Of a stretch of DNA of 64,000 nucleotides, positions 1 to 64,000 are shown piece after piece; position 1 is the first letter of the stretch, and each line of letters begins with the position of its first letter. Position numbers and translations under genes: made by a program. Location: sequence record MH752840.1. One strand, written 5' to 3'. The notes beneath the pieces were generated by a model. That model did no database searches and had not been told where the DNA came from. It saw only the letters and a list, made by a program, of their open reading frames with translations. Source of the stretch: Escherichia phage vB_EcoM-Pr121LW.

Positions 1-228
1 AAGTGCAGCATTTTCTTGGGCACACGTTTTAACGGTTTTTAGATCAGAGCTTTCAGCTTTAGGTAGATTAAGCTCCCACCAACCCAACCAGTAAAGCTCT
101 GATTCCGACAGCTGCTCAGATTCAGACTTCCGATACAAGGCTTGCATACCTCTGATGATATCGTCCAAAGGTGTATCGAATACAAAAGCTGTCTTATCAA
201 ATTTCTCTTTTACAGGTTTCTTAGCCAT
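1..228 (-). CDS. hypothetical protein, partial (3' end lies beyond window start)
   Basis: Minus-strand ATG at 228-226 overlaps the stop of the upstream gene (ATGGCTAA); frame stays open to position 1. Confidence 0.3.
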   Translation of the reverse strand, partial: MAKKPVKEKFDKTAFVFDTPLDDIIRGMQALYRKSESEQLSESELYWLGWWELNLPKAESSDLKTVKTCAQENAAL

Positions 229-685
229 CAAGGTAACCCTCTATCCACGAAAAGTCAGTCTTCCATTCTGGAACTTTACTAAGCTCACGCCACTCTGCAA
301 AGCAGTCTCGGTAATAGGCCTCCGCCATACCCTTGGTGATCTTATTCACCTTAGCTAACTGACTAACTGCCTGAGCATACTTCCCACGGATATTTGCTAA
401 ACCAGGATGCACCGATGTGTGACAATCCGGGCACAACGCTATCAGTCCGACAAGCCGGATCACTCCCTCTTCGAAAGTGTAAAGTTCATGACACTCAACT
501 GGATGTTTGCTGCCTTTACCTCCGCACACCTCGCAAGTGTAGTTTGCTTCTCTGTAGCACTTCTTACGGATCTTATCCCACTCACTCTTCTTCACAGCGT
601 TTCGGAGGTTATTATACCAAGCTGTTTCTGGGATCAGTTGCACAATAAGCCTGCGTTCAGACTTCATTAAACGTCCGTCTTCCAC
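221..685 (-). CDS. HNH-like zinc-binding nuclease-family protein
   Basis: 154-aa ORF with paired Cys/His motifs (CEVCGG ... ECHELY ... CPDCH) typical of HNH/zinc-ribbon nucleases. Confidence 0.4.
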   Translation of the reverse strand: MEDGRLMKSERRLIVQLIPETAWYNNLRNAVKKSEWDKIRKKCYREANYTCEVCGGKGSKHPVECHELYTFEEGVIRLVGLIALCPDCHTSVHPGLANIRGKYAQAVSQLAKVNKITKGMAEAYYRDCFAEWRELSKVPEWKTDFSWIEGYLDG

Positions 686-694
686 GTATTCTCC

Positions 695-901
695 TCATTC
701 AAAGAAATGGGTGCGAGGACAAGATCCAGCCTCGCCTTGTTTCACAAGCTCGTAGAGCTCACCTTGACTTGTCTCATAAAGGCAAATACGTTTACCATTG
801 TCCCGATATACATCGACAAGATACGCTGTTTCACCTGCAAACACGACACCACAGGCCAGACATGCTGCCATGAACAAAATTGCCAACAGAAAATCTTTCA
901 T
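695..901 (-). CDS. small secreted protein or lipoprotein
   Basis: 68-aa ORF with AGGAGGG RBS; N-terminal signal peptide LLAILFMAACLAC with possible lipobox Cys; chosen over the overlapping plus-strand ORF 707-907. Confidence 0.45.
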   Translation of the reverse strand: MKDFLLAILFMAACLACGVVFAGETAYLVDVYRDNGKRICLYETSQGELYELVKQGEAGSCPRTHFFE

Positions 902-964
902 GGTTAAGCCCTCCTAAACATTTTATGAGGTAACAATACCACGTCCGTGTGGTTATGTCAATGA

Positions 965-1435
965 TCAATCAAGGACAACACCGCCTGCCTTTTTAAACAC
1001 CTCGATCAACTTCTCGATCTTCTGTTCATGCTGACCATATCCAGCACCAGGTAACGAAGCCCAGCGGGAACGGCATTTATGGATAGCCTCGTGGATACGC
1101 CCTTCGTCAATGTCGGCGAGAGCCTTGCACTCACGGATAAGTTGCAACGCAATCTTGTCCTGACTGGCAGGGCCAAAATCTGGCAATCCTAACTGTTCCA
1201 TGTAGTGTTTAGCAAACTTCTCCAAAACCTGGTAACGACCAGCAGCGGAGGAGGTAAGTTTAGCATTTAGCTTAACGTACACACCTGGATGCTTGCTGTA
1301 ATCGCTAAACAGCTTGCCACCAACTATGACATCGTATCCACGATCCTTAGTGGGTTGCCTACCATTATCTGTGCCTTCCGAATATGCGATCATATCCAAG
1401 AAAGCTTTTCGTTGAACATTTTTATCAAGTTTCAT
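965..1435 (-). CDS. endolysin, lambda R-like lytic transglycosylase
   Basis: 156 aa; near-colinear match to lambda R as I recall it (QRKAFLDMIAYSEGTDNGRQ, GYDVIVGG, RWASLPGAGYGQ). Confidence 0.85.
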   Translation of the reverse strand: MKLDKNVQRKAFLDMIAYSEGTDNGRQPTKDRGYDVIVGGKLFSDYSKHPGVYVKLNAKLTSSAAGRYQVLEKFAKHYMEQLGLPDFGPASQDKIALQLIRECKALADIDEGRIHEAIHKCRSRWASLPGAGYGQHEQKIEKLIEVFKKAGGVVLD

Positions 1436-1558
1436 TTTTCATACTCTCCAGTTTACTCATAACTAACACGATCAACAACACTACACAGTGTGGTTATGTA
1501 TGTGCCGATTGAAAACCATCATTCAATTGGCTACCGTTACCTACTGAACCTTCCTACA

Positions 1559-2842
1559 TCATTCAAGCACCTCCCAAGTGTCTGGGTTAACATTTCGGAC
1601 GCAGATACCGACAGGGAATTGGTAGTTGTTGTCTTCTGTCCTTGCTTGGTATTTGAAGGTGACAAACTTGCCGATCATTTCCTGCATCCTGTCATAGCTA
1701 CGCTCCTCGTGCGTGCCTTTCATCTTCATTTTAACAACAACACCTTCCTTGTCAACACAGATAAGAACACCTTCATCATTCTTATCTTTCTCAACGTCAA
1801 TAACTTTCACCTCTGCGTCGTTGAACTTTTTCCATTTCAATGCTTCAGATGTTCGCTGACCGTACTCGTATTTACCGCAGAAATTACGCATGATAGTACC
1901 TTCATATCCTTCGGACATGAATATACCAACAGATTCTTCGCAATGATCAACTGTGTACGCAAGCTCTGCGTCAACAACCTTGATATGATCAAGCATCAGA
2001 GTGGTAACGGTATCCTCTGCATCCATAAGATCCTTGCAGCGTCCAGACTCTGTTTCTGGATCCCACCACACCTTGTCGCTAGGAATATCAAAAATGTGAT
2101 ACTCCAGATCGTAGCTACAGTACCCACCGTAACGCAAATCATCACGAACAGGCTCAACATCGACAGGAATATCTACCTTGTTGAAGTTTTTGTATGTTGA
2201 TAAGCCTGCCTTAATTGCGGCATGACGGCGTTTTTTATCTGCCTCATAGTCTTTATCGATCTCGGCCTGAATCTCTTCCTGTGTGCGCCACCGTTTAGCA
2301 AGAGACACTATTTTCTGCAAAGGAAGACCATGAATGTATAGTTCCCCATCAAGTTGTTTAATACCAGTGGTAGAATGGAAAGAACGAAGTTGCTCTAAAA
2401 GCTTTCCTTGAATAGGGTAGGACTTATTACCACGGGAAATAAATTTAGGCTCACCATTTTGGAAAACAACAAGCAGACGAAGGCCATCTAACTTACGCAA
2501 GATCCAGCAAGGTAATTTAAGTGCCTTGCCACGCTTCAGGTAGTCATGCACCAGCATGGGTAAAAGGTCAACACCCTGCTCGCAATCTTCCATGTTTTCA
2601 ACATACCCCAGACGGACTTGTTTTTCCCACTTGCTGATAGCCTCAAGCTCGGCCTGTTGCTCAGCTGTAGTCTCATTGGCACGACCTACGTTCTTAGGTG
2701 TGCATACCGTCTCTTTGTACTGCAATTTACCGTCAAGCTTGCCAAACTCTACGATAACCTTTTCGCCATCAGTGAATACTTTCCACTGTTGGTAGCTGCC
2801 ATCTTTGTTCAGTGCGTACAGTGTTGTTTTGATTTGATGCAT
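1559..2842 (-). CDS. ATP-dependent DNA ligase
   Basis: 427 aa; nucleotidyltransferase motif I KxDG (LRKLDGLR); size and motif order fit the phage ATP-ligase family. Confidence 0.75.
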   Translation of the reverse strand: MHQIKTTLYALNKDGSYQQWKVFTDGEKVIVEFGKLDGKLQYKETVCTPKNVGRANETTAEQQAELEAISKWEKQVRLGYVENMEDCEQGVDLLPMLVHDYLKRGKALKLPCWILRKLDGLRLLVVFQNGEPKFISRGNKSYPIQGKLLEQLRSFHSTTGIKQLDGELYIHGLPLQKIVSLAKRWRTQEEIQAEIDKDYEADKKRRHAAIKAGLSTYKNFNKVDIPVDVEPVRDDLRYGGYCSYDLEYHIFDIPSDKVWWDPETESGRCKDLMDAEDTVTTLMLDHIKVVDAELAYTVDHCEESVGIFMSEGYEGTIMRNFCGKYEYGQRTSEALKWKKFNDAEVKVIDVEKDKNDEGVLICVDKEGVVVKMKMKGTHEERSYDRMQEMIGKFVTFKYQARTEDNNYQFPVGICVRNVNPDTWEVLE

Positions 2843-3111
2843 TACTCGGCCTCTTCCTTAAAAATTTTAAACATCTCTTCTTTACTCATTACCAACCAGT
2901 CTCCCATAAAGTCAACTAGCCAATCCCCCTGGTACAAGACAAGGTTACCAAAAGGCTCGACAAGCTCACACATGCGACGAAGATCTCTGGTCCGAACAGG
3001 TGACGATGTAAACACACCTGTATCAATCCACCGTTGCAGATCAGATACTGATGAAGAGCTTCCGTCAAACTGGTGGGCTTCTACAGGTTTAGCAAGATTA
3101 AATAACGGCAT
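2842..3111 (-). CDS. hypothetical protein
   Basis: 89-aa ORF, start overlaps stop of upstream gene, co-oriented in operon. Confidence 0.4.
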   Translation of the reverse strand: MPLFNLAKPVEAHQFDGSSSSVSDLQRWIDTGVFTSSPVRTRDLRRMCELVEPFGNLVLYQGDWLVDFMGDWLVMSKEEMFKIFKEEAE

Positions 3112-3406
3112 TGCAGTCCTCCTTCTGTAGTAGGTCTTTTATAGGATAAACAAGTAAGTGTGGATCGGAATAACGTATAGTCTTATTCTGCCACACTATG
3201 AACTTTATTACAACCAAATTTACAATATCTTTATCACCATGTAGCCCAACACACACATTTGTCCATATTTTGTGGTTGAAGATCTTGCTATCGATGTAGA
3301 TTTTAGTGTCAAACTTATCTTCCATTCTACCTATAAGTTTGATCAGCTCCTTCATCTGGTCGCCAAACACAGCATCTTTTTCAAGATCTCTGGAATGCTT
3401 GTACAT
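3098..3406 (-). CDS. hypothetical protein
   Basis: 102-aa ORF co-oriented in the minus-strand block. Confidence 0.4.
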   Translation of the reverse strand: MYKHSRDLEKDAVFGDQMKELIKLIGRMEDKFDTKIYIDSKIFNHKIWTNVCVGLHGDKDIVNLVVIKFIVWQNKTIRYSDPHLLVYPIKDLLQKEDCNAVI

Positions 3407-3468
3407 AACTAACTACCTCGCTGCATACTTTCCATAATAAGTAAAGCCGGGATTACCCGGCTATGTTG

Positions 3469-4182
3469 TCAAATAGACTCTGTTACATCCTTGAAGCTCG
3501 AAGGCTTCATGATCTTACCTTTACTGTCAAGGAATATGATAACTTTATTACCGTTGTAGAACTCTTCCTTAGCAACAAAACCTTCGTAGCGACCACCAAA
3601 ACGACGCTCAAGATCTTTAATCTCCAACTCGATGAGTTGTTCAGCAGGCATATCTGCACTGGCACCGTGTGAATGCCGTAGATGGTTGATCCGTGCAAAC
3701 TTACTGTCATTAGATTTGAGAACCTTCCGCATCATCCCACACACATCGCCGCGAAGCTGGAACAGCAAAGCTGTTGACAACTCCGCTAAGCGGTAAGCTG
3801 ACGCTCTTTGCTTGGATGTGTTTTTCGCAGCGATCAGTGTATCATAGAACTCACCAATCTTGAACTTAAGACCTCGTGGATTATCAAACAGGTTTGACCA
3901 CTTTTCGTGATTGTCATTAACAAGATAGGCGGCATAACTTGTGACAACGTGAAGATCGCAGGCCTCTTTTAACAGGTGATCTCCACCATCACCTTTCTCC
4001 AGCTCTTCCAAAACCTCATTGAACTCTTCCTCAATGAAGCTAAGCTGTAATTCGAATGGTGTGTATGATTTTTTCACTTTAGCTGCCACACGGTTCCAGT
4101 TTTCCACCCAGTTGGCAGACCAAAGGTAGTTTTCAGGCTGAGACAGTTTTTCCAGGTTGTCGATCAGTTTAGTATTCAGCAT
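3469..4182 (-). CDS. MazG-like nucleotide pyrophosphohydrolase domain protein
   Basis: 237 aa; acidic EExxE ... ExxD helix motif (FIEEEFNEVLEELEKGDGGDHLLKEACDLH) resembling all-alpha NTP pyrophosphatases. Confidence 0.4.
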   Translation of the reverse strand: MLNTKLIDNLEKLSQPENYLWSANWVENWNRVAAKVKKSYTPFELQLSFIEEEFNEVLEELEKGDGGDHLLKEACDLHVVTSYAAYLVNDNHEKWSNLFDNPRGLKFKIGEFYDTLIAAKNTSKQRASAYRLAELSTALLFQLRGDVCGMMRKVLKSNDSKFARINHLRHSHGASADMPAEQLIELEIKDLERRFGGRYEGFVAKEEFYNGNKVIIFLDSKGKIMKPSSFKDVTESI

Positions 4183-4195
4183 TAAAGGTCTCCTT

Positions 4196-4957
4196 TTAAA
4201 GTTCCATAAAGTTTTCTACAGTTTCAATAAATGCTTTATCAGAGAAAGCGTCAACAGCACCGTTAAACCATACAGGGATCCCGCGATCCTCATATTGATA
4301 AAGGTCGCTACGTGAAATGCCACTTCCATCTGCACTCTGCGAGTCATACTTGTTTACAATCAGCAGTTTTGTGCCTTTACAAGTAGCAGGAAACAATTCC
4401 CAGTTAAAATTAATAACTGTGTTAGAACAACCTACCAGGATCACCATATCATTGCTTGTGAGAGATGTCAACAGGTCATACATGTCTGTATACTTAGGAG
4501 CAACCTCACCGAAGAACACTACATTAGGCTTAACCCAGGTATACTTGCCTGTATCTACCTCCGTATATCCGATATTTTTAATTACATCGTTACCTTCAGC
4601 ATCTTCGTAGGTGATTTCAGGCAAATACCCGTGGACATGTAAAATATCTTCATGTTTTACACCAGCACGCTCCAGCAAATCATCTACATTGGTGGTAAGG
4701 TTGATCACACGACCAGACCAGCGGGAATACCACTCAGCGATCCGAAGATGTGCAAGGTTAGGATCAACACTGCCCAGAGCTACACGACGTGCATTGTAAA
4801 AGTCATGCACCTTATAGTAGTTCTTGGCAAAGGTGTGGATGTTGCACACCTCATCGATGCTGAAATTCTCCCACATTGCAGTGCTACCAGATCGGAAAGT
4901 GGGAATACCAGATTCAGCGCTCAAACCGGCACCGGAGATAATAATCAGTCGTCGCAT
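4196..4957 (-). CDS. Sir2-family NAD-dependent protein (sirtuin-like)
   Basis: 253 aa; GAGLSAESGIPTFR, TTNVDDL..AG, HVHG and VVFFGE motifs; no CxxC zinc-ribbon pairs seen after the HG motif. Confidence 0.8.
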   Translation of the reverse strand: MRRLIIISGAGLSAESGIPTFRSGSTAMWENFSIDEVCNIHTFAKNYYKVHDFYNARRVALGSVDPNLAHLRIAEWYSRWSGRVINLTTNVDDLLERAGVKHEDILHVHGYLPEITYEDAEGNDVIKNIGYTEVDTGKYTWVKPNVVFFGEVAPKYTDMYDLLTSLTSNDMVILVGCSNTVINFNWELFPATCKGTKLLIVNKYDSQSADGSGISRSDLYQYEDRGIPVWFNGAVDAFSDKAFIETVENFMEL

Positions 4958-4965
4958 AAGTGTCC

Positions 4966-5316
4966 TCAGTAGATGTTTTGTTTAATCTCTATTCCAAACT
5001 TCTTGAATGAGTCAGCAGCAAGCATAAATTTACGAGCTGCCGATGGATTAGAAGTATGTACGAAAATCTTCACGTTGTCAATCACTGGAGGCTTACCGAA
5101 TACAAATTTTTCCTCCAACATGGATAGGCAATCGTATCCTTCGAATACTTCTCCTAGGTCGTTGTCCATATGCCACTCAGAAACGCGTCTGTAGAGCTTT
5201 CCCTTATCGTTAATAAAATCCATAAACTCTGAGGAATTCTTCAGCCAAATAGCGTCTGGGAGTCCATAATTTGACGGATCTCTCAAATCATCCAGCCACA
5301 CAATCCACTTCTTCAT
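4966..5316 (-). CDS. hypothetical protein (possible RNA-repair-associated small domain)
   Basis: 116-aa ORF between the Sir2 and RNA ligase genes, overlapping the ligase stop; function inferred from context only. Confidence 0.4.
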   Translation of the reverse strand: MKKWIVWLDDLRDPSNYGLPDAIWLKNSSEFMDFINDKGKLYRRVSEWHMDNDLGEVFEGYDCLSMLEEKFVFGKPPVIDNVKIFVHTSNPSAARKFMLAADSFKKFGIEIKQNIY

Positions 5317-6248
5317 TGCATATAGTCCTCGTTGTGGAAATAGTAGTCCAGTATCTCACGACGCTCCTGCTCTAATAAGCAATTCCACACATCTTCTGTA
5401 TAGTTGCTACGAATAAATTTTACCATACCGTAAAACTCTTCGTCAACACGTTTAAAGATATCATCATCCCAAATCTTCCAAGCTTTACCCCTCATTACTG
5501 CCTTCCGTGCCAGATAGTATGGAGACTTGATCTTCAGCTGCAGATCATAAGGGTAGTAAGGCTTACGAATCATATACCCTTCACCTCTTGTTTCTGCAGC
5601 TAATTCTTTTGCATAGCTGAACGGAATTTCACGCACAGTGTGAGGACGTTTTGCACCAAGGTATTTGGCAATCCCATCTAAAGCTGCTTCTGGTAGCATT
5701 ATTCCAGAATCATTATATCTGCAACCTATCAAATATGCGCCATGATCTTCCTGAACAATATGCGGATCTGAAGGGTGGCAAATTTCAAACATGAATGTCA
5801 TGTTTTCATTGCCCATAACCTTCTTGATAAGATCTAAATTACCACATTGCTCCTTGATGGTTTCTTTTGCGAGGTTACAATATGGGGAATCAAGAGACCC
5901 GGTTGTTGAGAACAATAGTTCACCTTTATGAGATGATACCACACCGAGGAATCCGTTCTTTTTCTCTACCGCAGTAACAAGTTTACTGTCCGGTAGGTTG
6001 GTGGAGTTTTCTCCTAAGTTGAATACTTTTGTGAAAGGCCATGCCACAACATTCCCCTCATTGCCAACAACAATACCTCGGCACTCCAGTAAACGCGGAG
6101 ACAAATGCCACAGATCGTTGTAGAATACTTTTCTGGCATATTTATAGATCTTTAATCCAAGATCTGGATAATACCGACTGGTTACAAGACCTTTGTCTAC
6201 TAGGTCATCTGCATTAAAATACTTCATCATACGTTCCTCATTTGTCAT
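5313..6248 (-). CDS. RNA ligase 1 (T4 RnlA-like)
   Basis: 311 aa; LSPRLLECRGIVV and FTKVFNLGEN match T4 Rnl1 N-terminal motifs as I recall them; KxNG motif I (EKKNGFLG). Confidence 0.8.
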   Translation of the reverse strand: MTNEERMMKYFNADDLVDKGLVTSRYYPDLGLKIYKYARKVFYNDLWHLSPRLLECRGIVVGNEGNVVAWPFTKVFNLGENSTNLPDSKLVTAVEKKNGFLGVVSSHKGELLFSTTGSLDSPYCNLAKETIKEQCGNLDLIKKVMGNENMTFMFEICHPSDPHIVQEDHGAYLIGCRYNDSGIMLPEAALDGIAKYLGAKRPHTVREIPFSYAKELAAETRGEGYMIRKPYYPYDLQLKIKSPYYLARKAVMRGKAWKIWDDDIFKRVDEEFYGMVKFIRSNYTEDVWNCLLEQERREILDYYFHNEDYMQ

Positions 6249-6291
6249 TTTGTCAGTCTATCCTGCCACACAAATAACCTAGTGTCAACAC

Positions 6292-6320
6292 TTGAAATTA
6301 ACAAAACAGTTAGGTATACT
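6292..6320 (+). promoter_or_regulatory. sigma70-like promoter (TTGAAA-N17-TATACT)
   Basis: Consensus-like -35/-10 hexamers with 17-nt spacer upstream of the kinase gene. Confidence 0.45.
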
Positions 6321-6348
6321 ATCATTAAAATTAAAACGGAGGATTGCT

Positions 6349-6759
6349 ATGTCTAAAATGCTATATATCGTGCGTGGTCTGCCAGGGTCTGGCAAATCAA
6401 CACTGGCAAATGCGCTATCTTTAGAAGGTCTGTATCCACATTTTGAGAATGACATGTTTTGGTATGACGATGACGGCAATTACAACTGGGATGCAAGTAA
6501 AGTAACACTCGCAGCAAAATGGTGCAAAGATAACGTAGAAGATATGATGCGTATGGGATACGACCGTATCGTGGTAAGTAATACGTTTACAAAAGAAAAA
6601 CATGTGCAGGAATATGTTGACATGGCAATCAGTCATGGGTATAGTTATACCGTAATCGTGGTTGAAAACCGCCACGGTAATAAAAGCATTCATGATGTTC
6701 CAGACAAGGTTGTGGATCGTATGGAACGCCAGCTTAAAAACTGCATTAAACTTAAATGA
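6349..6759 (+). CDS. P-loop polynucleotide kinase-like protein
   Basis: Walker A GLPGSGKST near the N-terminus; start moved to the ATG at 6349 behind a GGAGG RBS. Confidence 0.6.
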   Translation: MSKMLYIVRGLPGSGKSTLANALSLEGLYPHFENDMFWYDDDGNYNWDASKVTLAAKWCKDNVEDMMRMGYDRIVVSNTFTKEKHVQEYVDMAISHGYSYTVIVVENRHGNKSIHDVPDKVVDRMERQLKNCIKLK

Positions 6760-6766
6760 GGAATGT

Positions 6767-7321
6767 ATGAAATACTTTGTAACAAGCGATACGCACTTTC
6801 TCCACCAGCGGGTCATGGAGTTTGATTCATGTCAAAAACACAGATCTCAATATGATCACAATCTTGACAGTATGAATGCGGGAATCATCACCGAGTGGAA
6901 CTCCGTTGTGTCACCTGCAGACACTGTGTTCCACCTGGGAGATATTGCGTGCACTAATGATAAGAATATCAACAACTTACTTCCAGATATTCTAAATATG
7001 TTGAACGGACATATTATTCTTGTTCGTGGCAACCATGACACAAGGACGACTGTCAGAATTATGAAAGAGTTCGGTCATGAGGTTGTAGATTATTACGAGC
7101 TTCGCCACAACAAGAATTTGATCTGTATGAGCCATTACCAGTTTGCAAAGTGGAACAGAAAGCCTCACGGATCAGTCCAACTGTTCGGTCATGCTCACGG
7201 AACCACACAACAGTTGTTTGGCAGGCAGCTTGATGTCGGTTGGGATGTGTGGGGGAGACTCTTACCATTAGAAGAGGCATACCGTATTGCAATGAGTTTT
7301 GATATTGACAGCAGGGAGTAA
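6767..7321 (+). CDS. calcineurin-like metallophosphoesterase
   Basis: VTSDTHF, HLGDIAC, GNHD and GHAH motifs; start moved to the ATG at 6767 behind a GAGGA RBS. Confidence 0.7.
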   Translation: MKYFVTSDTHFLHQRVMEFDSCQKHRSQYDHNLDSMNAGIITEWNSVVSPADTVFHLGDIACTNDKNINNLLPDILNMLNGHIILVRGNHDTRTTVRIMKEFGHEVVDYYELRHNKNLICMSHYQFAKWNRKPHGSVQLFGHAHGTTQQLFGRQLDVGWDVWGRLLPLEEAYRIAMSFDIDSRE

Positions 7322-7368
7322 TCCCTGCTATTTTAAAGAAAATTGCCACACAAGGAGAATCAGGAGAT

Positions 7369-7719
7369 ATGAAAGATGGGGATAAGCTGCTATATCTTAA
7401 AGTCCCCCTTGAAATACTATCTATGTCAAAAGTTTTGAATGACACAACTGGGGAGGTTGTTGTTCTTGACTTGTATGACAAGATTGTATACTGCTACCTG
7501 CACAACTGGTATAAGCTTGGAGGAAATTCCCGCTTCACACCAAGCACAAGGAAAATTGCAGCAGATGTTGGGATAAAGAAAACAAAAGCAGCAGCGTGCG
7601 TTAAAACTTTAGAATGTGCAGGAGTGGTTGAAACATCCACACAAGGGAGAGGTAAAAGATGCACATTTTCCAAAGTTTTGCCACCAGAAGAAGTTATTCG
7701 AATGTCAACAACTGGTTAG
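7369..7719 (+). CDS. HTH DNA-binding protein (candidate regulator or initiator)
   Basis: 116 aa with helix-turn-helix-like segment STRKIAADVGIKKTKAAACVKTLE; sits immediately upstream of the iteron array. Confidence 0.4.
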   Translation: MKDGDKLLYLKVPLEILSMSKVLNDTTGEVVVLDLYDKIVYCYLHNWYKLGGNSRFTPSTRKIAADVGIKKTKAAACVKTLECAGVVETSTQGRGKRCTFSKVLPPEEVIRMSTTG

Positions 7720-7794
7720 ACCAGTAAAAACTTAAATATCTGTACTATAAGGGTTTGTATGTTTTATGTTCACCATGGAACAGAAACTATTAAC

Positions 7795-7875
7795 TGTCCG
7801 TGATACGGACACCACTGTCCGTCACGCGGACACATCTGCCCGTAATACGGACACTAACTGTCCGTGATACGGACA
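7795..7875. repeat. four palindromic 17-bp sites at about 21-bp spacing
   Basis: TGTCCGTGATACGGACA at 7795-7811 and 7859-7875, variants at 7816-7832 and 7837-7853. Confidence 0.8.
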
Positions 7876-8010
7876 CATAAAGAATATAACTAAAATAACT
7901 AAATAATAAAAAATAAAAGATCTAGTACTTATGGTACTAAGTACATATACTTAACTTATGTAGAATATACTAGATCCTAAGTACCATGTTTTAAATTTAT
8001 TACTTTCTAT
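7876..8010. other. AT-rich tract with local palindromes (possible unwinding element)
   Basis: Strongly AT-rich stretch right after the iterons; contains GTACTTA ... TAAGTAC inverted repeats. Confidence 0.35.
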
Positions 8011-8013
8011 AGG

Positions 8014-8258
8014 TAGTGTCGGCCCTTCATTGGCACTCGCCTACGAGGGGCGAGATGCCGGGCCTCCATAGTGCACACATGCAGGTCTGTTAACATGTGT
8101 GGGAGCGAAGCGGCGCAGGCCAAAGGCCGAGCACTAATGTGGACCACCGACGAAAGCTTGCCAGCGCCGTAAGGAGTCGGTTGAGAGCCTCCCGCGCGAG
8201 TTTGGATAAAGTTTATGTGTGGAAACGGACAATGAGGCCCCTAAATCGCTCCACAGCC
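8014..8258 (+). ncRNA. candidate structured RNA or long structured leader
   Basis: GC-rich ORF-free segment with several perfect hairpins (CTCGCC/GGCGAG; CACACATG/CATGTGTG) in an otherwise AT-rich region. Confidence 0.25.
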
Positions 8259-8358
8259 ATATAAACTATACCAAGTAAGGCAATCGCACCAGTTTGATAG
8301 AAAAGCTCGTTACAAAGCGATACAGCGAGTTTTTCTATAACTTGAAGAGGAGGCAGCT

Positions 8359-8937
8359 ATGAGTCCACGCAAAGATGACCGTGAAAAGATTGCAAAACGT
8401 TATCAGAATGAAGAACAGATGGAGAAAACTTTCAAGTGGAAGCCAGGTTTCCAGCGTAATCATTCTAACGCTCGTGATCGTAAGCATCCGGATAAGTGGT
8501 TAACACCGCCAAATGATGGCATGCAGGTTGGTGATGAGAAGGAGCTGTCACCTGGAAAAGATGGCAACTACATTCGCACTAAGGAAGCAGGTCCAAAGGA
8601 TGACAGCTATCTTGTAGATAAGGTTCTTGATGGTATTGATGTGGATGTTGACACTGCACGAAACCTTTTTCTTGGTTGGTATCGTACAGGGTTTTTCGAC
8701 ATCAAGGCTATTCGTCGTGTTTGCGATATTAAAAAGTCTGCCTATGATGATGACTCTCTACATCGCACTCTGAGACAATACTCAGAGAGATACGGTCATC
8801 CAGTCATCACTATTGACGATATTAACGAAGTGATGTATCATGCAGAGGTTGTTGCAGGTAGATTCGGTGATGCATATCTCGGTATTCTTTCTGCAAAAGA
8901 TGAGGTAATGTTAAATAAAATTTACTATGAACGCTGA
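8359..8937 (+). CDS. hypothetical protein
   Basis: 192-aa ORF behind strong RBS GAGGAGG; basic N-terminus. Confidence 0.5.
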   Translation: MSPRKDDREKIAKRYQNEEQMEKTFKWKPGFQRNHSNARDRKHPDKWLTPPNDGMQVGDEKELSPGKDGNYIRTKEAGPKDDSYLVDKVLDGIDVDVDTARNLFLGWYRTGFFDIKAIRRVCDIKKSAYDDDSLHRTLRQYSERYGHPVITIDDINEVMYHAEVVAGRFGDAYLGILSAKDEVMLNKIYYER

Positions 8938-8947
8938 GGAGCGCTTA

Positions 8948-9136
8948 ATGAACAACCCGGTAGCAAAGAACTGTAATAAGTTCAACAAGTCTGCAATTCA
9001 CACTGACAGGAAAAAGAGCTGGTCTCCTGACATTGACGAGGAGCTTGAGAGTTACTTTGAAGACCTGGTCACTAATGCAGATGAGGTTGCGATTAAAGAA
9101 TACGCAGACAGGAAGGATAAGGCCGGAATCTGTTGA
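8948..9136 (+). CDS. hypothetical protein
   Basis: Small ORF; start chosen at ATG 8948 behind GAGGAG. Confidence 0.3.
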   Translation: MNNPVAKNCNKFNKSAIHTDRKKSWSPDIDEELESYFEDLVTNADEVAIKEYADRKDKAGIC

Positions 9137-9161
9137 CAAAAATAGTGTTACCTGATAAGAT
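9133..9161 (+). promoter_or_regulatory. sigma70-like promoter (TTGACA-N17-TAAGAT)
   Basis: Consensus -35 with 17-nt spacer upstream of the 9213 gene. Confidence 0.4.
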
Positions 9162-9212
9162 CTGCAATATGATGTGATGCAATTTTAACTTACGAGGTCT
9201 ACAGGTAATGCT

Positions 9213-9455
9213 ATGTTTAAGGTTAAGCTCGTTTTTCGTTCCATGAATGAGGATTATTTAGAAGATGAAGGTGAATTTCGTGCACTGGATGATGCAATAG
9301 ATTTTGCCAACGACTTAGCTTGTATGAATACAGGTTATGGGCTATGCTGTTGGGATGGTGGTGTTCAGATCGGTGATAGCAAGATCTTCTACTTCTACCC
9401 TGAGCCTGATAACAAACAAATTAAGTATGTTTTATTTATTTGTGCTTTACAATGA
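9213..9455 (+). CDS. hypothetical protein
   Basis: 80-aa ORF downstream of the promoter at 9133. Confidence 0.4.
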   Translation: MFKVKLVFRSMNEDYLEDEGEFRALDDAIDFANDLACMNTGYGLCCWDGGVQIGDSKIFYFYPEPDNKQIKYVLFICALQ

Positions 9456-9474
9456 GGTTGTTTTCGTGTATCAT
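9447..9474 (+). promoter_or_regulatory. possible promoter (TTACAA-N16-TATCAT)
   Basis: Promoter-like hexamers immediately upstream of the GC-rich structured segment. Confidence 0.25.
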
Positions 9475-9504
9475 GATGAATATCCAATTTAAAGATGAAT
9501 TTGA

Positions 9505-9743
9505 TGGCTTTATCTCCGGATGCTTTGAAACAGGGTTCGGAGAAGACTGAGTTCCCCTCAGAGGGCTTGATAGTGCACCACACTTAAAATGGTAGGGGCA
9601 GCCAGCACATGACGATGTGACCCCAGCCAACCTGTAACAAGGTCGAGCCGAAGCGCGGGTAATAGGCCTCTGGTAACCCACTTGTTGGGTCTTGCTGGTC
9701 CAGGACGCTGGACAAGTCGCAGGGAATACCACCCTGCGGCGAA
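9505..9743 (+). ncRNA. candidate structured RNA
   Basis: GC-rich intergenic segment with multiple perfect hairpins (CCCTC-A-GAGGG; CCAG-GACG-CTGG; CAGGG-AATACCA-CCCTG); only low-complexity antisense ORFs. Confidence 0.25.
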
Positions 9744-9744
9744 C

Positions 9745-9773
9745 TTGACAATCAGTATTTGCTATGATAAAAT
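9745..9773 (+). promoter_or_regulatory. sigma70-like promoter (TTGACA-N17-TAAAAT)
   Basis: Consensus hexamers with 17-nt spacer upstream of the 9802 gene. Confidence 0.5.
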
Positions 9774-9801
9774 CCACCTATCACGTGATAATGGAGGAAA
9801 C

Positions 9802-10140
9802 ATGGCGGATACAACTAAAAAGCGTCGCCGTAGAGGCAGACCTCTGAAAGAGGAGTCCAACGCCATTCAGCTAGAGAAGAACATCCTTGATATGAAGGAA
9901 TCTTTTATAGCGATGGTTCCAGAAGCTCACAAAGTTTTAAGAGAGCTGATGTTGGACCCGAAAACCAAACAAAATATTCGTCAAAGCATTGCAGAGTATG
10001 TTCTTGATAAGGCAGACCGAATGCAGGAAGAATATGATGAGATGTTTGGTGAAGAGGAAGAGGTGGTAGTAGAAGAGGCTGAAAAACCAGCACCTTTTAT
10101 GCCATTTACCACAGAAATACAACCTGTTAGCAATAGCTAA
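9802..10140 (+). CDS. AT-hook-like basic N-terminus, acidic C-terminus protein
   Basis: N-terminal KKRRRRGRPLKEE; C-terminal EEYDEMFGEEEEVVVEEAE; start at ATG 9802 behind GGAGG. Confidence 0.5.
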   Translation: MADTTKKRRRRGRPLKEESNAIQLEKNILDMKESFIAMVPEAHKVLRELMLDPKTKQNIRQSIAEYVLDKADRMQEEYDEMFGEEEEVVVEEAEKPAPFMPFTTEIQPVSNS

Positions 10141-10149
10141 AATATTTTC

Positions 10150-10178
10150 TTGACAAACTTTGCTTAACAGTGTAATAT
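10150..10178 (+). promoter_or_regulatory. sigma70-like promoter for the tRNA cluster (TTGACA-N17-TAATAT)
   Basis: Consensus hexamers about 60 nt upstream of the first tRNA. Confidence 0.5.
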
Positions 10179-10236
10179 TGTAAACATGGTCTCCCACCTT
10201 TTCTGGCGGCTAAGGTGTAAAAGAAAGCCACCCAGT

Positions 10237-10308
10237 GCCCTGTTAGCTTAGTGGATAAAGCAGCGGCCTTCTAAGCCGTTGACACTGGTTCGAGTCCAGT
10301 ACGGGGTG
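10237..10308 (+). tRNA. tRNA-Arg (anticodon TCT)
   Basis: Hand-folded cloverleaf: acceptor GCCCTGT/ACGGGGT with two G-U pairs, anticodon loop CTTCTAA, T-loop GGTTCGAGTCC, CCA encoded. Confidence 0.6.
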
Positions 10309-10442
10309 CCAAGTTCTTTTTAATGTAGCTTACTTTAGCAGAGTAAATCTTCGGCAAGTGGCGGTAACCACTTTTACCGATACCTCATAGTTAGTGGTGA
10401 GAACACTAGCTATTTTAAAAAGAATTTAAATATTAGTATTTA

Positions 10443-10527
10443 GGTGAGTTAATTCCGTAGGGGTAGCGGGGCAGACTGTAAATCTGTTATCATTGCGATT
10501 CGGGTGGTTCGACTCCATCACTCACCA
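10443..10527 (+). tRNA. tRNA-Tyr (anticodon GTA), long variable arm
   Basis: Anticodon arm GCAGACTGTAAATCTGT and variable arm resemble E. coli tRNA-Tyr; acceptor GGTGAGT/ACTCACC; CCA encoded. Confidence 0.65.
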
Positions 10528-10644
10528 CCAAATTTATATTTTTAAATGCATAAATTATACAGATAATGGCATTGATATTTATCGTCGTTTATACTAGTCA
10601 CTAACTGCTCGAAAATCAGTGTCATTATCAGTATTGTTTATAAA

Positions 10645-10732
10645 AGAGGGTAGGGAGCAATGGTGCTCAAGCGGTCTTGAAAACCGTCCCGTTGAGGATG
10701 ACTCGATGATGGTTCGATTCCATTACCCTCTG
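10645..10732 (+). tRNA. tRNA-Ser (anticodon TGA), long variable arm
   Basis: Acceptor AGAGGGT/ACCCTCT, anticodon loop CTTGAAA, T-loop GGTTCGATTCC, CCA encoded. Confidence 0.6.
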
Positions 10733-10833
10733 CCATATTGTTGACCTTGTAATTAAGCGAAAGCCGGAAGCAGAACCGGATTATCAAATGTTACAGTCGT
10801 CATCGCCGACTAGCAACATTGTCAACATACTGA

Positions 10834-10930
10834 GCTAGGTAAGCCCTTTGGCAAGGGCGAGGATTTTTAATCCTGAAAATAGACGAGGTAGTCGTTGAAT
10901 ACATAGGTGGTTCGATTCCACCACCTAGCA
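10834..10930 (+). tRNA. atypical tRNA-like element (anticodon possibly TTT; about 29-nt variable region)
   Basis: Acceptor GCTAGGT/ACCTAGC, D-arm GCCC..GGGC and T-arm GGTGGTTCGATTCCACC fold, but anticodon stem is 4 bp plus a mismatch and total length about 97 nt. Confidence 0.3.
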
Positions 10931-10937
10931 CCTTTTT

Positions 10938-11010
10938 GCTGATGTAGCACAATTGGTAGTGCAATTGATTTGTAATCAATAGGTTGCAGGTTCAAGTCCT
11001 GCCATCAGCA
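10938..11010 (+). tRNA. tRNA-Thr (anticodon TGT)
   Basis: Acceptor GCTGATG/CATCAGC, D-stem GCAC/GTGC, anticodon arm ATTGA-TTTGTAA-TCAAT, T-arm GCAGG-TTCAAGT-CCTGC, CCA encoded. Confidence 0.7.
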
Positions 11011-11014
11011 CCAT

Positions 11015-11086
11015 GGCCCTGTAGCTGGAAGGTTCAAGCAAGCGACTCATAATCGCCAGACGGTGGTTCAATTCCACCCAGGGCCA
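11015..11086 (+). tRNA. tRNA-Met or Ile2 (anticodon CAT)
   Basis: Acceptor GGCCCTG/CAGGGCC, anticodon loop CTCATAA, T-loop GGTTCAATTCC, CCA encoded. Confidence 0.65.
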
Positions 11087-11100
11087 CCAAATAGTAAATA

Positions 11101-11174
11101 CTCCGCGTAGCTCAGCTTGGTAGAGCGCCTGATTTGGGATCAGGAGGTCGAGTGTTCGAATCACTCCGTGGAGA
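11101..11174 (+). tRNA. tRNA-Pro (anticodon TGG)
   Basis: Acceptor CTCCGCG/CGTGGAG, anticodon arm CCTGA-TTTGGGA-TCAGG, T-loop GTTCGAATC, CCA encoded. Confidence 0.7.
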
Positions 11175-11223
11175 CCACTTTCAGTTATACTTTAAACATA
11201 TACACACAAAAGGAACCTTTAAA

Positions 11224-11493
11224 ATGTATACACTTAAAATTGTAGAGCGTGTAAATCCAACAAATACTGTAGATTTTCGTGACGATTTCAATCCTCTGGC
11301 TGTAAATCTTCGAGAGTCATATCATGAACTCAGCTGCGATGCAGTGGTGGTCTTTTTTGAAGACAACTCTGAAGGGGCGGTAGCTTGTGTTGTTGATAGT
11401 GAGCAGAAGTTTTATATTTACAGAGATGTAGATGCATACTTGATGAATGAAAATGCAGTTACTGTTAGAATCATCCACCGAGTGCCTCGATAA
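11224..11493 (+). CDS. hypothetical protein
   Basis: Start moved to ATG 11224 behind AAGGAA so that the CDS no longer overlaps tRNA-Pro. Confidence 0.45.
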   Translation: MYTLKIVERVNPTNTVDFRDDFNPLAVNLRESYHELSCDAVVVFFEDNSEGAVACVVDSEQKFYIYRDVDAYLMNENAVTVRIIHRVPR

Positions 11494-11543
11494 GTATTAG
11501 TCTCCTTTTAGTTAGTTTCGATCTATTTAGGTTACTAAATTTT

Positions 11544-11580
11544 AACCCGCCCCGTTAGCTGTATAGCTGCGGGGTTTTTT
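11544..11580 (+). terminator. rho-independent terminator
   Basis: GC stem CCCGC...GCGGG around an AGCTGTATAGCT palindrome followed by a T-run. Confidence 0.5.
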
Positions 11581-11598
11581 CGTTTCTGGAGCCTTAAA

Positions 11599-11997
11599 AT
11601 GATTTCAGGTTTAACATGGCTTAGTAGGTATAGAGGGATCATAAAAGGTTTAGTTTTTGCAGCGGCTATAGGTACAGCTTATCTTGGGGCCGTGTATTGG
11701 TTTAACTCTAAGCTTAATGATGCCTACCAAGAGGGTGTGTCAGCAACAGAGTTAAAGTGGGAACGGATCCTTGATCAGCAACAAAAGCAGGCCGACAAAA
11801 TTAAAATGGGCCACGCAGAGGAGGTTAAAAACCTTGAAAAATCTCTTTCTGATCTGCAGGATAAATTAAATATAGCTGAGAGGGCAGGTAGAGAAAAGCA
11901 GATTATCTACCTCCAATCACCTGAAGGTAAGAAGTCAACACTCCCTGATCAGCTTATAGATATTTATAATGAGAGTATCAATCAGGAGGATCTATGA
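11599..11997 (+). CDS. i-spanin (Rz-like)
   Basis: N-terminal transmembrane segment GLVFAAAIGTAYLGAVYWF followed by a coiled-coil periplasmic domain. Confidence 0.55.
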   Translation: MISGLTWLSRYRGIIKGLVFAAAIGTAYLGAVYWFNSKLNDAYQEGVSATELKWERILDQQQKQADKIKMGHAEEVKNLEKSLSDLQDKLNIAERAGREKQIIYLQSPEGKKSTLPDQLIDIYNESINQEDL

Positions 11998-12281
11998 GAG
12001 TTGCTGCACTGTTTATTGTGTGCTTTTTATTATGCGGGTGTGCAACCAGCGTTGAGAGAGAATACAAGATTGACCCTCCTGATGTAGGAAGGTTGATTGT
12101 TAAACCCCCGGAAGGTGCCATGAAACCACCTGCTAAAGCTATGCCTTTGAAGAAAGGTGCGCCAGATGCAGTGAATTCTGGCATTATGAGGGATAATAAT
12201 CTGTCTTGTAGCAATGATAGAGCTAAATTGATCATTTTGCAAGACTATATTAGAACACTGTTTCCAAAGGAGAGAGGTTAA
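11994..12281 (+). CDS. o-spanin (Rz1-like outer-membrane lipoprotein)
   Basis: Signal peptide with lipobox-like FLLCGC, proline-rich mature region; overlaps i-spanin stop; AGGAGG RBS. Confidence 0.55.
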   Translation: MRVAALFIVCFLLCGCATSVEREYKIDPPDVGRLIVKPPEGAMKPPAKAMPLKKGAPDAVNSGIMRDNNLSCSNDRAKLIILQDYIRTLFPKERG

Positions 12282-12706
12282 TGTCTAAGATTTACGGACC
12301 GTGTTCTGAAAAGCAGAAGATGATCCTCGAAAACGATGCAGATATTTTGGTAATCGGCGGTGCCGCAGGGTCTGGCAAGTCGTTCCTCTTGCAGTTGATG
12401 CCGCTTAAAATTATCGATGACCCCCACAGCTCTGTGGTTATGTTCCGAAGAACAACCCCACAGTTGGAAGGTGAGGGTGGACTATGGCCTAAAGCAGTAG
12501 CTATTTATAGCGATCTGCCTGAAAACATTAAGCCAAAGTTCAGAGAGAAGGATCATAAGTTCATTTTTCCACGGTTTGATCCGAACACTGGCAAGTGGGA
12601 TAGAAGCAAAAAGGGAGCTGTTGTAAAATACTGCCACATGGAGTATGTACAAGATAAGCTTAACCATCAAGGGCTTGAGTACACCATGGTTTGCTTCGAT
12701 GAGGGT
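12281..12706 (+). CDS. terL: terminase large subunit, exon 1 (ATPase domain)
   Basis: Walker A GGAAGSGKS, Walker B-like MVCFDE; ORF stops at TAA 12707-12709, taken as the first intron codon. Confidence 0.7.
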
Positions 12707-13023
12707 TAATTTGTAGCTCTCGTAAAACCTCCCTAATTGCGGGGAAATCTTTACTATTAATACCACCAACCTGTCATGGTAACATGATAGAGGCTTCGAA
12801 GAGAGATCGAAGGTATGGTAACAGTGTGTTAATTTAGATAATCCGCAGCGAAGCATCCGAGAGGATGAACGTTCAACGACTAGTCGAAAGACGTAGAATC
12901 AAGCGATTCGAAACGGGAGGGTAAGCGGTTGTTGTCGCTTATAAGATATAGTCTGGTCTGCATGGAGACATGCAGCTGCCTGAAAAATGGCGGGGCAAGA
13001 CTAGCGACCTTGCCCGAACATAG
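12707..13023 (+). ncRNA. group I self-splicing intron (no internal ORF); boundaries approximate
   Basis: Conserved core motifs GTTCAACGACTAGTCG (12871-12886) and AAGATATAGTC (12943-12953); splits terL; 5' exon ends in U, intron ends in G. Confidence 0.6.
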
Positions 13024-14148
13024 ACGACACAATTCGAATGGGAGCAGATAGACTATCTGATGTCTCGTCTGCGATCTCAGTCAAAGTATCCATCAAGGAT
13101 GGTTATCAGCTGTAACCCTGATTCAGAACACATGCTTGCCAAACTGGTTAGATGGTGGTTGGACGATGAAGGGTATCCAGATCCGGAGAAATGTGGTAAG
13201 AAAAGATATTTTATCCGACGCGACGGTGAATTTATTTGGGGGGACTCTAAGGAGGAGTTGATAGAGAAATACACCACGGTTAACGGACTGGGTGTAGAGA
13301 TCAAGCCAAGACCGTTGTCATTCTCGTTCATAGGCGCAACAATATTCGATAATCCTGTCTGTTTGAGAGACAACCCAGAATACCTTGCTTTCCTCGAAGG
13401 TCTACCAGAGCTGGAAAAAGCTCAGCTTCTCCATGGTAACTGGTTTGCAAAGCCTGAGGGTGCAAACTATTTTCAAAGATCTTTCCTTCGTGATGCCGAT
13501 AGAGTACCCCTTGGATCAGTATCTTGCAGGGCATGGGATAAGGCAGGAACCGAGAGAACTTCTGGCAATAAATTTCCTGACTTTACTGCCAGTATTAAGG
13601 TAAGTAAAGATAGCGACGGCTTTTATTACCTGTCAGGGGATTATTGTCCTGAAAACGTGGATGACGGGAGGTATTCCACAGGTCTGGAAGGCAAGTTCTG
13701 TAAAAAGGCTGGTGAACGAGATGTGATCATCAGGAAACAGGCGCAGTTTGATGGTGATGATTGCATAATCGTATTCTCTGTGGACCCTGGTCAGGCAGGT
13801 AAGAGTGAGTTCTTAACCTCATCCAGATCCTTGCTCGCAGAAGGGTTCAGGGTTGAAGAAGACCCAATGCCTTCCAACAAGTCTAAACTGACAAGGTTCT
13901 CACCTTTTGCCAATCTTGCCCAACAAGGGATGGTGAGGATTGTAAAATCCAGTTTCCATCCTGATACTCTGGAAGCATTTCTGACCGAACTTGAAAAATT
14001 CAACGGGGAAAGATCAACATTTAACAGAAAAGACGACTGGGCTGACTGTGTAGCTTCTGCAATTAATTTCCTGGAGAAAGAGGAGGTAGCACTTCCTTGT
14101 GTGATTCCATCAATCTCATCACCTTCTATGTTCAAGCGTTTTATCTAG
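13024..14148 (+). CDS. terL: terminase large subunit, exon 2 (nuclease domain)
   Basis: Frame opens at 13024 right after an in-frame TAG; encodes TTQFEWEQIDYLMSRLRS... continuing the TerL fold with acidic nuclease motifs (DPGQAGKSEF, DDWADC). Confidence 0.65.
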   Translation, partial: TTQFEWEQIDYLMSRLRSQSKYPSRMVISCNPDSEHMLAKLVRWWLDDEGYPDPEKCGKKRYFIRRDGEFIWGDSKEELIEKYTTVNGLGVEIKPRPLSFSFIGATIFDNPVCLRDNPEYLAFLEGLPELEKAQLLHGNWFAKPEGANYFQRSFLRDADRVPLGSVSCRAWDKAGTERTSGNKFPDFTASIKVSKDSDGFYYLSGDYCPENVDDGRYSTGLEGKFCKKAGERDVIIRKQAQFDGDDCIIVFSVDPGQAGKSEFLTSSRSLLAEGFRVEEDPMPSNKSKLTRFSPFANLAQQGMVRIVKSSFHPDTLEAFLTELEKFNGERSTFNRKDDWADCVASAINFLEKEEVALPCVIPSISSPSMFKRFI

Positions 14149-14151
14149 GTG

Positions 14152-14180
14152 TTGCCAATCTTAATTAGATGTGGTAGAAT
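14152..14180 (+). promoter_or_regulatory. sigma70-like promoter (TTGCCA-N17-TAGAAT)
   Basis: Consensus-like hexamers upstream of the portal gene. Confidence 0.4.
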
Positions 14181-14250
14181 AGATTAATCGGAGATACTAG
14201 CCCTCTAACACGAGGGCTATTTTGTTATACTGTTTTGAGGGGTAAAGCTT

Positions 14251-15807
14251 GTGTCCAAAAAGAACCGCAGGAAACACAACGCCACAGCCAAAACTGTGAA
14301 TAAATCTGGGAACGCAGGCGCACCAACTCATAATGTTCGTATGAGTGAGATCGGTTCTGGCGCACTTTCCCAAATTATGGCAGAATCGCAATCTATGATG
14401 GTTGAGGAATTGCGTTGGCCTCAGCTGATTGCCACAGTGGAGACTATGAAATGTGATTCCACAGTTGCTACTGCCTTAGATACAAAATACGTTTTCATCA
14501 CGAAAGCATTTAATGATTTTAAGATCCTTTATAATGTTAAAAGTGAAGACTCTAAGAAAGCTGCCGAGCTTATAGAGTATTCTTTGCGTAATTTGGCAAA
14601 CCAACAAACCCTTCGGGATATTGCAAGAAGCGCAGCTACCTTTAACGAGTATGGTTTTTCACTGTTTGAGAAAGTATACCGCAGAGAGAAAGAAGGTAAA
14701 TATGCTGGGATGCTTCTTATTGATAAAATTGCATTCCGACCTCAGGCCAGTCTGTCTAGATCAGAGCCGTTTGTCTTTGACAAGAATAGTAGAACGCTGA
14801 CAGGTATTTATCAGTCACCTAATGCATTTCTAAACACTCAGAATGCACGCTGGGCTGGACCTCTTGCTGCAATGCCTTCAAAAGGCTTTAATGAGCCTGA
14901 AATTTTCATCCCTGCTAAAAAGCTTATGCTCATGACCCTGTCAGGAACAGAATCTAACCCTGCAGGTGTGTCACCTATGATAGGTTGCTACAGATCTTTC
15001 CGTGAGAAAGTTCTGATTGAAAACCTTGAGGTTGTTGGCTGTTCCAAAGACCTTGGTGGTGTACTTGAGCTGAAAATTCCTTCCAATATTTTGAACAAGG
15101 CCAGCATTGACCCGAATTCAATGGAAGGGAGAATGGTTGCAGATCTTATGCTTGACGCAGCAAACGCCCATAGTGGTGAGCAAAGTTTCTTTATACTTCC
15201 GTCTGATAGAGATAAGTCTGGTAAAGAGCTTTACTCCATGACCCTGAAGGGGGTTGACGGTATGGGTAAGCAGTATTCCACTAAAGATTTGATTGATGCC
15301 CGTAAGAAGGCGATTCTTGACCGTTTCGGTGCTGGCTTTATTAACCTCGGTAACGATAACGTTGGATCCTTCTCTCTGTCTGAGTCAAAACAGTCTATCC
15401 ATGGTCATTTTGTTCAGCGTGATATAGATATTATCACTGAAGCCTTCAATAAAGATCTTATTCCACAGCTTCTGGCATTGAATGGTATCATCCTTGAAGA
15501 TGATGATATGCCTAAACTGAAACCTGGTCTGATTGAAGAGGTGGACATGGAGAGCTTCTCCAAGTTTGTCCAGAGGATCGGTGCTGTAGGTTACTTGCCA
15601 AAAACTCCTGCAGTAATTAATAAGATTCTTGAAGTAGGTGGGTTTGATGAAAGATTTGACGAGGACATGGATCAGGAAGAGCTGATGAAGCTCTTGGGCC
15701 AGGACATCAGTAGAGCTGGTGATGGAATGGCTGCAGGATCCACTGGTAACGGCACTTCTAAGATGTCATCAACCAGAGATAATTCCATATCCAACATGGA
15801 AAATTAA
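14251..15807 (+). CDS. portal protein
   Basis: 518-aa ORF immediately downstream of terL; GTG start after a purine-rich RBS; call rests on size and synteny. Confidence 0.6.
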   Translation: MSKKNRRKHNATAKTVNKSGNAGAPTHNVRMSEIGSGALSQIMAESQSMMVEELRWPQLIATVETMKCDSTVATALDTKYVFITKAFNDFKILYNVKSEDSKKAAELIEYSLRNLANQQTLRDIARSAATFNEYGFSLFEKVYRREKEGKYAGMLLIDKIAFRPQASLSRSEPFVFDKNSRTLTGIYQSPNAFLNTQNARWAGPLAAMPSKGFNEPEIFIPAKKLMLMTLSGTESNPAGVSPMIGCYRSFREKVLIENLEVVGCSKDLGGVLELKIPSNILNKASIDPNSMEGRMVADLMLDAANAHSGEQSFFILPSDRDKSGKELYSMTLKGVDGMGKQYSTKDLIDARKKAILDRFGAGFINLGNDNVGSFSLSESKQSIHGHFVQRDIDIITEAFNKDLIPQLLALNGIILEDDDMPKLKPGLIEEVDMESFSKFVQRIGAVGYLPKTPAVINKILEVGGFDERFDEDMDQEELMKLLGQDISRAGDGMAAGSTGNGTSKMSSTRDNSISNMEN

Positions 15808-15875
15808 AAATTATCAACACAGGGGGGTTGCAAAACCTCCTTTGGCGTGATAAAATAATCCACATGGGGAATAAG

Positions 15876-16295
15876 ATGCCACAGGAAGAAATGATTTCCT
15901 ACGAAATCATCTACGAACCTGACACTAAAGATGCTCACGGTGAGTGGATGAGTAAAGACACCATCAAAAAGGCTAAAGATAACTGGGACGCAGCATACGC
16001 CGCAGGCCTAGTTTCTGAGAACCTTTTCCACTTGACCTCTACAGATGCTTTCACCATTGAAAAGACGTGGATTCAAGAAGAGTTTGATGTTGTAGTGATT
16101 GGCACTGAGCAGGTCATCAAGGCTGGCTCTTGGGTTGCTAAAGTTAAATACAATAATCCTGAATTATGGGAAGCTAAGAAGGCTGGCATTGTTGGTGGCC
16201 TAAGCATTCAGGCAACAGGTAATGTTGATGAAGAAACTGGTGAAATTACCAACGTAAACTTCGGGATCAGTGTTGTAGAAGAGGGCAATGAATAA
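15876..16295 (+). CDS. head morphogenesis protein (function unresolved)
   Basis: Between portal and scaffold; start chosen at ATG 15876 behind GGGGA. Confidence 0.4.
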   Translation: MPQEEMISYEIIYEPDTKDAHGEWMSKDTIKKAKDNWDAAYAAGLVSENLFHLTSTDAFTIEKTWIQEEFDVVVIGTEQVIKAGSWVAKVKYNNPELWEAKKAGIVGGLSIQATGNVDEETGEITNVNFGISVVEEGNE

Positions 16296-17272
16296 TGTCT
16301 GAAAAAACGATTACTATTAAAGAGAAGGGGATTGCCCTGTGCCACAAGGCGCAAGGCTATAGCGCTAACAACAGACCTGTATCTCTTTTGATGAAGAGTG
16401 ATCTTAAGCCTGAGCAGTTAACAGACGATATTGTTAAGGCACTTCGTCAAGTTACTGTGGAGCTTAGTTTTGAAGAATACCTGCGTCGTTTCTTCGATAT
16501 GTGGTATGATGATGCTAAAGCACTTGCACATATGCTTGGCTTTGAGATTGAAGAAGAGGCTTGGGCTAAAGAGCATCCTGATTGGGAATGGGCGCAAGCT
16601 GACGCAGAGTCTTGTATTGCATGGCTGGAAGAGCGTTGTGATAACGTGACCATTCATAAAGCTGCAAAAGAAGGCAAGCAGCTTAGTGTGGTAGATCAGT
16701 ACAGTCTGTTAAAAACACAACAGATTTTTGAACAAGTAACCGCTGATCTCTTCGATAAAGAAGGGAACCTGATTAAGGCGGTACAGGAACCTGCTGAGGT
16801 GGATAAAACTACCGAGGTGGATGATGTTGCAAAATCCGCAAATACCGAGGAGAATCCGGTGGACGTAACCAAAACTAAAGAGTATCTGGATCTGCTGAAG
16901 CAAGTAGAAGAGCTGAAAGCAACCCAGAGTAAAGCTGAAGAAATCATCAAGGCCCAAGTTGAAGTTGAAAAAGCTAAAATGCTGACTAAGGCTCAAGCTT
17001 TAAGCTTTGTTGGTGAAGAAGATCATGCAACCCTGGTTGACTTCATGCTGGAAAAAGCTAACGAACCTATCGTAGCTATGCTGGAGAAAGCTCAAGCCAA
17101 AATTAAAGAGCTGGAAGCAGAGGTGCATAAAACCAAAGAAGAGTTTGCCACCACTGAACATGGTAATGATGGCGAACCTGTTGTGGATGATATTGCAAAA
17201 TCCGCAGAAGAAATTCTTGCTGAAAACGTTGCAAAAGCACTTGCTCGTGCACGTGCAGAATCTGCCAAATAA
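16295..17272 (+). CDS. scaffolding protein
   Basis: 325 aa, acidic and alpha-helical/coiled-coil, Ala/Glu/Lys-rich, directly upstream of capsid genes. Confidence 0.55.
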   Translation: MSEKTITIKEKGIALCHKAQGYSANNRPVSLLMKSDLKPEQLTDDIVKALRQVTVELSFEEYLRRFFDMWYDDAKALAHMLGFEIEEEAWAKEHPDWEWAQADAESCIAWLEERCDNVTIHKAAKEGKQLSVVDQYSLLKTQQIFEQVTADLFDKEGNLIKAVQEPAEVDKTTEVDDVAKSANTEENPVDVTKTKEYLDLLKQVEELKATQSKAEEIIKAQVEVEKAKMLTKAQALSFVGEEDHATLVDFMLEKANEPIVAMLEKAQAKIKELEAEVHKTKEEFATTEHGNDGEPVVDDIAKSAEEILAENVAKALARARAESAK

Positions 17273-17292
17273 GACATTAACGGGGGAAATAA

Positions 17293-17682
17293 ATGATTAC
17301 CGCTCAATATTCTGATATCGTGCTCGGCAAAGTTGATTCTAGCGATGCTGGCTACAATTTTAAAGAGATTAAGGTAACACTGACAGAGCATCACCACGCT
17401 GGCACTGTTGTAACAAAAACAGGTACCATCGCTAACGCAGACGGTTCTGATGTGTACGGCGTTCTTGTTGACCGTGCTCTTGTCAAAGATGCTGGTACGG
17501 TTCATCTTGCAAAACCTTTAGAAGTAGGTCAATCCTATAACCTGGTTGTTGCCGTCCATGGTGTTACCTTTGCAAAAGACATGCTGTTAGGTGCAGGTGG
17601 AACTAAAGCAGACCAAAGAATTCTGGATAAGTTGGAAGCTTTAGGTAACAAAGTTCACGTCCAGACTCTTGGTGATGAGTAA
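17293..17682 (+). CDS. capsid-associated protein (possible decoration protein)
   Basis: 129-aa ORF between scaffold and major capsid gene; GGGGG RBS. Confidence 0.4.
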   Translation: MITAQYSDIVLGKVDSSDAGYNFKEIKVTLTEHHHAGTVVTKTGTIANADGSDVYGVLVDRALVKDAGTVHLAKPLEVGQSYNLVVAVHGVTFAKDMLLGAGGTKADQRILDKLEALGNKVHVQTLGDE

Positions 17683-17730
17683 GCCCTAAATTGTTCGGGA
17701 AAATATTTAAGTTTTACTTTGGAGAAATAA

Positions 17731-18741
17731 ATGATTACTCGTAAAGATGAATTTGGCATTGTTGATTTAGGTGCTACTCTGGACCTTGTTCCGCGCCAAT
17801 TCCGACTGATTACCGGTATGGATCTGTTCGAAACCCGTCTCGGCACCTCAACGATTGCTCAGATCGAGCGTGTTGATGAAGTTGTAACCGACATTCCGGC
17901 ACGCCGTCGTGGTGGTGAGCGTAACTACGTTGGTAATGAACGTGCTCAGGTTAAAAACCTGAACATCCCGTTCTTCCCTCTGGACAAAGGCATCACCGCC
18001 GCAGATGTTCAGAACTTCCGTCGTTACTTCACCCCTGATGCTCCGAAAACTGTTCAGGACGTAGTAACCCGAGTTGTTCGCCGTATCCGTGTTTCCCATG
18101 AAGCACTGCGTGAGAAAGCGCTGTTCCAGGCTATTCTGGGTAAATCCTATGCACCTGGTGACGCTACCTGCCAGTATGATTACTACACTCTGTGGGGTGT
18201 GTCTCAGAAATCTGTAGAAATCGATCCAGCAAAAGCAGATCAGGACCCGATGGAAGTTCTGGAAGACGCTCGTCTGCATATCGCTCTGCAAGCTGGTGAC
18301 AACGCTGCTGGCTACCGTATCGTGGCTCTGTGCTCTCCTGAGTTCTTCAGTGCAGTCACTCACCACCCGCTGGTAGAGCTGGCATACACCTACTACGGCT
18401 CTGCTCAGGAACCTCTGCGTCGTCGTCTGGGTGCTGGCGGTCAGGACAGCGTTTATCGTGTGTTCGAACATAAAGGTATCACCTTTATCGAAGATATCTC
18501 TGGCAATATTCCTAAGAAAGAAGCTCGCATTCTGCCGATGGGTATTGATCAGATGTTCCAGCTGCACTTTGCTCCGGCAGATGATGTTAACGAAGCAAAT
18601 ACCCCAGCACAGGAACTGTATATGTGGTATAAACACTCTGCATACCTGCGTGAAGAGAAGATTGAATCTGAAACTTCTATGCTGGCAGTTAACACCCGTC
18701 CAGAGCTGGTTGTTAAAGCAACTCTGAAAGGTGGTGAATAA
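17731..18741 (+). CDS. major capsid protein
   Basis: 336 aa, strong RBS, followed by a very strong terminator; position after the scaffold gene. Confidence 0.65.
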   Translation: MITRKDEFGIVDLGATLDLVPRQFRLITGMDLFETRLGTSTIAQIERVDEVVTDIPARRRGGERNYVGNERAQVKNLNIPFFPLDKGITAADVQNFRRYFTPDAPKTVQDVVTRVVRRIRVSHEALREKALFQAILGKSYAPGDATCQYDYYTLWGVSQKSVEIDPAKADQDPMEVLEDARLHIALQAGDNAAGYRIVALCSPEFFSAVTHHPLVELAYTYYGSAQEPLRRRLGAGGQDSVYRVFEHKGITFIEDISGNIPKKEARILPMGIDQMFQLHFAPADDVNEANTPAQELYMWYKHSAYLREEKIESETSMLAVNTRPELVVKATLKGGE

Positions 18742-18765
18742 TCACTGAGGTGATTCATCCCATAT

Positions 18766-18795
18766 GGGGAGGGGGTTCTCCCCCTCCCCTTTTTA
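18766..18795 (+). terminator. rho-independent terminator
   Basis: Perfect hairpin GGGGAGGGGG-TTCT-CCCCCTCCCC followed by TTTTT. Confidence 0.8.
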
Positions 18796-18822
18796 TTTAT
18801 TAGGGTTTAACAGGAGTGCCCC

Positions 18823-19653
18823 GTGAAGAGAGCCGTATATCCAGTTGAGTATGATCCTCTATTAAGAGTTTTCAACAATCAGTTAAGTTTTTATCAATTT
18901 TTAGCACAATATAATCCAGAAATCAATGTTGGTTTATCAGCCCTTCTGCCACCAACAGAATTCGTTATTGGCAGTGTTCACTATCCATGTAGAACGATTG
19001 TAGACTTCTTCGAGAAGATTGCAAAACATACAGGCCTGCCAATTGATACTGGTATTTCAACTATCCGTATGGGTGTTATTCTTCTGTTCTTCACAGAAAA
19101 CCTTGATGAAAGCACTTTAACACTTCAAAGTGGTGATGTCAACATTACACTTACCCCTTCAGTGTTTAAAGAGGTAGATGCTGCTTTCAAGGTTTCCGTG
19201 GCAGAGGGCCATCTATGGGACCCTGCAGGAATGCCTAAAAAAGTGACCATAAACGATGAGCAATGCAACATTGTTTATGAAGAAGATACCCAAACTTTCA
19301 CCATTGAGTGGCCTAAGAAACGTTCTCAGGTTATAAATCTGGGTTTGACTTCTACAGTAGCACCTGAACCAGAACCTGAGCCTGAACCTGAACCAGAGCC
19401 TGAGCCGCCTGGAGAGGGTGACGGTGAAGGTCCTGCAGCAGATCCACAAGATGTGGCTGTAGCCTCTTTCGCATCTGCAGCTGTTGAGAATAAGGATGAA
19501 ATCCTTAAACAGGCCGCAGCTCTTAACAACGAAGATGACAAAAGTGGTTCAAAAGATGCACTCCAAACCTTCGCTAAAGAGTACGGTGTTACCTTAAGTA
19601 AGGCAAAAACTTTCCAAAATATGATGAAAGATTTTGAGGCTGCACTGGCATAA
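18823..19653 (+). CDS. structural protein with (Pro-Glu)n linker
   Basis: 276 aa, GTG start after AGGAG; internal PEPEPEPEPEPEPP repeat encoded at about 19365-19405. Confidence 0.45.
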   Translation: MKRAVYPVEYDPLLRVFNNQLSFYQFLAQYNPEINVGLSALLPPTEFVIGSVHYPCRTIVDFFEKIAKHTGLPIDTGISTIRMGVILLFFTENLDESTLTLQSGDVNITLTPSVFKEVDAAFKVSVAEGHLWDPAGMPKKVTINDEQCNIVYEEDTQTFTIEWPKKRSQVINLGLTSTVAPEPEPEPEPEPEPEPPGEGDGEGPAADPQDVAVASFASAAVENKDEILKQAAALNNEDDKSGSKDALQTFAKEYGVTLSKAKTFQNMMKDFEAALA

Positions 19654-19660
19654 TTTTGTT

Positions 19661-19697
19661 AAGGCCCCTTCCAAATCAGGAATGGGGCTTTATTTTT
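19661..19697 (+). terminator. rho-independent terminator
   Basis: Hairpin AAGGCCCC ... GGGGCTT followed by a T-run. Confidence 0.5.
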
Positions 19698-19712
19698 ACG
19701 AGGTATTTTCAA

Positions 19713-20333
19713 ATGGCATGGTATGAAGATGAAGAGATTATCCCGTCCCCGCCTAACCATGATGGTGTAGTCGATACCCCAGCAGAGCCACCAAAAGAAG
19801 ATCCTGTACCTCCGGAACATGATCCAGACCAACCTCTTATTAATATTATGAGGTTGTTGCTTGGCAATGTTGATGAGGAAACCCTCCCTGATGAGGTAAT
19901 TAAAACATTCCTTGACATGGAGAAGTTAAAACTAAATTATCCGGCAGATCCTGATAAGCTTCCCCTACTTAAGTACAATGTGCTTGTGCAGCTTGTGCGG
20001 TGGCTGATGATGCAGGAAGTGTCCAGCGGTAATGCAAGTATAACTTCCCGTCTGGAAAAAATAGGTGATGAGACCATAGAGATTCGTGGTGGATCTTCCT
20101 ACGCCCAATGGAAAGATTTCCTTGATTGGCTGCTGGCACACCCAGACTATGTAGATTCTGAGCTAGATGCTTACAGCAGAATGATTATTATTGGTGGTGT
20201 TCGTGTAGATGAAGGAATTCGGGTTAAATTTAATGAAAACAGCAACGGGCCGTTCGATGTCCAGGGTATTACACCTATCAGTGGTCTAAATAACCAACCT
20301 CCTCGCCACCCAAGACGCAAACGCAGTTTTTAA
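19713..20333 (+). CDS. hypothetical virion protein
   Basis: Start chosen at ATG 19713; acidic Pro-rich N-terminus. Confidence 0.4.
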   Translation: MAWYEDEEIIPSPPNHDGVVDTPAEPPKEDPVPPEHDPDQPLINIMRLLLGNVDEETLPDEVIKTFLDMEKLKLNYPADPDKLPLLKYNVLVQLVRWLMMQEVSSGNASITSRLEKIGDETIEIRGGSSYAQWKDFLDWLLAHPDYVDSELDAYSRMIIIGGVRVDEGIRVKFNENSNGPFDVQGITPISGLNNQPPRHPRRKRSF

Positions 20334-20340
20334 AAATTGT

Positions 20341-20369
20341 TGCTTTTGATGTATCTTTGTGGTAAAATA
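20341..20369 (+). promoter_or_regulatory. sigma70-like promoter (TTGCTT-N17-TAAAAT, TGGTAAAAT extended -10)
   Basis: Matches the recurring promoter pattern in this window. Confidence 0.4.
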
Positions 20370-20386
20370 CATTAGTGAGGGATATA

Positions 20387-20845
20387 ATGCTAAAGGTTAA
20401 ATGTCAAACAAGGTTCAACCTAAAGCGTTTAGATAGCTTCTACAAAGAACTTGTGAGACTTGAAAGTAAAACAATAACCTACGGCTTTTATGACGAACCT
20501 CACCCGTCAGGCTTAAATATGGCAACATTGGCAGCCATTCACAACTTTGGTTGGAACGGGCTGCCTGTTCGCAATTTCATGGAGACAGCCTTTGCATTTC
20601 ACAGCACTCAACTGCAGACCTTGACAGAAAAATTGTTGAGAGCTATGGCGAGAGGATCAAGTGCAGAGGCTATTCTTAAGCAGATGGGGGACACAGGGGC
20701 CAAAGCTATCCAGTTTGTTATTGAGGCTGGTCAGTTTAGTAATCCTACTGTTAGTGAGCAGTGGGCACAAGAAAAGGGCTTCAACGAGGCTATGCGGCAT
20801 TACGATGTGCTGCTTGAATCTGCAACCTTTAAAATCGGACAGTAA
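20387..20845 (+). CDS. head-tail joining region protein
   Basis: Start at ATG 20387 behind GAGGGA; position between head and tail genes. Confidence 0.4.
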   Translation: MLKVKCQTRFNLKRLDSFYKELVRLESKTITYGFYDEPHPSGLNMATLAAIHNFGWNGLPVRNFMETAFAFHSTQLQTLTEKLLRAMARGSSAEAILKQMGDTGAKAIQFVIEAGQFSNPTVSEQWAQEKGFNEAMRHYDVLLESATFKIGQ

Positions 20846-20861
20846 AAATAAGGGGGGTTGA

Positions 20862-21287
20862 GTGGCAGCAGGTTATAAGCTGATAGGAAAGAACAGACTA
20901 ATACCTCGTAAAACATTCAAAGGTCGCCACAGAGTGTATAACAAAACAGTTGGTGGTCCTTTTGTCAACGAGGGGTTAGAGCTTGAGTATGAAGAGTTTG
21001 ATGTCTTAGAGTGTGTTGTGCAGCCGTTGACAGGAAGGGCAGCTAAAGATTACTCCTCTCAAATAAACCCTGAAGGTGACAGACAGTACGAGGCTTTTAC
21101 AGTTTACTCCTCAACCAAGTTGTATAGTCCGGACGAAGGAACATATGCAATGGCTGACCAAATTCAGCTGCCTGACATCCGTGGTGACTTGAAATGGTTT
21201 ACCGTTTTAAAATGCGATGCATATGTTACCTCTGGTGGTGGGAGATATAGATTTTTTGTGGTAGAAGAGCCTGAAGGAGAGAACTGA
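20862..21287 (+). CDS. head-tail joining region protein
   Basis: 141-aa ORF, GTG start behind AGGGGGG. Confidence 0.4.
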   Translation: MAAGYKLIGKNRLIPRKTFKGRHRVYNKTVGGPFVNEGLELEYEEFDVLECVVQPLTGRAAKDYSSQINPEGDRQYEAFTVYSSTKLYSPDEGTYAMADQIQLPDIRGDLKWFTVLKCDAYVTSGGGRYRFFVVEEPEGEN

Positions 21288-21838
21288 TGGAAGCTTTCGA
21301 AAAAGTTTTTTCTGATCTTGAAACAACCATTGCTAAGCTCGTCAAGGTTGCCACAGGAAGAACTGTAGTTCTGGCAGAAAGCTCGACCATACCGAAGCCG
21401 GAAGGTGAGTTTGTACTTTTACAAACCTTGGCGATCAATCCCACCACTTGGGAAGATAATGAGTTTCAAGATGCGGAGGGTAATGCTTACGTCACCCACA
21501 GCTACACTGTTACTTATCTATTAACAGCTTATCGTGGCAGGGCATATGCTGCACTTAGCAGAGTATTGCAAGCAATAAACCTTCCAATGTTTTATGACAA
21601 GTATTTCCCTTTGGGATCGTGCTTTGCCTACTCTAACAATTCAACAATCTCACCTCAAAGAGTGCCGTTGAATAAGCAGACGTATGAAAATAGAGCCACT
21701 GTGATGCTGACATTTAACGTAAGGTTTGTTGAAACAGACATTGGGGCTTTTGAGGATCTTCAGGGAATTAAGGCTGAAATAACCACACACTTCCCTTCAC
21801 CCAATTCTGGTAAAGCGGTTACAGACAGTGGTCAGTAA
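21287..21838 (+). CDS. head-tail joining region protein (possible tail terminator)
   Basis: 183-aa ORF overlapping the upstream stop; immediately precedes the sheath-like gene. Confidence 0.4.
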   Translation: MEAFEKVFSDLETTIAKLVKVATGRTVVLAESSTIPKPEGEFVLLQTLAINPTTWEDNEFQDAEGNAYVTHSYTVTYLLTAYRGRAYAALSRVLQAINLPMFYDKYFPLGSCFAYSNNSTISPQRVPLNKQTYENRATVMLTFNVRFVETDIGAFEDLQGIKAEITTHFPSPNSGKAVTDSGQ

Positions 21839-21910
21839 TCGTTATAATTGTGTAGTGTAATGATTACACTGCGTGTTTGATATCCGTGCACAGATATTAA
21901 GAGGAAACAA

Positions 21911-23287
21911 ATGCCATATTTAGATAAAGTGGTAGATGTTACAGTTAACCTCGGAACCCAGCCTATCGACACTGTAGGTTTCGAAACTCCCCTGTTCATC
22001 GCTATCCACAATAACTTTACTGAGCGAGCTCGCGTATATGCGGAGCTGGATCAGATGGTGGAAGATGGTTTCGCACAAGGCTCTGCAGCGTATGAGTTTG
22101 CAGCAAAAGCTTTTGGTGGTGTATTCCCTCCACAATACGTTATGATCGGCAGACAGGCCAAAGAAAAGACCACTGTAGATTTTAAAGGTATTGCTGCCGC
22201 AGCTGATACCGATGTTGTAATGACTATTGCAAAAGGTGACTACAATACTGCCTTGATAGTCCCTATCTCTGGTGGAACAGGGGCAACCCAGATCGCAGAG
22301 GCAATGAAGGAAAAAATTGAGGCTGATGATAGCTTAGACGGTATCACCGTACAGGCCGAAGAAGGTGTTATCACCATCACTGGTGATTGTACTGTTGGTT
22401 ATCATACTGGTAACTACACGATCAAAAACATTGCTAATAGTGAAAAACCTTCTACCGTGATCGACAAGATCAACGCTGAGCAGGATAATTGGTACTTCTT
22501 GTGCCATGAAGACCACACAGATATTGAAGCATGTGCTAAGTGGGCTCAGGCTAACTACAAACTGCATGTCTACTCTACTGCAGAAGATGTGACTGGCAAA
22601 GACAGCAACATTGCCACTAAACTGAAAGCTGCAAAATATGACAGTATTGGTATGTACGACCCTCGCGCCGACAAAGACTTCCCAGAGGGCGGTATTATCG
22701 GTGCTATGGCATCCAACGATCCGTCCTACGGCGACAGCTTACACTTAAAACAGATGCCTGGTGTTCTTGCACCATCCCTGACCTTGACCCAGCGCATGGC
22801 GATTTGGGAGAACAACATTAACTTCTACAGAACAATCAACGGTGTTGGTGCTTTCTGGGAAGGTAAATGTGCTTCTGGTCAGTATGCAGATGCTATCCGC
22901 TTCGCCCACTGGATTAAATTCAGATCCGAAGAGTCTATGTTTGGATACATGCATCGCCGATCTAATATGGGTCTGAGCATGAAGATGTCTGATGATGATC
23001 TTCCGGTTATCAAGTCTGTCCTGATGAACAACCCAATTAATACTGGCATTAAGAATGGTGCGATCCTGACAGGTTTCGACGAAGACAATAATGTATTCTA
23101 CGACCCGATCATCACAGTTCCTAAACGTGCAGAAATCCCAACCAATCAGTTGGCTGCTCGTGTTCTGGAAGGTGTGAAAGTAGAACTGGTGTACAATAAC
23201 GCCCTGCACTTCGTTCGTATCCGGATCAACGTCCTTCTGGACAAAGTTGGTTCTAAATCCACCAATGCTGTTGCAATGACTGAATAA
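21911..23287 (+). CDS. tail sheath-like major tail protein
   Basis: 458 aa; followed by a 157-aa tube-like protein, a frameshifted chaperone pair and the tape measure, the P2/Mu-type gene order. Confidence 0.5.
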   Translation: MPYLDKVVDVTVNLGTQPIDTVGFETPLFIAIHNNFTERARVYAELDQMVEDGFAQGSAAYEFAAKAFGGVFPPQYVMIGRQAKEKTTVDFKGIAAAADTDVVMTIAKGDYNTALIVPISGGTGATQIAEAMKEKIEADDSLDGITVQAEEGVITITGDCTVGYHTGNYTIKNIANSEKPSTVIDKINAEQDNWYFLCHEDHTDIEACAKWAQANYKLHVYSTAEDVTGKDSNIATKLKAAKYDSIGMYDPRADKDFPEGGIIGAMASNDPSYGDSLHLKQMPGVLAPSLTLTQRMAIWENNINFYRTINGVGAFWEGKCASGQYADAIRFAHWIKFRSEESMFGYMHRRSNMGLSMKMSDDDLPVIKSVLMNNPINTGIKNGAILTGFDEDNNVFYDPIITVPKRAEIPTNQLAARVLEGVKVELVYNNALHFVRIRINVLLDKVGSKSTNAVAMTE

Positions 23288-23297
23288 GGAAGCCTAG

Positions 23298-23771
23298 ATG
23301 GAAACTCAAATTTTAACTCCTTATGCGTATGACCCTAAAAAGGTCAAACTGTATCTGATGCAGCAGCGTGTCACTGGCTTCGCTGCTGACACCAAGATTG
23401 TTGTTTCAAGAAACGAAGACAACATTTATCCTCACGTCGGTGTGGATGGTGAAATGTCTGCGGCTCTGTCCCGTAACCAATCTGGTGTTATGACTGTGTC
23501 TTTGCAGAACACTTCTGTATGGAACGCTTACCTTTCTGACTGGCAGAAACAGGCATCGATTACTGGTCTGGTATTCTTCCCAGTTCTGCTGGAAGGTAGC
23601 CAGGGCCCTGGTATTTCCACAATTGGTTGGATCCAGAAACAGCCTGACCTGACTTACGGAACCGAAGTAGGTCAGCTGGACTGGGATATCGGTATTCTGG
23701 ATGCATGGCTCAACCGTGATAACATCACTGGTGCTCTTACTGGCCTCGCAGGTCTTGCAGGTATTATCTAA
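23298..23771 (+). CDS. tail tube-like protein
   Basis: 157-aa ORF immediately after the sheath-like gene. Confidence 0.5.
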   Translation: METQILTPYAYDPKKVKLYLMQQRVTGFAADTKIVVSRNEDNIYPHVGVDGEMSAALSRNQSGVMTVSLQNTSVWNAYLSDWQKQASITGLVFFPVLLEGSQGPGISTIGWIQKQPDLTYGTEVGQLDWDIGILDAWLNRDNITGALTGLAGLAGII

Positions 23772-23787
23772 GGGCACACTTTAGCAT

Positions 23788-23816
23788 AAGCCTCACCTTC
23801 GGGTGGGGCTTTTTGC
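23788..23816 (+). terminator. rho-independent terminator
   Basis: Hairpin GCCTCACC-TTCG-GGTGGGGC followed by TTTTT. Confidence 0.6.
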
Positions 23817-23862
23817 TTTTATGGTTTTGACACACGTTCTTGAATTGCTTGAAAGGTTAAAT

Positions 23863-23891
23863 TGACAATGCACCATAATCATGGTAAAATA
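23863..23891 (+). promoter_or_regulatory. sigma70-like promoter (TTGACA-N17-TAAAAT)
   Basis: Consensus hexamers with TGGTAAAAT extended -10. Confidence 0.5.
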
Positions 23892-23933
23892 CACAAATAT
23901 GGTGCACAACATGACTAATAAGGATGCTATAAA

Positions 23934-24407
23934 ATGGCTATAAACTTTAGACCTACAACAGAGATTGATTTAGCAGGGCACAACTTTGTGATCACCCACT
24001 GGGGACCGATGAAAGCAATGAAAAACATGCCTAAAATCGGTAAGATTGTGGCTGTCCCGCTAGGTGCTATCGGTGGATCTATTATCTCTGGTGGTCAGAA
24101 TATGGCAGAGGTCCTTCCTACTGCTCTGGCTTACCTGTTCCAAGAACTTGATGATAGCTCTATTGAAGAGTTATTTAAAATCTTGTTCGAAGATATTACC
24201 GTAGATGGTGTGGATAAGCTTAACCCAGATGTTGTGTTTGCAGGGCATCTGCTGGAGATGATTAAGCTGGCAGGTAAGGTTCTGGAGGTTAACTACGGCT
24301 GTTTTTTCACACAAGACGGTTTAGGAAGCCTTCTGGAGATGTTACAGCAGATGGGTATGATTCAGCAGGTGAACAACCTGGATCAGACTCCGGAAGAGCA
24401 GGAATAA
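23934..24407 (+). CDS. tail assembly chaperone (in-frame product)
   Basis: 157-aa acidic protein directly upstream of the tape measure gene. Confidence 0.6.
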   Translation: MAINFRPTTEIDLAGHNFVITHWGPMKAMKNMPKIGKIVAVPLGAIGGSIISGGQNMAEVLPTALAYLFQELDDSSIEELFKILFEDITVDGVDKLNPDVVFAGHLLEMIKLAGKVLEVNYGCFFTQDGLGSLLEMLQQMGMIQQVNNLDQTPEEQE

Positions 24408-24667
24408 GCAAGGTTGTTGTGAGGGCCAGTGAGTGGGCAGCCAAGAACAGTTCACTCAACTGGTTCGACTTTCTTTGGTGCAGGGTGCTCAAGAATTTCA
24501 AAGGGGAAAATTTTGAATCGCTAAATCTTGCAGATATGGCGTATTTCCTGAAGCTCTGTGAGTATCTTGATATTGAAGAATTCCTAGATACCGTCCAAAA
24601 CAGGGAAATGGAGCGGGAGCAGAAGGCTGCCGCAGCTGCTGCGAAAGCTAAGCGCAGGAGAGGATAA
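23934..24667 (+). CDS. tail assembly chaperone, predicted -1 frameshift fusion product
   Basis: Slippery heptamer T-TTT-TTC at 24302-24308 in frame; the -1 frame is open from 24308 to the stop at 24667. Confidence 0.5.
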
Positions 24668-24672
24668 TCTAA

Positions 24673-24707
24673 GGGCCGGATTCCTTTTCTGGGATCTGGC
24701 CCTTTTT
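24673..24707 (+). terminator. possible terminator or attenuator
   Basis: 8-bp stem GGGCCGGA/TCTGGCCC followed by TTTTT, between the chaperone and tape measure genes. Confidence 0.35.
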
Positions 24708-24721
24708 ATTATGAGGAAACC

Positions 24722-27061
24722 ATGGCTACAAACAAAATAGTTGCCACAACAGTCAACAAGATTGGCTTTGAGATAGAGAACTCCTCCTACAAAAAAGCTG
24801 TAGAGAAAATTCGCAGTATTGGGAGGGAGTTCAGGAAACTAGGCGAGGATTTTAACTCAGCCAACCCCATGGGTAGATGGCAGGCGGTAGCTGTTAAAAC
24901 CCAGCAGACAATGCAGAGGGTTGCCAGACAGCAATCCCAGGCAAATGCTAAACTGCACAGGGAGAGCGTAACACAGGCTAAGAAAGAGGCTGCAGTAAGG
25001 GCTGCAATAGAACGTAGGGAGAATGCGAGACGTAAACAAGCTGTAGGTAATCTTACCGCTAAAAATCCAGAAATGGTTAGGATGCGTAAGTTCTATCAGC
25101 AGCAAGCTAAAGAGGCCAAAAAGGCTGCCAAATCTGCACCAGTGTCTTACGGTGGTTATAAGGCACCTAAGGCAAGAGTTCTGGCTAATGCCAAATCTTT
25201 CAAATATATCCCCGGTAACCCTAATATGGGTGGTGTGGCTTCCGACCCTAATCTTGTGAAAGCGCAGACAGCCGCTATGAATCGTTATCATAGACAGCTA
25301 AGAAGGGACGGTAAGGCTGGCATGGATAATAGGCTTATGTCGGATCGTGAGGCAAGGAGAACCCACCTCTACAACTCAGCGATAAGACTTTCTGCCAAGT
25401 ATGGTGCCGGATTCCGTGGAAGCTTGCCAGGATACTCAGAGTTAGAGTCCAGGTTTGCTCGTGGGGAGATGAAAAAGTCAACATTTAACGCCCACTTGTC
25501 AGCGCTGCAGTCTGGATTTAAAAGCGCCACCAGTCAAACGCTTACACTAGGCGATGCCATGAGAGACCTACGTAGGTCTGTTATTAATGCAACAGCTGCG
25601 TATACGGCTTTTTCTGGATTTACTGCTGTTAACAGATCCGGTCACATGATGGAGGGTGCAAGTGCTGCTCTTACTGCTGTTACTGGAGATCCAAACAAAG
25701 CCAACAGTGAGGTTGCGTTTGTCCAGCAAGAGGCTATGCGTCTTGGTTTTGATCTCAAATCTGGTCTTCAAGGTTACGCCCAGATGGCGGTAAACGCCAA
25801 AAACCAGATGACAAATCAGGAGGTTCATGAGCTGTTCTCTGCATACTCCCAGTATGCTGCTGCTTATGGTGCCGATGAGGTAAAATACCAGCGTGGTATC
25901 ATGGCAATCCAACAGATGCTAGGCAAGGGACAAGTAATGTCCGAAGAACTGAAGCAACAACTTGCTGAAGCATTGCCTGGTGCATACGAACCTTTTATCA
26001 AGGCCACCAAAGAGGCTTTTGGTCTTTCTGAACTCTCCATGGATCAGTTCATGGACATGATGAAGAAAGGTGAGGTTAAAACAGCTAAGATCATGAAGTA
26101 TGTGGCTAAGTACATGAACGAGGCATCTGCAGCTGGTTATGAAAGAATGCAGAAGTCTAACGTACTGGCAGAAAACAGACTGAAAACCTTCATCGAACTG
26201 TCTCGTCAGAAACTGTTCACCCGTTGGGCAGATGAATTGACAGAGTTCTACTACACCCTGATCCGCACAGGTGAGACTCTGCAATTTGTGTGGGATGCCT
26301 CAGGTGATTTTGTTAGCGGATTTATTAGAGGCCTTAACTGGGTTGTTGGTGAGCTAAACAACACTATAGTTAAGATCCGCCTGTTTTTCCTTGAGTGGGG
26401 CATCAAATGGGGGTTCATAACAGCTAAGACGAAGGAGTATTCCGAAGAGCTGCATGACACCTTCAGCACTGCCAAATGGGCAGGGTATGCTGCTGCCATT
26501 ATGCTGGTAGTGCACGCTCTTACAAAAGGGTTTGTCATGGCATCCATGCTTGTAAAAACTTTTAAGTTCCTTAGCACCCTGAAAGGTGCAGCTGGAGCTG
26601 CTGGCGCTGGTGCCATCACCACAGGGGGTTCTGTAGGTGGCGCAGCAGGAAAAGGTGGTGGAATAAAAGCACCAGGCATCAAAGGTACCGGTATGTTAGG
26701 CAAGTTGGGGATACTTGGGACATTATTGAGTGCTGGGGCTATGGTTAATGATCGTTTCAACCCTTTCAGTGAGAGAAATCAACAGCTGGATACTATTAGT
26801 GACATGATCCGCAAAGATATAGTATCGGGTGGCAACGGGTTTGTTAATCCTCTAGACACTTTACCTGGTGGAACCCTTCCGCTACCCGGTGGTCCTGGTT
26901 TTGCCTCTCAACTGAGAACCATGGAAATGTTACCTTTGGAGATCAGCGATGGTAAAATCACCATTTCGATAGATGAAGGTGAGTTTAGCAAAATACTTGA
27001 TGCAAAACTTGAGTGGGAGAATAGCAAAGATATTAACTTTATGTCAACAGATCTTTGGTAA
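24722..27061 (+). CDS. tail tape measure protein
   Basis: 779 aa, helical N-terminal half, Gly-rich segment, hydrophobic segment; follows the chaperone pair. Confidence 0.7.
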   Translation: MATNKIVATTVNKIGFEIENSSYKKAVEKIRSIGREFRKLGEDFNSANPMGRWQAVAVKTQQTMQRVARQQSQANAKLHRESVTQAKKEAAVRAAIERRENARRKQAVGNLTAKNPEMVRMRKFYQQQAKEAKKAAKSAPVSYGGYKAPKARVLANAKSFKYIPGNPNMGGVASDPNLVKAQTAAMNRYHRQLRRDGKAGMDNRLMSDREARRTHLYNSAIRLSAKYGAGFRGSLPGYSELESRFARGEMKKSTFNAHLSALQSGFKSATSQTLTLGDAMRDLRRSVINATAAYTAFSGFTAVNRSGHMMEGASAALTAVTGDPNKANSEVAFVQQEAMRLGFDLKSGLQGYAQMAVNAKNQMTNQEVHELFSAYSQYAAAYGADEVKYQRGIMAIQQMLGKGQVMSEELKQQLAEALPGAYEPFIKATKEAFGLSELSMDQFMDMMKKGEVKTAKIMKYVAKYMNEASAAGYERMQKSNVLAENRLKTFIELSRQKLFTRWADELTEFYYTLIRTGETLQFVWDASGDFVSGFIRGLNWVVGELNNTIVKIRLFFLEWGIKWGFITAKTKEYSEELHDTFSTAKWAGYAAAIMLVVHALTKGFVMASMLVKTFKFLSTLKGAAGAAGAGAITTGGSVGGAAGKGGGIKAPGIKGTGMLGKLGILGTLLSAGAMVNDRFNPFSERNQQLDTISDMIRKDIVSGGNGFVNPLDTLPGGTLPLPGGPGFASQLRTMEMLPLEISDGKITISIDEGEFSKILDAKLEWENSKDINFMSTDLW

Positions 27062-27066
27062 TAAAC

Positions 27067-27097
27067 TGCGGGGGGCTCCGGCCCCCTTTATTTTTAT
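27067..27097 (+). terminator. rho-independent terminator
   Basis: Hairpin GGGGGC-TCCG-GCCCCC followed by a T-run. Confidence 0.7.
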
Positions 27098-27102
27098 CGG
27101 TG

Positions 27103-27131
27103 TTGTAAAAACAGCTATTTTATGATACAAT
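27103..27131 (+). promoter_or_regulatory. sigma70-like promoter (TTGTAA-N17-TACAAT)
   Basis: Promoter-like hexamers upstream of the baseplate block. Confidence 0.35.
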
Positions 27132-27165
27132 ATCTAAATGGTATCGGAGTGTCCTGGAGAGGTTA

Positions 27166-28049
27166 TGCCAAATAATATAGTTGATGAAAAAGATCTGTAC
27201 AAGCCTCAAGAGGTTAAGTCTCCAAAGGCTGAAAAGGCTGAGCAGCAAACTGAAGGTGATGTAAAGTACACTATGTTTGTCAGCGGTCTTAACTATGGTG
27301 GTCGCAATACGGAGATGAAGGGTAAAAACTTTACTAACGATCTTGCTATTATCTTCGACCAGGTTGAGAACTATTCTTTCAAACATTCTGTTGATAAAAC
27401 TGGTTTTGCAGTGGAAGATAAATCTACCATGTCAGACCACGCTGTAATTAAAGATGGTGTATTTTCTTTTACTGGTAGGGTAAATACATCCCCACATATA
27501 ATTTATGAGCAAAACTACATTGATAGGAATACTGACTCTAAAAACCCTGCAGCATCTATGAGACCAGGCGCTGCATTGGAGGCTTTGACTGAGATTATCA
27601 ATAAGCGACAGTTGGTTTCCTTGGTTACCGAGGAGAGACTCCTTGAGAACTATATCATAACCAGCCTTTCTGCCAACAAGTCTGTTGGTGAAGGCGCTGC
27701 AATGGTGTTTGATGTGGAACTTACAGAGTTCCGCACATTCTACTTGAATAAGGTTGTTAATGCAACAGTGTACAGCAATCCTAAAAAAGTTGGGAAGACC
27801 CAGCAAAAAGGTGCTGTCAACGATTGCAAGAATGGTAGTAATGTAGGTAACAAGAGAGATACAGGGGCATTTGCAGACACTGCATCCACAAATGCTGCAG
27901 AAGAGTGGCAGCCATACAAGTCTATGATGTGGACAGATGAAAACGGTGTTACCCAGTCCGCTGCCGATTGGTACTATCAGGAATATGGAAGACCTTCCAC
28001 TATAGTTCCGTCAGAGCAGGGAAACTACGACAAAGTTAACGGAAAATAA
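27166..28049 (+). CDS. tail or baseplate protein
   Basis: First gene after the tape measure; start at ATG 27166 behind GGAGAGG. Confidence 0.4.
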
Positions 28050-28060
28050 GGGGAACAGTA

Positions 28061-28441
28061 ATGGAGCTTAAAGATTGGTGTGTAATCACTTTTGTGTGGG
28101 ACATTGATGGCTTTCCTGATCAAACCATGCGTGTTGTTTTAGATAACGAAACGTATGAAATGCGTATGCAGTGGAATGAAAGAGATGAGTCCTGGTGGCT
28201 ATCCCTTGGTCCGGTAGGGGATAGTCCTCTAGTAACCAGAAAGGTAACAGCTTGCCAAGATATTTTAGACGGTCTGCATTACAGAGACGATTTACCGAAA
28301 GGTAGATTGATGGCTTTGTCGTTTAAAGACGATCAATATTGGGGCAGGGTTGGAAGGTACAACCTTGGTGCGAGATCTGAGTTACAACTTGTGTACGGCA
28401 CCCCAGTTGATCTTTACAAGGAACAGCAAGGGTTAGACTAA
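28061..28441 (+). CDS. tail or baseplate protein
   Basis: 126-aa ORF in the baseplate operon. Confidence 0.4.
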   Translation: MELKDWCVITFVWDIDGFPDQTMRVVLDNETYEMRMQWNERDESWWLSLGPVGDSPLVTRKVTACQDILDGLHYRDDLPKGRLMALSFKDDQYWGRVGRYNLGARSELQLVYGTPVDLYKEQQGLD

Positions 28442-29445
28442 TGGCAGAGTACAGACGTAGAACATGGCGATTATTGTTTGGTCGTCCTGTAGAGCACGGT
28501 GGAAAATCAAAAACCAATATTCCGAAATCTGTTGAAAAGAAAGGTGAGAGTGATTCTGGAGTCTATGAGATTAGCTCAGACACAGGCGCTGCCAACATAG
28601 AGTTCGACATACAAAAGGATAATACAAAAGAGCCAAACAAAGGTTATGTGACAGTTTACAACCTGTCTGACGATACAGTTAACTATTTGGATATGCATCA
28701 GGCTGATGCCCTTGCAGTTATGTTTGAAGCTGGCTATGATAATGAGAACCAGTTGATATTCTCCGGAACTGTGGAGTTTGTTGAAGACAGATGGGAAGGT
28801 CCGACCAGAAAAACTAAGTTCATCTTTGGGGATGGCACTGAGAACATCATTAAGTGCCAAAGCACAAGATCGTATCAGAAAGGCACACCTCTGAACTCTG
28901 TGCTTAATGACCTACTGAAGGATATGAACTTGCCAAAGGGTAGGGTTGTTGGTTTTGGAAACCAGACTTTGCAATACTCTATGGCTTTCTCTGGAAACAC
29001 TGCAGAGAACCTCCGCAGGTTTGCAAGGCTGACCAACTCAACATTCAGCGTTCAGGATGGGGCTTTGTATTGGACCAAGGTTGGAAAAAGGTTCAAGGAC
29101 TCTGTGTTTGAAATAAGTGCAGAGTCTGGGATGCACGGATCTCCTACCCCTAAAAACCCAGAACCTGCTAAAAAACGAAAAGCTAAAGCTGCTGCCAAAG
29201 GTGGTTCGACATCTAAAAAGAAAAAGAAAAACCCGAGAGAGGATGTTGGCCTTACTGTAACCACATGCCTTAACGGGGCCATTCTTCCAGAATCCACCAT
29301 TTACCTTAAAAGCAGGCAATACACAGGTTTCTATAAGGTGATCACGGTGCATCATAAAGGTACCATAGAAGGTGGTGATTACACTACAGAGCTCGGCCTT
29401 GGGGAAACAGTGGGTGGAGTTGTTGACAAAACTGAGGAGGTATAA
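28441..29445 (+). CDS. baseplate hub-like protein
   Basis: 334 aa; position equivalent to P2 gpD or Mu gpP just upstream of the gpV-like spike; Lys-rich internal linker. Confidence 0.4.
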   Translation: MAEYRRRTWRLLFGRPVEHGGKSKTNIPKSVEKKGESDSGVYEISSDTGAANIEFDIQKDNTKEPNKGYVTVYNLSDDTVNYLDMHQADALAVMFEAGYDNENQLIFSGTVEFVEDRWEGPTRKTKFIFGDGTENIIKCQSTRSYQKGTPLNSVLNDLLKDMNLPKGRVVGFGNQTLQYSMAFSGNTAENLRRFARLTNSTFSVQDGALYWTKVGKRFKDSVFEISAESGMHGSPTPKNPEPAKKRKAKAAAKGGSTSKKKKKNPREDVGLTVTTCLNGAILPESTIYLKSRQYTGFYKVITVHHKGTIEGGDYTTELGLGETVGGVVDKTEEV

Positions 29446-30122
29446 TGGCAATAAACAGGAAAGATGCTGCTGTAAGATCCTTTATAGAAAAAATAATGAG
29501 GGACTACCACACCAGCATCAGGGCCAGAGTTGTCAGCGTAGATTACAGTATCCCCTCTGCAGCCGTGCAGCCAATAGCTGAAACCACGTTTGATGACGGA
29601 GATGTGGAGAGATACCCGCTTATCTATGACGTTCCAATTCAGGTGATGTCTGCAAACAGTGGGAAGGCAAGGTTAACACTTCCTATTAAGGCTGGAGATG
29701 TTGTAGGGCTGCAGTTTTCAGAGAGAAATGAAAACAATAACGATGATCAACAAACTCACGGCCTGTTTCCTGGGTGGGCAATCACCTCTGTTCATTCAGA
29801 CTCAAACGCTTTACAGATCGATCCTGATAACGTAGAGTTATGGAATGATAGGGTTTATTTTAAACTGACACCTTCTGGCGATTTTGAGCTTCAAACACCG
29901 GGTGGAACATTACGGTGCGACAGTAGCGGGGAGTTTTCTTTCACTAACGGTGCTGCCAATTTGCGAGCTGCTGTGGATGGAAATATCAGAATGAATGGTG
30001 CCACAATAGACCCATCTGGTAGAATTATAACTGCTGCTGGTGTGGATTTGGATTCATTCTATGCAGAATATAAAGGTCATACCCACTCTTGCCCTGATGG
30101 CGAGACAAGTGGACCGCACTAA
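29445..30122 (+). CDS. baseplate assembly protein V-like (spike)
   Basis: 225 aa; N-terminal OB-fold-like segment RARVVSVDYS ... KAGDVVGLQFSE resembling gpV-family spike proteins. Confidence 0.5.
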   Translation: MAINRKDAAVRSFIEKIMRDYHTSIRARVVSVDYSIPSAAVQPIAETTFDDGDVERYPLIYDVPIQVMSANSGKARLTLPIKAGDVVGLQFSERNENNNDDQQTHGLFPGWAITSVHSDSNALQIDPDNVELWNDRVYFKLTPSGDFELQTPGGTLRCDSSGEFSFTNGAANLRAAVDGNIRMNGATIDPSGRIITAAGVDLDSFYAEYKGHTHSCPDGETSGPH

Positions 30123-30134
30123 TAGAGGGCTTTC

Positions 30135-30851
30135 ATGGCTACGCTTTATAGTGATATATTAATGGACCCACAGACAGGCGATTTGGCGATAGACAAAGGT
30201 CTTGAGTTGATAGATTCAAACCAGGTAAGTCTGCGCCAGCGCTTGTGGATGAGGTTTAATACGTGGAAGGGGAGCTGGTACTTTGACGAGTTGTTTGGCT
30301 TCCCTTATATGGACTTTCTCAGTAAGAAGGTCATGAAGACTGTTCTTGATAACAAGATTATGGAAGTGGCAAGACAAGAGCCGGATGTGCTAAACATCAT
30401 AAACTTCCAGTCTACCATGGATCGAAGATCGAGAACATACCAAGCGTTCTTTGAGGTTGTTACCAAAGAGAACGAGATTGTAAGGCTGGCTTTCGTAGGT
30501 CTTGATCAGTTTACCTACCCACAGCCTGATTCTGGGACAACCTCTCTCTGTGATGATGAAGGTTGGATTAAGTGGGCTAATAAACTGTACTATCTGATCA
30601 ACTTCAGATTGCCCAGAACCGGAGATGCCACATGGTGGAACCAGTATGCTGGTCCTGAGATGGAAAACCCGATCCCTGTAGGCTCTCTGTTGACTCAGGA
30701 TAAAGATCTGCTGATGACTGAGGCAGAACAAACCATTAACCGCAATACCTGGACGCTTGCTCCAGATGAGCGCGAATACTCTGGTGTTATTGCTACCTCC
30801 AATGATGAGGCTATTGCCAACCAGTCTGGTCGTGCTATTGATGTTAACTAA
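30135..30851 (+). CDS. baseplate wedge protein
   Basis: 238-aa ORF following the gpV-like gene; assigned by position. Confidence 0.4.
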   Translation: MATLYSDILMDPQTGDLAIDKGLELIDSNQVSLRQRLWMRFNTWKGSWYFDELFGFPYMDFLSKKVMKTVLDNKIMEVARQEPDVLNIINFQSTMDRRSRTYQAFFEVVTKENEIVRLAFVGLDQFTYPQPDSGTTSLCDDEGWIKWANKLYYLINFRLPRTGDATWWNQYAGPEMENPIPVGSLLTQDKDLLMTEAEQTINRNTWTLAPDEREYSGVIATSNDEAIANQSGRAIDVN

Positions 30852-30860
30852 GGAGAAACC

Positions 30861-31529
30861 ATGGCTGTAGCTTATCCTACAATACCAATTCCAGATCTTG
30901 AAGATGCAGAAACAGTCCTGAGTGATGACTTCTTGGTTGTCAACCAGACTGATGGGACAAGAAAGGCTAAGATTGACGATGTTGTCAACGATCTTAGCAT
31001 CACTAAGATAGTCTATTTCACAGAGGGTGGTTATCTTAAGAGTAAGAAGGACTTTGCTTATGATCCAGAAACTAAGCGCTACTACACGTGGAACGGGGAT
31101 TATCCTAAAATAATCCTCCCAGACTCCACTGTAGAGGGTGCTGGAGGTGTGTCTGCAAATGCCTGGTCTGTTTTTGGTGAGCTTGCTGCAACTTCTTCTG
31201 GCAGAATAGTTGATTACGGATCTATCGGCGGTCAGCTTGATATGGATCTTGAAGTTGCGGATACTTTTAAGGTTCGACTAACTTCAAATACCACAATCTC
31301 TTTTGAAAATCAAACAGAAGGTCTTGAAGGGGTGGCGAGAACTATAACCGTATGCATTACTCAGACCTCTGGCGGCAACAAAGTCTATTGGCCTGGTAAT
31401 GTTAAATGGTCCTACGGAAGAGATCCTATCCTAACATTTACAGCTGGTGCAACAGATATTTTCAAGTTGGAAACCTACGACAACGGGTTAACTTGGTACG
31501 GGGCACTGATTATCGCAGGAGCTATCTAA
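30861..31529 (+). CDS. fibre or spike protein with shared N-terminal anchor domain
   Basis: N-terminus (DDFLVVNQTDGTRKAKIDDVV ... EGGYL ... DFAYDPE) is paralogous to the N-terminus of the 1268-aa fibre at 34164. Confidence 0.45.
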   Translation: MAVAYPTIPIPDLEDAETVLSDDFLVVNQTDGTRKAKIDDVVNDLSITKIVYFTEGGYLKSKKDFAYDPETKRYYTWNGDYPKIILPDSTVEGAGGVSANAWSVFGELAATSSGRIVDYGSIGGQLDMDLEVADTFKVRLTSNTTISFENQTEGLEGVARTITVCITQTSGGNKVYWPGNVKWSYGRDPILTFTAGATDIFKLETYDNGLTWYGALIIAGAI

Positions 31530-31530
31530 G

Positions 31531-34128
31531 ATGCGTATTCAACATAACATTGATAACGTATTTCAGATGATTGAGGGGCACAGGAAGTGCCTCGATAACA
31601 ACACAGGTATTACCAACACCCCTACACAAAATAAGCTAGTAAACCCTGATGGTCTTATAGCTGCAGGGTGGGCAGGTAATAAGATAAATAATGATTGGGC
31701 GATGCATGAGCCCCAAGCTGTGTTGATTCTGGGATACATTGAAGCATACAGGGCATCGAAAAGCGATTTCTATCTGGATAGGGCAAAAGATGCTTGGGAA
31801 GCTTACAATAGCCATCTTCTAGGTGCATATGCAGTAGAAAGTAAAATGCAAAGATTGTCCCACTACCCTCTATCTACAGATGGGGTTCCATCACATGGTG
31901 GGTTTAAAGATGTGGTGGTGTCTTTTACCAATGGTAGAGGAAAAATCCCAGCTGGATCTCCGACATGGGGGGAATACCTGGACAAGGCATTCCAAGCGTA
32001 TAACGGCGTGTTAGGAAGAAACACTGTAGACTCTGATGTTTACGGTGGCACAGATGATAACCCAGATTGGACAACATCCGGATTAAGTTGGTGGGTTGAG
32101 TGGTATATAGCATGGGATGGTAATCGCTATTGGGCTAACGGTAGCATAGCTGATAGTGGTCATACGTCTGTAGAGTTTGGCACAATCCAATTACAAGACA
32201 AGGGTGTTACAGGCAACCACAAAGTGACCTATTGTGTAAGATTACCTCAAGAGCAGGGTGGATCGGTGATCCCTGCTGGATCCCCTGTAATTGTGAATCC
32301 TATAAACGTGGTTGCAGACAATCAAGCCCCAGAGTTGGATGGGGAAGAAATGTGGTGTGACGCTTGTTATCAACTCTACACCTTGACAGGTGAGGAAAAG
32401 TATTACACCGCGTTTAAACAGTCTTACAACAAGTTGCTTAATTTCAGTGATATAAACGCTTACGACAAACTGTTTAGAAAGACCACGTTGATTAAGGCAC
32501 CATTTACAGATGGTACTTGTCTTGTTGCAGGAACAGTTCCTGTCACGAGCAGAGACAGTGACGGGTATATCAATTTTAGAATGAACGCACGCCAGCCTTG
32601 CGAAATAATTCAAAAAGGTACCACCTACAAAATAGGCAGAGATGCTGAAATTGTCATGAATTTCGGAGGAGAGGGGGTTCTGTTCCAGCCACATTTCATC
32701 CTTAATGATGGCAACAATAACAAAAAACAGTACAGGATAGGTGTCCCTTTTGGAGGTGCAGAGGTAACAGAAATAGTTGCCAAGGTTACTGATTTCGTAG
32801 AGGTAGTTGGTAAAGACGGTAATCCGTACCTCTTACCTAAAGAGGAAAACATTGCCGTGAGCGGTGGTGCCAGTGTTAGTATGCAGTACGATACTGACAT
32901 TTACAACCACTCTGACAACTTCACCCGTTGTAATATAGCAAGAGGCAAAGTAACTTTCAATTTTGGAAGAGAGATTTCTTTAAACTCAGTAACTTATCGA
33001 TCAGATGATGAGATGGTAAGGGTCAAATTTCTTGACAAAGATAGGTGGTTATGGTATGCTGATCTATATGCCACTAATGGACAATGGATAACAGAAACTC
33101 TTACTCTAGGAGATTTCAAACTAGATCCGACACAACCTCATCACACTGAAGAAGAGATTAAACCTTTCTTTGCTAATCCTAAGGGACTCACCTCTGTAGA
33201 TTTCAGCCTAAGCGACAGACAGATAGGTAATGGCTTGTTTGATCTATATTGCGTCAACACACTGCCGCAATTCTATATTGCAGATAGGGATGCTTATCTA
33301 ATCTGGTTTAGCGTATGGATGGCAAGCAAGACAGAATCAACCGCTAAGGTTGGTGATTGCTATGTCAGAAACTACAAGCAAGGTGCATACAGGCACACTC
33401 CTGGTGTGTTCCCTGCCGGAAAGGTGATAGATAAGGAAAATTACCTCTTGGAGGAAAAGCCAAATTGGCCATATCCAGGTATGCAATACCCCGCAGTCTA
33501 CTGTATGGGTGCAGAAAACATAGATCGCTATAGGTTGTCAAATACAATAGGCTTTCTGTATGACGCTCAAGTCTGGTATAATAACACATTTAAGACAGAG
33601 GGTCCAGTCGCCTCACGTTATGTATGGCAGAGAGGTAATGAAGGATTAACTGGTTGGTGGGAGATGGTAGATAACTCTAAGCTCCAGTCAAGATCTTTTG
33701 TTGCTGCGTGCCGCACAATCTATGAGCTCAAGAAACATAAAGAACCTGTTGATGAAAGATTATTCCTGTTCTGCCAGAAATGGGCATGGTTCCTCAACAG
33801 ATTCCAGTCATCTCATTCAGGAAATCTACCTACAGACTTTAACACCTCTGGGGGATATTCTTATCAAGACAGAGGAGACAGGATGTGGGTGGTAGGTGAA
33901 TGGCTTGCAGGCTGCTGCTGGCTAGGTCTGTGCGGGTATTCAGAGACAATACCACAAATAGATATTGTTGTAGAAGCCTGTGTGAAGCTACTGCAAAAGC
34001 ACCACTTCATTAATGGTGATAATGTTTTAAACGGCTGCTGGGCAGTTTCTGATCCGGTGGGCTATCACTCTGGCGAAATCCTTCGCGGTCTGGGACTTTA
34101 TGCTCAATACCGTGGATTGTACCTTTAA
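31531..34128 (+). CDS. large virion protein (probable receptor-binding or depolymerase-type)
   Basis: 865-aa ORF within the fibre block; no catalytic motif recognised. Confidence 0.4.
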   Translation: MRIQHNIDNVFQMIEGHRKCLDNNTGITNTPTQNKLVNPDGLIAAGWAGNKINNDWAMHEPQAVLILGYIEAYRASKSDFYLDRAKDAWEAYNSHLLGAYAVESKMQRLSHYPLSTDGVPSHGGFKDVVVSFTNGRGKIPAGSPTWGEYLDKAFQAYNGVLGRNTVDSDVYGGTDDNPDWTTSGLSWWVEWYIAWDGNRYWANGSIADSGHTSVEFGTIQLQDKGVTGNHKVTYCVRLPQEQGGSVIPAGSPVIVNPINVVADNQAPELDGEEMWCDACYQLYTLTGEEKYYTAFKQSYNKLLNFSDINAYDKLFRKTTLIKAPFTDGTCLVAGTVPVTSRDSDGYINFRMNARQPCEIIQKGTTYKIGRDAEIVMNFGGEGVLFQPHFILNDGNNNKKQYRIGVPFGGAEVTEIVAKVTDFVEVVGKDGNPYLLPKEENIAVSGGASVSMQYDTDIYNHSDNFTRCNIARGKVTFNFGREISLNSVTYRSDDEMVRVKFLDKDRWLWYADLYATNGQWITETLTLGDFKLDPTQPHHTEEEIKPFFANPKGLTSVDFSLSDRQIGNGLFDLYCVNTLPQFYIADRDAYLIWFSVWMASKTESTAKVGDCYVRNYKQGAYRHTPGVFPAGKVIDKENYLLEEKPNWPYPGMQYPAVYCMGAENIDRYRLSNTIGFLYDAQVWYNNTFKTEGPVASRYVWQRGNEGLTGWWEMVDNSKLQSRSFVAACRTIYELKKHKEPVDERLFLFCQKWAWFLNRFQSSHSGNLPTDFNTSGGYSYQDRGDRMWVVGEWLAGCCWLGLCGYSETIPQIDIVVEACVKLLQKHHFINGDNVLNGCWAVSDPVGYHSGEILRGLGLYAQYRGLYL

Positions 34129-34163
34129 CATAGGGGGCTGTTTGCCCCCTTTCAGGAGAAAGA

Positions 34164-37100
34164 ATGGCTGATATTAAAGTTGTCAGAATTGAATCTCTTC
34201 CTGCCACTACCGCAGTGACAGAGGATGATTACCTGGTTGTTCAACAACCAGACCTGACCCGTCGTGTAAAAATTGGCGATGTTGTCCATGTGGATGGGAC
34301 TGTTTCTCATGTAATCTCCTTTAAGGAAGGTGGTAAGTTAAACGGCCCAATGGATTTTGCCTACTTCGAAGAGGAAGACCTCTACCTGCGTTGGAAAGGC
34401 GAATTTCCACACACCGTTCCTGCATTGTCTTCACCGTACTCAGATGGTGGGATTACTGACGCTGCATGGATGGTATATACTGATCCGTCCTTAAGGGAGG
34501 AGCTGGAATCTACCATTGGCGCATCCATGATTATGACAGCTGAAGGTCAGTCTGTCCAGGATGTAATGGATGTTACAGTTAAGACCGCCAACGATGCTAA
34601 AGCACTTGCACAGCGGGTAGATTTTGGTACCGTGCACACTGTAGGCGATGTTATTCACCTTGTCAATTTTGTTGGCCCTGCAGTTATTGAAGAGGGAAGA
34701 ACTACTAACTACCCTTCTGTAGCAGCTGGTGAAAAATTCCTGAACGGTGTGGTATCTCGTCGTGATACTACAACTGTTGATGGTATTTTCCGTGGCGCTA
34801 CCTCCGGAGCTATGTATACCATTGCAGTAACCAACGGTGTAGCAACAACAAAAAGAATAGCACTTCGTGATGAATTTAAACGCCTAGAGGCAAACAACCC
34901 AACAAGAACCATTATTCGTGCTGGCGATGATGTAAACACAGCCGGGTACTTGCAGCTTGATGCAACAGGTCGTTGGGGCATGTGGAACCAACAGACATCT
35001 TCATGGCAACCTCTTGCTGTAGAGCAAGGTGGTACAGGTGCCAGAGATGCCGCAGGTGCACGTATTAATTTAGGAACTTTTTATAAACAACGTGCAGCCC
35101 TTGAGGCAAATTTCAATATCAATAATTTGACGGGTAATCAGGATGGTGTATACTACCAGCCGATGACTGCTAATGCAACTGAGGAAAATGGCTACCCTGC
35201 AGGTTCTGGTGCTGGTCACTTAATTGTTTGGCAGAACAATGCTAACGGCGGTGCAGGTTGTCGTCAGGAATACTATCCATTCTCTAACGTAGATGTTTGG
35301 TATTTGAGAACCTATCAGGCCAACACAAATCAGTGGACTGCATGGCAGCCTATGGTCAGACCTCGTAACGATGACACCTTCAGATCTCATATCGGCCTTG
35401 GTAAAAACAACTCACCAGCATTCGGGCACCTTTACTTAGCTCAATACTCTGGAGATGTTAAATCGGCCTCAGGTATTGTACACGGTGACAAGTATAATCG
35501 AGAAGGTACTCTTGAGCATGGATATCGTATCTACTCTGAAGTAAGAAACGATAATAAAGCTTGGTTAACAATACACCTCCATAAGGGAGCTACTGGTGCA
35601 GAAACACATAGATACCTCGGATTCAGAGAGGATGGTGTTTTAGATTGTCCTAAATATATGCAGGTTGGCGATCTAAATGGTCAGCTGGCAAACTGGGGAC
35701 TGGCAGAGTGGATCCGTAGTTCAGGCGCTGAAAGAGGTTTCTGGGGTTCCAAGAAAGCAGCCAAAATGGTTATCTGGGACGGAGGCATGGATGAGTCTGG
35801 TAACGGCACTCTGGAATGGGGTGTTTATAACAACCGGAAGGCCAAGTGGGAACCTTTACCTCAAGCCGCAGGTGGTACTGGAGCTACAACTCTGGCAGAA
35901 GCTCAAAACCTGTTTAGAATACCTATGGCAGCAGGTGTAAAAGATTTCTTAACACTGCCAAGAACAGCAGCCATGGTGGATGGTAAATATTACCCTGTTA
36001 TTGTAAGAACAGATCCGTACTATGCACCAGCTGTTGGTACAGATATTACAATAGTTACAAGATCCTCTTCTGGCAACGATCCTATGAACTGCGCAACACT
36101 CCAGTGTCATTACAGAACTGGTGGTTGGACAGACCGTGGAGACTCTTTTACTGGTGTTATAAACTTCTACCAGAACGAAAGAGCAATACTTGGTTGTGTT
36201 GCTCCTACTCGCGGAAAACAAGAGTATGTTGCTTTTTATGTAGAGGCCAGAGCTTTCCCAGTAAGCGTATATACAAGCCGAAACGTGCTTGAGGTATTTA
36301 CCAGGGAAAATGACTGGCAGGTAGGGAATGTAACTGACAATCAGGACGGTGTTAAGTTTTGTGCTCCGTTAGAGTCAGCAGACTTAAATCTTGCGATAAA
36401 GGGTGATAATGTAACTAACACCAGATCTCTTGCGGAGTTTAAAGGAACATCAGGTTTTTACACAGGCGGTGGTACTCAGTGGCACTACATCGGCACACCT
36501 GAACGCTATGCGGTCATGAGTAAAATGACCATGCCTAAAGTTGAGCTGTGGGCAGATGGTATCGACTACCTATGCCCTGGTAGCCAGACCACAAGGAAAG
36601 CACTGTTCTCTAATGCTGGATTCCAGGCAGCATCTGAAGGTACAGAGGACTTAATTAACAACACATTTACTTCCAAATGCGGCAAGGGTGCAGGTCTGAA
36701 AGGCCAGTCAGAGTTCAGGTCTACCCCAGAGGCTGGACAGGTAATTGTCAGAGATGTTGTTGGTTCTGCACATAAATTCTTTAACTTCAACAAAGACGGC
36801 ACATTCTACCCTCCTGGAGGTTATGTTTGCCAGACAGGTGCGGATTGGAACAATCAGTTTGGTAACACGAACCCGTCAAAAATAATGGCTGGTAATGTTA
36901 ACGGACCTGAAGGTTCCATGGTTGTAGCAGGGTTGTCGGTCGGTTTTTCTGGAAATTATGCATTCCAGATGGCTGGTCGTCTTGATCAGTTATACACTAG
37001 GTCTATTGAGGGTGGCAATCACAGAGCGTGGAACAAGGTAATCCAACACCGTGGTCAGGGCCTAGGGACAAACGATCTTAATGACTACAAGGGCGATAGA

Positions 37101-37970
37101 GAGGGTTTTTATCATCAAGAGGCCAACTCTCAAGCCACACCTGAGAGAAACTACCCATGCGGACAGGCAGGTACTCTCCTTATCTATAGAAACTATGCTA
37201 ACGTTCCAGAGAGTTGCGTACAGGAATATACAACATATCTTGGAGAAAAATTCCTGCGTTATGGAACAACGATAGGTGGTGTTTTCACATGGGGCCATTG
37301 GCAGCAGCTTGGTGGTAAGGGTATCACTTTAAAAACTCAAGGGTCCAATCTTGAACCTGAGTTCACAATACACACAGGTGGCGGTACTGATGTTACCAAC
37401 ACTTCAAACATGCCTTCTAATACAGGCAGGTTGTACTATTGGGGTAATGGCGCGGATAGGAAGAATGTGCTGGAGTTCCAGATAAGTGATGACTCAACAG
37501 CCGCCAGCTGGGTATTCCACTGTGGAGCTAAGACAGATGAGGCTAAATCAAGATATTTTGCTGTCAACGGCACGGTAGAATGTACCACTGTTAGCCAAAG
37601 TTCCGATAGAGACCTGAAGGATAATATAGAGGTCATACCTAACGCTCTGGAAGCAATTAGAAAGATGAAAGGCTATACCTACACCTTGAAAGAGAATGGT
37701 ATGCCTTATGCAGGCGTGATTGCTCAAGAGGTTATGGAAGCATTGCCAGAGGCAGTAGGATCTTTCGTGAAAAGGAAGGAAATAGAAGGTCCTACTCAAG
37801 ACGGTACTCCTCTGATGACCGAGGAAAGGTTCTATAACGTTGACTACGCAGCCGTAACAGGCTTGCTTGTCCAGGTTTGCAGGGAGCAGGATGATAAAAT
37901 AACTGCCCTTGAGGAGCAGGTTAAAAAATTAACGGAGGTTGTTACTGGGTTGCAAGAGAAACTGAAGTAA
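34164..37970 (+). CDS. long tail fibre with C-terminal intramolecular chaperone (peptidase S74-like)
   Basis: 1268 aa; C-terminal SDRDLKDNIEVIPNALEAIRKMKGYTY motif with Ser/Lys dyad, then a coiled coil. Confidence 0.6.
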   Translation: MADIKVVRIESLPATTAVTEDDYLVVQQPDLTRRVKIGDVVHVDGTVSHVISFKEGGKLNGPMDFAYFEEEDLYLRWKGEFPHTVPALSSPYSDGGITDAAWMVYTDPSLREELESTIGASMIMTAEGQSVQDVMDVTVKTANDAKALAQRVDFGTVHTVGDVIHLVNFVGPAVIEEGRTTNYPSVAAGEKFLNGVVSRRDTTTVDGIFRGATSGAMYTIAVTNGVATTKRIALRDEFKRLEANNPTRTIIRAGDDVNTAGYLQLDATGRWGMWNQQTSSWQPLAVEQGGTGARDAAGARINLGTFYKQRAALEANFNINNLTGNQDGVYYQPMTANATEENGYPAGSGAGHLIVWQNNANGGAGCRQEYYPFSNVDVWYLRTYQANTNQWTAWQPMVRPRNDDTFRSHIGLGKNNSPAFGHLYLAQYSGDVKSASGIVHGDKYNREGTLEHGYRIYSEVRNDNKAWLTIHLHKGATGAETHRYLGFREDGVLDCPKYMQVGDLNGQLANWGLAEWIRSSGAERGFWGSKKAAKMVIWDGGMDESGNGTLEWGVYNNRKAKWEPLPQAAGGTGATTLAEAQNLFRIPMAAGVKDFLTLPRTAAMVDGKYYPVIVRTDPYYAPAVGTDITIVTRSSSGNDPMNCATLQCHYRTGGWTDRGDSFTGVINFYQNERAILGCVAPTRGKQEYVAFYVEARAFPVSVYTSRNVLEVFTRENDWQVGNVTDNQDGVKFCAPLESADLNLAIKGDNVTNTRSLAEFKGTSGFYTGGGTQWHYIGTPERYAVMSKMTMPKVELWADGIDYLCPGSQTTRKALFSNAGFQAASEGTEDLINNTFTSKCGKGAGLKGQSEFRSTPEAGQVIVRDVVGSAHKFFNFNKDGTFYPPGGYVCQTGADWNNQFGNTNPSKIMAGNVNGPEGSMVVAGLSVGFSGNYAFQMAGRLDQLYTRSIEGGNHRAWNKVIQHRGQGLGTNDLNDYKGDREGFYHQEANSQATPERNYPCGQAGTLLIYRNYANVPESCVQEYTTYLGEKFLRYGTTIGGVFTWGHWQQLGGKGITLKTQGSNLEPEFTIHTGGGTDVTNTSNMPSNTGRLYYWGNGADRKNVLEFQISDDSTAASWVFHCGAKTDEAKSRYFAVNGTVECTTVSQSSDRDLKDNIEVIPNALEAIRKMKGYTYTLKENGMPYAGVIAQEVMEALPEAVGSFVKRKEIEGPTQDGTPLMTEERFYNVDYAAVTGLLVQVCREQDDKITALEEQVKKLTEVVTGLQEKLK

Positions 37971-37977
37971 CTGTTTT

Positions 37978-38003
37978 GCCCTCGCTTCGGCGGGGGCTTT
38001 TTT
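37978..38003 (+). terminator. rho-independent terminator
   Basis: Hairpin GCCCTCGC-TTCG-GCGGGGGC followed by TTTTTT. Confidence 0.7.
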
Positions 38004-38010
38004 GTTTGTA

Positions 38011-38039
38011 TTGCGTATTAACTCAAAATCTGGTAAAAT
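38011..38039 (+). promoter_or_regulatory. sigma70-like promoter (TTGCGT-N17-TAAAAT)
   Basis: TGGTAAAAT extended -10 pattern upstream of the J-like module. Confidence 0.4.
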
Positions 38040-38070
38040 AACTATCATGATTGTTTAACCTGGAGGCACA

Positions 38071-38661
38071 ATGTTTTTATGGGAAAGGCCTAGATACCTT
38101 CCAGATATTAGATTGGAGCTGCTGGCAGATATTGTTACGTTTAAAAGTCCGTTTACAGGTAAAACGCAAAAAGTAACCTATGCCACACCTAACTGGAAAG
38201 GCACTTTGACGGTTTCCAATATCAGCGAGTCACAGTTGCTAGAGCTTAAGAGCTTTGTTGATCAGGTGTATAAAGATGGGAACATATTTCTCATTAAAAC
38301 TTACGGTCACTCAGTAACAGCTAATGAGCCAATCGCCCTTGGGCCTACTGGTAACGACGATTTTTTGAAGACGGTTGGGTGGGAGCCAAACAGAGACATA
38401 GCTAGAGCTGGGGATAAAATATCTGTCAATGATGAATTGAAAGTGGTAACAGCTCCAGTACGCAGCGATGGTGTTGGGTCTGCTGTTATAAGCATATCTC
38501 CAAGACTTAGAAAACCTATTGCCGCAGGGGATACTATGAAGATAATAACTCAATCCCCAAAGGGTAGGTTTCATATCAGAGATATTTATAAAATTAAGCA
38601 AAAAGTCGATGCTATGCAAAAAGGTGATAATATAGTTATCAACTTCTTTGAGGATTTCTAA
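38071..38661 (+). CDS. minor tail protein (possibly lambda M-like)
   Basis: 196 aa; first gene of a four-gene block ending in the J-like gene. Confidence 0.35.
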   Translation: MFLWERPRYLPDIRLELLADIVTFKSPFTGKTQKVTYATPNWKGTLTVSNISESQLLELKSFVDQVYKDGNIFLIKTYGHSVTANEPIALGPTGNDDFLKTVGWEPNRDIARAGDKISVNDELKVVTAPVRSDGVGSAVISISPRLRKPIAAGDTMKIITQSPKGRFHIRDIYKIKQKVDAMQKGDNIVINFFEDF

Positions 38662-38662
38662 G

Positions 38663-39214
38663 ATGATTAGAGCGCCATTAGATAATTTATTTCTTGAGAA
38701 GCTGGAGCTTGATGGTGTTGAGATCTTAATTGCTGCAAAGCTAGAGCTACCGACAGGGACTGTCAGGGTGTGCTCAGGCACTGGTGTTGTAGTAATTGAG
38801 GGTCAACATTTTATAGGGATAGGTGGATCAGCAACATTAACTGCTGTGTCTGAGAAAGATGCCACCAACTTCGGATCTGTGGTAGCAACATTGAACGGGT
38901 TTGATCCTAAGTATGTTGGTGATCTACTGAAGACGGAGTATTCTGGTTGTCGTGCCACGTTGTACATTACCGCTATGGAGAATGGTCTGCCTGTTACAAC
39001 TAATGGTTTGTTTGACGGCCTTATAACAGATATGGCTATTCAGACAGGTGAGAACAGTGCTTTGTCCATATCCATCTCTTCCATCTTCAACAGTTGGTTA
39101 AGAGGTTTTCCTTATCGGTACACGGAGGAAAGCCACAGCTCAAGAAACGATAATGACAGATTTTTTAAATATGTGGATCAGGTGGCGAGCCGCCCGATCA
39201 TTTGGGAGGTTTAA
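38663..39214 (+). CDS. minor tail protein (possibly lambda L-like)
   Basis: Start at ATG 38663 behind GAGGA; second gene of the J-like block. Confidence 0.35.
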   Translation: MIRAPLDNLFLEKLELDGVEILIAAKLELPTGTVRVCSGTGVVVIEGQHFIGIGGSATLTAVSEKDATNFGSVVATLNGFDPKYVGDLLKTEYSGCRATLYITAMENGLPVTTNGLFDGLITDMAIQTGENSALSISISSIFNSWLRGFPYRYTEESHSSRNDNDRFFKYVDQVASRPIIWEV

Positions 39215-39639
39215 TGAGCACACATCCTCGTTTAGTAGATTGGCAAGAAAGATTGTGGAAAGTGTTTGACGAAGAGGCCACCATACCTTTTGAATGGGGA
39301 TTCCACGATTGTTGCACCTTTGCAGCCAAGTGTGTTGATGCCCAGTACGGAACAGATTTTCTTTCTAACTTCGAAGGAACGTATAAAACAGAGTTGGAAA
39401 GCAAAAGATGGTGCATGCTCCGTTTCAAAACCACACACCTGCCTACTATTTTTGATCTCTTTATGACTCGGCTGGATACTCATAAACAGGTTCAGCGTGG
39501 AGATATTGTCATTTTCGAAGGTCTGAACGGGCTCACCGCTGGTGTGTTCTGGAACAACCAGATTTGGGCGAAAGGTGATAAAGGGGTCTTTATGTTCGAC
39601 ATGAAAGATTCTATCGTTGTTGATGTCTGGAGGTATTAA
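39214..39639 (+). CDS. tail-tip protein (possibly lambda K-like)
   Basis: Start at ATG 39214 behind GGGAGG; Cys/His segment FEWGFHDCCTF; position just upstream of the J-like gene. Confidence 0.35.
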   Translation: MSTHPRLVDWQERLWKVFDEEATIPFEWGFHDCCTFAAKCVDAQYGTDFLSNFEGTYKTELESKRWCMLRFKTTHLPTIFDLFMTRLDTHKQVQRGDIVIFEGLNGLTAGVFWNNQIWAKGDKGVFMFDMKDSIVVDVWRY

Positions 39640-42600
39640 TGCCAATTGCAATGATTGATAACATCGTTGCTTCTGCAAGATCTTCAAGTTATGACTGGAA
39701 CGCATCCAAGGCAGCTCTGGCTGACAGCCTGAACACTGTTACCACCAGAACTCTGGATAAGATTTTTGAGGGCAACAAATCTTACAGAAGTCAGCAAGAT
39801 AGACAAAAGCTTCTCAGATCTTCTGCTGCACCCTGCTCTGTAGTGTATGGGAAGACACGCACGTCTGGGCTGCTTGCGTTTTTGGAGCAGGACAGAGACA
39901 GAACCCTCCATTGTGCCATTGTTCTTGCTAATCATCCTCTGGAAGGTATAGAAGACATACTCATCGACGGTAATCCTATTTCCTCGTATGGAGATCTGGT
40001 ATCGTGGGAGCTACATAACGACAGAAAAACATCTGATCCTTTCATGGGTACACACTGCCCATCGTGGTCACCAGATATGATAGGCAGAGGTATCAGTTGG
40101 CTGCGTGCCAGCTTCAAGTTTGACCCCAGTAAGTTTCCTTTTGGGTTGCCAAACGTTACACTGGTCAAGGTTGGTAAAAAATGCTATGACCCCCGCATCA
40201 GTAAAGAGGTGTATACCAATAACGCGGCCTTGGTGATCCTGGACTATTTAAGAACGTACCTTAAATGTCCTGACGAAACCATCAACTGGGAGTCCTTTAG
40301 GGAGGCTGCCAATATATGCGACGAGGCGGTAAAAAACGCTGACGGAACCAGTGAGCGACGTTACACCATTAACGGTGAGTTTGACATGGATGAGGCCCCA
40401 GCAAGTATTATGGCAGAAATGCTGAAAGCTTGCGGTGCAGACCTTAGTTATGTTGCTGGTAAGTATGGTTTGCTGGTTGGTGCATACTATGGCCCAGCAA
40501 CAATGACACTGAGTGAGGATTGTGTCTGTGGTGAGGTCAAGATCTATCCGGAAGCCTCCTTTGACAAGAGATCCAACACAATAACTGGCAGATTCACTAG
40601 TCCGACCAAAGGGTATTCTGAAACAGATTTTCCATCAGTGTTTGTCCCAGAGTGGATAGAGAAGGATGGAGAAAGAAAGATAATTGATATAGACTATCGC
40701 TTTGTTACCAGTCCTTATCAAGCTCAGCGTGTTTCTGCAATCTTCTTAAGACGTGCTAGAGCTGGCAGGATTATTGAAGTCACCTGCAATATGCGAGGTT
40801 TTAAATTTAAACCTGGCCGTTACGTTACAATGGACCTTCCAAGTATTGGTATAGTAGGCCAAGAAATGAGGGTTCTTGAATGGGAGTTCACCAAAAAGGG
40901 CGGTGTCAAGGTAAAACTTCGTCAAGATGCTAAAGAGTGGAATGATGCCACAGGGCAACTTCCGGATTCTGGTGATGTAGATATTCCGATATCTCCATCT
41001 GGTGTAGCTCAACCGCAAAACTTCAGATATTCCGTTCTCCAAGCCGGGGAAGTAACTCACGGTGTTTTGGCTTGGGACAACGTTGGAACTTACGCTCAAA
41101 ATATTGTGCAGGTAAGAAAGAACGGAGAGATTGTTTGGACAGCACAGACAGTTGAGCAGTTTGTCCGAGTAGAAGGCTTGACCAAAGGATCATACACAGC
41201 AACCGTGGTTGCAACATCTTATAAAGGTGGTGTATCTCCAGAAGCGTACTGCGAGTTCAACATTCAGGCACCTGAAGCTCCTGTTTCTGTGGAGGTTAAG
41301 CAGGGATACTTTGCTATTACCCTGATCCCGCACAGCAGAGACTTGGCTAGTGTAAGCACCCAGTACGACTTTTGGACATCTGGGATGACAAGATTGCCAG
41401 ATACCAGTGATGTAACAGTTACTTCAAAAGCCACTCGTATGGGTGTTGGTTCAACTTGGACATCTGAAGGTCTGCAGAACGATAAGATTTATTACTGGTA
41501 TATCAGGACAACAAATGCTTTTGGTTCATCTGCTTTTGTGGAGTGTGCAGCCCACTGTTACACATCCATAGAAGATCTTATGCCACAGATTGATGCTGAG
41601 TTCAAAAAGACAGAGACTTATAAAGAGCTTACCGCCAATCTTGATAATGCAGTCAAGGAAATGGATAAAAATGTTGGTGCAGTCAATGACCGTGTTACTA
41701 GCATTTTTGAAGAGCTTGGGGATACAATAGAGGGTGTTGTCAGAGAGACGACAGAAAAATTTACAGGGGTTAATGGAGAAATTTCTGCCCTTAACAGTAA
41801 GCTGGTAGCAGCTCAGCAATCCTTTGACGATAAACTTGCAGCAGAGTCTGGTAGGCTTGGGTCACTAATCGAGACAACAAATAGATCAACCGTTGATCTT
41901 GTTAATCGTAAAACTCAAGCATTGAGTGAGCAAATAACTGCAACTCAAGGTGCTCTGCGGGAAGAGTTGAAGAACACTGAGAGCAAACTTAACTCCTCTA
42001 TTCAAGAAACCAACAAGGCAACAACCGATCTGCTAAATAAGACAACGGAAGCTATTAAGCAGGATCTGGTGGCAGCTACAGGGAAGATCACCAAGCTGGA
42101 AGATGATGTGCAGAAAGAGGTTGCCAATCTGCAAGCATCTATTCAAGAAACTAATAGTACAACAGTTGATCTTGTTAATAATACAGCCACAGCGATCCGT
42201 CAAGAACTTACCTCTGCAAAACAAGAAATTGTTGACGAAATGGGTAATATTGATGAGCTCAGGGCTACAGTATCTAATACCTCTAAAGCTGTAACAACAC
42301 TTGAGGGTAAAATAGATGCTCAGTGGGGAGCTAAGATTCAGGTTGACAGCCATGGTAATAAATATGTGGCAGGTATCCAGCTGGGCATGGAGGGGTCTGG
42401 AGGACAAGTTCAATCATACTTCATGGTTAGTGCAAACAACTTTGCGGTATACAACCCCGGAAATGGAACAGCAACCCTTGCTTTCGCAATCAAGAACAAC
42501 CAAGCGTTCTTGAAAGACGCTTTTATAGAGAATGGCACGATCTCCTCTGCCAAGATCGCACAAGAAATTTCGTCAAACAACTACGATGGCAACGGGTACC

Positions 42601-43058
42601 ATAAATACGGTTGGTATATTAACAAGAACGGGCATGCCCAATTTATGGATGTGTGGGTGAAAGGCAACATCAACGCCAGTTCTGGTAACTTCACAGGGGC
42701 AGTTAATGCCACCAGTGGTACCTTCCGTGGAGATGTTTATGCCAATAATGGTAGCTTTAGAGGCACCATAGATGCAACCGGAGGTACATTCCGTGGTCGT
42801 GTAGAAGCTTCTGTTATCCGTGCTAACCAGTTCGAAGGTGCAATTGTTGCACACAGGACTTACGGAGATTGTGCTCCAGTGCATAACTCCCAGCAGAGGG
42901 TTTGCCGTTGGAGGTGGAGATACGTAGATAACGTTTCAGGTCAAGGTAAGAACGTAACATTCTTCTTTAAACTGAACGGTACTCGTGCCAACTCCCAACT
43001 AAATGCGTGGATAGCTGGTCATCAACTCCTTGCTGGCAAGAAGTACGGGAACGGATAA
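39639..43058 (+). CDS. lambda J-like central tail fibre protein, truncated by a tandem duplication
   Basis: 1139 aa; segments (YYWYIRTTNAFGSSAFVE; QWGAKIQVDSHGNKYVAGIQLGMEG ... NNFAVYNPGNG) match lambda J as I recall it; stop falls at the junction of the 127-bp repeat. Confidence 0.7.
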   Translation: MPIAMIDNIVASARSSSYDWNASKAALADSLNTVTTRTLDKIFEGNKSYRSQQDRQKLLRSSAAPCSVVYGKTRTSGLLAFLEQDRDRTLHCAIVLANHPLEGIEDILIDGNPISSYGDLVSWELHNDRKTSDPFMGTHCPSWSPDMIGRGISWLRASFKFDPSKFPFGLPNVTLVKVGKKCYDPRISKEVYTNNAALVILDYLRTYLKCPDETINWESFREAANICDEAVKNADGTSERRYTINGEFDMDEAPASIMAEMLKACGADLSYVAGKYGLLVGAYYGPATMTLSEDCVCGEVKIYPEASFDKRSNTITGRFTSPTKGYSETDFPSVFVPEWIEKDGERKIIDIDYRFVTSPYQAQRVSAIFLRRARAGRIIEVTCNMRGFKFKPGRYVTMDLPSIGIVGQEMRVLEWEFTKKGGVKVKLRQDAKEWNDATGQLPDSGDVDIPISPSGVAQPQNFRYSVLQAGEVTHGVLAWDNVGTYAQNIVQVRKNGEIVWTAQTVEQFVRVEGLTKGSYTATVVATSYKGGVSPEAYCEFNIQAPEAPVSVEVKQGYFAITLIPHSRDLASVSTQYDFWTSGMTRLPDTSDVTVTSKATRMGVGSTWTSEGLQNDKIYYWYIRTTNAFGSSAFVECAAHCYTSIEDLMPQIDAEFKKTETYKELTANLDNAVKEMDKNVGAVNDRVTSIFEELGDTIEGVVRETTEKFTGVNGEISALNSKLVAAQQSFDDKLAAESGRLGSLIETTNRSTVDLVNRKTQALSEQITATQGALREELKNTESKLNSSIQETNKATTDLLNKTTEAIKQDLVAATGKITKLEDDVQKEVANLQASIQETNSTTVDLVNNTATAIRQELTSAKQEIVDEMGNIDELRATVSNTSKAVTTLEGKIDAQWGAKIQVDSHGNKYVAGIQLGMEGSGGQVQSYFMVSANNFAVYNPGNGTATLAFAIKNNQAFLKDAFIENGTISSAKIAQEISSNNYDGNGYHKYGWYINKNGHAQFMDVWVKGNINASSGNFTGAVNATSGTFRGDVYANNGSFRGTIDATGGTFRGRVEASVIRANQFEGAIVAHRTYGDCAPVHNSQQRVCRWRWRYVDNVSGQGKNVTFFFKLNGTRANSQLNAWIAGHQLLAGKKYGNG

Positions 43059-43180
43059 CGTTTCAGGTCAAGGTAAGAACGTAACATTCTTCTTTAAACT
43101 GAACGGTACTCGTGCCAACTCCCAACTAAATGCGTGGATAGCTGGTCATCAACTCCTTGCTGGCAAGAAGTACGGGAACG
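42927..43180 (+). repeat. perfect tandem direct duplication, 2 x 127 bp
   Basis: 42927-43053 and 43054-43180 are identical base for base; 127 is not a multiple of 3. Confidence 0.9.
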
Positions 43181-43365
43181 CCAACGATGGCATGTGTGCA
43201 ATTGGGATAACAGGTCTAGGTGAACAAACTATAGACATTATTATTGAAATCTACACCCCGTGGTCAACGTCAAACGTGACAGGTGTCACAATCTCCTGTC
43301 CCACTGTGATCGTTAGTCGTTCTAACTCAAGCTTCCAGGGACCTTGGAACGAGTCTCACGACTAA
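43054..43365 (+). pseudogene. displaced C-terminal coding segment of the J-like gene (+1 frame)
   Basis: Frame +1 re-encodes DNVSGQGKNVTFFF...KKYGN from repeat copy 2 and continues ANDGMCAIGITG... to a stop at 43365; no independent RBS or ATG. Confidence 0.5.
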
Positions 43366-43370
43366 CCTTT

Positions 43371-43398
43371 AAAGCCCCGCTTCGGCGGGGTTTATTTT
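43371..43398 (+). terminator. rho-independent terminator
   Basis: Hairpin GCCCCGC-TTCG-GCGGGGT followed by a T-run. Confidence 0.7.
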
Positions 43399-43408
43399 TA
43401 TGCTCAGA

Positions 43409-43437
43409 TTGACTATTGTTACAAAATTTGGTAAAAT
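43409..43437 (+). promoter_or_regulatory. sigma70-like promoter (TTGACT-N17-TAAAAT)
   Basis: TGGTAAAAT extended -10 upstream of the baseplate J-like gene. Confidence 0.45.
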
Positions 43438-43470
43438 ACCTTGTAGAGATTTTCATACCGGAGGAGTGAC

Positions 43471-44961
43471 GTGGCTAAGTATGGATTGACAGAGGCTGGT
43501 TTCGTTATACCAACCCTAAATGACCTAATCGTTGAAACTAAGCAAAGCCTGATCCGTGCTTTTGGCGAAAACTTCAACGTACAGAGTAACTCCGTTGCAG
43601 ATAAGCTGACCACTATCTTCAACGAGCGAGAGTATCAACTTATTCTTATGGCAGCATCTGTATACGCATCACAGACGCTGTATGGGGCAGAAGGTATTTA
43701 CCTAGACGAACTTCTTGGAAGACGGGGTATTTACCGAAGAGGCCGTTCTAAATCATCAGGTACCTGCCAGTTGACGATCAACACAACTGTTCCGTACAAT
43801 ATGATTTACGATTCCAAAACTTATACGTTGGATAGTGGCAACTTTGTTCTTAGCAATGATGTGCAAGTAGCAGGGAATCTTATTGCTCACAGAATAAATG
43901 CTCCAGACCTAAGGATTGGTAAATACAACTTTCAAATTACCAACCAGACAGATGGAAGTATCAAAACAAAAAGTCTGGTTTTAACAGATAAGGCTCTGGA
44001 CTCTTCTGATCTGCCAAGCTTTTACGGAGAGATTAAGCAATTCATTGTCGATAATACAACTCTGTTGAACGACGATTTGATTCAGATCGATATGTTGACA
44101 GGAACGTTGTGGATAGGGTACAATTCGAATCTTGACCAAGTTGGACTTAATAGTAGGGTAGATTTCAGAGTATCCCCGATTGTAGGGGAAAGAACTATCA
44201 CCCTAGATGTTATCGCTAACGAGGCTGGTGAGCTGTCAAGAGAGGCAGAAACCGTGACAACAATGTCACCTACTCCCAGTGGATTTATCAAGCTTACCAA
44301 CCGAGAAAGATTCAATGAGGGAAGGGATGTTGAGAAAGACTCAGAGTACCGCTTAAGAGCTTCCAGCACAAAACAGTTAACATCTAAGGCTACCCGTCCT
44401 GCAATCCTTAGCGCTGTAAGCGAGGTGAAAGGTGTTGAGAAAGTGAGAGTGTTCTCTAACAATACCGATAAAACTGATGCTAAAGGTATACCTCCTTACA
44501 AGTTCCAAGTGGTTGTGTTTGGTGGTGCAACAGAGGACATTTGCCAAGCACTTTACCAAACTATAGCCTGTACGAACAGGACTTATGGTAATATTTTCTA
44601 CGATGTAACTACATCTGACGGTCAAACTGAAAGAATTTATTATTCCAAGGCAAATACCTACCGCCTGGATGTAAGAATTACCTACTCCGGTGCTGCGCTT
44701 TCCACAACCGAAAAAGATGCCATTGTAGAGGCTCTTTTGCAGGTTGTTAACGGACTGGATGTTGCAGATACGTTGTACAATATCCAATTGGTCGGTGCTG
44801 CATCTGCTGCTGTGTCGATAGGTAGATTTAATAGACTGGTAATTCAAGTTAAACCTGTGGGTGCTTCTGATGAAGCTTACACTGCAAACGATATTGTTGC
44901 AAACATGACCGAGGTGTTTGACCTCGATGAAAGTAATATAACTTTCCAACAAACTATTTAG
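43471..44961 (+). CDS. baseplate J-like protein
   Basis: 496 aa, GTG start behind GGAGGA; N-terminal region resembles P2 gpJ / Mu gp47 family. Confidence 0.5.
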   Translation: MAKYGLTEAGFVIPTLNDLIVETKQSLIRAFGENFNVQSNSVADKLTTIFNEREYQLILMAASVYASQTLYGAEGIYLDELLGRRGIYRRGRSKSSGTCQLTINTTVPYNMIYDSKTYTLDSGNFVLSNDVQVAGNLIAHRINAPDLRIGKYNFQITNQTDGSIKTKSLVLTDKALDSSDLPSFYGEIKQFIVDNTTLLNDDLIQIDMLTGTLWIGYNSNLDQVGLNSRVDFRVSPIVGERTITLDVIANEAGELSREAETVTTMSPTPSGFIKLTNRERFNEGRDVEKDSEYRLRASSTKQLTSKATRPAILSAVSEVKGVEKVRVFSNNTDKTDAKGIPPYKFQVVVFGGATEDICQALYQTIACTNRTYGNIFYDVTTSDGQTERIYYSKANTYRLDVRITYSGAALSTTEKDAIVEALLQVVNGLDVADTLYNIQLVGAASAAVSIGRFNRLVIQVKPVGASDEAYTANDIVANMTEVFDLDESNITFQQTI

Positions 44962-44972
44962 GGCGGTGAGAT

Positions 44973-45659
44973 ATGGCAGAGATTAAGTCGGATGTTAACC
45001 ACATCCACACTCTGCCAGATTTTGTTCAGGGGGGTCTTGACTACCTGCCTGGAGATTTTCTGGCTGAGAAGGTTAATTTAGTCACATTCTTAACCGTGTA
45101 CCTTAAAAGGTTGGAGGATGTTGATAAGATGCTGGTAGGTTTGGCTGAAGGAAGATTGCTTAACAATGCCAGCGGAAGATACCTTGACGAAGTTGGTAAT
45201 CAACTCGGTATTCTTAGGAATGGACTTTCAGATGCTGATTTTCGTGCCACACTAATTATTCAGCAGGCCGCAGCATCAAGGGGCGGGACTCGCGAAGATG
45301 TCATCTCCACCTTGCGACAATTGTTCGGAAGAGACAATTTCGATACGTGGAAAGGAGACAACTTCAGGTTTGACATAAATATTAGAAAAACTTGCTTTGA
45401 CATATTGCAGTCTATTGATCAGATCTTAGACATGCTACCACTGCCTTGTCATTTGCGTCTTACAGAATCGCAAGGGCAAGCTTTTGGTTTTGAAGGTGAC
45501 TCTACAGCTCTTGGCTTCGGATCAGTGTGGGAAGAAAACCAATTCGGAGTTGGTGGGCTGGCTACTTTGCTGTATGTTCCTGACGTAAGACCTGATTGGG
45601 ACACCACAACCATTTATTGTGAAAGCATTACAGTAAACGCAACTAGACAGGAGGGTTAA
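44973..45659 (+). CDS. baseplate protein (gpI-like position)
   Basis: 228-aa ORF immediately after the baseplate J-like gene. Confidence 0.4.
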   Translation: MAEIKSDVNHIHTLPDFVQGGLDYLPGDFLAEKVNLVTFLTVYLKRLEDVDKMLVGLAEGRLLNNASGRYLDEVGNQLGILRNGLSDADFRATLIIQQAAASRGGTREDVISTLRQLFGRDNFDTWKGDNFRFDINIRKTCFDILQSIDQILDMLPLPCHLRLTESQGQAFGFEGDSTALGFGSVWEENQFGVGGLATLLYVPDVRPDWDTTTIYCESITVNATRQEG

Positions 45660-47731
45660 TGGCAACAGCTGTTTTTAAACCTTACCGTGATTACTCTACA
45701 ATGGCTGCACGGTTTCATTACCGCACAGTTCAGGATACTGCCGTTCCTGGTAGGGATTATGATCATGTTGAGGGCGATATAACTATCCCAGTTGGGGCAA
45801 CCAGTATTGAGATTCCAGTGGAAATTGTTGACAAATTACCCAACAGGTTACCAAGAAGCTTCTTTATGGAGTTTTCATCAAAATCTCAAGGGGTGATGAT
45901 TGGAACACAAAGGGCGAAATGCACAATAGTTTCAGATGAGAATCTTGACAGGATATCTTGGGATACTGTCGAGGAGAGAATGTTTCACCCAAGATATTGG
46001 GTTACAACTACTCAGCAGACTGAAAGTACCTGTATTGTTGCAGATGACAACTGTTGTATTAACCGTTTAGTGTCAAGAACATATGGAGGTATGGCTGGGT
46101 GCATTTGGGAAACAGTTGACAAGTATGACCATTTCGGTATTGGGTTTGATGATCACTATGAGATGAGAAACACCAAGCTTTGGTTCAGAATGTCAATAAC
46201 CAATGCCAGCAACTTCTCCACTCCTGAAAAGATGATTATGACTGTAGACCTTGTTGATGGTACAATCATCTATGTTCCTTTAGCTCAATATGCTGTCAGC
46301 ATCTCAGAGGATAAGAATGTTGCAGAGATTCATATTGATTTCGAGGACTGCGTCGGGATGGATCAGAACAACAACATGATGGGTGTTGATCCTCGACAGG
46401 TGAGAAGAATTTTAATACCGCTTATGCCTAAAGACTGGGTAAGTAATAGCACAGACCCGAGAACGGAAAATGTAGAGTGTGAGTTGCGCCTAGATCTGCT
46501 TCAGCCAGACACGGGCTGGAAAATGATGCAACTTAACAATATTCAGGTTAAAGAGCACGACGTTGGGATCTGCACCGCATATGACGATATGTGGAACGTA
46601 TCTCCTTTAAGGGTGTTGAACAATATCAAGCGTCTGGGCTATACCGGAACCATAAACCATTATGTTGGTATGAGTCATTATTATGACTACACATGGTCAG
46701 GAACCCAATGGTCTATAAACAGAACAGGGGCGCTAAACGCTGCAGCTTATAAATGGCATGATGATTTTATGTACAATGCCAAACGACATAACTTCGACGT
46801 TATGCAGTCTGTAAGTTTTGAGCTTTACAGCGATGCCTGCCCGTTGGAATGGACCCAAAGAGACTGGAATGATAACTACGCTAAAACAGGATATACACCT
46901 TGTAGCTACCTCCTGTCTCCAACCATTGAAGAGGGTATGAATTTCCTTACTGCAGTATTTAAGAATTTTGCATCAGCCGCTATGAGAAACAACCTGCCAG
47001 TGATTATGCAGGTTGGTGAACCGTGGTGGTGGTACAATACCGATACTCGTAGACCTTGTATTTATGATTACCCTACAAAACAGGCGTTTTATGATGAGAC
47101 AGGCGAGTATGCCTTAGATATTGGGACTATTGACGATCCTAAAACTGGAGGTGTTTACGACAAGTATGTAGCATTTTGTCGTGGTAAGCTTGGCGCTCGT
47201 ATTGCGGCTATTTCAAAGGCAATAAAGGCGCATGCTGCATCAGCTAAGATGACAGCTCTGCTGTTTTTCCCAACCATTATGGAAACCGAACTTACGCAAA
47301 AGCTTAACCTTGCTGACCAATATAAAAAAGAAGCAGGTGCTCTTGATTTCTTCTGCACTGAGTGCTACGATTGGGTGATGCAGGGAGGTATTGAAAAGGC
47401 AAAAGAGTCTGTAAACATACCTATCGTTAAGTTAGGTTGGCAACCGTCTGAAATACAATACCTTGCAGGGTTCGTTCCTAGTAAAGAGCTTGCTCCGGTA
47501 TATGGATACGACCCAACTAGGAATTACCAAGAATTTTTATGGAGATGTATTTGCGGAAACATGGCAACTATAGAGTATAGATACCCTGAGGTAAAACAGT
47601 ATGTGTGGGCATACCCGCAAGTAATGTCTGACAGCATCACTGTTACCGCTAGAGATTCTACCGTGCTTCATATGGGGCAGGTTGCTCTGAAAGGGTATGT
47701 AGAAGATGTTGTCCCGCCAGACTTCTCATAA
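45659..47731 (+). CDS. virion protein with N-terminal Calx-beta-like domain
   Basis: 690 aa; N-terminal motif TAVPGRDYDHVEGDITIPVGATSIEIPVEIVD ... FFMEF fits the Calx-beta pattern. Confidence 0.45.
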   Translation: MATAVFKPYRDYSTMAARFHYRTVQDTAVPGRDYDHVEGDITIPVGATSIEIPVEIVDKLPNRLPRSFFMEFSSKSQGVMIGTQRAKCTIVSDENLDRISWDTVEERMFHPRYWVTTTQQTESTCIVADDNCCINRLVSRTYGGMAGCIWETVDKYDHFGIGFDDHYEMRNTKLWFRMSITNASNFSTPEKMIMTVDLVDGTIIYVPLAQYAVSISEDKNVAEIHIDFEDCVGMDQNNNMMGVDPRQVRRILIPLMPKDWVSNSTDPRTENVECELRLDLLQPDTGWKMMQLNNIQVKEHDVGICTAYDDMWNVSPLRVLNNIKRLGYTGTINHYVGMSHYYDYTWSGTQWSINRTGALNAAAYKWHDDFMYNAKRHNFDVMQSVSFELYSDACPLEWTQRDWNDNYAKTGYTPCSYLLSPTIEEGMNFLTAVFKNFASAAMRNNLPVIMQVGEPWWWYNTDTRRPCIYDYPTKQAFYDETGEYALDIGTIDDPKTGGVYDKYVAFCRGKLGARIAAISKAIKAHAASAKMTALLFFPTIMETELTQKLNLADQYKKEAGALDFFCTECYDWVMQGGIEKAKESVNIPIVKLGWQPSEIQYLAGFVPSKELAPVYGYDPTRNYQEFLWRCICGNMATIEYRYPEVKQYVWAYPQVMSDSITVTARDSTVLHMGQVALKGYVEDVVPPDFS

Positions 47732-47743
47732 TCAGGAGATAAA

Positions 47744-48784
47744 ATGTCAAAACCTAGTTTTCCATTAGAGATTTGGGCAGAGGAGGATCAGGTTCTGCCT
47801 AACACCCACAGACAGAACAGGCTACGCCCGATTGATGATTTGTGGAGAAAAGGTTGGGATCTTGGTCAAAAGCCCTCATGTGAAGAACTTAACTATATTT
47901 TCAATATGCTCGGAACTTGGGCAAAATATATTGCTGACGAGCAGATCCCCGCTCAAGAAGGCCGTTATCTGGTACGCGATAATAACTTGAGTGATCTTTT
48001 GAACATTCCTGTTGCCCGTAGAAACCTTGGGATTATTACTAAGGAAGAGGCAGACGCCAGGTATGTAAAAGTTACAGGTGATACAATGACAGGCCCACTG
48101 GGTTTGCAACGTATCAACTTTAAAGCTGCCGAGACAGATAAGGCTTGGATAGAGACAACTATTGGCCCAGATAAGACAACTCTCGACTTTGGGTTAAGTG
48201 ATAATACCGGGTCGTTTGATGATGGTGGTACATCTACAGTAGATGCGTTTCGTTGGAGATTCCAGCCAACTCAACCGGATATCAATCCGGAGTTCACTTT
48301 GATGTACCTTAACGCGATCACGGCTAACCGTGCGCTGTTGAAAGTGATAGGCAATGTTGAAGTTGTCGATAACATGAGGTGCAATAACCTTACTATCAGC
48401 AATACAGCAACATTCACCAACTGTAATGTGGCTAGTCAGTTGACGGCTGGGTCAGTGTATGTTAATGGTGGTACAAGTTGTGACAGTATGGTTGTAAGAA
48501 GTCAGCACTGTGTTGTCGGTAACAGAAATGTGGTGCGCTCTGTGAATGGAGTGACGGCTAACGGTAACGGTGATGTAACAATCACTATCCCGCAGACAGG
48601 TGTGCAAGACATCAGAATCGGTGCAAGACTTGTTGACGGCGTTTCTGAATCTCCAATTCGCAACGGCTACGTTGTCACAGGCTGGCATTTCGGTGACAAA
48701 AAAGAGATGCGTGGTTCAACCTACTGGGCAGGACCTTTACAAAAACTTGTAAATGGTCAATGGATCACTGTTAATTATGCATAG
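47744..48784 (+). CDS. tail fibre protein, P2 gpH-like C-terminus
   Basis: 346 aa; C-terminal GPLQKLVNGQWITVNYA resembles the P2 gpH C-terminus; paralogue of the 49799 gene. Confidence 0.6.
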   Translation: MSKPSFPLEIWAEEDQVLPNTHRQNRLRPIDDLWRKGWDLGQKPSCEELNYIFNMLGTWAKYIADEQIPAQEGRYLVRDNNLSDLLNIPVARRNLGIITKEEADARYVKVTGDTMTGPLGLQRINFKAAETDKAWIETTIGPDKTTLDFGLSDNTGSFDDGGTSTVDAFRWRFQPTQPDINPEFTLMYLNAITANRALLKVIGNVEVVDNMRCNNLTISNTATFTNCNVASQLTAGSVYVNGGTSCDSMVVRSQHCVVGNRNVVRSVNGVTANGNGDVTITIPQTGVQDIRIGARLVDGVSESPIRNGYVVTGWHFGDKKEMRGSTYWAGPLQKLVNGQWITVNYA

Positions 48785-48798
48785 ATCGGAGGACTAGC

Positions 48799-49383
48799 AT
48801 GAAAATACTTCAAGAGTTTAAACTTTACCAACCGGGATCTGGCGAATACCACCCTAACAAGGGAACCAAGGAGCTGACCCCTCAAGAGGTTGAGGATTAC
48901 ACCGCATACACTGGGTATTTTTTACGTAATGATGATGGCGATTGGTATGTGCAGTCACGAACATTGCGACAAGAAAATCCGGGTTGTATCTTCCTACTTG
49001 TTGACGAGAAGGGAATTCTTAAGACATCTACAGAAGAACCTGATGCCCTATGGCCTGCTCCAGGTCTTCGTGTGGTTATCGCCAAAAAAGAAGAGGTACC
49101 AGAAAACATTATGCTTCACCACGACGCTTTGCGTTTAGTTGGTGATGAATTTGTCACAGACAATGAATTCTTTGTTCAACAGGCAGAGGGTGTCATAGAG
49201 ACAGAACTTGCTTGGGCTACTGCTAGAATTGGTGCCTATCAAGACATGATTGACCTTGAATATGATCTTACTGATGACCAGAAACGTAACATCAGAGATT
49301 TGAAAATGTACAGGGTAAAACTTCTTGAAATAGATACATCTAAAGCCCCTGACATTTTCTTCCCGGAGCGACCTACCCTCTAA
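48799..49383 (+). CDS. tail fibre assembly chaperone (Tfa-like)
   Basis: 194 aa immediately downstream of the gpH-like fibre; C-terminal region ends APDIFFPERP, typical of Tfa proteins. Confidence 0.55.
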   Translation: MKILQEFKLYQPGSGEYHPNKGTKELTPQEVEDYTAYTGYFLRNDDGDWYVQSRTLRQENPGCIFLLVDEKGILKTSTEEPDALWPAPGLRVVIAKKEEVPENIMLHHDALRLVGDEFVTDNEFFVQQAEGVIETELAWATARIGAYQDMIDLEYDLTDDQKRNIRDLKMYRVKLLEIDTSKAPDIFFPERPTL

Positions 49384-49394
49384 GAGGAGGTGTT

Positions 49395-49709
49395 GTGGAG
49401 TTGGATTTGGCGGCATTGTACGGTATCTGCATGGGTACCGTTGTCCCGATCTGTGTATGGGCTTTCAACCAGTGGCACACCAAATGGAAAGGCATTTCCA
49501 AGAGGTTGGATGAACTGGAGAAAGACCTCATCTTAGTGAAAAACAGTATGGTTACAAAAGATAAACTTGATTCCGTTATCGAGACCCGGTTAAGCAAGCT
49601 AGAGGCCGATATTAACGACCTTAAGCAGGATGTCAGGACAGATGTCTCCGGTATCCGAGCTGATGTACAAAAGATTTTGCACATGCTCGTAGAGCATAGT
49701 AAAAGGTAA
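49395..49709 (+). CDS. small membrane protein with coiled coil
   Basis: 104 aa, GTG start behind GAGGAGG; N-terminal hydrophobic segment LAALYGICMGTVVPICVWAF. Confidence 0.4.
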   Translation: MELDLAALYGICMGTVVPICVWAFNQWHTKWKGISKRLDELEKDLILVKNSMVTKDKLDSVIETRLSKLEADINDLKQDVRTDVSGIRADVQKILHMLVEHSKR

Positions 49710-49739
49710 ACAAAGGTCAGGACGGAAAGGACTCCGTTC

Positions 49740-49768
49740 TTGCATTTTGTTCACTAAAGTGTTAAAAT
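49740..49768 (+). promoter_or_regulatory. sigma70-like promoter (TTGCAT-N17-TAAAAT)
   Basis: Promoter-like hexamers upstream of the second gpH-like fibre gene. Confidence 0.4.
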
Positions 49769-49798
49769 AGTCCTAAGGAATTTTCTCAGGAGAACGTG

Positions 49799-50842
49799 AT
49801 GACTAAACCAGTTATCCCTCTTGATATTTGGGCCAATCAGGATGTTGTGCTTGAAAATACGGGAGAATTGAATAAGTCCCAACCAAAAAAAGAAGAGAGA
49901 CTGAAAGGTTGGGATATGACACAAAGAGTGGCATGTGAAGTTGTTAACTTTGAACTTCACATGCTTTCTGCGTGGTTAAAGCATTTAACAGAAGATGTTG
50001 TCCCAGGATGGGATAATAGATTCTTAAGGGTCACTAATAATCTGGCAGACGTTCCAGACAAAGCTGCTGCACGTCAAGTTCTCAATGTATACTCGCCTGA
50101 AGAAATGGATGACCTTTATGTTGACAAGGCTGGAGACACAATGATCCAGACTCAAACTTTAGGTCTTCAAAGAATCGAGTTTGCATCCGCGTCAACAGAC
50201 AATGCGGCGATATACACCACCATAACTTCAGACAAGACGATGATGGATTTCTGGATTATGGACAACATCGGTGGTGCTGACGGCACAGACCTTGATGATC
50301 CCTCTCACCAAATAGACGGTTTCCGTTGGAGATTTCAACCTTCTGGTGGGCAGCCTGTGTTTTCAGCTATGAAGCTCAATGCTATAACTGCCAACCGTGC
50401 AAGACTGGCTATCCAAGGAAATCTTGAATGCAACGACGCAAAAAGTTCCTCTACAAATGCCAATGCAGCTACTATACCAAGAGCCACTGTTAATGGACAA
50501 CAATCCTGTGGAAGCGCTCAAATAGGTGGAAGAGTTGATTGCAACGATGAAACCGTCAGGGGCCAATATGCAACAGTTGGTGGAAGAAACGTGGTCCGCA
50601 GGGTAAATGGTAACAGCGCAGACGGTAGTGGTAACCTTACTATCCCTATGCCCAGCAGAGGGGTTGATGATGTGAGGATAGCAAACCGTTTCAAAACCAC
50701 CTACAGAGAGTCAAGAGTCTACCCTGGACATGTGATGTGCTCGGGTAACTACGCTTATAAACACCCTTATCAAGGTGATTACTGGACAGGTGCTATCCAA
50801 AAACTTGTAAATGGTCAATGGATCACTATATCTTATGCTTAA
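49799..50842 (+). CDS. tail fibre protein, second P2 gpH-like paralogue
   Basis: N-terminus PLDIWANQD and C-terminus GAIQKLVNGQWITISYA parallel the 47744 gene; start at ATG 49799 behind AGGAGA. Confidence 0.6.
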   Translation: MTKPVIPLDIWANQDVVLENTGELNKSQPKKEERLKGWDMTQRVACEVVNFELHMLSAWLKHLTEDVVPGWDNRFLRVTNNLADVPDKAAARQVLNVYSPEEMDDLYVDKAGDTMIQTQTLGLQRIEFASASTDNAAIYTTITSDKTMMDFWIMDNIGGADGTDLDDPSHQIDGFRWRFQPSGGQPVFSAMKLNAITANRARLAIQGNLECNDAKSSSTNANAATIPRATVNGQQSCGSAQIGGRVDCNDETVRGQYATVGGRNVVRRVNGNSADGSGNLTIPMPSRGVDDVRIANRFKTTYRESRVYPGHVMCSGNYAYKHPYQGDYWTGAIQKLVNGQWITISYA

Positions 50843-50853
50843 AAAGAGGGTAA

Positions 50854-51120
50854 ATGAAACTAACTCAGTTTTTATGGGGACTGGTTGCGGCATCTGATGA
50901 CCCTACGAAAGTGTCCCAATCTAAGCTATGGTCAAACATAGGTATGGCGGTGATGACTGGGGTGTTTATTCATATGGGGTATAATGATACGCTTCCTGAA
51001 TGGTATGCGTGGATATATGCGCCTTCGGTAGCTTGCCCCCAGCTTATTAGCAAATTCATCTCGCTCCGGTGGGGTTGCCAGCACCCTGACCACGTTAAAA
51101 ACGAAGAGCAAAAAGCTTAA
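50854..51120 (+). CDS. small membrane protein
   Basis: 88-aa ORF with two hydrophobic segments; behind an AGAGGG RBS. Confidence 0.4.
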   Translation: MKLTQFLWGLVAASDDPTKVSQSKLWSNIGMAVMTGVFIHMGYNDTLPEWYAWIYAPSVACPQLISKFISLRWGCQHPDHVKNEEQKA

Positions 51121-51129
51121 GGAGAGATC

Positions 51130-52875
51130 ATGGCGCAAGACATGACAAGCTTTGAGCAGGCGGTAGATCAAGTAATTGTTGATTCTGAACGTTTGCACCT
51201 GATTGTCAACGGTAACGCTGTGGATGAGGTTGTCGTAGAGGATGGGACCACCATCCCTACGGTACGAAAAGCCATGCTTGACACCCTTTATTTTAAAACG
51301 CCGCCGATCCCTTGGGCGTATGGTGCATCCACAACAGTTTTTAACCAGCTATATGAGTTTAAAGGGGACACAGGGCCCCAGTGGTGGTACGCTCCCGCAG
51401 CATCAAAATCTAACCCGGTTAGAATGCCAGCAGATCCTTCACAATCCCCAAACTGGAGATTATATACTGACTCTGCAGTAATGGCAAAATACTACGCAAA
51501 ACTTAACAGCCCAAGGTTCGAAGGTGACCCGCGAGCACCTACACCCCCAATGGACGATAAGTCAGAGTCTATAGCAAACACAGAGTTTGTTGTTGACTAT
51601 GTTGATAGCATATTTAAAGCCATGGAGGGGATGAAAGTTACTGTAGGATCTTTGGTGGTAAAAGGTCTTACAGAACTCGCTAACACCATAGTTGGTGGCA
51701 CCCTTACCTTACATGGACCTGTTAATGGGGCAGATTCTACTGCACGCTTTAGGAATCTAATCCTCACGGCAAATACTTCTACACTTACTTTTGCGTGGAG
51801 CGATCCTAAGCATGCAGACTGGAGAAGTACAGAGCTGCAACCTCATGAAGTGTCCACCCACAGGGTTATAGCTGACACTATAACTTCTGGGAAACCAGTG
51901 GCTAATAATAACGATGTACATTTTGATGGTCTGGGTAATAACTTTTTTGACTACGTGTACATTCGTGGTAATGCCATGAAGGCAGCAACCGAACCGACAT
52001 TGCAGGTCGATGGGACCACCAGGGTTAAGAACCTTGAGGTGACAGGTACCGTTACAGGGATAACCTACTCTGTTGATGGCACCATGATCTACCCTAGCTA
52101 TATCGAAAGCACGGGTGATGCATTGATAAATGGCGATTTGGAGGTTGGCGGGTCTGTAGTTATTCGAGGTACAGCCTCTATCCAAAATATAGCTCTGAAT
52201 ACTCTAAGGGTCAATGAGCGTGCAACTTTTGAAGGAGAAGGGCTTACAGCCAATAAAGGTACAATTACCGAGCTGACCTCCACCACTTTGACTGCAACAA
52301 CTGCAAACTCTGAAAACTGCAACATTACCAGAAACTTGCAGGTAAATGGAGATGTTAGTTTAAACGCCGCAGGGACTGGCACCACCTACCTTCACAATCT
52401 TGAAATATCCGGCACAGTGACCGGGTGGCTGCCAGACTTCTCTAATGTCAACTTTGTCTGTAATGGTATTAACTCCAGTGGTAAGATAACCACCTCTCAA
52501 GAAATTGAGGCTGGTAAAACCATCACTGCCCCTACTTTCCACGCAGGGAAGGTAGATTTCGATTTAGAGGAGGTTGACGCGTCCAGTGGGACATGGACAC
52601 CTAACGGGCAGGCCAGTATGTATGTTGTCCACGCTAAAGGGGATTTTACAATAGGGCAGTGGCCTGGGACATCAGCGGAAGATAAACCTTATCCATTTAC
52701 TGCGGTTATCTATGTAATTCAGGATGCTGTAGGTCACAACGTGACTTTGCACGATAAGTATGCTATCCTGTCGGCAACACCTGTTATTAACAACAAGGCT
52801 AACAGTGTTACCTTGCTGCAATTAACGTATTGTGGTGTTGGTGATATCGTAGATGTAGTAATTGCACAACGTTAA
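51130..52875 (+). CDS. tail fibre or tail collar protein
   Basis: 581 aa; APTPPMDDKSESIANTEFVVDYV resembles the conserved N-terminal collar motif of phage fibres. Confidence 0.5.
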   Translation: MAQDMTSFEQAVDQVIVDSERLHLIVNGNAVDEVVVEDGTTIPTVRKAMLDTLYFKTPPIPWAYGASTTVFNQLYEFKGDTGPQWWYAPAASKSNPVRMPADPSQSPNWRLYTDSAVMAKYYAKLNSPRFEGDPRAPTPPMDDKSESIANTEFVVDYVDSIFKAMEGMKVTVGSLVVKGLTELANTIVGGTLTLHGPVNGADSTARFRNLILTANTSTLTFAWSDPKHADWRSTELQPHEVSTHRVIADTITSGKPVANNNDVHFDGLGNNFFDYVYIRGNAMKAATEPTLQVDGTTRVKNLEVTGTVTGITYSVDGTMIYPSYIESTGDALINGDLEVGGSVVIRGTASIQNIALNTLRVNERATFEGEGLTANKGTITELTSTTLTATTANSENCNITRNLQVNGDVSLNAAGTGTTYLHNLEISGTVTGWLPDFSNVNFVCNGINSSGKITTSQEIEAGKTITAPTFHAGKVDFDLEEVDASSGTWTPNGQASMYVVHAKGDFTIGQWPGTSAEDKPYPFTAVIYVIQDAVGHNVTLHDKYAILSATPVINNKANSVTLLQLTYCGVGDIVDVVIAQR

Positions 52876-52880
52876 TATAT

Positions 52881-52906
52881 CTAACCGCTCCTGACGGGGC
52901 GGTTTT
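52881..52906 (+). terminator. rho-independent terminator
   Basis: Hairpin AACCGC-TCCTGACGG-GGCGGTT followed by a T-run. Confidence 0.6.
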
Positions 52907-52923
52907 CTTATCTGGAGAACACA

Positions 52924-55900
52924 ATGCTTCCAATCCCTTTGCTAAAACTTGGTCGTCATTTCCTCGATAAGAGGGGTGGAATTAAGGAACTTGCTGTTCT
53001 GTCATACCCAATAGACAACAGTGATGGTACAAGCAATACAGTATCCTATGTAAATAGCTTAGCTATACTTTTTGATGATGGTCAGCTTAATATTACTGGC
53101 TATAATAGGTTCGGAGAGTGTCGGACTGGAGATCTTGATACAATAAACTATCCTAATGAGGCAGCTTGGAACGTAGACCATGTTTGGAGAGCTGACCGTG
53201 CATTTGTAATCCGCACATTCGATAATAAATTTTTCTATATTGGTTGCACAGCTGGTCTTATCGGATCTGAGGCAGCAGGTGGAAACGATGTTTGTGTCAG
53301 AGAGTGGACACCTTTGCCGGAACAGATTGTAACAGGGTTGCATTTGGACACCCATCCTGAGAGACTTGTTGAAGTAATGGGTGGCGTAAACAATACAGTG
53401 TGGGTAATTGCTGCACCAGAGGCTGATGGTATGCTTCACCTGTACGGCTCTGGCAATAATACTTACGGCTCTCTTCATGTTGACAAAAATCAACACGCTA
53501 CTCCAGTTAAGATTGGTGAAACATCTGAAAGTCCAGAGACAGGTCCTTGGAAAAATCCAAGAATTAATTGTGAAGTTCATGACAACTCGGTTATTTTTGG
53601 TGGTCCTAACGGATTCTGGATTGCAGGTTACGATTTCTTAAGAAATAACAGCAAAAACGCACTAGTTTATCCAGCCGAGCATGTGACTCTTGACCAGTTT
53701 AAAGGCATCCCAGTGGGCGAGACATGGAAAGGGTTCATGTGTGGGCCTAATGGTGCAATTATAGCCACAGAAAGGATGCACAAACCTGATGACCAACAGC
53801 TTGTTAATGTGTTTTATGGTCAGGATGTTTGGGGTGACGACACGTGGAGAAGCCTTAACATCACCTATACCCATGAAGTAATTATGGCTCGCGGGTACGG
53901 GACTAGTGGAATTTTCTTCAATAATGGTACAAAACAGTACCGTGGTTTCTCCAGAAACCTGTGTAACGATATTGGTGCTCAATCTGCTAATAATAATCCT
54001 AGGGCCAATTTTATTCATTACAGAGCGCTGGCAACAGCTAAGTTTGTTGAACAGACAGAGCCAGTAAGCTGGACAGAAAGCGTTTATTTTCAAGGGATCC
54101 ACAGGGAAGGTTTCTTAGGCACATTTTGTGTGGTAAATGGAAAGCTTTGGTGGTCAGGAATACCACGTGGTAGTTTTTCAGGATCTAATAACCTCTTTGG
54201 CGGCAGACTTAACAGCCAAGGGTTCACAGAGATTCCGGAGAATTGGTATAAAAATGTCCCGGTAGATAGCTGGGGTATCGAAGACATCTTTGATGTCAAT
54301 GGTGTGAGCAATGCTAGCAACATTTACATTGGAGATACTGTCAAGATGAAATTGAAACCTCAGCCGGAGGGTGCTACGTTCATTATTGACAAGATTGAGT
54401 TGGTAAATGCTGCAGGCACTGTTGTTACAGATGCAAACTATCAGTTCTCCACTAACTGGAACCATGGTGGTGCTAACGAAGTTGTGGTTACCCAGTATAA
54501 CCGTAACATCAACAGACGTGGTTTGTATTCTATCAAGATCACCTACCATGACAAGCATGGCACTGGAAGAACCTATACGACAAGGACTTTGAACTGGAAC
54601 ACTATAGTTCCTGCGTATCCGTCCGACGGCAAGTGGCATACCGTTGGTAGAAACAAGCAGTTCCATGTTAACGATACTGTATACTTTGGGCTGAATGGGA
54701 CCCAGCCTGCAGTAGAAGGGGATACATCGTATATGGTCAGACTCCACAGAATGGATGCTGGATCAGTCACTTATGATGTGACCCAAGAGATCTACGATCA
54801 AAGACGCGCCACGTATGACAATATTGTGAAAACACAAGCCTTGTGGGAGTTCAATCCCAATGGCAAGGGTGGTAAAATGTTGCAGGTTAATGAGCAGAAC
54901 GGAACGTCGTTGACTGTTCACGAACACCCAGACCCTTGGCCTGATCCTGGAAAACCTCACCCGGGAGCTCGTACACTGAAAATTGTCAGCCATGATGCAG
55001 GATATTTCGGAATACGCTGGGAAGCCACAGTAAGATATGCCGACGGGACAACAAACAACATAGGGATCACCCTTGGTGGCACTAGTGAGGATAACTCACT
55101 GAAAATTGCCTATACCCCTAGAGGCATCTCTATTGATAATATGGATGTTGTTCGCAACGGTTACGGTGATGTAAATGTCAAAGTTACTCTTGGTGAACAT
55201 CTCGGTGGGGAAAGGATCATCATGTATGCCTTTGATCATGATCCTCGCACCAACGGAACCTATGCAAATCAGGCGTGGAGTTACCTGATAAATGCACCTG
55301 AGCCGAATACTAAAGAGTTTTATTACGGTATGAAGCGGGATGTGTGCAAGAAAACAGGGACACATGATTGGATTGCTATCTGCGTTAAAGATGAACGAAC
55401 CGCTTGGGACGAGCCTGTTAACCGATGGTTCATAGGGATTCCCACCAGAAGTGATAAGTATGTCGCAGAATATATTGTGTGCATGGGCGGCACCAACCTG
55501 AACTTGTGTTGGAACGAGGATGCAAATAAATACTCTGATTATGACTATATGAGGGATATCTCTTGCAATCAGTGGTTTAGCCAATCAACAGGTTACCCTC
55601 CAAGACAGGCGAGAGTAAACCCTGCAATCTTCACAGACACGCAGGTTTTCTTGACAAAACAGGCCAACGAGGTTCAGACATTCAAGAATAAATACGATCC
55701 TAACAAGTGGTTCTACAACTGTTACGGCGCATTTTTCTGGGGACCTGGTGAGTTACCTGGTGGAGGATCTTGCTTGAATGAGGCAACTTACGCCAGTGAC
55801 TACATCATGGGGCAGGTCAAGAAGTATAAGATAATCCCCGGTCCTGAGACTTTGGGCAATGCCGTTGACCCTTATATCATCATGACTGCACTGAGATCAA

Positions 55901-58560
55901 ACATGGATGGGACATCCATGTCCATGCAAATTCCGGTAACAAACGGATACAAACGTGTTGTGATGATCATTAAGTGCGACCTGATAGGTAAACAAGTTCT
56001 TGCAGAAAACGGGACATCCACACATCCTTTTGAGATCGCTCTACACTATCAGTTTGCTGACTCACCTTTTGCAGGGGATAAGAGAATATCTGATACAGAC
56101 GCACAGCGTTGTAAGAAAGTATTGTTGGGTGCAGGTTGGTGGTGGTATGAGTTTGATTTAACAGATAAATTCACCGACACGTCTAAAGTTGTAACAGGAC
56201 TTCGTCTAGACTTTGGCGAGAACATGCACAAAGCTGTTTGTGATGGCACCTATGGTGACCCTACAATATACCTAAAATATGTTTCTTTTGAGCATCCGGA
56301 AGATGTTGTCTACGGTCCAAAACTGAGATTGTTTGGCAGCTGGATTGCAAAAGATAGGGTAGGTATGGGTAAGAAGGTAAGAGGGTTCTTGGTTGATGCA
56401 GGAACAGAAGACATGCTGGTTAATGCAGTATGGCCTGAATTACCTGGGACTCAGTGGGACAACTCAGCCAAATCTGTAAACTGGTTTAACATTCATAGGG
56501 CCATGTGGACCACTAACTGCTACTTGTGGAGAGAGCTTAACGATCAGGCCTTTGGCTTCAGCGATGGTAGAAGGATGGCGATCATTTGCTGGACAACACT
56601 GCAAAGATGTTATGACCATAACTATGAGATTGGAGGCAGGGAATGGAAAAATATCAGGGACAGAATCATAACCAATTTTGCAGACGACAACGGTGGCGGA
56701 GCACATAACTTTGGCACAAGCCGACTCATCCATTTGAACGGATCCTCAGCCTACAAGAAAGAAGGATACTCTGGGTCCATGATTGAGTGGGGTCTGGTAA
56801 AAGATGCTCGTGTGTTGATGGGTCAGCAACTTGCTGCTGCAATAGGGCCGAACGCAGTACAATCTGTTAAACCAGCGTGGTTCGATATCCCATTATGGTC
56901 ATCTGGAACACCAGGAACTGCTGCAATCAACCCTGCCACTGGGGATTTGGAAATCTCCTGGGAAGACTTGAAGCAGGTCGGTGGTTGGGACAAAACAGGG
57001 TATCAGGTTCAGTGGTGGAGAGCTGACGGATCTTTAGCCGCTGATGAGTTTGTTAAGGACAATTTCTACACCATGTCCTCTGCAAAAGCACAGGAATTGT
57101 TCGGTCAGGCAACTCCGTCAACGATCACCATGTCCATGTGCTGTAAAGACAACAGGACTGGAGCTTTGGGGCCAAGGGTTGCTAAGGTTTTCTCAGGTAT
57201 TAAATGGAATCCCTCTGTTCAAAGTGTTTCATGGAAGCAAATAGGTGATAACAAGCTGCTAGTTACCCCCGCCTGTCAGTTCAACGCAACTCTTAACGTT
57301 GATCCTGCTGCTGCGGCAAACTCAGCTAAAGCTTCTGACTTCTCTGTGTCTAACACTGCTATGGCAGATGTGAGGAAGATTGACACGCTGAACGCCAGAA
57401 TTACCTGTAAAAACACTTATGGCACATTCCAGATCATCAACAACTTCACAGATGCTGATTCTAAGGTAGTGAGGACAGCAAGCCAGACTCTGAGTTTAGG
57501 AACTCTGGCCTATGCAGCCCTGATCACTGAACAGTCGGCAACACTCCAAGGAGGTGGTGTAGGCAAGTCTATTACAACACCTGTGTGGAAGCCAAATGAG
57601 TGGGTTGTGTTTGATTTGACTGTGGACTTCTCCAGTGATAATAACTGGACATGGGTAAGGGATTGCTTGTCACAACTGATGGGTGGTCCAAGCTCCGTTA
57701 GTGATAGCCACGACTCCACTGACCCGAGTGTGTTTCAGGTGGGTAAAACTCACCCGGAGACTGGAGCAACTTTGCCTGACAGGAAGTATGCTTTGGTTTG
57801 CATCTCTTACGGAAAAGCAGATGTCACCTTCTCAGGAACACACACTTATAACGGTACATATAACTTCTCAAGGAAGTATAGTCTCAAGGCAGGGAACATT
57901 ATAGATGAGGTTGGTCCGTTATATAACCCTGGCAACGGGATAGGGATTGTAGGCGGCAAACTGCAGATGCAGGAACCTTCTATTACTCCTTCCAACGTGT
58001 CTGGGATCAGGAAGACTTGGGAAAGTAACAATACTGGCATCGCAACTGTGGATGCTACCACCGGACTGGTAACATTTAAAGCTCCCGGTGATGTCACTAT
58101 AACGTTTATAGTTACTGATGATGCAGGGCGCAAAACGTCTTCAACATCTTTTACTGTCAAACAGATGGCACCACAGTGGAGAATGTGGATAGGTACAGCA
58201 ACAAACGGGGCATACCCTAATCCGGCAGGTACTTCTGGTATGAAGACTTTCTCTACAAGCGAACCGATGGAGTACGGCAGCGGTCCTAAGGTAGGACAGA
58301 TGGTATACTTTGGTGCGTATATTCCTGAAATTATAGGGCTTCCGAGAAGTCAGCTTCAGTTGCTGTTTGGGGCTGGTGTTGACGATCTTGCCACTTTCGG
58401 GTATAGCGACAACATCGAGGCTGCAAGGAGTTCAGGATGGGTAGGGTTCAGAATGGAGTCTGGAAAGGAAGGCAGGATTCTAGGGACAGCCTCTATAGGT
58501 GTTATGTTCCCTGGTGACCAGCAGTATCGCCTGAAAGCCTACGCAACTTTCTCTCTTTAA
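52924..58560 (+). CDS. giant virion-associated protein with Ig-like (Big_2-type) domain
   Basis: 1878-aa uninterrupted ORF behind a GGAGAA RBS; Ig-like segment SGIRKTWESNNTGIATVDATTGLVTFKAPGDVTITFIVTDDAGRKTSSTSFTV near the C-terminus. Confidence 0.55.
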   Translation: MLPIPLLKLGRHFLDKRGGIKELAVLSYPIDNSDGTSNTVSYVNSLAILFDDGQLNITGYNRFGECRTGDLDTINYPNEAAWNVDHVWRADRAFVIRTFDNKFFYIGCTAGLIGSEAAGGNDVCVREWTPLPEQIVTGLHLDTHPERLVEVMGGVNNTVWVIAAPEADGMLHLYGSGNNTYGSLHVDKNQHATPVKIGETSESPETGPWKNPRINCEVHDNSVIFGGPNGFWIAGYDFLRNNSKNALVYPAEHVTLDQFKGIPVGETWKGFMCGPNGAIIATERMHKPDDQQLVNVFYGQDVWGDDTWRSLNITYTHEVIMARGYGTSGIFFNNGTKQYRGFSRNLCNDIGAQSANNNPRANFIHYRALATAKFVEQTEPVSWTESVYFQGIHREGFLGTFCVVNGKLWWSGIPRGSFSGSNNLFGGRLNSQGFTEIPENWYKNVPVDSWGIEDIFDVNGVSNASNIYIGDTVKMKLKPQPEGATFIIDKIELVNAAGTVVTDANYQFSTNWNHGGANEVVVTQYNRNINRRGLYSIKITYHDKHGTGRTYTTRTLNWNTIVPAYPSDGKWHTVGRNKQFHVNDTVYFGLNGTQPAVEGDTSYMVRLHRMDAGSVTYDVTQEIYDQRRATYDNIVKTQALWEFNPNGKGGKMLQVNEQNGTSLTVHEHPDPWPDPGKPHPGARTLKIVSHDAGYFGIRWEATVRYADGTTNNIGITLGGTSEDNSLKIAYTPRGISIDNMDVVRNGYGDVNVKVTLGEHLGGERIIMYAFDHDPRTNGTYANQAWSYLINAPEPNTKEFYYGMKRDVCKKTGTHDWIAICVKDERTAWDEPVNRWFIGIPTRSDKYVAEYIVCMGGTNLNLCWNEDANKYSDYDYMRDISCNQWFSQSTGYPPRQARVNPAIFTDTQVFLTKQANEVQTFKNKYDPNKWFYNCYGAFFWGPGELPGGGSCLNEATYASDYIMGQVKKYKIIPGPETLGNAVDPYIIMTALRSNMDGTSMSMQIPVTNGYKRVVMIIKCDLIGKQVLAENGTSTHPFEIALHYQFADSPFAGDKRISDTDAQRCKKVLLGAGWWWYEFDLTDKFTDTSKVVTGLRLDFGENMHKAVCDGTYGDPTIYLKYVSFEHPEDVVYGPKLRLFGSWIAKDRVGMGKKVRGFLVDAGTEDMLVNAVWPELPGTQWDNSAKSVNWFNIHRAMWTTNCYLWRELNDQAFGFSDGRRMAIICWTTLQRCYDHNYEIGGREWKNIRDRIITNFADDNGGGAHNFGTSRLIHLNGSSAYKKEGYSGSMIEWGLVKDARVLMGQQLAAAIGPNAVQSVKPAWFDIPLWSSGTPGTAAINPATGDLEISWEDLKQVGGWDKTGYQVQWWRADGSLAADEFVKDNFYTMSSAKAQELFGQATPSTITMSMCCKDNRTGALGPRVAKVFSGIKWNPSVQSVSWKQIGDNKLLVTPACQFNATLNVDPAAAANSAKASDFSVSNTAMADVRKIDTLNARITCKNTYGTFQIINNFTDADSKVVRTASQTLSLGTLAYAALITEQSATLQGGGVGKSITTPVWKPNEWVVFDLTVDFSSDNNWTWVRDCLSQLMGGPSSVSDSHDSTDPSVFQVGKTHPETGATLPDRKYALVCISYGKADVTFSGTHTYNGTYNFSRKYSLKAGNIIDEVGPLYNPGNGIGIVGGKLQMQEPSITPSNVSGIRKTWESNNTGIATVDATTGLVTFKAPGDVTITFIVTDDAGRKTSSTSFTVKQMAPQWRMWIGTATNGAYPNPAGTSGMKTFSTSEPMEYGSGPKVGQMVYFGAYIPEIIGLPRSQLQLLFGAGVDDLATFGYSDNIEAARSSGWVGFRMESGKEGRILGTASIGVMFPGDQQYRLKAYATFSL

Positions 58561-58571
58561 CAAGCGGTAAA

Positions 58572-58601
58572 TAAAAAGGGGCCAAATGGCCCCTTTCTTT
58601 T
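58572..58601. terminator. bidirectional rho-independent terminator
   Basis: Palindrome AAAAAGGGGCC-AAAT-GGCCCCTTTCTTTTT between convergent gene blocks. Confidence 0.75.
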
Positions 58602-58606
58602 TATAA

Positions 58607-58807
58607 TTAGTAATATTCCCAACACGACCCATCTTCAGACGGCTGGACACGCTTGCCTTCATGATCGACATAGGTGTAACCGCAACCTTCGCAGATAACA
58701 GGTGCCGCATAACCTTCCTTCCACTGATCTTCTGTGATCAATCCTTCCAGATCTCTACAGTTAAAACCAAACAACTCTTCAGAACAATCTTTGCAAAAAT
58801 CAGCCAT
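58607..58807 (-). CDS. small zinc-ribbon protein
   Basis: 66 aa with CKDC ... CEGC cysteine pairs. Confidence 0.45.
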   Translation of the reverse strand: MADFCKDCSEELFGFNCRDLEGLITEDQWKEGYAAPVICEGCGYTYVDHEGKRVQPSEDGSCWEYY

Positions 58808-58810
58808 TTC

Positions 58811-59257
58811 TCAGTCCTCGCATTTAACAAATTTTTCTACAGATCCGCCAAGCACAGCTTGTTGCTTGATGGCACTTGCTTCATCATAGTGGATAGACTT
58901 ATGTTCCGTACCTCCAAACTTACCTGTGTGGAAGGTGTGCACCCAAATCTCTTTAGGAAGGGATTTATTCTCTTCCTCCACCAACTCCCACATACCCCAC
59001 AAGTGATCTGTGATATCTTTGATGAAATATCCCTCTCCTAGGTTTGTATTCACACTATAGGCCGATTCGTGATTTCCGCAAATATAACGGAAGGCAGTGT
59101 ACTCTTTTCCTGGTGTGAAGTGGGTATCCATTAGTATAGCTGTTAAAGAATAAGGGTCTCGAAAGCCCAAGAACTTTAGTTTAACAATTTCGACATTTAC
59201 ATCTGCAAGATTGTCCATGACGATCTCCTCTGTTTGGTTGGTGAGATAATCATACAT
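58811..59257 (-). CDS. hypothetical protein
   Basis: 148-aa ORF in the minus-strand block. Confidence 0.4.
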   Translation of the reverse strand: MYDYLTNQTEEIVMDNLADVNVEIVKLKFLGFRDPYSLTAILMDTHFTPGKEYTAFRYICGNHESAYSVNTNLGEGYFIKDITDHLWGMWELVEEENKSLPKEIWVHTFHTGKFGGTEHKSIHYDEASAIKQQAVLGGSVEKFVKCED

Positions 59258-59382
59258 AGATCTGATGTTAGGGTCAAGCTTAATTTTAAACTATTTTGGA
59301 GAGGTATTTTGTTCAGGAGGGTAATCACATAGGATAGGGCAATTTATGAAGGCACAGGCCTCTTTTGAGGCCTTAAAATCGA

Positions 59383-59763
59383 TTATGACACTTTGACGTA
59401 GCGCTCCGACAGAGCTGGAAAGCCAAAAGCAGTACCTATACTACCGTATGCTACCCACCATTGAAGTTCATCGTGACACCATTTTCCGATCAGGAAGGTG
59501 CTGGGGTAGCGGGTCAGTATTTTGGCATAAGCTTTAGGGTCTGCATCCTCTGGGATAATGATGCTTGGAACATCTTTGTTATGACCACAGCAGCAGTTTA
59601 GAGTTTTCAGTCCTGCCGCCCATAGACTCATGATAGGCTTAGCCATGCACTTATCAAGGCACACACGTTTTTTGCCGTCTCGAAGTTTTTTAGGCACATC
59701 AACGATAACATTTGGATGCTTGGCACCTTTCACTTTCCAATTATAGGATTTACACTTGCACAT
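59383..59763 (-). CDS. Cys-rich hypothetical protein
   Basis: 126 aa with CKCK ... CLDKC ... NCCCGH motifs. Confidence 0.4.
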   Translation of the reverse strand: MCKCKSYNWKVKGAKHPNVIVDVPKKLRDGKKRVCLDKCMAKPIMSLWAAGLKTLNCCCGHNKDVPSIIIPEDADPKAYAKILTRYPSTFLIGKWCHDELQWWVAYGSIGTAFGFPALSERYVKVS

Positions 59764-59795
59764 CGTTTAATCAGTCTCCATCTAGAAAGCAATAC

Positions 59796-59967
59796 TTTAC
59801 TTAAAATCTTTGTCACCTATTACGATTGCACGAATCCACTCATTGTGATGTTCAATGGCGGTAAGGTGTAACATAATGTAGTGATTGTCATTACTAAACA
59901 CGGTGCGGTAAGCTTTAGCAGCACCATGATATAACTTCCACATCAGGTAATGATATCTTCGCCTCAT
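59796..59967 (-). CDS. small hypothetical protein
   Basis: 56-aa minus-strand ORF behind GGAG, filling the gap between flanking genes; below the ORF-track size cutoff. Confidence 0.25.
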
Positions 59968-59972
59968 GGCTC

Positions 59973-60443
59973 TTACTCCGGTTCAGGATCTGGGTAATCT
60001 TCAATAATAAAGGTCCATCCGTTCCGCTTAGCCTCAGACTTATACTCAATCTCCTTCATTGCGAACTCTAACTGATTTTTAGCCGGAATACATGCCGGAG
60101 AATCATCAATCCAAATATCCGGGTAGATATCAAACTGCGCCAGATAGGCTGCCTTCTGAACACCGCCAGTATAAAACACACCAACATCGAGCTCCTTGCG
60201 CCAATACTCAATGTCCACGTTGTCTTGAGTGATGAATCGGGAAGTCACAAGGTATACTGTCCACCCTTCCTTTTTCAAGTCCCTAATCAGGCGGGAGAAG
60301 ATGAAAGGACTCGCATTAAATGTTCCATCAAAGTCAATGGCAATGATGTGTGTGCCGTGGCGAGTCTCGTATGGATTGCTTGTGGTAAGATTACTGTAGT
60401 TAAAAGGAACTTCTTCCCCGCAGTAGCTGTAGTCCATATTCAC
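59973..60443 (-). CDS. HAD-superfamily phosphatase
   Basis: Motif I IAIDFDGTF (DxDGT), motif II LVTSR, motif IV IWIDDSP. Confidence 0.55.
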   Translation of the reverse strand: MNMDYSYCGEEVPFNYSNLTTSNPYETRHGTHIIAIDFDGTFNASPFIFSRLIRDLKKEGWTVYLVTSRFITQDNVDIEYWRKELDVGVFYTGGVQKAAYLAQFDIYPDIWIDDSPACIPAKNQLEFAMKEIEYKSEAKRNGWTFIIEDYPDPEPE

Positions 60444-60715
60444 ACCTTCTCGTTGATAAATTTACGGGCGGTTTGGTGAGTTGTTTCTGCTGTCTTCAGA
60501 ATGATATTAATTTTATTGTCAAGATCATTCATCTCTGCAGTTAATTCAGGAATCTCTCCAGCATGCATAGTGAAATCATACATAGACATGCCCAGAATCT
60601 CATTGATGCGACGGTTGCATTCTGCAGCACGCTGGTTCATTTTCCAAGCTAACACCAAAGCCTCCTGCGTAGCCTCTAGTGCAAAATCTAATACGTCTGC
60701 CTCTTCTTTCGTCAT
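60440..60715 (-). CDS. hypothetical protein
   Basis: 91-aa ORF overlapping the downstream start; helical. Confidence 0.4.
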   Translation of the reverse strand: MTKEEADVLDFALEATQEALVLAWKMNQRAAECNRRINEILGMSMYDFTMHAGEIPELTAEMNDLDNKINIILKTAETTHQTARKFINEKV

Positions 60716-60773
60716 CTCAGTCTCTCCTGTTGTATTGTTGGTAGGTGTATGAATACCTTATAACTCACCTTTT

Positions 60774-61340
60774 TTATTCAAACTGCAATAGTAAGTCCAC
60801 CACCGCGCTAGGTCTGTCAACAAATTCCCCAGGTCCACATGCCCACAGAGGGTATCCGTCCACATACCGCCAAATCCAACCTGCAGTGTGGAGTTCGAGC
60901 AGGGCAGTACCGTCCTTACTGTCAACCACTCTTTCCCACAGTGTTGGGCAGCGAAGCTTGAGAATCGGATCACCTCCCTTATACCCGTCCATGTAGATAC
61001 CTATTGCAAAGTTCAGCATCATCTTTTTGTGCACTGATCTCTTACTGAGGGTGCTCATCACTTCCTCTTTGTGAATGTTTGTAAGCTTCTCTTTGGCTAC
61101 CCGCAGATCGTTGCAACCATTGTTCAGCAGATCTTCCAGACACTTGATCCGGAGGTCGTGAATGTCTTTGTCGTGTACCGTTGGCACAGGGTCGTAGCGG
61201 TATAGCACTGTTGATACAAGGTTGCTCGGGTGTGGGTCTGACAGCAACCCATAACCCCAATACTCTTCTGTATCTGAAAGGACAAGACACCCAATGTCTC
61301 TGTCAAGCTTTCCTGTGTTGTAAGCCACATTGACCGCCAT
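60774..61340 (-). CDS. hypothetical protein
   Basis: 188-aa ORF in the minus-strand block. Confidence 0.4.
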   Translation of the reverse strand: MAVNVAYNTGKLDRDIGCLVLSDTEEYWGYGLLSDPHPSNLVSTVLYRYDPVPTVHDKDIHDLRIKCLEDLLNNGCNDLRVAKEKLTNIHKEEVMSTLSKRSVHKKMMLNFAIGIYMDGYKGGDPILKLRCPTLWERVVDSKDGTALLELHTAGWIWRYVDGYPLWACGPGEFVDRPSAVVDLLLQFE

Positions 61341-61342
61341 GA

Positions 61343-61588
61343 CTATAGCTCCACTAGCAAAGTGCTTTCAAAGTGCCGTTCATGCAGACCGTTGTAAGGG
61401 ACCACTTCCACAACACCATCACGGACATACGGGGCCATCATCGTGGTATAATCTCCAAACGGGTTGGTATTGTCACTAACCACAACCACCTTCTGCCCTT
61501 CCTTAGCAGAGTGCCAAATAGATCTACACTTCATCAGGTGTTCGAGAGCTCCAGGTAAAATTTTGTTACGTTCTTTACGGGTCTTCAT
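61343..61588 (-). CDS. hypothetical protein
   Basis: 81-aa ORF tightly packed with neighbours. Confidence 0.35.
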   Translation of the reverse strand: MKTRKERNKILPGALEHLMKCRSIWHSAKEGQKVVVVSDNTNPFGDYTTMMAPYVRDGVVEVVPYNGLHERHFESTLLVEL

Positions 61589-62034
61589 AACAGATATAGC
61601 TCCTTATGAAAGTGGTCTTTTAATTTCTCACTGAGAAACTTCTTGATACCTTCCTCTAAAGTGTTTTCGATGTAGTCCAGCTTAACTGCTTCGATGGACA
61701 TATCATAGATTGCCAGCTCTAAGCTGTCAAGTCCCATCATAGCATGAACCATAAGATTTTCATCTTCAGATACATTCAGGGGACTTCCTATAACATCTGG
61801 AGGCAGAATAGTTTCCCAATTATTCTGGGTGGTAGTTCTCCCGCCATCTACTTTACGGCGCAGTTCGAATGTGTTCTTAGTGTAGAACACTTCATAAGAA
61901 ACGATACGACTGTCACTCTCATAATAAACGAAGTTCAGGTAGGAGCCTAGCCGCAGTCGGCAAACTTCTACCCCAAACCATTGTTTCTTATAAGAATTCA
62001 GGCTAATGCTGTCGCATTCACGCTTGCTCAACAC
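61585..62034 (-). CDS. hypothetical protein
   Basis: 149-aa ORF overlapping the downstream start. Confidence 0.4.
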   Translation of the reverse strand: MLSKRECDSISLNSYKKQWFGVEVCRLRLGSYLNFVYYESDSRIVSYEVFYTKNTFELRRKVDGGRTTTQNNWETILPPDVIGSPLNVSEDENLMVHAMMGLDSLELAIYDMSIEAVKLDYIENTLEEGIKKFLSEKLKDHFHKELYLL

Positions 62035-62050
62035 GGCTATCTCCTTTTTG

Positions 62051-62284
62051 TTAATCTTCGTAAATCAGGATTTCTGCTTTAGGTTTTCGTGCTTTCAAGT
62101 CCAGCTCTATCCAGTGCACCATGGCTGTTTCAAGAAAAACAGCTTGGATGCATCCGTCCTCAGCGTGCCCCACCAACATAACAAGATCTTCACCTTCATC
62201 ATCTGCATCACGAACATACAGAATCTCTCCAGATTCAAAGTCTTTCACAACCTGATTGCTGGATAATTTACGAATTTTTGCCAT
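62051..62284 (-). CDS. hypothetical protein
   Basis: 77-aa ORF. Confidence 0.35.
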   Translation of the reverse strand: MAKIRKLSSNQVVKDFESGEILYVRDADDEGEDLVMLVGHAEDGCIQAVFLETAMVHWIELDLKARKPKAEILIYED

Positions 62285-62285
62285 A

Positions 62286-62549
62286 TCAGAAACCCTCTAA
62301 AAAGCTCTTGTAGAAAATAATTTCAGTGTCCACACCTGTCACGATCTTATCGTTTCGGATCTCATCTGTGAGGTAGGTATCGAAACGTAGTACTTGTGTG
62401 GTATTGTCACACATCCACTCAGCTGTGACCATAGCGAAAATCTTAGCATCTTCATTATCTGGTGTGAATGTTACCACCTCGCCGCATTTAAACTTTTCGA
62501 TAGGTTGTGTGTTAGCTTTCGGTTCTGCAATAGTGATTTTCGTGGTCAT
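62286..62549 (-). CDS. hypothetical protein
   Basis: 87-aa ORF. Confidence 0.35.
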   Translation of the reverse strand: MTTKITIAEPKANTQPIEKFKCGEVVTFTPDNEDAKIFAMVTAEWMCDNTTQVLRFDTYLTDEIRNDKIVTGVDTEIIFYKSFLEGF

Positions 62550-62809
62550 TGCTCTTCCTCCATAGTTTCACCAAATACTTCGATACGAGCATCGAGCTCG
62601 GTTGCTTTCAGCTCCCCAACAAAATATTTTAGTTCTTTCTCGTCCAGATCGTAAGCCCACACACAAGAAGAACATGCCACAATCAGTAGCGTAGATACAC
62701 GACCTGGCTCTGTGATCATGCTCACAATGGTTCCCACAGGGAACGTGTTGATAGCTTTTTTAACTGGGCGTTCAGCTTTAATTACTACCTCTGTTGCCAT
62801 AAATAACAT
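62546..62809 (-). CDS. hypothetical protein
   Basis: 87-aa ORF overlapping the downstream start. Confidence 0.35.
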   Translation of the reverse strand: MLFMATEVVIKAERPVKKAINTFPVGTIVSMITEPGRVSTLLIVACSSCVWAYDLDEKELKYFVGELKATELDARIEVFGETMEEEQ

Positions 62810-62815
62810 CCTCTC

Positions 62816-63982
62816 TTACTTAGCGTACTCGATTAATTCCACAGTTTTACCAAAGCTAGGGATATAATTTTTATTATACCCTTCGGTTAGAACCCATAAA
62901 GTATCGTACTTTTTCCACTTGTTGTCAACAGCCTTTTGTTCAAAGTTATGCTCAAAGTATAGGTCGGTCAGGACGATGACATCTTTTGCATTCGGTATGT
63001 TAGCATCCAGATACTCGAACACGCAAGCAGCTGTTGTGCCCCATGTTGAGTGGACCTCATAGTTGATCATCTCGTCTATGTTGCCGCGAGTGTATACTTT
63101 AACCTCTCCAACCTCAGTTGACCAACAGAACATTGTAACCTTAAACTCTTTATACAGATTGCACAATCCTGTGATTTCATTGAACATTTTCTTTAAAGTT
63201 CTTTGAGAGATCGAGCCAGAAACGTCCAAAGCCACCACAATATCTATAGTGTTTTCCGGATTACGACCAGGAACAATAACGTGTTGGTTCTTGTTTATAG
63301 CTCCGACTTTTCGCATTGTGCTGGTCAAAGACCCAGATCGGCGACCAGGTTTTCTGTAGGTCAGTTCGGCCTTTCTTTTAGACAACATACGCTGCTTGAT
63401 GATGTCTATATAATTGATTACAGGCTTACCTCTATTCTTGACAAACTCACGAACCGCCTCAGGGCAACGACCTCCGGAAGCTTGCATTGCTGCCTCAAGC
63501 ATGTCACCAGAGTCCTGCATGGCCTGATCTTTATCAGATTGGCTGATTACAGGTTGTGGCTGATCATACCCCATCGCCTTTCCAAGATCATCACTAGTGC
63601 CACCGTTACCACTCATGTGATCGTCGGTTTGTCGTTTATCTCCTTGAGAGTTCTCGCCTTTACCGCTCTTACTTTTACCGTTATTCTGATCTCTTTGCTT
63701 ATCAAGAACTGCATAAACGTTCTCAGCAATCCATCCATGAAACTTCATGTCGCAGTAGCAGCTGGCTAAGAAGCCAAAAGGCTTACCTTTCACGAACGTA
63801 GTGCTTTTCCCCTTCGGGAAGAAAACACAAGGAGGTTTGCTAAAGTCAACCACAAGGCCTGTGTTGATAACGTGATCACAAGCAATATTGAACAGTTCCG
63901 GCTCAAAGCTTTTACCACGGACCAGGTGATCACAGATAATATGCCCCACCTCATGTGACAGAAGGAAGGCCACCTCTTTCAC
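62816..63982 (-). CDS. metallopeptidase-like plus von Willebrand factor A domain protein
   Basis: N-terminal HEVGHIICDH (HExxH-like) and C-terminal MIDAS-like motif ALDVSGSIS; 388 aa. Confidence 0.55.
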   Translation of the reverse strand: MKEVAFLLSHEVGHIICDHLVRGKSFEPELFNIACDHVINTGLVVDFSKPPCVFFPKGKSTTFVKGKPFGFLASCYCDMKFHGWIAENVYAVLDKQRDQNNGKSKSGKGENSQGDKRQTDDHMSGNGGTSDDLGKAMGYDQPQPVISQSDKDQAMQDSGDMLEAAMQASGGRCPEAVREFVKNRGKPVINYIDIIKQRMLSKRKAELTYRKPGRRSGSLTSTMRKVGAINKNQHVIVPGRNPENTIDIVVALDVSGSISQRTLKKMFNEITGLCNLYKEFKVTMFCWSTEVGEVKVYTRGNIDEMINYEVHSTWGTTAACVFEYLDANIPNAKDVIVLTDLYFEHNFEQKAVDNKWKKYDTLWVLTEGYNKNYIPSFGKTVELIEYAK

Positions 63983-64000
63983 AGATTTTGGGGAATAGAA

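Follow-up and report, generated by a model that had tools for sequence, protein, structure and literature searches.

The segment at 8014-8258 of Escherichia phage vB_EcoM-Pr121LW (MH752840.1) is a GC-rich, hairpin-dense block of non-coding DNA under purifying selection, and two of its parts recur in satellite-like E. coli plasmids. The whole stretch of DNA analysed, 64,000 nt in length, is referred to as the window. The segment most probably serves as a cis-acting signal and not as a gene, because it adjoins a plasmid-type origin-like module and has parts in common with satellite elements. Our best reading, a tentative one, is that it forms the structured flank of an iteron-type origin module and works in the manner of a single-strand initiation or loading signal.

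The GC content of the segment was 0.58–0.60 against a background of approximately 0.40, which bears out the preliminary description of a GC-rich stretch. Measured per 200 nt, GC was 0.595 at 8000-8199 and 0.535 at 8100-8299, with 0.335–0.43 in the flanks. Only three islands with a GC content of at least 0.55 occurred in the 64 kb, among them the segment and 9551-9751.

Four hairpins were annotated on the + strand. Hairpin H1 (8019-8067, helices 8021-8064) has GGCCC/GGGCC (8021-8025/8060-8064) as its outermost helix, and a middle helix GGCA/TGCC (8032-8035/8056-8059) that encloses the inner helix CTCGCC/GGCGAG (8036-8041/8049-8054) with the loop TACGAGG. None of 200 shuffles folded as well as H1 alone (z −4.25 as RNA, −3.7 as DNA). 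Hairpin H2 (8074-8101) is an inverted repeat of CACACATG (8074-8081) and CATGTGTG (8094-8101). It is shortened in the present phage and in rV5; most relatives carry 18 nt more, which extends it to 6+7+4 bp. Both H1 and the long H2 are irregular hairpins of 15–17 bp. The H1 core and H2 had been noticed earlier, and both are present, at positions one base away from those first given. Hairpin H3 (8118-8128, GGCC-AAA-GGCC) is invariant across 12 relatives. Just 5′ of H3, a GCGAAGC motif can be read in the sequence (8105-8111), and it varies among relatives (GCAAAGC, ACGAAGC). The core block (8136-8198), which is single copy within the window, consists of a flank AATGTGGACC, the stem H4 (ACCGAC/GTCGGT, 8146-8151/8176-8181), a 24-nt loop GAAAGCTTGCCAGCGCCGTAAGGA (8152-8175) and a flank CTCCCGCGCG (8189-8198). 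The H4 block did not exceed its shuffles in structure (z +0.7 to +1.5), which implies that its conserved loop is displayed unpaired. The segment also contains two copies of the punctuation motif TGTGTGG, a direct-repeat family (8096-8102 and 8216-8222), and a CCCCTAAATCGC box (8238-8249), all on the + strand.

Both strands of the segment fold about equally, and the supported stems H1–H4 are Watson-Crick. The whole 245 nt of the present copy did not stand out from shuffles as H1 did, with z-scores between −0.8 and −1.0 for the + strand and between −1.9 and −2.0 for the − strand. The common Vequintavirus version of the segment gave −3.3/−3.6, and related arrays gave −2.5 to −7. The weak value for the present phage is explained by the loss of 18 nt of H2, as in rV5.

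The segment is part of a module with the order gp208, four repeats, AT-rich palindromic region, hairpin block, conserved leader of approximately 100 nt with a hairpin, and gp209. The gene gp208 (7369-7719, + strand), the first part of the module, encodes an initiator-like HTH protein of 116 aa. It matched PHROG 12838, whose annotation-level name is 'replication initiation protein' (E 5e-80), and fell just under the Pfam cut-off for HTH_36 and DUF6945 (HTH_36, 24.5 bits against 25). The four direct repeats of 21–22 bp (7791-7876) are spaced 21–22 bp and are 77–100% identical; each contains an internal palindrome (TGTCCGTGATACGGACA), and they are iteron- or operator-like. The AT-rich region (7877-8013; GC 0.335 at 7800-7999) contains nested inverted repeats and two GATC sites and is a candidate unwinding element. 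On the 3′ side of the segment, the leader of gp209 carries an imperfect hairpin on the + strand (8297-8338, ATAGAAAAGCTCG / CGAGTTTTTCTAT), an inverted repeat with 92% complementarity that is nearly invariant in relatives. The first gene 3′ of the segment is the genus-specific gp209 (8359-8937, + strand). It starts at 8359 with GAGGAGG ahead, in agreement with the strong RBS noted there before. An adjacent initiator-like HTH gene, at least three direct repeats of approximately 17–22 bp and an AT-rich neighbour, three features of an iteron-type origin, are all found here.

The region 7700-8400 was 100% identical to that of Escherichia phage Murica (Vequintavirus, rV5 group) and 84–98% identical to that of 116 further records. 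Over 4700-10312, identity to Murica was 99.1%; the window has an extra 130-nt insertion between two tRNA genes, and gp209 was only 96.4% identical. The window thus belongs to a close relative of Murica and not to Murica proper. The phage library contains 118 records with the segment; these, all Vequintavirus, are also exactly the records with gp208. The segment occupies one fixed site in all 118 genomes. gp209 was found in 119 records, all Vequintavirus. None of gp208, the segment and gp209 was found in other Vequintavirinae.

Nucleotide diversity (pi, mean pairwise over ten genomes) was 0.107 in the spacer 7720-7790 and 0.08–0.11 at the third codon positions of gp208 and gp209. Lower values were obtained for the repeats (0.013), the AT-rich region (0.027), H1 (0.008), the stretch 8068-8135 (0.046) and the H4 core (0.033); at 8200-8258 the value was 0.091, close to neutral. 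This profile indicates a constrained unit that runs unbroken from the repeats to approximately 8199. Several short motifs of the present copy were not conserved among relatives and were dropped. These were imperfect matches to DnaA boxes found by eye (TGTGGAAAC at 8218-8226 and TGTGGACCA at 8138-8146), T7-type primase sites (GTGTC, TGGTC) and the hexamer AAGCGG, known from primosome assembly sites.

When complete E. coli genomes were searched, matches were found on plasmids only. The matching elements are circular and 13.2–13.7 kb in size, one of them assembled as a 39.6-kb trimer; NZ_CP020521.1 is an example. Two further elements came from metagenomes. Besides a major capsid protein, the elements encode tail proteins, namely a Dit-like one (52–55% identity to the window protein at 27294-27851), a tail-completion-like one (48% identity to the window protein at 20474-20815) and a tape-measure protein with stretches of 38–51% identity. 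A family search of 13 of the 15 annotated proteins, the other two being short ORFs, revealed neither a terminase nor a portal nor a polymerase. Judged by their sequences, the elements look like plasmid-form satellites of rV5-like phages.

In the elements, the non-coding control region (2.9 kb) is arranged like the phage module, with palindromic repeats specific to each element, an AT-rich or G-rich short stretch, a hairpin array, CTAAAT boxes, and finally the first genes with their strong promoters. The hairpin arrays are 250–650 nt long, and their modules are separated by TGTGTGGG, which corresponds to the TGTGTGG-type punctuation of the phage. CTAAATCGC / CTAAATGGC boxes lie 3′ of the arrays and ahead of the promoters in all plasmids, and the box at 8238-8249 of the phage was likened to them. 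Two blocks of the segment, H1 and the H4 core, occur in the plasmid arrays in the same order and polarity as in the phage. The H1 block (8009-8067) was 85% identical to positions 996-1055 of plasmid L011 and was found in this plasmid only. The H4 core (8136-8198) was approximately 84% identical at five plasmid loci and was found in six of the seven elements. These two blocks are the sole non-coding DNA common to an element and the 64-kb window, a comparison that covers all but approximately 22 kb of the genome of the phage. Strong promoters follow downstream of these blocks in the plasmids, and one hairpin module is inverted in plasmid L018. gp208 had no detectable similarity to the two proteins encoded upstream of the plasmid repeats, and BLAST of the L018 array against phages gave no match.

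The exact pattern GAAAGCTTGCCAGCGCCG was found in two viral contigs, one a real rV5-like contig and the other a chance match in high-GC coding DNA. A 25-base core pattern was found in no GTDB genome and in six metagenomic contigs, of which four were phage-like and two plasmid-like. The 38 matches of an H1-flank pattern in GTDB genomes were all unrelated high-GC sequences, including a Schlesneria repeat, and were rejected. In the literature searched, no description was found of the region of the segment, the rV5 origin, rV5 transcriptomics or rV5 satellites.

On the 12 phage sequences alone, the covariation term of RNAalifold was approximately zero, because the genus is too uniform, and its global fold was unsupported. 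Folding and covariation across related phages, a check suggested in the preliminary description, showed base pairs kept by compensatory changes when the plasmids were included. From phage to plasmids, the H4 stem changes from ACCGAC/GTCGGT to GCTGCC/GGCAGC, with both sides changed in four of the six pairs. Paired cells made up 95% of the H4 alignment, and the signal fell to near zero when the partner was slid by 1–3 columns. In H1, which was 100% paired in six distinct sequences, compensatory pairs (2 of 15) came from L011, where GGCA/TGCC is replaced by GTCA/TGAC and CTCGCC/GGCGAG by CTCTCC/GGAGAG. H2 showed one compensatory change, from A-T to C-G, in Ga0129313, a divergent metagenomic relative; the 18-nt indel changes its length, and the hairpin survives. 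In plasmid L018, the whole H4 stem is swapped for a different 8-bp stem (GTCCGGAT/ATCCGGAC) with another loop, placed between the conserved flanks AATGTGGA and GGAGTCTCCCGCGCG. These changes suggest that secondary structure is maintained. The covariation is suggestive rather than overwhelming, since there are few independent lineages (phage, plasmid and L018). Compensatory changes hold equally for a DNA hairpin and do not discriminate between RNA and DNA.

The loops behaved differently from the stems. Across phages and plasmids, the sole variable position in the 24-nt H4 loop, GAAAGCTTGCCAGCGCCG(T/G)AAGGA, was the T/G at 8170, and the H1 loops varied at few positions only; the flanks, too, were invariant in sequence. 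Best-conserved bases held unpaired on a variable stem would be the expected signature of a site that a protein reads on a folded single strand.

We propose that a gp208-type initiator would open the AT-rich region, and that the adjoining hairpin block, becoming single-stranded, would snap into the stable hairpins H1, H2, H3 and H4. The hairpins would keep SSB off and offer fixed loop sequences to a host or phage priming or helicase-loading protein. The clearest sequences so presented would be the near-invariant 24-nt loop on the variable H4 stem, together with the H1 loops. This mode of action would be like that of the single-strand initiation signals beside plasmid origins. The satellite-like plasmids of approximately 13 kb, with the same blocks in the same place, may use the same trans-acting factor.

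The order of repeats, AT-rich stretch, hairpin block and downstream genes is fixed in phage and plasmids, which supports an origin flank. The co-occurrence with gp208, the continuous purifying selection and the compensatory stems with their invariant loops count for it as well. The equal folding of both strands and the inverted module of L018 are easier to reconcile with an element that works at the DNA level. A further repeat array of the Murica genome, located outside the window, likewise precedes a triple mini-hairpin module, which again counts for the origin flank. Against it, the internal palindromes of the repeats fit operators equally well, and the repeats could equally be operators. 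The + strand is also very probably transcribed, which leaves room for a role as RNA. By eye, no obvious primase start motif was conserved beside the hairpins. While the anatomy, conservation, covariation, co-occurrence with gp208 and presence in plasmids are observed, we infer the role of the module as an origin, the fold as DNA rather than RNA, and what would bind it.

It is possible that the segment acts instead as RNA, within an early polycistronic transcript that would start at the 7305-7334 promoter, cover gp208, the repeats and the segment, and extend into gp209–gp210. The hairpins would then be RNase III-type processing or stability sites, a structure that protects the gp209 message at its 5′ end, or the site of a translational regulator. 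This role ranks close behind the origin flank, and we infer both from anatomy. A scan of 7334-8358 on both strands for sigma-70-like promoters and intrinsic terminators, which did not cover phage-specific promoter types, found none. With no promoter or terminator between the 7305-7334 promoter and gp209, the + strand is probably transcribed through, and gp209, which has a strong RBS, needs this read-through. The same absence is also a point for a DNA-level role, as is the position of the plasmid blocks, upstream of strong promoters and outside any evident transcription unit. The shape of H1 and the long H2, irregular hairpins of 15–17 bp, speaks for RNA. So do the one-sided changes, which give G-U and not C-A on the + strand (pair 28-63 is GU in two sequences, and A-U becomes G-U at columns 165-200 of alignment A2). 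In the plasmid arrays, the + strand usually folds 9–13 kcal/mol more stably than the − strand, and an SD-like AAGGAG lies inside the conserved H4 loop. Against RNA stand the inverted module of L018, the similar z-scores of the two strands, and the conservation of H1 (pi 0.008), which goes beyond the needs of a processing hairpin. A long-range pairing of GCCTCC with the gp209 RBS was considered and rejected, as it showed no covariation: in Aya and SKEA01 the RBS becomes GGAGTC while GGGCCTCC is unchanged.

An Rfam search, another check suggested at the outset, assigned no family to 8014-8258, with no match at gathering thresholds. At E ≤ 10 the sole result was a partial 'rli43' of 24 bits (gathering score 100), mostly over the AT-rich region. 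The lack of a family too counts against an RNA. The first proposal of a stable structured RNA or regulatory leader therefore stands in part. The segment is non-coding and selected and has compensatory structure, and a leader is possible; a discrete RNA gene is not borne out, there being neither promoter or terminator nor Rfam family.

Another explanation, which we consider unlikely, concerns a helper phage. The segment would be a site for helper machinery other than replication, such as a pac signal or a regulator site, copied by the satellites for packaging or induction. The elements have capsid and tail proteins 38–55% identical to those of the present phage and no detected terminase, portal or polymerase, so they must rely on helper functions. 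That H1 and H4 are the only non-coding DNA in common with the window would suit such a site, as would the single-copy core and the terminase gene approximately 4 kb downstream of the segment. However, pac and operator sites are read as duplex, and compensatory stems with unchanged loops would be unexpected in them. The rV5 genome is reported to be circularly permuted, with no defined end (PMC3606486), which also counts against this reading. The place beside repeats and an AT-rich region, in phage and plasmid alike, points to replication.

Equally improbable is that the hairpins are selfish palindromic modules of the REP/RPE kind, without function for the phage. The plasmid arrays do look like mosaics of interchangeable mini-hairpin modules split by the punctuation sequence. 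The triple mini-hairpin module also occurs in the other non-coding region of the phage, as a decayed inverted copy in an ORF and inside a plasmid gene, and only 55 of the 118 Vequintavirus records carry it. The segment itself, in contrast, is present in 118/118 genomes at its one site, and phage and plasmids agree in the polarity and order of its blocks. Conservation of H1 and the H4 loop far exceeds that of neutral sites, and this signal of selection weakens the selfish reading.

That the segment is a small RNA gene in its own right, equipped with a promoter and a terminator, is slightly less probable still. Its structure is conserved, a tRNA cluster lies nearby, and a distant relative, phage ΦTE, expresses a non-coding RNA (PMC3475682). 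No promoter- or terminator-like site flanks the segment on either strand, no Rfam family matches it, and the ΦTE RNA is an unrelated AU-rich repeat.

The segment had also been described as free of ORFs on both strands; this is not literally so, as ORFs of 55, 46, 33 and 32 aa overlap it, and it nevertheless behaves as non-coding. The only sizeable one, the 55-aa ORF at 8097-8264 annotated as ORF78 in rV5 and in several GenBank records, is open in 10 of 12 relatives, and we dismiss it as a gene almost entirely: it has a GTG start without an RBS, its diversity by codon phase (0.042/0.064/0.049 over ten relatives) shows no excess at third positions, in Alma its frame is disrupted by a frameshift and in Ga0129313 it ends prematurely, and the homologous plasmid DNA lies outside any ORF78-like ORF.

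A second structured segment at 9505-9743 is a different object. The word CGAAGCG, said to link the two, is indeed present in both (8106 and 9649), and as a chance-level 7-mer it does not indicate kinship. The two segments did not align, and they had only the words ATAGTGCAC (E 0.7) and CGAAGCG (E 11) in common. As these are at chance level, homology was rejected. The second segment has its own promoter-like site at 9446-9474. Its 44-nt core (9623-9666) was 85–89% identical to an unannotated spot just 3′ of denV in approximately 400 T4-type phages, and 94% identical over 35 nt to a spot within the tRNA cluster of Pseudomonas phage PsgM04F. Rfam gave no family for the second segment, and only tRNAs at the matching T4 and Pseudomonas-phage loci.

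More speculatively, the origin flank may be a cis signal shared by rV5-like phages and previously undescribed satellites of approximately 13 kb that carry capsid, tape-measure and tail-adaptor genes. The H4 loop and H1 would be the handle by which one helper or host protein fires or primes both replicons. If so, the shared handle would be the point where the satellite plugs into its helper, and the shared blocks would offer a hold on how a satellite exploits a virulent myovirus. This bears on phage therapy, as satellites can reduce helper yield and the rV5 group is a widely used therapeutic and typing phage genus. The replication origin could not be located in the rV5 paper (PMC3606486), and the origin of the group is not known to have been located; the module is a concrete and testable candidate. 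The invariant loops on covarying stems give a defined target for finding the protein that starts DNA synthesis. Were it to act as RNA, the segment would represent a new element for intercistronic control in a lytic coliphage.

Several known systems resemble the segment in part. A promoter is part of the PeSL ('promoter-early stem-loop') cassettes of T4-type phages, which border ORFs all over plastic regions. Like these cassettes, the modules seen here are short, repeated, non-coding stem-loops that mediate mosaic shuffling; unlike them, they have no promoter and are clustered beside repeat arrays. RNase III sites of the T7 group are single hairpins of approximately 20 bp or more within defined mRNAs. 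The segment shares with these the irregular hairpins, the position between early genes of a lytic coliphage and the conserved structure. It differs in that its plasmid homologues lie upstream of promoters and both of its strands fold alike.

Origins offer parallels to the proposed flank. In lambda ori and RK2 oriV, as here, initiator sites and an AT-rich region are followed by a GC-rich or palindromic segment. The flanks there, the right-hand inverted repeat of lambda ori and the GC-rich segment of RK2 oriV, are short (approximately 30–60 bp), whereas the segment has approximately 180 nt, several hairpins and sequence-invariant loops. In plasmid R1, the G site lies downstream of oriR, offset by a few hundred bp from the region where the initiator binds, and the segment can be likened to it as a hairpin cluster on one side of such a region. 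The G4 complementary-strand origin is a cluster of about three hairpins that forms when single-stranded, excludes SSB and directs priming, much as proposed here. Membership of the G4-type signal family fails on sequence. Local alignment of the segment with the G4 origin scored 18 against 16.6 ± 2.0 for shuffled sequences (p approximately 0.3, either strand). The GCGAAGC mini-hairpin of the G4 comparison is unconserved among relatives, and on the + strand H1, H2 and H4 all lack a CTG immediately at their 3′ side, the − strand being inspected by eye only. Two plasmid arrays gave a marginal match to the G4 origin (p approximately 0.01, uncorrected) through a shared 10-mer, GTGCCTACGG.

Stable mini-hairpins have been described at G4 priming sites and, beside iterons, at ssiA of RSF1010, where the mini-hairpin stabilises a stem that presents bases to the primase (PMC13037366). 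The segment has no sequence similarity to the RSF1010 ssi sites. RSF1010 has two signals of approximately 40 nt, located on opposite strands and recognised by the plasmid's primase RepB′, whereas the segment is one block of 180 nt on one side. The architecture is nevertheless alike: in RSF1010 oriV, with ssiA and ssiB, as in the present module, stable hairpins adjoin iterons, or iteron-like repeats, and an AT-rich stretch.

As a candidate for an unannotated phage RNA of wide distribution, the second GC-rich segment of the window (9505-9743) is stronger than the GC-rich, hairpin-dense non-coding segment at 8014-8258. Its 44-nt core (9623-9666), which matched the loci L003 (2501-2543) and L004 (2501-2534), is conserved in approximately 400 T4-type phages, where it is located directly 3' of denV. 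The core is also conserved in Pseudomonas phage PsgM04F, where it lies within the tRNA cluster and is oriented as the tRNAs. A promoter-like site (9446-9474) is located directly upstream of the segment, and comparison of the segment with Rfam gave no match.

An almost gene-free region of 2.5 kb was found outside the window in the genome of the related phage Murica (L027 30560-33120, corresponding to approximately 102.3-104.8 kb of NC_041871), and this region may be another origin, or the main one. It contains approximately eight repeats of the TGTTCAC/TGTTTACA type at L027 32040-32160. After these repeats come three mini-hairpins in one module (CTGGCTATGCCAG GTGACCTTTGGTCAC CCCTTCGGG; L027 32216-32266) and a large palindrome with AGATCT at its centre. 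The mini-hairpin module was found in 55 Vequintavirus records and had 86% identity to a stretch (10884-10934) within the Rep-like gene of the E. coli plasmid L013.

L013 (NZ_CP020521.1, whole record) belongs to a family of circular E. coli 'plasmids' of 13.2-13.7 kb, together with L012, L016, L017, L018, L020, and L022; one member was assembled as a 39.6-kb trimer. These plasmids carry a capsid protein gene, and their tape-measure, Dit-like, and tail-completion-like proteins had 38-55% identity to proteins encoded at approximately 20.5, 25-26, and 27.3-27.9 kb of the window. Terminase, portal, and polymerase were not detected among their annotated genes. They resemble plasmid-form satellites of rV5-like phages. 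The literature search found no paper on them.

The motif TGTGTGG occurs 25 times in the whole window, against an expectation of 12.1 +/- 3.7, and this count was reached in 0 of 100 shuffles. Eight copies lie between 3.7 and 7.7 kb, and all but one of these are on the minus strand (cluster 3737-7643). The small-hairpin arrays in the control region of the plasmids are likewise punctuated by TGTGTGG.

A conserved imperfect hairpin (8297-8338) with a 13-bp stem and a 16-nt loop (ATAGAAAAGCTCG / CGAGTTTTTCTAT) is located directly upstream of the ribosome-binding site of gp209, and it could act as an attenuator or stabiliser of the gp209 message. At 18740-18783, a T-run follows three perfect mini-hairpins that lie side by side, and this arrangement is probably a terminator cluster. 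Close to it is another GC island (18251-18451), the third in the window, which is probably coding.

Across the locus of the 8014-8258 segment, 18 records labelled 'Campylobacter phage' (MG0656xx, from a phage library) were near-identical to E. coli Vequintaviruses; wrong labels or the assembly of contaminant DNA are the probable explanation.

Compared with the reference record of Murica, the window has a 130-nt insertion (10313-10442) between tRNA-Arg and the next tRNA. At 10834-10932, ARAGORN called a tRNA of 99 nt whose anticodon (atcc) has four bases; this tRNA is annotated as 'tRNA-OTHER Asp|Gly' in the Murica record and scored only 37 bits in Rfam. A group I intron (12697-12975; Rfam 84 bits) was found within the large-terminase gene region, which matches what is reported for rV5.

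Follow-up and report, generated by a model that had tools for sequence, protein, structure and literature searches.

The GC-rich interval from about 9551 to 9744 of the window (the entire 64,000-nt stretch of Escherichia phage vB_EcoM-Pr121LW DNA analyzed here) appears to specify a structured RNA on the + strand, which we predict is excised as a stable small RNA and whose central three-way junction would act as a recognition module. We place the probability of this reading at about 0.6. The first-pass annotation had proposed a candidate small RNA gene that included the sequence just upstream. What stands of that proposal is a structured, noncoding RNA-like element of ~195 nt (9551 to 9744); the first ~100 nt of the originally proposed interval are probably coding.

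The covariance model R1 places a 42-nt three-way-junction core at 9626 to 9667 (+ strand), its sole match in the window (61.6 bits; E value of 3e-16). Helix P1 is formed by A9629-U9663, C9628-G9665, C9627-G9666, and G9626-C9667, with a bulged A9664. Throughout the family, the first P1 pair abuts P2 and is followed by one bulged purine on the 3′ strand (a G in 64 of 74 copies), and the window copy fits this pattern, its P1 reaching the 4-bp family minimum and carrying one bulged purine. P2 (9630 to 9633 with 9640 to 9643; loop GUAACA) abuts P1 and has the family form ACCU-GURRNA-AGGU, in which the GURRNA hexaloop is replaced by GAAA in one copy (L212). J2/3 is CGA (C9644 to A9646; C(N)A in the family), P3 pairs 9647 and 9648 with 9655 and 9656 (GC(C)...GC; 2 to 3 bp with a 3- to 6-nt loop in the family), and J3/1 is GGGUAA (9657 to 9662), one G longer than the GGUAA of the family. 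The window thus shows the characteristic succession of C(N)A, a P3 of 2 to 3 bp, and then GGUAA. Among copies, P1 and P3 vary freely, in contrast to near-invariant junction nucleotides and a near-invariant P2 sequence. Isolated cores have folding z scores of ~0, and minimum-free-energy folding fails to recover the junction.

Folding energy is also unexceptional for the larger region (9540 to 9745), where z scores of −1.64 and −1.25 for the + and − strands, respectively, are not beyond chance, so that any argument for an RNA has to come from sequence comparison. We collected 75 non-redundant copies of the core, 74 of which were parsed for pair statistics. For the first 28 sequences, 95.5% of cells were paired, versus 79% in column shuffles; the covariation score was 0.411 versus 0.099, none of 500 shuffles was as good, and sliding the partners cut pairing to ≤53%. 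An independent model-aligned set gave a similar picture (97.2% paired versus 77%). Over the 74 copies, the three inner P1 pairs are formed in 100%, 100%, and 98.6%, with 5, 5, and 3 pair types, respectively, and the P2 pairs are formed in 100%, with U-A to A-U and U-A to C-G exchanges. The second P3 pair is C-G in 55, U-A in 11, and G-C in 4 of 70 copies; P3 was located by a best-register search (≥2 bp), so that its pairing is true by construction, and the remaining 4 of 74 copies have none. G·U exceeded A·C by 27 to 3 among the 74 copies, indicating that the folded strand is the transcribed strand. Taken as a comparison of sequences, these data show that the junction is maintained by compensatory evolution. 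Conservation and covariation in relatives had been named in the first-pass annotation as the comparative check on its proposal, and both are found: the region is conserved, with many compensatory changes in close relatives and in unrelated phage families.

The lead to this family was a sensitive BLAST search with 9540 to 9745, which was widened by pattern scans and with the covariance model. The BLAST search returned 118 Vequintavirus records and >450 T4-like genomes, the latter matching only 9623 to 9666 of the window, at 85 to 90% identity and in unannotated DNA. In T4 itself, the copy lies 37 nt after the denV stop codon and upstream of vs.8; the core is present in several T4-like subgroups, always upstream of vs.8. 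In hundreds of T4-like phages, the copy between denV and vs.8 is ~87% identical to the window core. Further copies were found in diverged rV5-like relatives (L031, L082 to L084, and L216), in 44- to 47-kb phages of E. coli and Klebsiella (EcoPhCCP1 and L006-type contigs related to Klebsiella phage KP591P1), in Pseudomonas syringae phage KIL1, and in a 360-kb jumbo-phage contig along with many other IMG/VR and metagenomic viral contigs. By sequence, then, the core is shown to be common to many unrelated virulent phages of Gammaproteobacteria, T4 included. A host origin was considered and rejected: the core had no match in 5,426 E. coli genomes, and a pattern scan of 185,579 species genomes gave 23 matches, none with P2, which represent chance matches within GC-rich coding sequence.

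In the window, the core is embedded in the ~195-nt noncoding element (~9551 to 9744; + strand). The island of high GC content noted earlier is real, with 55 to 59% GC at 9550 to 9749 compared with 28 to 45% on the flanks and mostly 36 to 45% in this genome segment. The element is 92 to 100% conserved across the 118 Vequintavirus records and aligns with diverged rV5-like relatives, compensatory changes included. The perfect stems that had been described are present, a few bases away from the positions given for them: CCCTC-A-GAGGG is at 9555 to 9565 rather than 9559 to 9569, CCAG-GACG-CTGG is at 9700 to 9711 (in a longer form, GTCCAG-GACG-CTGGAC, at 9698 to 9713), and CAGGG-AATACCA-CCCTG is at 9720 to 9736 (in a longer form, at 9719 to 9737).

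The 5′ domain (9551 to 9599; + strand) is predicted to fold as a closing stem (GUUCC/GGGGC) around three short hairpins. It is almost invariant between Vequintavirus and L031-type relatives, despite diverged neighboring genes, and its predicted closing stem shows one-sided U·G to U-A changes. Helix P0 (9601 to 9674; + strand), in which GCCAG at 9601 to 9605 pairs with CUGGU at 9670 to 9674, encloses hairpin 1 and the core. Its counterpart in L031, GUGAGGG/CCCUUAC, differs in sequence yet is complementary; P0 was read by eye from the sequences, and RNAalifold pairs this region differently (alignment columns 75 to 77 with 129 to 131, corresponding to 9620 to 9622 with 9672 to 9674 of the window). 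Hairpin 1 (9606 to 9619; + strand; CACAU-GACG-AUGUG) carries compensatory changes: in L031-type relatives it reads CUACG-GACG-CGUAG, with four of the five pairs changed on both sides and the first C-G pair and the loop retained. Other lineages have a GNRA-capped hairpin 6 to 9 nt before P1.

Three + strand hairpins follow the core. The first (9676 to 9690; ACCCA-CUUGU-UGGGU) becomes UCCCA...UGGGA in L081, a compensatory A-U to U-A change. The second (9698 to 9713; GUCCAG-GACG-CUGGAC) is GCUCAG-GACG-CUGAGC in L081, with two compensatory double changes, and contains a U·G wobble in L010 and L177. Variation in the 3′ hairpin (9719 to 9737; GCAGGG-AAUACCA-CCCUGC) is confined to the loop in L081 and L177. 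No U-run follows this hairpin and it was not called as a terminator, nor was any intrinsic terminator called inside or after the element in the window.

The 5′ boundary of the element is set by a small gene. Only antisense open reading frames (ORFs) had been reported for this interval; this does not hold, as a sense ORF of 33 amino acids (aa) occupies 9452 to 9550 (+ strand), its ATGA overlapping the stop codon of the gene at 9213 to 9455. This ORF is annotated as a coding sequence (CDS) in MiataMamis and rV5_ev168. Across L081, L010, and rV5, it shows five synonymous third-position changes and last-codon changes only, and in L031-type relatives it is cut down to 8 codons. Judged by these sequence features, 9452 to 9550 is probably a real small protein gene, which would place the start of the noncoding element proper near 9551.

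The same region holds the promoter-like site that had been assigned to the element. Its hexamers are present (TTTACA-N17-TATCAT; + strand; 10 of 12 matches), at 9446 to 9474 rather than 9447 to 9474, but its quality is at chance level: there are 15 promoter-like sites of comparable quality in 5 kb, versus 10.8 ± 3.4 in shuffles. The site lies inside coding sequence, overlapping both the stop codon of the gene at 9213 to 9455 and the ATG of the 33-aa ORF. It is conserved in Vequintavirus (with TATTAT in L081) and absent from L031-type relatives, which instead have a consensus promoter (TTGACA-N17-TATACT) ~40 nt further down, ~10 nt upstream of the conserved 5′ domain. A promoter serving the element is thus seen repeatedly, though the site at 9446 to 9474 is itself unproven, and from these sequences a dedicated promoter for the element is plausible.

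At its 3′ end, the element stops just before the promoter of the next gene, as had been noted. This strong sigma-70 promoter (9745 to 9773; + strand), named P74 in the rV5 annotation, has an extended −10 TG and scores 11 of 12 matches; it bounds the element at 9744 and drives the gene at 9802 to 10140 (+ strand). The product of that gene has 112 aa, with an N-terminal KKRRRRGRP (AT-hook or arginine-rich-like) and an acidic tail, and had no match in Pfam; Pfam searches with the proteins neighboring the element gave no functional lead. Beyond this gene lies the tRNA cluster (10237 to 11177), on the + strand like the element. From the core end to tRNA-Arg, downstream on the same strand, the distance is 553 nt, with the one small gene between.

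The genome is not of the T4 type, as had been assumed. Positions 9100 to 10200 are 95 to 100% identical to 118 GenBank phage records, all of rV5-like myoviruses (Vequintavirus), and both taxonomy and gene order agree with rV5; the Campylobacter phage labels on some of these records are wrong. The rV5-like order runs from polynucleotide kinase/phosphatase (labeled "ATPase" in another record), phosphoesterase, a "replication initiation protein," and small genes to the tRNA cluster, spanins, and an intron-containing terminase.

Several other features of the locus were noted. In the interval from 10312 to 10527, a tRNA-Tyr (GTA) at 10443 to 10527 was found by Rfam (39 bits) and missed by ARAGORN; a 130-nt insert parts it from tRNA-Arg, where the rV5 spacer is 5 nt. 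An odd tRNA-like gene of 99 nt at 10834 to 10932 is reported by ARAGORN as "tRNA-???" with a 4-base anticodon, atcc (Rfam tRNA, 37 bits). A group I intron in the terminase large-subunit gene (12697 to 12975; Rfam, 84 bits) fits the joined terminase CDS in rV5 records. Directly 3′ of the gene at 7369 to 7719 (HTH_36/DUF6945; the "replication initiation protein" in rV5) are four 21- to 22-nt iterons (TAACTGTCCGTGATACGGACAC) at 7791 to 7876, followed by a stretch of 21 to 26% GC at 7880 to 8000; together these look like a replication origin. Next to it, at 8010 to 8250, is a first GC-rich intergenic island (54 to 65% GC), which matched neither Rfam nor the R1 core model. A three-way alignment hinted that this island might be a paralogue of the element, a possibility that we rejected: R1 finds a single copy in the window, and the island is found only in Vequintavirus loci (90 to 98% identity, with a ~20-nt indel). 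The two regions have only the string AUAGUGCAC in common.

Searches against known RNA families gave no identity for the element. Rfam 15 returned nothing in 9447 to 9800 in a 7-kb search at an E value of ≤1, only a chance snR13 match (15 bits) in a search of 361 nt at an E value of ≤10, and no match for the T4 copy at an E value of ≤10. In particular, no covariance model of a known ribozyme or riboswitch family matched the window region or the T4 copy even at an E value of ≤10, and neither ARAGORN nor Rfam found a tRNA-like match in 9447 to 9800. Neither the core sequence nor a description of it came up in the literature searched by locus, phage group, and literal sequence. The core defines an RNA family not described before, whose general kind, phage small RNAs associated with tRNA clusters, is known.

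Several alternative readings of the core were also discarded. UAAUG does not serve as a start codon (of a small ORF or of vs.8), because its U covaries with the base before P2 (as A-U, U-A, C-G, and G-C). A helix between GAGCC and the P1 3′ strand, suggested by minimum-free-energy folding, is not kept where P1 varies (L008, L017, and L022). Pairing of the P2 loop (GUAA/GUGA) with a downstream UUAC/UCAC as a pseudoknot covaries within the T4-like subgroups L022, L036, and L037 but is not general. Likenesses to the 23S rRNA 1095 loop (GUAAUA), the L11-binding region, the Alu-domain UGUAAU, the twister CCAAGC-CGG-UAA string, RNase P RNA, and 5S rRNA were treated as coincidence, since they involve variable positions or a different helix order and no model matched.

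A precedent for how such an RNA could be expressed comes from Pseudomonas phage PAK_P3 (Nankokuvirus), which produces two late RNAs in abundance, ncRNA1 (~210 nt) and ncRNA2 (~120 nt; located between two tRNAs). RNA-Seq, ONT-cappable-seq, and northern blotting showed that both lack start sites of their own and are processed from longer transcripts (PMC4933390, PMC10914365). The PAK_P3 and rV5 loci share the order of a gene, a GC-rich structured RNA ending at a promoter, a small gene, a promoter, tRNAs, and terminase, and ncRNA1 (1249 to 1459 of L253, equivalent to PAK_P3 85248 to 85458) fills the same syntenic slot as the rV5 element. Unlike the latter, PAK_P3 lacks the three-way-junction core (best R1 score, 7.6 bits), and ncRNA1 and the rV5 5′ domain have only the short loop string CACCACAC in common. 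We therefore rejected ncRNA1 and ncRNA2 as homologues; the precedent, which rests on position, supports the mode of expression and not homology.

The analogy to T4 stable RNAs drawn in the first-pass annotation holds in part. Examples of small phage RNAs that accompany tRNA genes date back to the 1970s, when the T4 band C and D RNAs became known. These T4 species 1 and 2 (rnaC and rnaD) are co-transcribed with tRNAs and have unknown function, and the element resembles them in position, adjoining a tRNA cluster on the same strand. It is not homologous to them: there is no similarity in sequence or structure, R1 scores ≤11.7 bits in the T4 tRNA region (rnaC included), where the core is absent, and rnaC ends in a tRNA-like T-arm, which the element lacks. 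T4's own core copy lies outside its tRNA region, between denV and vs.8.

ROOL and GOLLD are structured RNAs of unknown function that are typically found next to tRNA genes in phages and prophages. They are reported to self-assemble (PMC12286853). At 500 to 800 nt and in other host groups, they differ from the 42-nt core within an RNA of ~190 nt. Small three-way-junction ribozymes and riboswitch aptamers (hammerhead, purine, and twister-sister) have similarly short helices and conserved joining strands, but the core contains none of the signature sequences of these or other such RNAs. CC:GG and CU:AG steps are classical receptors for GUAA and GUGA loops, and the P2 helix carries both steps; with the GURRNA P2 loop (GAAA in L212) and the often GNRA-capped upstream hairpins, this amounts to no more than a resemblance to the GNRA tetraloop and tandem C-G receptor contacts of group I and II introns.

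The genomic setting of the copies bears on function. Outside the T4-like phages, in which the core is not near tRNAs, it usually belongs to a tRNA gene cluster. A tRNA lies within 1 kb in 30 copies, on the same strand in 30 of 30, and its distance from the core varies from 24 to 800 nt (only 24 to 150 nt in some). An intrinsic terminator follows the core by 4 to 109 nt in four lineages, and tandem copies occur in three (L041, L109/L152, and L212). In EcoPhCCP1, the core sits after the endolysin gene, and in L006-type contigs it is within an array of long-stemmed RNA units and tRNAs that has its own promoter. The L006 array (4777 to 5960; minus strand), from the 45-kb Klebsiella/E. coli phages, consists of the promoter, structured RNA units, and then four tRNAs; each unit is closed by a ~17-bp stem, one unit bears the core, and the array is inserted between tail and head genes, in the antisense direction to the structural genes around it. 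The downstream neighbor thus differs by lineage, being a promoter, a terminator, a tRNA, or vs.8, and such variety speaks against a leader dedicated to the regulation of a single kind of gene.

In the mechanism that we propose, the element would be transcribed by read-through from upstream promoters, at 9133 to 9161 and possibly at 9446 to 9474. Since no terminator closes it and the next promoter marks its end, it would be cut from a long transcript and released as a stable small RNA of ~190 nt, by analogy with the PAK_P3 ncRNAs. The near-invariant junction and P2 beside freely varying P1 and P3, the weak fold, the tandem copies, and the copies preceding terminators suggest a recognition module; antisense regulation, or switching of the downstream gene, fits them less well. 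Its conserved partner could be a component, protein or RNA, of the tRNA or translation apparatus; alternatively, the core might contact another copy of itself through its GNRA-like loop and CC:GG helix.

A bolder idea, which we offer tentatively, is that the core is a new class of RNA module directed at tRNA-targeting defenses or at the host's tRNA or translation machinery, whether as a decoy, a ribozyme, or a self-assembling RNA. For a decoy, the relevant feature would be the CUGUAA/CUGUGA loop, which resembles in sequence the anticodon loops of tRNA-Tyr and tRNA-His. Those loops are recognized by several nucleases and by the queuosine-inserting enzyme. Self-assembly might proceed through GNRA-like loop and helix contacts.

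Some of the same observations could be explained by a cis-acting RNA, either a 3′-UTR or intercistronic stabilizer, a processing signal, or a riboswitch- or attenuator-like leader of vs.8 or the tRNA operon, and this we regard as unlikely. Such a role would account for the place immediately upstream of vs.8, which is fixed in all T4-like subgroups, and for the constant co-orientation with local transcription; the small junction, its joining strands invariant, is reminiscent of riboswitch aptamers, and the core occurs in tandem as some riboswitches do. However, the downstream neighbors (promoter, terminators, tRNAs, and the post-endolysin region in EcoPhCCP1) do not represent the constant gene class expected of a riboswitch, there is no conserved expression platform, and no Rfam riboswitch matched at an E value of ≤10.

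A new small self-cleaving ribozyme that helps cut polycistronic tRNA or mRNA precursors seems decidedly improbable, although near-invariant junction nucleotides flanked by freely varying helices, and tandem copies, would fit one. HDV-like theta ribozymes are small ribozymes associated with phage tRNA genes, and the core shares that association. Against this, no known family matched, we can name no candidate cleavage site, and the distance from core to tRNA (24 to 800 nt) is variable.

The element is very improbable as a hairpin site acting at the level of DNA, in replication, in recombination, or for a homing endonuclease. The preponderance of G·U over A·C (27 to 3) means that only the transcribed strand can fold, orientation always follows transcription, and the recognition site of a DNA enzyme needs no compensatory helices. 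These points outweigh what such a site would explain, namely, the spread of a near-identical core between unrelated phages of the same hosts, an ori-like iteron region 1.7 kb upstream, and the location at tRNA clusters, which are known homing hot spots (SegB in T4).

A minus-strand protein is extremely improbable: both candidate ORFs exist (113 aa, 9436 to 9777; 55 aa, 9584 to 9751) and the 55-aa frame is annotated in MiataMamis, but the frames are lost in L031-type relatives, which have different, shorter ORFs, substitutions are paired across helices and not concentrated at third positions, most records annotate nothing there, and long chance ORFs are common in GC-rich DNA. The spurious "hypothetical protein" annotations that lie over the element in several GenBank records can be removed.

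The reading that we favor, a structured RNA excised from a longer transcript and bearing a recognition-module junction, supplies a precisely defined, covariation-supported RNA module that is now recognized in T4, in rV5-like therapeutic phages, and in Klebsiella and Pseudomonas phages. Its presence in these phages makes the question of its function directly testable in tractable systems.

What the first reader, a model, noticed from the sequence alone, without database searches (positions are those of the whole stretch)
9802..10140. Small protein with AT-hook-like N-terminus and polyacidic C-terminus
The N-terminus KKRRRRGRPLKEE resembles an AT-hook DNA-binding peptide and the C-terminus is a run of Glu and hydrophobic residues (EEYDEMFGEEEEVVVEEAE). 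Basic-plus-acidic proteins of this kind in phages include nucleoid-associated proteins and DNA-mimic inhibitors of host enzymes. It has its own consensus promoter and sits just upstream of the tRNA cluster.
Basis: inference. Interest (0 to 1): 0.35.

Follow-up and report, generated by a model that had tools for sequence, protein, structure and literature searches.

The report
Likely missing small terminase of rV5-like phages
This small basic-then-acidic protein is most likely the so far unannotated DNA-recognition subunit (small terminase) of the genome-packaging motor of rV5-like E. coli phages, built in an unusual way with an AT-hook-like arm where other small terminases carry a helix-turn-helix domain.

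Summary
The ORF (9802-10140, +, 112 aa) is real. It has a Shine-Dalgarno site and a near-consensus sigma-70 promoter, shows third-codon-position drift, and is conserved in about 225 Vequintavirinae phage genomes, always labelled 'hypothetical'.

The acidic run is a variable, disordered linker, and the true C-terminus is a conserved PFTT(E/D)I peptide.

The interpretation (nucleoid protein or DNA mimic) is not what the evidence favours. I think it is the small terminase (TerS), confidence about 0.7, for these reasons:
- The two-helix core aligns profile-to-profile with the oligomerisation hairpin of PaP3-type TerS.
- Intermediate proteins hit TerS families.
- It is the only ORF in the whole genome whose sequence matches the hairpin core of the TerS profiles.
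- In distant relatives the gene abuts the large terminase gene (0-12 nt).
- In this window it lies 2.1 kb upstream of TerL on the same strand, separated by tRNAs, a small ORF and spanins.
- No other TerS is annotated in this headful-packaging group.

It has no helix-turn-helix. The only invariant residues of the family are the G-R-P of an AT-hook-like arm.

Side finding: a conserved structured-RNA-like motif lies just upstream and is shared with T4-like phages.

The parts
9745..9773 (+). Sigma-70-type promoter of the gene (TTGACA, 17 nt spacer, TAAAAT, with TG before the -10 hexamer)
   Evidence: 11 of 12 consensus matches, the best site in the scanned region. The TTGACAATC -35 block is invariant in the alignment with distant relatives.
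9793..9798 (+). Shine-Dalgarno sequence GGAGGA, 3 nt before the ATG
   Evidence: Read directly from the sequence.
9802..10140 (+). Coding sequence, 112 aa; candidate small terminase subunit (TerS)
   Evidence: ORF and translation. PHROG 3330, E 8e-47. Family alignments A1 and A5. Codon-position differences 23/17/67.
9817..9849 (+). Residues 6-16, KKRRRRGRPLK: AT-hook-like basic arm, inferred DNA contact
   Evidence: G12, R13 and P14 are the only invariant columns in the 19-sequence wide alignment. Sub-threshold Pfam AT_hook hits in 5 of 19 members. Predicted non-helical.
9847..10047 (+). Residues 16-82: two long helices (16-51 and 53-82) with a turn at the DPKTK segment. Residues 29-72 align with the TerS oligomerisation hairpin.
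   Evidence: AlphaFold2 model, pLDDT 74-89 over residues 21-80. hhalign to two TerS families. TerS HMM hits to exactly this stretch.
10018..10080 (+). Residues 73-93: acidic linker (net charge -9), variable in sequence and predicted disordered
   Evidence: The analogous acidic disordered tail of PaP3 TerS is described in PMC7672466.
10102..10119 (+). Residues 101-106, PFTTEI: conserved C-terminal peptide, inferred large-terminase docking motif
   Evidence: P101, F102, T104 and I106 are at least 90% conserved. More distant relatives carry PLTTEIREY, GIVVNFGG or VIDWG at the same place.
10150..10178 (+). Separate sigma-70-type promoter for the tRNA cluster
   Evidence: Annotated as a promoter in phage ECML-10.
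10237..11177 (+). tRNA cluster lying between the candidate TerS and the rest of the packaging module
   Evidence: In relatives the distance from the homologue to TerL grows with the number of tRNAs.
11599..12281 (+). i-spanin and o-spanin genes, lying between the candidate TerS and TerL
   Evidence: ORFs. Annotation of the same genes in BASEL phage RudolfGeigy and in 241Ecol014PP.
12281..14148 (+). Large terminase gene (TerL), interrupted by a group I intron at 12697-12975; the inferred partner of the candidate TerS
   Evidence: Rfam Intron_gpI, 84 bits. ORFs. Annotation in relatives. tblastn.

Best explanation
The gene most likely encodes the small terminase subunit (TerS) of this rV5-like (Vequintavirus) phage.

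Proposed mechanism:
1. The two long helices form the antiparallel hairpin that assembles TerS protomers into a ring. The hairpin is inferred from homology and prediction; the ring is inferred.
2. The N-terminal RRRRGRP arms project from the ring and hold the phage's packaging-initiation DNA. An AT-hook-like motif would most plausibly do this through the minor groove of AT-rich DNA. These arms stand in for the helix-turn-helix domain of other TerS proteins (inferred).
3. The acidic flexible linker presents the conserved C-terminal PFTTEI peptide to the large terminase. This recruits and regulates TerL so that headful packaging starts on phage DNA (inferred by analogy with P22, lambda and RcGTA).

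In Vequintavirinae, a tRNA array, a small ORF and the spanin genes lie between this gene and TerL. That separation is probably why it was never annotated as TerS.
For: (1) Remote homology, consistent across three profiles.
- The family profile A5 aligns residues 29-72 with the helical core of a TerS-like family, A6: hhalign probability 88%, E 2.9e-6.
- The same residues align with positions 66-107 of the PaP3 TerS family, A4: 65%, E 6e-5.
- A6 and A4 are clearly homologous over 113 columns: 97.4%, E 1.3e-11.
- PaP3 residues 64-105 are the alpha4-alpha5 oligomerisation hairpin in the crystal structure (PMC7672466).

(2) Bridging sequences.
- The profile search of 1.84 billion proteins recovered P0047 at E 3.6e-4.
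- P0047 hits TerS PHROG 2538 at 5.4e-9 and PHROG 3330 at 1.1e-7.
- Family members P0040 and P0045 hit TerS PHROGs weakly.
- PaP3 and NV1 TerS appear among the top PDB profile hits at the same region, though not significantly.

(3) Specificity within the genome.
- The search covered 1548 six-frame ORF segments: the window plus the rest of a 99.5%-identical genome.
- This ORF is the only hit of the PaP3-type TerS HMM (E 4.7e-4).
- It is the only hit to the core of the second TerS HMM. That HMM's other hit is the helix-turn-helix of an HNH endonuclease.

(4) Gene position.
- In distant relatives the homologue directly abuts TerL.
- In L005 the stop codon TAA is followed at once by the TerL start codon, and TerL's ribosome-binding site lies inside the last codons of the homologue.
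- In L006 about 12 nt separate the two genes. Portal follows in both.
- Wherever TerL lay inside the fetched flank, it was downstream of the homologue on the same strand. The gap runs from 0 to 4.8 kb and grows with the number of intervening tRNAs, 0 to 18.
- PaP3 itself has the order tRNAs, TerS, lysozyme, TerL, portal.

(5) Architecture. A basic arm, two long helices, an acidic disordered tail and a conserved terminal peptide parallel the TerS plan and the acidic tail of PaP3 (PMC9611059, PMC7672466). RcGTA gp1 is an experimentally shown TerS without a helix-turn-helix (PMC6854486).

(6) The slot is vacant.
- No TerS is annotated in any of the 60 listed records (225 match) or in the curated BASEL genomes.
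- The rV5 paper does not name one.
- Vequintavirus is reported to use headful (pac) packaging (PMC13211470), and headful packaging generally relies on a TerS.
Against: - The homology covers only about 44 residues of a helical hairpin. The scores are moderate: hhalign 65-88%, HMM E around 1e-3 to 1e-4 in small search spaces, and a non-significant profile-against-PDB result.
- There is no helix-turn-helix, which a recent review calls the most conserved TerS feature. At 13.1 kDa the protein is below the usual 15-21 kDa (PMC9611059).
- In this window the gene is 2.1 kb from TerL, has its own strong sigma-70 promoter and precedes tRNAs, so early expression cannot be excluded.
- Fold searches of the monomer model were uninformative. 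The model's pTM is 0.29.
- Oligomerisation, DNA binding, TerL binding and the packaging phenotype are all untested.
- The context of one TerS-like bridging family (P0150) could not be interpreted.
Confidence: 0.7

Rival explanations
1. It is a packaging-associated accessory factor and not TerS itself. On this view it is a small DNA-bending or site-marking protein co-expressed with TerL that helps initiation, while the true TerS is something else or is dispensable.
For: The gene sits tightly next to TerL in L005 and L006. An AT-hook-like arm suggests architectural DNA binding. The protein is small and has no helix-turn-helix.
Against: The helical core is homologous to the TerS oligomerisation hairpin specifically. 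No other ORF in the genome resembles a TerS. The genes neighbouring it in distant relatives are spanins or unrelated ORFs with no TerS signal.
Confidence: 0.12
2. It is an AT-hook DNA-binding protein that acts on host or phage chromatin or on transcription, as a nucleoid-associated protein or small regulator, expressed early from its sigma-70 promoter.
For: The invariant GRP core has basic flanks. The promoter is near-consensus. The gene lies among small genes of unknown function and tRNAs.
Against: There are no hits to any NAP or regulator family. Sigma-70-like promoters occur throughout the rV5 genome, including late regions (PMC3606486). This view does not explain the conserved abutment to TerL in distant relatives, the TerS-core homology or the conserved C-terminal docking-type peptide.
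Confidence: 0.1
3. It is a DNA-mimic or anti-defence protein whose polyacidic segment imitates DNA and inhibits host restriction or other DNA-targeting enzymes.
For: The acidic run has net charge -9 over 21 residues and the whole protein has pI 4.9. Small acidic anti-restriction proteins are common in phages (general knowledge).
Against: The acidic segment is the least conserved and least confidently folded part of the protein, whereas known mimics present a rigid acidic surface. The N-terminus is strongly basic. There is no similarity to known mimics or to anything in Pfam or the PDB. The position next to TerL is unexplained. A validated TerS has the same kind of tail (PMC7672466).
Confidence: 0.04

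Closest known systems
PaP3 / NV1 / SF6-type phage small terminase (PDB 7JOQ, 6W7T; the PaP3 family carries Pfam PF20901)
   Same: The two-helix oligomerisation hairpin aligns in the same register, including the turn: 'DPKTKQNIR' here against 'DPNEKGGIR' in PaP3. An acidic disordered tail follows. The gene lies upstream of TerL and portal, with another function in between: a lysozyme in PaP3, tRNAs, a small ORF and spanins here.
   Different: There is no N-terminal three-helix helix-turn-helix domain and no predicted beta-strand stalk. The protein is 112 aa against 152 aa. It gives no Pfam hit. It has an AT-hook-like arm and a conserved terminal PFTTEI peptide that PaP3 lacks.
RcGTA gp1, the 'GTA-type' small terminase (PMC6854486)
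   Same: It is a small, almost wholly helical protein that begins with the coiled-coil oligomerisation region, lacks a helix-turn-helix and carries a conserved C-terminal TerL-interaction segment. It shows that a TerS can function without the canonical DNA-binding domain.
   Different: No sequence relationship was tested or seen here. RcGTA gp1 has no dedicated DNA-reading element, which fits random packaging. This protein has an invariant basic GRP arm, which suggests it retains a defined DNA contact.
AT-hook motif (Pfam PF02178; HMGA-type minor-groove-binding peptide)
   Same: It has the R-G-R-P core flanked by Lys and Arg, located in an unstructured segment. Relatives reach 16.1 bits against a 17.4-bit cut-off.
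   Different: There is a single copy per chain, attached to an oligomerising helical core. The residues after the core (LKEESNAIQLEKN) are themselves invariant within Vequintavirinae and start a helix, which is not part of the AT-hook definition. The window protein does not score against the Pfam model.
T4-type small terminase gp16 / 44RR TerS (PDB 3TXS)
   Same: It belongs to a myovirus with headful packaging. Its ordered core is essentially a long helical hairpin without a beta-barrel stalk, with flexible N- and C-terminal parts (PMC9611059).
   Different: No sequence similarity was detected in the PDB profile searches. [quoted passage not shown]

Membership tests
Phage small terminase (TerS), functional class | Encoded in the packaging module, upstream of and on the same strand as the large terminase gene | tested here: met
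   The homologue lies 0-12 nt from the TerL start in L005 and L006. In the window it is 2.1 kb upstream on the same strand, with only tRNAs, one small ORF and the spanins between. The gap grows with the tRNA count.
Phage small terminase (TerS), functional class | Central helical-hairpin oligomerisation core | tested here: met
   AlphaFold2 predicts helices 16-51 and 53-82. hhalign aligns residues 29-72 with the core of two TerS families: 88% with E 2.9e-6, and 65% with E 6e-5. TerS HMMs hit only this stretch in the genome. This rests on prediction and homology only, not on a solved structure.
Phage small terminase (TerS), functional class | [quoted passage not shown] | tested here: not met
   Only 15 residues precede the first helix, which runs unbroken to residue 51. 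The alignments to TerS profiles exclude their helix-turn-helix parts. RcGTA gp1 is a precedent for a TerS without one (PMC6854486).
Phage small terminase (TerS), functional class | Flexible C-terminal moiety that binds TerL | tested here: inconclusive
   An acidic linker with low pLDDT and a conserved terminal PFTT(E/D)I peptide are present. Binding to TerL could not be tested.
Phage small terminase (TerS), functional class | Ring oligomer of 8-12 subunits; binds the pac or cos site; modulates TerL ATPase and nuclease activity; essential for packaging in vivo | not testable with these tools
   This needs biochemistry and genetics. Only single-chain structure prediction was available.
Pfam PF20901 (the domain precomputed for PaP3 TerS relatives) | Score above the curated Pfam threshold | tested here: not met
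   No PF20901 hit for the window protein, even at E up to 10, nor among the families most often matched by the 19 members. The relationship shows only profile-to-profile.
AT-hook motif (PF02178) | Gly-Arg-Pro core flanked by basic residues in an unstructured segment | tested here: met
   The sequence is RRRRGRPLK at residues 8-16. G12, R13 and P14 are invariant and R9 nearly so across 19 diverse homologues. The segment is predicted non-helical.
AT-hook motif (PF02178) | Score above the Pfam gathering cut-off (17.4 bits) | tested here: not met
   The window protein gives no hit. Five of 19 relatives hit below the cut-off, the best at 16.1 bits with E 0.0097.
AT-hook motif (PF02178) | Binds the minor groove of AT-rich DNA | not testable with these tools
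   This needs EMSA or footprinting, with netropsin or distamycin competition.
DNA-mimic anti-restriction proteins (Ocr / ArdA type) | A folded, conserved acidic surface that imitates the DNA backbone, or homology to a known mimic | tested here: not met
   The acidic stretch has low pLDDT (49-61) and varies in sequence. There is no Pfam or PDB similarity to such proteins.
Bacterial or phage nucleoid-associated proteins (HU / IHF / H-NS type) | Homology to a known NAP fold or family | tested here: not met

The most novel reading that the evidence does not exclude
This is a minimal small terminase that has dispensed with the helix-turn-helix domain thought to be common to all phage TerS proteins. 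Instead it reads its packaging site with a ring of AT-hook arms inserted into the minor groove of AT-rich DNA, and recruits TerL through a short linear peptide on an acidic tether. That would be a new mode of packaging-site recognition. A more speculative extension is that the conserved structured-RNA-like element directly upstream (9548-9746, shared with T4-like phages) is functionally tied to it.
Probability: 0.3. Interest if true: 0.65.

Novelty: new variant of a known kind. Interest (0 to 1): 0.45.

Why it matters
Vequintavirinae (rV5, phi92, PVP-SE1 and their relatives) are widely isolated and used as therapeutic and biocontrol phages. No small terminase is named in any of the annotations examined here, including the carefully curated ones.

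Assigning it would:
- fill a gap in the core gene set;
- give an anchor for finding the pac site and for judging how readily these phages transduce host DNA;
- give annotation pipelines a rule for PHROG 3330.

Mechanistically, a TerS that replaces the helix-turn-helix with a single AT-hook-like arm would widen the known ways a packaging motor recognises its own DNA. It would also offer a very small, tractable model (112 aa) for the TerS ring and for TerL recruitment by a short peptide.

Tried and rejected
- **hhalign of the narrow family A1 against the single PaP3 sequence.** It gave 7% probability. Family-to-family profiles were needed.
- **Profile against PDB sequences.** PaP3 and NV1 TerS appeared at E 0.2-1.1, which is not significant alone.
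- **Searches for related loci.**
  - With A2, the alignment was too diverse to use.
  - With P0047 and P0044, no loci were found.
- **Context of the TerS-like bridging protein P0150.** The neighbouring genes had no PHROG hits, so it neither supports nor contradicts the TerS reading.
- **Nearby repeats as candidate pac sites.** The search returned only tRNA T-arm repeats and short chance pairs.
- **Upstream GC-rich region.**
  - The single-sequence fold z-score was only -1.2.
  - RNAalifold on the MAFFT alignment misregistered the variable hairpin.
  - A 15-mer scan of viral contigs returned about 120 hits at the number chance would predict. None was confirmed by nhmmer apart from the loci already known.
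- **A longer ORF starting at TTG 9682 (152 aa).** Rejected. Homologues all start at the ATG-equivalent position, and that ATG has the Shine-Dalgarno site and follows the promoter.
- **Other local ORFs as the true TerS** (8359, 8927, 9213, 11224, and the neighbours in L005 and L006). None has any TerS signal, and the L006 neighbours are spanins.

Full report
**Where the window comes from.** The region 9000-11000 is 99.5% identical to Escherichia phage 241Ecol014PP and 97-99% identical to many other Vequintavirus (rV5-like) myoviruses.

**The observation.**
- The ORF runs from ATG 9802 to the stop at 10138-10140 on the + strand and encodes 112 aa.
- A GGAGGA ribosome-binding site lies at 9793-9798.
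- The best sigma-70-type promoter in the neighbourhood precedes it: TTGACA-17-TAAAAT with an upstream TG at 9745-9773, 11 of 12 matches.
- A second promoter (10150-10178) and a cluster of tRNA genes (10237-11177) follow.
- The charge pattern is as described. Residues 1-18 have net charge +5 and residues 73-93 net -9. The protein is 13.1 kDa with pI 4.9.
- The gene is really coding. It matches PHROG 3330 ('unknown function') at E 8e-47. It has homologues in 225 phage records. Against a 70%-identical homologue, substitutions fall 23/17/67 on codon positions 1/2/3.
- One point needs correcting. The acidic run is not the C-terminus. Eighteen more residues follow and contain a nearly invariant P-F-x-T-x-I motif.

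**Anatomy from comparison.** I used an alignment of 28 homologues from Vequintavirinae and a wider one that adds distant relatives found by a profile search of 1.84 billion proteins. Together they show four parts.
1. A basic arm, K/R-rich then G-R-P. G12, R13 and P14 are the only invariant positions in the wide family.
2. A helical region. AlphaFold2 models it as two long helices (16-51 and 53-82) with pLDDT 74-89.
3. An acidic linker that varies in sequence and length and has low confidence.
4. A short conserved C-terminal peptide: PFTT(E/D)I here, and PLTTEIREY, GIVVNFGG or VIDWG in remoter relatives.

No Pfam family is hit. AT_hook is the only Pfam model matched by more than one family member (5 of 19). 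All of those hits are below the curated cut-off, and the window protein is not among them.

**Lead to a packaging function.** A profile search of PDB sequences put the PaP3 small terminase near the top at a non-significant E of 0.2. The match was 'iPdAhkvlrdlm..ktkdnireniakyviekg' against 'APAARKVVLEIMNDPNEKGGIRLKAAQDILDRAG'. I tested this lead in several independent ways.

*Profile-profile comparison.* I built an alignment of PaP3 TerS relatives (A4). I built a second from relatives of P0047, a 207-aa protein recovered by the family profile at E 3.6e-4 (A6).
- A6 against A4 is clearly homologous over the helix-turn-helix, hairpin and stalk: 97.4%, E 1.3e-11.
- The family of interest (A5) aligns with A6 at 88%, E 2.9e-6.
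- A5 aligns with A4 at 65%, E 6e-5.
- In both cases it is residues 29-72 that align, and the region is equivalent in all three comparisons.
- In the PaP3 crystal structure that region (residues 64-105) is the alpha4-alpha5 hairpin that forms the oligomerisation core. An acidic disordered tail comes later in the chain, after a short beta-strand (PMC7672466).

*Family libraries.*
- P0047 hits TerS PHROG 2538 at 5.4e-9 and PHROG 3330 at 1.1e-7.
- Family members P0040 and P0045 hit TerS PHROGs weakly, at 0.007 and 0.0025.

*Specificity within the genome.*
- HMMs of A4 and A6 were run against all 675 six-frame ORF segments of the window. They were then run against the 873 segments of the rest of a 99.5%-identical genome.
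- The PaP3-type model hits only this ORF: E 2e-4 in the window and 4.7e-4 over all 1548 segments.
- The second model hits this ORF's core. Its only other hit is the helix-turn-helix of an HNH endonuclease.

*Gene position.*
- In the window the order is: this gene, tRNAs, a small ORF, i-spanin, o-spanin, TerL (split by a group I intron), portal, protease, scaffold, capsid. All are on the same strand.
- The same order holds across Vequintavirinae genera. There the gene is often embedded in the tRNA array.
- In two remoter relatives without tRNAs the homologue abuts TerL.
  - In L005 its last codons (…GGAGGT TAA) contain TerL's ribosome-binding site, and the TerL start codon follows the stop directly.
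  - In L006 about 12 nt separate the two genes, and the spanins lie on the other side.
- Across loci the distance to TerL grows from 0 to 4.8 kb with the number of intervening tRNAs, 0 to 18.
- PaP3 itself has the order tRNAs, TerS, lysozyme, TerL, portal, so a lysis gene between the terminase subunits has a precedent.

*A vacant slot.*
- None of the 60 records listed for the protein search (225 match) calls this or any neighbouring gene a small terminase.
- The curated BASEL genomes open at the i-spanin gene and label this ORF hypothetical.
- The complete annotation of 241Ecol014PP has no TerS.
- The rV5 genome paper discusses only TerL and its introns.
- Vequintavirus is reported to package by a headful (pac) mechanism (PMC13211470).

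**Most likely mechanism.** I therefore think the protein is the phage's small terminase, with confidence about 0.7.
- Shown here: the homology of the helical core to a TerS oligomerisation hairpin, the conserved gene position, and the domain layout.
- Inferred: the hairpin builds a ring. The GRP arms bind the packaging-initiation DNA, most plausibly in the minor groove of AT-rich sequence as AT-hooks do. The acidic tether and terminal peptide dock onto TerL, as the C-terminal tails of P22, lambda and RcGTA TerS do (PMC9611059, PMC6854486).

**Points against.**
- The similarity is short and only moderately scored.
- There is no helix-turn-helix, which a recent review calls the most conserved TerS feature. 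The protein is also smaller than the usual 15-21 kDa (PMC9611059).
- The gene is separate from TerL in this genome and has its own strong promoter.
- Fold searches of the monomer were uninformative.

The promoter argument is weak in either direction. Sigma-70-like promoters are spread through the rV5 genome, including late regions, and the gene lies in the same proposed transcription unit as the morphogenesis genes (PMC3606486).

**Rivals.**
- *A packaging accessory factor, not TerS itself (0.12).* This fits the position next to TerL. It does not explain the specific core homology or the lack of any other TerS candidate.
- *A nucleoid-associated protein or regulator with an AT-hook (0.10).* This fits the arm and the promoter. 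It has no family support, and it does not explain the abutment to TerL or the terminal peptide.
- *A DNA mimic (0.04).* This is contradicted by the disordered, variable nature of the acidic segment and by the strongly basic N-terminus.

**Comparison with known systems.**
- The protein works like a small terminase and is distantly homologous to the PaP3/SF6-type core. It is not a member of the corresponding Pfam family by curated thresholds, and it fails the helix-turn-helix criterion.
- The nearest functional precedent for a TerS without a helix-turn-helix is RcGTA gp1. That protein has no dedicated DNA-reading element, whereas this one has an invariant AT-hook-like arm.
- I found no paper that links an AT-hook to a small terminase. 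Both full-text hits were unrelated.
- I rate it a new variant of a known kind, of moderate interest.

**Noticed in passing: the 'empty' GC-rich stretch upstream (9548-9746).**
- It is conserved in a related clade whose copy of the protein is only 70% identical.
- There it has its own consensus promoter directly upstream.
- It contains a two-tier hairpin followed by a roughly 40-nt near-invariant core, AACCTGTAAYAAGGTCGAGCCNAAGYGCGGTAATRG.
- The same core, preceded by a hairpin of different sequence, occurs in two other phage groups.
  - In about 400 T4-like phages it lies between denV and vs.8. In T4 it overlaps the annotated vs.8 start.
  - It also occurs inside the tRNA cluster of a 151-kb Pseudomonas phage.
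- The hairpin arms are perfectly complementary in all five sequence versions.
- Rfam 15 has no match for it in any of these phages.
- This looks like an undescribed structured RNA motif and deserves its own follow-up.

Noticed in passing
window 9548-9746 (+); hairpin 9595-9624; conserved core 9629-9666. Also L029 4724-4895, T4 locus L160 about 1465-1545, L162 about 565-650, L161 about 1475-1540.: This is a conserved, GC-rich, non-coding element just upstream of the gene. It has a two-tier hairpin followed by a roughly 40-nt near-invariant core, AACCTGTAAYAAGGTCGAGCCNAAGYGCGGTAATRG.

The hairpin arms are perfectly complementary in five different sequence versions: rV5-like, a related clade, T4, Dhakavirus and a Pseudomonas phage.

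Context differs by phage. In the related clade it has its own consensus promoter. In T4-like phages it lies between denV and vs.8. In Pseudomonas phage PsgM04F it lies inside the tRNA cluster.

Rfam 15 has no match. It is probably an undescribed phage structured RNA.
   Followed up: partly
T4 locus L160 1491-1543 (AF158101 about 64860-64912, minus strand): The annotated start of T4 gene vs.8 lies inside the hairpin of the RNA-like motif. In Dhakavirus phage dhaeg the vs.8 homologue is annotated to start about 60 nt after the motif. The first 16 or so codons of T4 vs.8 may therefore be mis-annotated, or the motif may be a 5' regulatory element of vs.8.
   Followed up: partly
window 12697-12975 (+), within TerL (12281-14148): A group I intron (Rfam RF00028, 84 bits) interrupts the large terminase gene. 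Relatives carry further insertions and HNH or endonuclease VII genes at other positions in TerL. Terminase introns are already described for rV5.
   Followed up: partly
window 10443-10527 and 10834-10932 (+): Two atypical tRNA-like genes. One is found by Rfam (39 bits) but not by ARAGORN; tRNA-Tyr is annotated at about this position in relatives. The other is called by ARAGORN with a four-base anticodon (atcc) and is 99 nt long (Rfam 37 bits). They may be intron-containing, degenerate or frameshift-suppressor-like tRNAs.
   Followed up: no
L001 (phage ECML-10) 3803-4138; also MG963916 (phage PDX): The ORF is present (98-100% identical) in these GenBank records but is not annotated at all.
   Followed up: yes
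L006 5167-6399 compared with window 9802-12281: The spanin pair lies upstream of the candidate TerS in the distant relative L006. In Vequintavirinae it lies between the candidate TerS and TerL. The lysis and tRNA cassettes have therefore moved around a TerS-TerL core.
   Followed up: partly
L009 (4.4-kb metagenome contig) 1947-2282 and 3265-4389: In this short contig the homologue is followed within about 600 nt by a portal gene, with no TerL detected between them. This may be an assembly artefact or a different gene order.
   Followed up: no
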